Shown piece after piece: positions 1 to 584 of a stretch of DNA of 584 bases. The notes beneath the pieces were generated by a model that was not told where the DNA came from, did no database searches, and was given only the letters and a program-made list of their open reading frames with translations. Origin of the DNA: Escherichia coli (GTDB lineage Bacteria; Pseudomonadota; Gammaproteobacteria; Enterobacterales; Enterobacteriaceae). Within the stretch, counting starts at the first letter, position 1. Each line of letters begins with the position of its first letter. The translations under genes and the position numbers were made by a program. The stretch lies in assembly GCF_003334335.1 (NCBI RefSeq), contig NZ_QOWQ01000168.1. One strand, written 5' to 3'.

Positions 1-1
1 G

Positions 2-484
2 AAGCAGGCGATGGTGGGGATAGTCGGGAGTATCGGCAGCGCCATTGGCGGTGCTTTCGGTGGTGGTGCGTCTGCCTTCACGGGGACGGCCATTCAGGCT
101 GCGGCGGCGAACTTCCATTTCGCGACCGGGGGATTTACGGGGACGGGGGGTAAATATGAACCTGCGGGGATTGTTCATCGCGGGGAGTTTGTCTTCACGA
201 AGGAGGCGACCAGCCGGATTGGTGTCGGCAATCTGTACCGCCTGATGCGGGGCTATGCGGAAGGTGGTTATGTCGGCGGTGCCGGAAGTCCGGCGCAGAT
301 GCGGCGGGCGGAAGGCATTAATTTTAATCAGAACAATCACGTGGTGATTCAGAACGACGGCCCCAACGGGCGGGCAGGGCCGCAGCTGATGAAAGCGGTG
401 TATGAGATGGCCCGCAAGGGGGCACAGGATGAAATCCGGCTGCAGTTGCGTGATGGCGGTATGTTATCAGGGAGCGGTGGATGA
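2..484 (+). CDS. H: Tail tape measure protein, C-terminal portion (lambda gpH-like). The CDS is 5'-partial: the reading frame is open from position 2 with no upstream stop, so the ATG at 11 is an internal Met codon, not the start. Stop codon TGA at 482..484.
   Basis: Open frame from the window edge to the TGA at 482-484. The translation (…GGYVGGAGSPAQMRRAEGINFNQNNHVVIQNDGPNGRAGPQLMKAVYEMARKGAQDEIRLQLRDGGMLSGSGG*) matches what I recall of the C-terminal end of lambda tape measure protein gpH. It is immediately followed by a gpM-like gene with the same ATGA overlap as the lambda H-M junction. The Gly/Ala-rich hydrophobic stretch is typical of tape measure C-terminal regions. Codon usage is GC-rich and coherent throughout. 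Confidence 0.85.
   Translation, partial: KQAMVGIVGSIGSAIGGAFGGGASAFTGTAIQAAAANFHFATGGFTGTGGKYEPAGIVHRGEFVFTKEATSRIGVGNLYRLMRGYAEGGYVGGAGSPAQMRRAEGINFNQNNHVVIQNDGPNGRAGPQLMKAVYEMARKGAQDEIRLQLRDGGMLSGSGG
470..474 (+). promoter_or_regulatory. Shine-Dalgarno / ribosome binding site for the gpM-like gene, embedded in the 3' end of the tape measure coding sequence
   Basis: GGGAG at 470-474, 6 nt upstream of the ATG at 481. There is no intergenic space, which implies translational coupling. Confidence 0.55.
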
Positions 485-584
485 AAACCTTTCGCTGGAA
501 AGTGAAGCCGGATATGGAGGTGAACTCGCAGCCATCGGTGCGTGAAGTGCGTTTTGGTGACGGGTACTCACAGCGTATGGCGGC
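481..584 (+). CDS. M: Minor tail protein M (lambda gpM-like), N-terminal 34 codons. The CDS is 3'-partial: the last complete codon ends at 582 and the gene continues past the window.
   Basis: ATG at 481 is preceded by GGGAG at 470-474 with a 6-nt spacer. The translation MKTFRWKVKPDMEVNSQPSVREVRFGDGYSQRMA closely resembles what I recall of the lambda gpM N-terminus (MKTFRWKV…VRFGDGYSQR…). Its position directly downstream of the tape measure gene matches the conserved H-M-L-K-I-J order. Confidence 0.85.
   Translation, partial: MKTFRWKVKPDMEVNSQPSVREVRFGDGYSQRMA

What the first reader, a model, noticed from the sequence alone, without database searches (positions are those of the whole stretch)
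470..484. ATGA stop/start overlap couples the tape measure and gpM-like genes
The M start codon (ATG, 481-483) overlaps the tape measure stop codon (TGA, 482-484) by a +1 shift, and the Shine-Dalgarno GGGAG lies inside the upstream ORF. This is the standard arrangement for translationally coupled phage tail genes, where termination and reinitiation keep the stoichiometry of tail-tip initiator components fixed. It is expected rather than novel, but it confirms that both ORFs are real genes in one operon.
Basis: seen in the sequence. Interest (0 to 1): 0.25.

Follow-up and report, generated by a model that had tools for sequence, protein, structure and literature searches.

The report
Lambda-type H–M tail gene ATGA overlap
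The window holds the end of a lambda-type tail tape measure gene and the start of the next tail gene (M), joined by the same four-base stop/start overlap found in phage lambda, so this is an ordinary, already known arrangement.

Summary
ATG 481-483 and TGA 482-484 share ATGA, and GGGAG lies at 470-474, six bases before the ATG.

The upstream frame is the C-terminal domain of a lambda-type tape measure protein (TIGR01541, above the curated cut-off). The downstream frame is the N-terminus of gpM, the distal tail protein (PF05939). The window is 99.7% identical to E. coli prophages. Lambda has the same overlap (H 10542..13103, M 13100..13429).

All 159 lambda-clade loci examined (71 distinct junction sequences) keep ATGA and a GGAG or GAGG core at the same distance. 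The third base of the last H codon, which is the A of the ATG, never varies, while 10 of the 11 preceding third positions do. More distant gpM homologues use other junctions: 1-base overlap, 8-base overlap, 2-base gap, or a real spacer. So the exact ATGA is specific to the lambda clade.

ATG 481 is the only start codon upstream of the conserved TFxW motif, and all 109 residues of lambda gpM are resolved by cryo-EM. The downstream ATG 514 is therefore excluded.

Translational coupling is plausible by analogy, because four of five tested E. coli ATGA pairs are coupled. It is not shown here, and the fixed-stoichiometry claim is inference. Verdict: already known, low interest.

The parts
1..484 (+). 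3' end of a lambda-type tail tape measure gene H. There are 160 sense codons in frame 2-481, then the stop TGA at 482-484. This corresponds to the gpHC region of lambda gpH: the Gly-rich segment plus the C-terminal helix that binds gpI.
   Evidence: TIGR01541 tape_meas_lam_C scores 125.8 bits against a cut-off of 104.75. PHROG tape measure families match. The aligned CDS in prophage SK1144 is 3923-6484, which is 853 aa as in lambda. PMC12617516 describes gpHC.
470..474 (+). Shine-Dalgarno-like GGGAG inside H (codons Gly-Ser), 6 nt upstream of the M start.
   Evidence: Duplex with the 16S 3' end is -7.7 kcal/mol, against -3.3 or weaker for every other in-frame start candidate. All 71 distinct lambda-clade junctions carry GGGAG or GGAGG at this place, although the encoded residues differ (Gly-Ser or Gly-Gly).
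481..484 (+). ATGA: the M start codon ATG (481-483) overlapping the H stop codon TGA (482-484).
   Evidence: The same overlap is annotated in lambda (H 10542..13103, M 13100..13429), in SK1144 and in PhiR5_1. It is invariant in 159 loci and 71 distinct sequences.
481..584 (+). 5' end of gpM (distal tail protein, Phage_min_tail). The first 34 codons read MKTFRWKVKPDMEVNSQPSVREVRFGDGYSQRMA.
   Evidence: phrog_14 and phrog_15552 match. The full-length protein of the 99.7%-identical prophage matches PF05939 over residues 2-108 against model positions 1-108. It also matches lambda gpM chains 8iyk_M and others at 2.4e-55 over residues 1-109.
434..513 (+). Predicted local RNA structure that brackets the junction: an 8-bp stem, 434-441 ATCCGGCT with 506-513 AGCCGGAT, plus inner hairpins. 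It is lineage-specific and its function is unproven.
   Evidence: The minimum-free-energy fold is -36.7 kcal/mol with z = -3.2. The stem has 7-8 pairs in 20 of 71 variants but only 2-5 pairs in lambda-type variants, with no compensatory changes. The SD-to-AUG stretch is about half unpaired.

Best explanation
**Shown.** The window spans the junction of two adjacent genes of a lambda-type prophage tail operon.
- The tape measure gene H ends at TGA 482-484.
- The distal tail protein gene M starts at ATG 481-483.
- An SD (GGGAG, 470-474) is embedded in the last codons of H.
- The arrangement is conserved with lambda.

**Inferred.** A ribosome terminating on UGA 482-484 has the M start codon directly under it. 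The SD keeps the 30S or 70S on the mRNA, so M is initiated largely by termination-reinitiation. Some de novo initiation at the same SD probably also occurs. This links M output to H output.
For: **Gene identities**
- Searches identify both genes.

**Junction and its conservation**
- The junction is visible in the sequence.
- The same ATGA is annotated in lambda, SK1144 and PhiR5_1.
- 159 of 159 loci and 71 of 71 distinct junctions keep ATGA.
- The four-fold-degenerate third base of H's last codon is always A. By contrast, 10 of the 11 preceding third positions vary.

**The SD**
- Its core is kept in both haplotypes despite a Ser/Gly difference in the protein.
- The SD energy is -7.7 kcal/mol against -3.3 or weaker for the other candidate starts.

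**ATG 481 is the true start**
- The M frame is closed by TGA 451-453, and ATG 481 is the only start codon before the TFxW motif, which lies 2-5 residues after the start in the distant homologues.
- M codons 2-11 vary mainly at third positions: five third-position and three second-position columns vary, and no first-position column does.
- All 109 residues of lambda gpM are resolved by cryo-EM (PMC10721106).

**One transcription unit**
- No promoter-like or terminator-like site lies between the genes.
- Tight junctions are the rule in this operon. The spacings include -8, -4, -20, -4, -1 and -4.

**Base rate for coupling**
- Four of five native E. coli ATGA pairs were coupled, and removing the SD reduced reinitiation by 60-100% in four of five (PMC6728339).
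Against: - No experiment on H-M coupling was found in the held literature.
- One of the five tested E. coli ATGA pairs (bioBF) is not coupled (PMC6728339).
- The RBS is only about half paired in predicted structures and the AUG sits in a loop, so independent initiation is possible.
- Distant homologues function with spacers of 60-370 nt between the tape measure gene and M. Coupling is therefore not required for this gene pair in general.
- Virion copy numbers may be 3 H to 6 M (PMC10721106). Simple 1:1 reinitiation would not deliver that ratio.
Confidence: 0.7

Rival explanations
1. The overlap is only genome compaction. M is translated by independent, de novo initiation at its own SD, and its output does not depend on H translation.
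For: The SD is reasonably strong (-7.7 kcal/mol). The AUG lies in a predicted loop, and the RBS is about 50% accessible. bioBF, a native E. coli ATGA pair, initiates de novo (PMC6728339). Distant homologues have uncoupled, spaced junctions. A 3:6 H:M virion ratio (PMC10721106) would need more M than H.
Against: Four of five tested E. coli ATGA pairs were coupled (PMC6728339). A terminating ribosome physically covers the M RBS, so the two events cannot be independent when H is being translated. The junction stays tight (-8 to +2) in 12 of the 18 phage loci tabulated, counting lambda and SK1144.
Confidence: 0.25
2. The true M start is a downstream codon such as ATG 514-516, so the ATGA overlap is incidental.
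For: ATG 514 is in frame.
Against: There is no SD before 514 (-3.3 kcal/mol). Residues 1-11 (MKTFRWKVKPD) are conserved at the protein level, and their variation is mainly at third codon positions. PF05939 and lambda gpM align from residues 1-2. The TFxW motif upstream of 514 is conserved in distant homologues. All 109 residues of lambda gpM are seen in the cryo-EM model, and K2 and W6 make contacts (PMC10721106, PMC12617516).
Confidence: 0.02
3. The overlap is a sequencing or assembly artefact, or the site makes an H-M fusion by -1 frameshifting.
For: The M frame is -1 relative to H and is open from 454. Homopolymer indels do occur in this gene in other records (PhiR5_1 has G5 where the window has G6 at 145-150).
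Against: The same junction appears in over a hundred independent assemblies and in lambda. There is no X XXY YYZ slippery heptamer between 454 and 481 in the H frame (read directly). No Rfam match was found.
Confidence: 0.01

Closest known systems
Phage lambda H-M junction (J02459: H 10542..13103, M 13100..13429)
   Same: The two genes are the same, H is 853 aa in both, and the ATGA overlap is the same. An SD sits at the same distance, inside the last Gly-rich codons of H.
   Different: The SD is GGAGG in lambda and GGGAG here. The H C-terminus is ...LFSGGGR in lambda and ...MLSGSGG here. M is about 80% identical. The stem 434-441/506-513 predicted here is absent from lambda.
Native E. coli gene pairs with a 4-nt ATGA overlap tested for termination-reinitiation (hyfHI, astDB, ydbH/ynbE, menDH, bioBF; Huber et al. 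2019, PMC6728339)
   Same: The genes are co-directional, share the ATGA overlap, and have an SD inside the upstream gene.
   Different: Those pairs were tested with reporters, and four of five were coupled. The H-M pair was not tested here, and no such test was found in the held literature.
Tape measure/gpM junctions of more distant siphophages (mEp460, Fels-1, phiKO2, Bcep176, ZQG1, BR322a, BP-4795, HK633)
   Same: The gene order is the same and the stop-start spacing is very short, mostly with an SD inside the tape measure gene.
   Different: These use a 1-nt overlap (TAATG or TGATG), an 8-nt overlap with a GTG start, or a 2-nt gap instead of ATGA. One lambda-clade variant has converted to TGATG through a single C-to-T change.
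Lambda G/GT programmed -1 frameshift (same operon)
   Same: It is a translation-level device that sets the ratio of two tail assembly proteins. This rests on established knowledge, not on a test here.
   Different: It works through a slippery heptamer and yields a fusion protein. No slippery site is present at the H-M junction.

Membership tests
Lambda-type tape measure protein, C-terminal domain (NCBIfam TIGR01541 tape_meas_lam_C) | The score is above the curated whole-protein cut-off of the model. | tested here: met
   Score 125.8 bits against a cut-off of 104.75. Residues 1-120 of the fragment align to model positions 213-332 of 332.
gpM / Phage_min_tail (Pfam PF05939), distal tail protein | A full-length match to the family profile and to lambda gpM. 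| tested here: met
   The window fragment (34 aa) matches phrog_14 at 1.3e-11. The full protein from the 99.7%-identical prophage matches PF05939 at 4.1e-38, model 1-108 of 108, and lambda gpM chains at 2.4e-55.
Stop/start-overlapping co-directional gene pair (-4, ATGA) | The upstream stop codon and the downstream start codon share ATGA, and both ORFs are real genes on the same strand. | tested here: met
   The overlap is conserved in 159 of 159 loci.
Stop/start-overlapping co-directional gene pair (-4, ATGA) | An SD motif for the downstream gene lies inside the upstream ORF. | tested here: met
   GGGAG at 470-474 gives -7.7 kcal/mol. A GGAG or GAGG core is conserved in all 71 variants. The chance rate of an equally strong SD in this G-rich region is 5-14%.
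Translational coupling by termination-reinitiation | Translation of the downstream gene falls when ribosomes are stopped before reaching the overlap, at constant mRNA level. | not testable with these tools
   This needs a reporter or ribosome-profiling experiment. No H-M data were found in the held literature.
Translational coupling by RNA unfolding | [quoted passage not shown] | tested here: not met
   The predicted structure is lineage-specific with no compensatory changes. The unpaired probability of positions -12 to +3 is 0.34-0.58 across the 71 variants, and the AUG lies in a loop.

The most novel reading that the evidence does not exclude
The invariant ATGA overlap might enforce roughly equimolar synthesis of H and M. 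That would fit the contested model of six tape measure copies per tail matched to the six-membered gpM ring, rather than 3:6. In the window's own lineage, the extra stem bracketing the junction might tighten this dependence.
Probability: 0.12. Interest if true: 0.3.

Novelty: already known. Interest (0 to 1): 0.07.

Why it matters
It matters little beyond annotation. The result fixes the M start and the H stop for this prophage, and it shows that the junction is under selection to stay overlapped within the lambda clade. The only link to an open question is the copy number of the lambda tape measure protein, three or six per tail. A measured H:M synthesis ratio at this coupled junction would be one indirect piece of evidence on that.

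Tried and rejected
- **RNA structure as the basis of coupling.** The window folds well (z = -3.2). However, the bracketing stem is not conserved, shows no compensatory changes, and does not strongly occlude the RBS. I rejected it as a family feature.
- **Known RNA families.** An Rfam search of both strands found nothing at E <= 1.
- **Internal promoter or terminator between H and M.** None was found.
- **H-M fusion by -1 frameshift.** There is no slippery heptamer between 454 and 481.
- **Downstream start at ATG 514.** Rejected on SD strength, protein conservation and the cryo-EM N-terminus (PMC10721106).
- **First viral-contig scan.** It returned only loci with 100% identical M. I obtained diversity from a second scan with lambda gpM and from 16 hand-picked distant phage records.
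- **Lambda ribosome-profiling paper.** I tried to read it (the DOI and PMC id were recalled from memory). It is not held.
- **Direct H-M coupling or polarity data.** Literature searches found none.
- **Minus-strand ORFs at 324-425, 349-417 and 467-571.** These are short and lie inside conserved coding sequence of the plus strand. I treated them as chance.

Full report
**1. The observation**

The window reads ...TTATCAGGGAGCGGTGGATGAAAACC.... GGGAG is at 470-474, ATG at 481-483 and TGA at 482-484. The long frame that ends at 484 is open from the left edge of the window; one search lists it from its first ATG at position 11. The frame of ATG 481 is closed by TGA 451-453 and then stays open to the right edge.

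The ATG lies one base upstream of the TGA, so M is in the -1 frame relative to H.

As bare strings the motifs are not significant:
- ATGA occurs 6 times against 4.3 expected.
- GGAG-N4-9-ATGA occurs once against 0.13 expected, and 26 of 200 shuffles have at least one.
- An equally strong Shine-Dalgarno (SD) site precedes 5% of positions in H and 13.5% of positions in its G-rich last 480 nt.

The case rests on context and conservation.

**2. What the two ORFs are**

The upstream 160 codons match NCBIfam TIGR01541 (tape_meas_lam_C) at 125.8 bits, above the 104.75 cut-off. They also match PHROG tape measure families.

The downstream 34 codons match phrog_14, minor tail protein. The window is 99.7% identical to prophages in many E. 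coli chromosomes and 99.8% identical to phage PhiR5_1. In prophage SK1144 the aligned genes are an 853-aa tape measure protein (locus 3923-6484) and a 109-aa protein (6481-6810), set in a complete lambda-like order U-V-G-T-H-M-L-K-I-J.

That 109-aa protein matches Pfam PF05939 from model position 1. It also matches lambda gpM in five PDB entries over residues 1-109.

**3. Comparison with lambda and relatives**

Lambda is annotated H 10542..13103 and M 13100..13429, which is the same ATGA overlap. The alignment puts lambda's GGAGG exactly where the window has GGGAG.

I collected 159 lambda-clade loci with at least 120 nt upstream of M. They give 71 distinct junction sequences:
- All 71 keep ATGA.
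- The A of the ATG is also the third base of H's last sense codon (GGA or CGA, a four-fold degenerate site), and it never varies. In contrast, 10 of the 11 preceding H third positions do vary.
- The SD occurs as GGGAG (Gly-Ser) or GGAGG (Gly-Gly), so the purine core is kept while the protein changes.
- One variant carries CGA-to-TGA. This moves the H stop 3 nt upstream and turns the junction into the TGATG type.

Distant gpM homologues in 16 phage records show other solutions:
- 1-nt overlap, TAATG or TGATG: mEp460, Fels-1, Bcep176, ZQG1, phiKO2, BR322a.
- 8-nt overlap with a GTG start: BP-4795, 689R5.
- 2-nt gap: HK633, Len.
- Spacers of 60-370 nt, sometimes with inserted ORFs: Rovert, Opt-148, S107, Pm86, phiPMW.

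A tight junction is therefore common, while the exact ATGA belongs to the lambda clade.

**4. The true start of M**

- ATG 481 is the only start codon between the in-frame stop at 451-453 and the TFxW motif. That motif lies 2-5 residues after the start in the distant homologues.
- Its SD scores -7.7 kcal/mol, against -3.3 or weaker for ATG 514 and the other in-frame candidates.
- Codons 2-11 vary mainly at third positions: five third-position and three second-position columns vary, and no first-position column does.
- PMC10721106 reports that all 109 residues of lambda gpM are resolved. PMC12617516 describes contacts made by K2 and W6.

So is a sequencing error, since the same junction recurs in independent assemblies.

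**5. Mechanism**

*Shown.* The two genes are co-directional. No promoter-like or terminator-like site lies between them. The stop and start overlap, and an SD sits 6 nt upstream.

*Inferred.* A ribosome terminating at UGA 482-484 can reinitiate on AUG 481-483 with help from the SD. The inference rests on PMC6728339. There, four of five native E. coli ATGA pairs were coupled, and removing the SD lowered reinitiation by 60-100% in four of five. The review PMC12548453 sets out the two models, RNA unfolding and ribosome scanning or reinitiation.

I tested the unfolding model computationally:
- The window folds well (z = -3.2), with an 8-bp stem 434-441/506-513 around the junction.
- The stem is confined to the window's lineage: 7-8 pairs in 20 of 71 variants, and 2-5 pairs in lambda-type variants.
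- It shows no compensatory changes.
- The SD-to-AUG stretch is about half unpaired.

So there is no conserved structure occluding the RBS. Reinitiation, together with some de novo initiation, is the likelier route.

**6. Stoichiometry**

gpM forms a six-membered ring (PMC10721106, PMC12617516). gpH is reported as a trimer from its C-terminal helix (PMC10721106) or as six copies of gpH* with only three ordered C-terminal fragments (PMC12617516).

Equimolar coupled synthesis would suit 6:6. A 3:6 ratio would need extra independent initiation of M.

Tight junctions are general in this operon. The spacings include -8, -4, -20, -4, -1 and -4. The H-M overlap is one instance of a pervasive layout rather than a special device.

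**7. Verdict**

Two caveats apply: coupling and stoichiometric control are inferred, and the exact ATGA is clade-specific. The arrangement is already annotated in lambda and in thousands of prophages. Novelty: already known. Interest: low.

Noticed in passing
window 145-150 (L001 about 4145; L001 CDSs 1911-4244 and 4244-4483): Phage PhiR5_1 has a run of five G where the window and SK1144 have six. Its tape measure gene is therefore annotated as two CDSs. This is either a homopolymer sequencing error or a real frameshift in the gpHC region of a phage described as complete.
   Followed up: partly
window 434-441 and 506-513: A perfect 8-bp inverted repeat, ATCCGGCT/AGCCGGAT, brackets the H-M junction. 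The 100-nt fold has z = -3.2. It is present with 7-8 pairs in 20 of 71 related junctions and absent from lambda-type ones.
   Followed up: yes
lambda-clade junction variant u34_1 (from the loci; equivalent to window 479-484): One variant reads GGA TGA TGA. A C-to-T change makes the last H codon a stop, which converts the 4-nt ATGA overlap into a 1-nt TGATG overlap. This shows how the two common junction types interconvert.
   Followed up: partly
junction variants u22_1 and u47_1 (equivalent to window about 360-480): Two related viral contigs have the H frame interrupted by stops within its last 40 codons, while M and the ATGA remain intact. They are probably decaying prophages or assembly errors.
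   Followed up: no
L002 8835-9179 (SK1144 prophage, between I and J): The annotated I-to-J spacing is 343 nt in this prophage, against 60 nt in lambda. This could be an insertion or a mis-called J start.
   Followed up: no
L002 8254-8257 (the K-I junction): The K-I junction is a GTGA 4-nt overlap with no detectable SD (+1.2 kcal/mol). If it is translated, it would depend more heavily on reinitiation than the H-M junction does.
   Followed up: no
window 1-484: The window encodes almost exactly the C-terminal fragment gpHC of the tape measure protein. That is the Gly-rich region where lambda gpH is cleaved, plus the helix (lambda residues 818-849) that binds gpI. The cleavage site and the protease are still unknown according to PMC12617516.
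   Followed up: no

Follow-up and report, generated by a model that had tools for sequence, protein, structure and literature searches.

The glycine-rich segment near the C terminus of a lambda-type tape measure protein comprises a helix end, a variable uncharged spacer, and the start of a near-invariant motif

The window (the whole stretch of DNA that was analyzed, 584 nucleotides) carries the 3′ end of a tape measure gene and the beginning of the gene behind it. On the plus strand, frame 2 is open from nucleotide 2 to a TGA stop at 482-484 and encodes the last 160 codons of a lambda-type H gene. The ATG of gene M (481) overlaps the H stop codon (ATGA), and in matching loci the gene directly after H is annotated as “tail tip assembly protein M” or “phage tail protein.” The features of the window are as follows, with residues numbered as in gpH.

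2 to 484, plus strand: 3′ end of tape measure gene H (gpH 694-853 and the stop codon), from the open reading frame, phmmer, TIGR01541, and DNA identity
2 to 46, plus strand: frayed terminal portion of a conserved hydrophobic helix that spans gpH about 684-708 (residues 694-708 lie in the window), from conservation, Pfam, AF2, and dN/dS
14 to 151, plus strand: the reported Gly/Ala-rich uncharged peptide (gpH 698-743), a composite of three parts
47 to 115, plus strand: uncharged low-complexity Gly/Ala/Ser/Thr spacer (gpH 709-731), the probable gpH cleavage zone as judged by fragment mass
116 to 277, plus strand: near-invariant tape-measure motif (gpH 732-785), from conservation, dN/dS, DNA similarity, and tblastn
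278 to 373, plus strand: second variable region (gpH 786-817), gapped and poorly conserved, with pLDDT below 50 over most of it
374 to 469, plus strand: C-terminal helix (gpH 818-849), from homology to the 8iyk and 9e7m chains and from AF2
481 to 584, plus strand: start of gene M (distal tail protein), from the sequence and the annotation of matching loci

An earlier note on this DNA, made from the letters alone, had placed the encoded peptide at the C-terminal end of a tape measure protein (TMP) of lambda type, and in this respect it was right. The 160 residues form a gapless alignment with lambda gpH 694-852 (PDB 8iyk chain H; phmmer E = 5e-73), and the 584 bases share 99.7 to 99.8% identity with prophage and phage sequences in which a gene annotated as tail tape measure protein H precedes M. 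DNA identity to lambda itself is about 77%, versus 99.7% to prophages in many E. coli genomes; of 5426 complete E. coli genomes, 3503 carry the stretch at varying identity. In one prophage locus (L001, 99.7% identical to the window), the gene order is V-G-T-H-M-L-K-I-J and H has 853 codons. The full-length protein scores 420.4 bits over residues 472-813 against TIGR01541 (tape_meas_lam_C) and the 160 residues of the window alone score 125.8 bits, the cutoff of the model being 104.75 bits. The Pfam search that the note had suggested matched PF06791 (TMP_2) at 54-256 and PF09718 (Tape_meas_lam_C) at 627-701 of the full-length protein, and returned no match over 702-853. Membership of the lambda TMP family thus follows from curated-model scores above the cutoff and from the place of the gene between the G/T tail chaperones and M-L-K-I-J.

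Given the gapless alignment to lambda gpH and these family matches, the reported peptide corresponds to gpH residues 698-743. It is the glycine-rich region of lambda gpH, a feature already described as the place at which gpH is cut into gpH* and gpHC (PMC12617516). The two regions share family and position, the proteins being aligned without gaps over 694-853, and within the 46 residues the window protein differs from lambda at only four sites (V712F, S719F, G720T, and K730N). Unlike lambda, the window allele comes from an E. coli prophage lineage.

The 46-residue peptide quoted in the earlier note is indeed encoded here, although its true start is nucleotide 14; the interval 17-151 given for it yields 45 residues and omits the first Val. 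It contains 14 Gly (30%), 10 Ala, 5 Phe, 5 Thr, and 3 Ser and not a single Asp, Glu, Lys, or Arg, and it lies within an uncharged run of 49 residues (gpH 695-743) in an 853-residue protein that is 24% charged overall. When the whole protein was shuffled, the longest uncharged run averaged 20.8 residues (P about 1e-4 for a run of 49). Gly enrichment was significant after correction for scanning (P = 0.003), and the 46-residue interval with the lowest entropy in the entire protein is the one that starts at residue 698 (2.82 bits, versus a median of 3.63). On these three grounds the charge-free composition dominated by Gly, Ala, Ser, Thr, and Phe, to which the note had drawn attention, is real and goes beyond chance. 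Its statement that the segment is almost free of charge is true of the window but does not strictly extend to close relatives, since Stx-phage alleles carry S703R and Q725E and lambda carries K730. Because the window allele lacks the Lys730 of lambda, its uncharged run measures 49 residues rather than 35.

The arrangement of the glycines is another matter. The note had pointed to small-xxx-small (glycine-zipper-like) spacings, and these are present, although at no more than the frequency that the composition dictates. In 20,000 composition-preserving shuffles of the peptide, 3.7 GxxxG patterns were expected and 4 were observed (P = 0.54), while [GAS]xxx[GAS] occurred 14 times against 14.2 expected (P = 0.67); an i+4 spacing of small residues was no commoner than any other spacing from 1 to 8. 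Glycine-zipper periodicity was rejected accordingly. In resemblance to GxxxG and glycine-zipper transmembrane motifs, the segment offers a hydrophobic context rich in Gly, Ala, and Ser, with four GxxxG patterns and one GxxxGxxxG (705-713); it differs from them in its chance periodicity, its subthreshold hydropathy, and the lack of conservation of its Gly positions. The Kyte-Doolittle hydropathy over 19 residues (KD19) peaks at 1.48 in the segment, below the usual transmembrane threshold of 1.6, which only 21% of 94 relatives reach in this region. An N-terminal stretch of the protein (113-142) reaches 1.83. A crude, position-independent Hessa sum gave +4.4 kcal/mol for the segment and +3.8 kcal/mol for the accepted segment of T5; because such sums fail to discriminate between the two, we draw no evidence against insertion from them. 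Nor are packing glycines conserved among the 94 relatives: the positions that are Gly in the lambda clade are occupied by Y/N/G (699), Q/K/S (702), M/L/F (705), and S/G/A (709), after which no alignment is possible.

When 1.8 billion representative proteins were searched, 5297 relatives were returned. Alignments were made from 94 relatives that span the region and from a curated 39-sequence set (A1); variation and dN/dS within the lambda clade were taken from eight sequences (the window, prophage locus L001, and six phage loci). Comparison of these sequences dissects the reported segment into three elements, namely, the end of a helix, a variable spacer, and the first 12 residues of a motif. 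This dissection is what our analysis adds, and with it the finding that true constraint resides in the motif downstream of the Gly-rich stretch. The helix end continues an amphipathic or hydrophobic helix of the Tape_meas_lam_C domain. In the 94 relatives its conserved hydrophobic columns are 684, 685, 688, 691, 695, 697, 701, 705, and 708, and columns 686, 690, 694, and 702 are polar or charged.

The spacer is where the family diverges. Its length ranges from 1 to 55 residues (median, 22) among the 94 relatives, about 12% of which have spacers of only 1 to 10 residues, and its columns are gapped and cannot be aligned. Composition is steadier, with medians of 65% Gly/Ala/Ser/Thr and 5% charged residues, and with bulky hydrophobic residues at about 20%. 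In the relatives, the longest run free of charge has a median of 27 residues and a minimum of 8. With the lowest-entropy interval of the protein, a length of 1 to 55 residues, and gapped columns, the stretch has the properties of a low-complexity linker. The extreme case is a TMP (P0013) that was seen on 12 contigs and is 53% identical over the matched stretches. It has an Asp in the helix end and a single aligned residue across spacer columns 709-732, so that it is about 23 residues shorter here than the window protein and almost spacerless (its flanks read KQAMVGLVDSATTAMGFAGGGFTG), and its gene lies within a complete lambda-like Z-U-V-G-T-H-M-L-K-I-J tail cluster.

Within the lambda clade the picture is one of constraint. 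The spacer shows no indels among the eight sequences, and its nonconservative changes are V/F712, S/F719, G/T/S720, Q/E725, and K/N730; the helix end varies at S/R703, and 732-779 is almost fixed. With synonymous divergence among these alleles near saturation, dN/dS was 0 to 0.08 in the helix end, 0.10 to 0.28 in the spacer, 0 to 0.04 in the motif, and 0.14 to 0.57 in the second variable region.

The motif at 732-785 reads FAxGG[YF]TGxGGKYEPxG[IV]VHxGE[FY]V[FM]TKEAT..R[IL]G..NLY..M..GYAxGGxVG, and its first 12 residues are the last 12 of the reported peptide. No exception to G737, G740, G749, or G767 occurs among the 94 sequences, nor any to V751, H752, E755, L771, G781, or G782 among the 93 that have a residue at those positions. 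DNA similarity to T1-like and Arthrobacter phages begins at nucleotides 119-146 and ends by about nucleotide 279. A tblastn search located the motif in 1020 phage records, some of them from phages that infect Gram-positive bacteria; the copy in Arthrobacter phage Bauer stands just upstream of a separable M23 peptidase domain. A literature search with motif strings and with the PDB codes 9L9P and 25VF returned nothing relevant.

Structure prediction, which the note had also proposed, gave low-confidence coil over most of 699-741 instead of membrane helices. The AF2 monomer model, built from the 39-sequence set A1, contains a helix at 676-700, coil with pLDDT below 50 over 699-707, 709-724, and 728-741, a motif of moderate confidence, and a C-terminal helix at 820-842 (pLDDT, 70 to 78). 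The model is poor overall (mean pLDDT, 59; pTM, 0.25), and its low confidence argues only weakly for disorder. Published cryo-EM maps likewise leave gpH from about 690 to 817 unresolved, and two studies of lambda build only gpH 818-849 (PMC10721106, PMC12617516). Window residues 819-849 align to the modeled lambda chains 9e7m and 8iyk, and by this homology the C-terminal helix of the window protein would form, as in lambda, a trimeric coiled coil seated on the gpI plug.

Taken with the chance spacing, the KD19 of 1.48, the unconserved glycines, and the spacer of 1 to 55 residues, this predicted coil leaves the proposal that all 46 residues form a membrane-inserting, helix-packing zipper of two helices unsupported. 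The wider premise of the note, that this part of the protein leaves the tail and takes part in a conduit across the envelope, is held in the literature for gpH*, which is said to form that conduit (PMC12617516). What we find comes close to the flexible Gly-rich linker that the note had itself set against a membrane role; the part of its proposal that may survive is membrane contact of the hydrophobic first 15 to 20 residues after cleavage. Such contact is possible for the leading end of gpH* (roughly 695-715); what keeps it under consideration is that charge is strongly avoided, that selection is purifying, and that phage T5 offers an analogy.

That analogy deserves to be set out. In T5 pb2, as in the lambda-type protein, a long helical rod is followed near the C terminus by an uncharged stretch of about 50 residues (1030-1079 in T5, 695-743 here; 50 versus 49 residues), both proteins are cleaved during assembly, and the last 35 or so residues of the C-terminal fragment form a trimeric coil on the hub plug (PMC10038345). 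Cryo-EM of T5 has led to the proposal that, as pb2C is expelled, this stretch inserts into the outer membrane (PMC10038345). The differences are nevertheless considerable. The T5 stretch is rich in Ala and Leu, with 6% Gly and a KD19 of 1.82, whereas that of the window has 30% Gly and a KD19 of 1.48; T5 is cut after R1127, 48 residues downstream of its stretch, whereas the fragment masses place the lambda cut within it; and pb2C has a muralytic domain, whereas lambda gpH has no associated enzymatic activity before or after cleavage (PMC12617516). A spacer of 1 to 55 residues, with only 21% of relatives reaching a KD19 of 1.6, leaves no conserved room for the two transmembrane helices of the T5 type. 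No sequence homology to pb2 was detected, in that phmmer and profile searches of the PDB returned no T5 chain. A likeness that we had seen by eye between lambda “ATGG...VHRGEFV” and T5 “R/AEGG...GEHGTEVV” (the slash marks the cut) was dropped because the motif HMM, run against T5 pb2 among 2000 shuffled copies, did not report pb2.

We lean, with somewhat better than even confidence, toward reading the segment as the known Gly-rich junction serving as a flexible, uncharged tether and a processing zone, rather than as a glycine-zipper membrane helix. The segment would join the tube-filling helical rod (the future gpH*) to a C-terminal module (the future gpHC), in which the conserved motif is followed by a second spacer and then by the helix seated on the gpI plug. 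A charge-free tether would allow the rod and the tip-anchored module to take up different registers where tube meets tip. The same spacer would offer an exposed, unstructured stretch for the cut that gpH undergoes during tail assembly. SDS-PAGE masses of 78 to 79 kDa for the N-terminal fragment and about 14 kDa for the other put that cut, by mass arithmetic, at about 710-722, inside the spacer, after which gpHC remains bound to gpI (PMC12617516). The hydrophobic end of the helix, with part of the spacer, would then become the distal, leading end of gpH*, and this is the only part of the reported segment for which membrane contact at ejection seems plausible.

Some observations sit uneasily with a purely passive tether. 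The cut zone is placed from SDS-PAGE masses. A passive tether should tolerate charge, yet the spacer is 5% charged, versus 24% for the whole protein, and family-wide it keeps its bulky hydrophobic residues at about 20%. The absence of lambda-clade indels, together with a spacer dN/dS of 0.1 to 0.28, indicates that something beyond flexibility is selected. In T5 pb2, moreover, a similar stretch of 50 uncharged residues is proposed to enter the outer membrane (PMC10038345).

The mechanism by which gpH is cut and the identity of its membrane-entering parts are both described as open questions (PMC12617516), and the segment lies at the presumed place of the cut. In this regard, the present analysis offers no new kind of feature; it provides a sharper map for mutagenesis, in which the cleavage zone (709-731), H752 and E755, and the helix end (695-708) can be addressed separately.

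The alternative closest to the earlier note is a T5-like one, in which the stretch of about 49 residues inserts as one or two helices into the outer or inner membrane and helps to form the DNA channel once the plug has been released. We regard this as fairly unlikely, although a good deal can be said for it. The uncharged run exceeds chance, spacers throughout the family avoid charge, the crude Hessa sums of the two segments are close, and the stretch of pb2 proposed to enter the outer membrane lies 48 residues upstream of the T5 cut (PMC10038345). gpH* becomes protease resistant in LamB liposomes and is the candidate for the trans-envelope channel, and TurboID-ManZ proximity labeling tags gpH during injection (PMC12617516; bioRxiv 10.1101/2025.11.03.685801). 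Some predictors also give a weak transmembrane call at 691-712; however, the call is described as “much less confident” than that at 116-140, which the predictors favor (PMC12617516) and which falls in the more hydrophobic 113-142 stretch that we regard as the stronger candidate. The only ManYZ-bypass mutation reported at the residue level, A304V (bioRxiv 10.1101/2025.11.03.685801), is likewise far from the segment, and we found no report in the literature of bypass or host-range mutations within gpH 690-745. Hydropathy below 1.6 here and in most relatives, GxxxG patterns at chance level, unconserved glycines, and the absence of sequence homology to pb2 all argue against insertion. So do particular members of the family: spacers of 1 to 10 residues leave no room for a second helix, Stx-phage alleles place Arg703 and Glu725 in the stretch, and P0013, within its lambda-like tail cluster, does without the Gly-rich core. 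Finally, a cut at about 710-722 would send half of the stretch away with gpHC. The tether and processing zone is compatible with a more limited membrane contact by the leading end of gpH*.

The motif next to the spacer raises a different possibility, that of processing in cis, with H752 and E755 of the near-invariant motif forming or recruiting the activity that cuts gpH in the Gly-rich spacer. The catalyst of gpH cleavage is stated to be unknown (PMC12617516), and the motif lies directly downstream of the presumed cut zone, with an invariant His and Glu (HxxE) and a dN/dS of 0 to 0.04; it is a module common to the 1020 phage records, Gram-positive hosts included, and its position before the M23 domain of Bauer parallels the T5 cut between rod and muralytic domain (PMC10038345). 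No similarity to a protease or self-cleaving family emerged, however, Pfam being silent over 702-853 and the PDB profile search returning TMPs only, and the motif HMM did not score the T5 cleavage region above shuffled controls. Moreover, lambda and T5 are the only phages in which cleavage has been demonstrated, and the conservation could equally reflect binding to tip or chaperone proteins. We consider this improbable. More speculative, and in our estimation a decidedly long shot, is the combination in which the motif carries out or templates self-processing of the spacer and the exposed Gly-rich, hydrophobic end of gpH* then leads the protein into the host membrane much as a fusion peptide would. 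Were this so, genome delivery would be governed by a maturation switch in the form of a widespread, uncharacterized TMP module, copies of which occur in more than 1000 sequenced phages infecting Gram-negative and Gram-positive bacteria.

At the other extreme, the spacer could be neutral, low-complexity filler left by drift or slippage between two functional modules. Family-wide, its sequence and length do look unconstrained, and some members nearly lack it. Against this stand a dN/dS of 0.10 to 0.28 and zero indels in the lambda clade despite near-saturated synonymous divergence, as well as the consistent avoidance of charge, and we think filler very improbable. Slippage would be suggested by a tandem repeat in the DNA, and none was found within nucleotides 14-151.

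An explanation of the same nucleotides at the level of nucleic acid was also considered and set aside: besides the lack of a tandem repeat, there was no Rfam match on either strand at E values up to 1, and the base composition is usual apart from the Gly/Ala codon bias. Other reading frames also contain overlapping ORFs. The GC content of nucleotides 14-151 is slightly raised, presumably a reflection of the Gly and Ala codons.

Downstream of the spacer (gpH 709-731) lies a near-invariant tape-measure motif, identified through family conservation, within which a short element occurs twice.

Window 116-277, + strand: near-invariant tape-measure motif, gpH 732-785
Window 122-145: mini-repeat copy 1, gpH 734-741, FATGGFTG
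Window 254-277: mini-repeat copy 2, gpH 778-785, YAEGGYVG

The motif follows the pattern FAxGG[YF]TGxGGKYEPxG[IV]VHxGE[FY]V[FM]TKEAT..R[IL]G..NLY..M..GYAxGGxVG, in which His752 and Glu755 are invariant, and both mini-repeat copies are conserved among relatives in the form [FY]-A-x-G-G-x-[TV]-G. Pfam holds no model of its own for gpH 732-785. When the motif was used as a tblastn query, matches were found in 1020 phage records, and these included lambda-like phages, T1-like Klebsiella and Escherichia phages, a Mannheimia "tail protein T," and Acinetobacter and Arthrobacter phages; similarity at the DNA level is about 73% and extends as far as the Arthrobacter phages.

One of the latter, phage Bauer, infects a Gram-positive host, and its tape measure protein (TMP) carries the motif too.

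Bauer locus 366-4490: TMP gene, region of interest at about aa 1046-1210

In this protein no Gly-rich uncharged stretch lies upstream of the motif, and a Pfam Peptidase_M23 domain (E = 1e-25) begins about 15 residues past it. Given this arrangement, the motif behaves as a portable module, sited ahead of a releasable C-terminal domain. The relative P0121 (858 aa; the bottom row of A1, our curated 39-sequence alignment) is lambda-like on both flanks, including the C terminus (NDGxNG...RDGGMxSGG), and in that alignment "...FAHGAGVMGEAGPEGIFPLRRG..." stands where the spacer and motif would be. This replacement presumably resembles a motif common among other tape measure proteins, which would suggest that the pre-C-terminal module is exchanged in modular fashion.

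The Gly-rich stretch (gpH 695-743), elsewhere free of charge, has Arg703 and Glu725 in the alleles of two Stx2a-converting phages and Lys730 in lambda gpH.

Among PDB chains, the family profile matched two further deposited tape measure proteins, 25vf_5 (612 aa) and 9l9p_B (957 aa), through Tape_meas_lam_C domains (repeated or single) followed by Gly-rich stretches; 9l9p_B lacks the conserved motif. A literature search for 25vf and 9l9p found no paper naming either entry. Window 224-280 (GVGNLYRLMRGYAEGGYVG) also gave a weak profile match to cytochrome c553 "GAEELYKKMKGYADGSYGG" (E of about 0.02), which is probably due to chance.

At its 3′ end, H overlaps the next gene, M. In the closest phage record, that of Escherichia phage PhiR5_1 (99.8% identity), H is annotated in two parts.

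Window 481-484, + strand: ATGA, four-base overlap of the H stop and M start
PhiR5_1 locus 1911-4483: gene H, annotated as two CDS meeting at 4244

Four-base overlaps like this ATGA commonly accompany translational coupling. The PhiR5_1 match spans 583 bases, versus 584 in the window, which points to a one-base deletion or sequencing error within the part of that record matching the window.

Follow-up and report, generated by a model that had tools for sequence, protein, structure and literature searches.

The window, by which we mean the whole stretch of 584 nt analysed here, holds two partial genes in overlapping frames on the plus strand, which we assign to H, the tape-measure gene, represented by its 3′ end, and to the distal tail gene M, of which the 5′ end is present (Table 1). 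According to the ORF listing the first frame is open from nt 2 up to a TGA stop at 482–484, and it is listed by the ORF tool from the ATG at nt 11 only because it continues beyond the 5′ limit of the window. The second frame starts with the ATG at nt 481 and runs off the 3′ end, and its translation reads MKTFRWKVKPDMEVNSQPSVREVRFGDGYSQRMA. The M peptide KPDMEVNSQPSVREVRFGDGYSQRMA quoted in the initial annotation occurs exactly in this translation. Nucleotide 1 and nucleotides 583–584 belong to partial codons, and 2–584 are the correct coordinates of the two genes.

Table 1: Features of the window; residue numbers refer to gpH of phage lambda.
Feature	Position (nt)	Strand	Remarks
3′ end of H	2..484	+	160 codons (nt 2–481) corresponding to lambda gpH 694–853, plus TGA (482–484)
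Gly/Ala-rich, mildly hydrophobic segment, gpH 694–730	2..112	+	33/37 aa identical to lambda
Invariant core, gpH 731–779, FHFATGGFTGTGGKYEPAGIVHRGEFVFTKEATSRIGVGNLYRLMRGYA	113..259	+	49/49 aa identical to lambda
G6 homopolymer inside H	143..148	+	G5 in PhiR5_1, the sole difference between window and PhiR5_1
Variable linker, gpH 780–817	260..373	+	22/38 aa and 72/114 nt identical to lambda
Terminal helix, equivalent to gpH 818–849	374..469	+	21/32 aa identical to lambda
Shine–Dalgarno-like AGGGAG, 6 nt 5′ of the M start	469..474	+	read from the sequence; function putative
ATGA overlap of M start codon and H stop codon	481..484	+	read from the sequence and the ORF listing
5′ end of M (distal tail/tail tip protein)	481..584	+	34 codons plus 2 nt

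The same 4-nt overlap of H and M is found in lambda, where H ends at 13103 and M starts at 13100, and likewise in the prophage of E. coli SK1144 and in Escherichia phage PhiR5_1, the two relatives described below. Lambda has a GGAGG at the position matching the AGGGAG of the window. By analogy with lambda, translation of M is probably coupled to that of H via the ATGA overlap and the AGGGAG upstream of it.

All minus-strand or off-frame ORFs comprise at most 66 aa, lie inside the H or M frames and were treated as chance and not as genes. A search against Rfam with permissive filters revealed no RNA family at E-values up to 1 on either strand of the window, and a promoter and terminator scan of both strands gave no site. 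The sole repeat from the repeat scan of the window was a 13-nt direct repeat in two copies (77–89 and 134–146; TTCACGGGGACGG and TTTACGGGGACGG), each of which encodes FTGT; this repeat is probably due to chance. The first FTGT copy depends on a Phe at residue 719 that is specific to the window, as SK1144 shows STGT and lambda SGGT at this place.

Assignment of H and M to tail protein families

The best solved-structure matches for both window proteins are gpH and gpM of phage lambda. The H part matches the lambda tape measure protein (PDB 8iyk_H) with an E-value of 4.8e-73 and the M part residues 1–32 of the lambda tail tip protein M (PDB 8iyk_M) with 1.8e-13, so that both matches are far above chance. 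The H fragment also scores 125.8 bits with TIGR01541 (NCBIfam tape_meas_lam_C), for which the curated cut-off is 104.75, with residues 1–120 of the fragment aligning to model positions 213–332 of 332. Furthermore, it matches PHROG 4346, 24 and 1716, the tape-measure families 24 and 1716 being found at E 1e-59 and 2e-42, respectively, and several other tape-measure PHROG families match stretches taking in the invariant core. For M, PHROG 14 (minor tail protein) was found at E 1.3e-11, and an NCBIfam search with the 34-aa piece gave no match.

A Pfam search with the 160-aa H fragment gave no match, because the Tape_meas_lam_C model (PF09718) stops at residue 701; residues 702–853 of the H of a full-length relative lie outside any Pfam model. 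Of H, no more than the final 160 codons are contained in the window, and the two-domain architecture of about 853 aa was read from the SK1144 relative, whose H (853 aa; 98.8% identical to the window fragment) contains both TMP_2 and Tape_meas_lam_C. Full-length relatives thus show these two domains in H and Phage_min_tail in M, and the SK1144 M, which is identical to the window over the 34 aa, spans positions 1–108 of the 108 positions of PF05939 (E 4e-38). The core segment FHFATGG...LMRGYA is itself outside every Pfam model.

The gene neighbourhood also belongs to this assignment. M lies directly 3′ of H in the window, the two being joined by the ATGA overlap, and the further neighbours, read from PhiR5_1 and SK1144, are G/T on the 5′ side of H and L as the gene next to M. 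The best matches are not to some unrelated family but to phage tail proteins that are located within tail modules.

Divergence from lambda and anatomy of the H fragment

Aligned to lambda (J02459), the window shows a DNA identity of 77.4% in a local alignment (131 differences in 580 columns) and of 75.3% when aligned by codon. The H part is identical to gpH 694–852 at 127 of 159 residues (79.9%) without any gap, leaving 32 differences, and the M part shares 27 of its 34 residues with gpM 1–34 and differs at the other seven. The initial annotation had described both proteins as resembling those of lambda without being identical to them, and these values bear this out. One could still ask whether the window stems from phage lambda proper, or from a vector or control DNA derived from it, as the gene order and the ATGA junction are shared with lambda and the 49-residue core matches lambda fully in protein. 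However, 131 DNA differences and amino acid differences in both proteins speak against this reading, and in the phage search lambda itself appears in the 60–80% identity band. With about 77% identity in DNA and about 80% in protein, lambda is ruled out by direct alignment, and we give the whole reading practically no credence.

Most of the changes between the window and lambda are synonymous, and in the conserved part this is overwhelmingly so. The dS value of 0.86 means that synonymous sites are nearly saturated, and dN/dS amounts to 0.035 for codons 694–779 and to 0.40 for codons 780–853. Within the DNA of the invariant core 20 of 147 bases differ from lambda, all of them silently. As the changes are mostly silent, the core is unchanged in protein and a high dS goes along with a low dN/dS, both H and M are under purifying selection rather than in decay. 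The comparison with lambda thereby flags a 49-residue segment of the proposed gpHC that is fully conserved despite near-saturated silent change, which is mildly useful.

In lambda, gpH sets the length of the tail and is cleaved to gpH* and gpHC in a glycine-rich region near residues ~690–710, with a weak transmembrane prediction for residues 691–712 (PMC12617516). The Gly/Ala-rich segment of the window falls into this region. In the window the first 50 residues of the H fragment consist of Gly and Ala to 50% and have a mean hydropathy of about 1.1. The lambda gpHC is a C-terminal fragment of ~14 kDa that is attached to gpI in the tail tip by its last helix, three copies of residues 818–849 being bound to the gpI trimer within the tail-tip cone, and gpH ~690–817, including the core segment, is unresolved in the cryo-EM structures (PMC12617516). 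The C-terminal coiled coil of gpH rests on the gpI plug, below the gpM hexamer (PMC11101478). The terminal helix of the window matches the 32-residue chain 9e7m_Ha with an E-value of 2.1e-8.

The H part of the window encodes the final ~160 residues of the tape-measure protein and, following lambda, would correspond almost exactly to gpHC. This piece would be cut from the ruler part gpH* after tail assembly, and within the tail-tip cone three copies of its terminal helix would rest on gpI. The M part encodes the N-terminus of the hexameric distal tail protein, predicted to link the tip complex to the gpV tube.

Relatives, gene order and mosaicism within H

The closest phage record is that of Escherichia phage PhiR5_1 (PV340545.1), which is 99.8% identical to the window and differs in one base. 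At record positions 8144–8148 it has a run of five G, the frame of H is shifted and two CDS are annotated for this gene (locus 5911–8244 and 8244–8483). Since the phage in this record had been propagated, a sequencing error in the homopolymer is likelier here than a real frameshift. A literature search for PhiR5_1 gave nothing relevant.

Among complete E. coli genomes 3503 of 5426 show megablast matches to the window, and 104 complete E. coli records are at least 99% identical to it. The best of them reach 582 of 584 positions, these prophages encoding Ser instead of the Phe of the window at nt 78 and Leu instead of its Ile at nt 434. An exact match of the window was not found in the collections searched, where the best hits differ by one indel or two substitutions, and a 121-nt exact pattern gave no match in the viral contig collection. 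The allele group is common in E. coli prophages and in Stx-converting phages, with 92–95% identity to many of them. The initial annotation had expected such elements to be common in Escherichia, Shigella and Salmonella; this holds for E. coli and for Escherichia and Stx phages, but no Salmonella phage record matched the window at megablast sensitivity. Its remark that this is not a novel system is correct; in the 104 records the region is already annotated. A record named after Campylobacter was also present among the phage-search matches to the window.

In both loci inspected, PhiR5_1 and the SK1144 prophage, the tail genes follow the order Z-U-V-G-T-H-M-L-K-I-J-lom, and the full module begins upstream of Z with portal, protease, D, E, FI and FII. 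The genes that had been predicted around the window, L, K, I and J downstream and G/T, V and U upstream, are therefore all present in these two relatives (PhiR5_1 99.8% and SK1144 99.7% identical to the window). The order beyond H-M is taken for the window from these 99.7–99.8% identical relatives and not from its own flanks.

The head genes in both relatives also bear on the question whether the window might come from a non-phage tail-derived element, such as a tailocin or a gene-transfer-agent-like particle, with borrowed lambda-type tail genes. Tape-measure and distal tail proteins are generally common to such elements, but in both relatives the tail genes adjoin those for portal, protease, decoration protein, major capsid protein, FI and FII, and the named phages matching the window are all lambdoid or Stx-converting, which makes such an origin highly improbable.

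A decaying remnant of a defective prophage, with H and M no longer functional, deserves somewhat more attention, as many lambdoid prophages of E. coli are defective, the rest of the element lies outside the window and a single G missing from the run splits H in PhiR5_1, the closest phage record. Nevertheless we consider it unlikely: the frames of H and M are intact throughout the window, the substitutions in the conserved part are overwhelmingly synonymous when compared with lambda, and the same allele is found in PhiR5_1, whose deposited record is that of a complete phage genome, the host being E. coli C. Moreover, the SK1144 copy is located within a complete head and tail module that carries no pseudogene flags up to J.

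With lambda, SK1144 and PhiR5_1 aligned three ways over the region beyond the window, the SK1144 H is 99–100% identical to lambda over lambda nt ~11,340–12,410 and then 71–89% identical through the window, M and L; the flanks of this lambda-like middle (lambda coordinates 11,340–12,503) show 63–89% identity to lambda. The middle of the PhiR5_1 H is a third, much diverged version with 42–90% identity in 150-nt windows. PhiR5_1 and SK1144 differ strongly from each other up to nt 12,503, and from there to about nt 13,440 only three differences are left. There are thus two independent junctions at lambda nt 12,412–12,503 (H residues ~624–654), 40–70 codons 5′ of the window and near the proposed boundary between gpH* and gpHC, and downstream of them SK1144 and PhiR5_1 both carry the window allele. 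These junctions are ordinary lambdoid mosaicism, and that the relatives illustrate such mosaicism inside gene H is a mildly useful by-product of the analysis. Because both junctions lie near the gpH*/gpHC boundary, and because few parts are as diverged as the gpI-binding helix (21/32), with gpI of the SK1144 relative likewise only 66% identical to that of lambda, it is conceivable that gpHC travels with M-L-K-I as one co-adapted tail-tip cassette and recombines separately from the ruler part of H, a tentative idea that we regard as rather doubtful at present.

Some peculiarities of lambda records were also observed. In the reference J02459 K is annotated as a protein of 199 aa (14276–14875), and the N-terminus with which the 247-aa K homologues begin (MTQTESAILAHARRC...) is encoded 5′ of it by an ORF in another frame (14133–14363). 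The corresponding K region has 273 nt in J02459, NC_001416, OR474059 and OR974322 and 274 nt in many other lambda or lambda-derived records (for example LC730321, KT232076, PV340536, DE3), and therefore a 1-nt difference in the reference may truncate the annotated K. In MW057783.1, 'Campylobacter phage CJLB-4' (48,361 bp; host Campylobacter jejuni), the K region is 99.6% identical to lambda and the total length is close to that of the lambda genome; this looks like a misnamed deposit of lambda DNA, which might for instance have served as a sequencing control.

Comparison with known tail modules

Taken together, the window almost certainly covers the H-M junction in the tail module of an E. coli prophage or phage, a lambda-like siphovirus whose allele group differs from that of lambda. 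The initial annotation had proposed a lambda-like phage or prophage rather than lambda, and the best matches of both tail proteins, the module in lambda order in the relatives and the DNA identity of 77% agree with it, while none of the results speaks against it. An inducible prophage, a defective prophage and a free phage are each compatible with the window as its source. As a piece of a routine lambdoid prophage tail, annotated in public genomes as tape measure protein and phage tail protein, it matters little.

Its nearest known counterparts are PhiR5_1 and the prophages of E. coli SK1144, clone D i2/i14, ZH063 and others, which share 99.7–99.8% DNA identity with it over the whole window; for SK1144 the value is 99.7% and the N-terminus of M is identical. 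Compared with lambda, the tail proteins of the SK1144 prophage are 58–91% identical to their counterparts and Lom 43%. The Stx1- and Stx2-converting lambdoid phages (such as VT1-Sakai and Stx2_14040), in which the two genes bear the annotations tape measure H and minor tail protein M, follow with 92–95% DNA identity and carry a slightly different allele, from which no stx context can be inferred for the window.

Lambda is the best described system of this kind. Its gpH (853 aa; PDB 8IYK, 8IYL, 8K35 and 9E7M) has the same length and register (694–853, no gaps) and shares with the window the Gly/Ala-rich start, the identical core 731–779, the position of the C-terminal helix and the stop codon overlapping the M start, but 20% of the residues differ, mostly in 780–853, where 22 of 38 positions are identical in the linker and 21 of 32 in the gpI-binding helix. 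Similarly, gpM of lambda (109 aa; PF05939) has the N-terminus MKTFRWKVKP, the motif VRFGDGYSQR and the start context in common with the window, but differs at 7 of the 34 residues present, and the M of the full-length relative is 79.8% identical to gpM.
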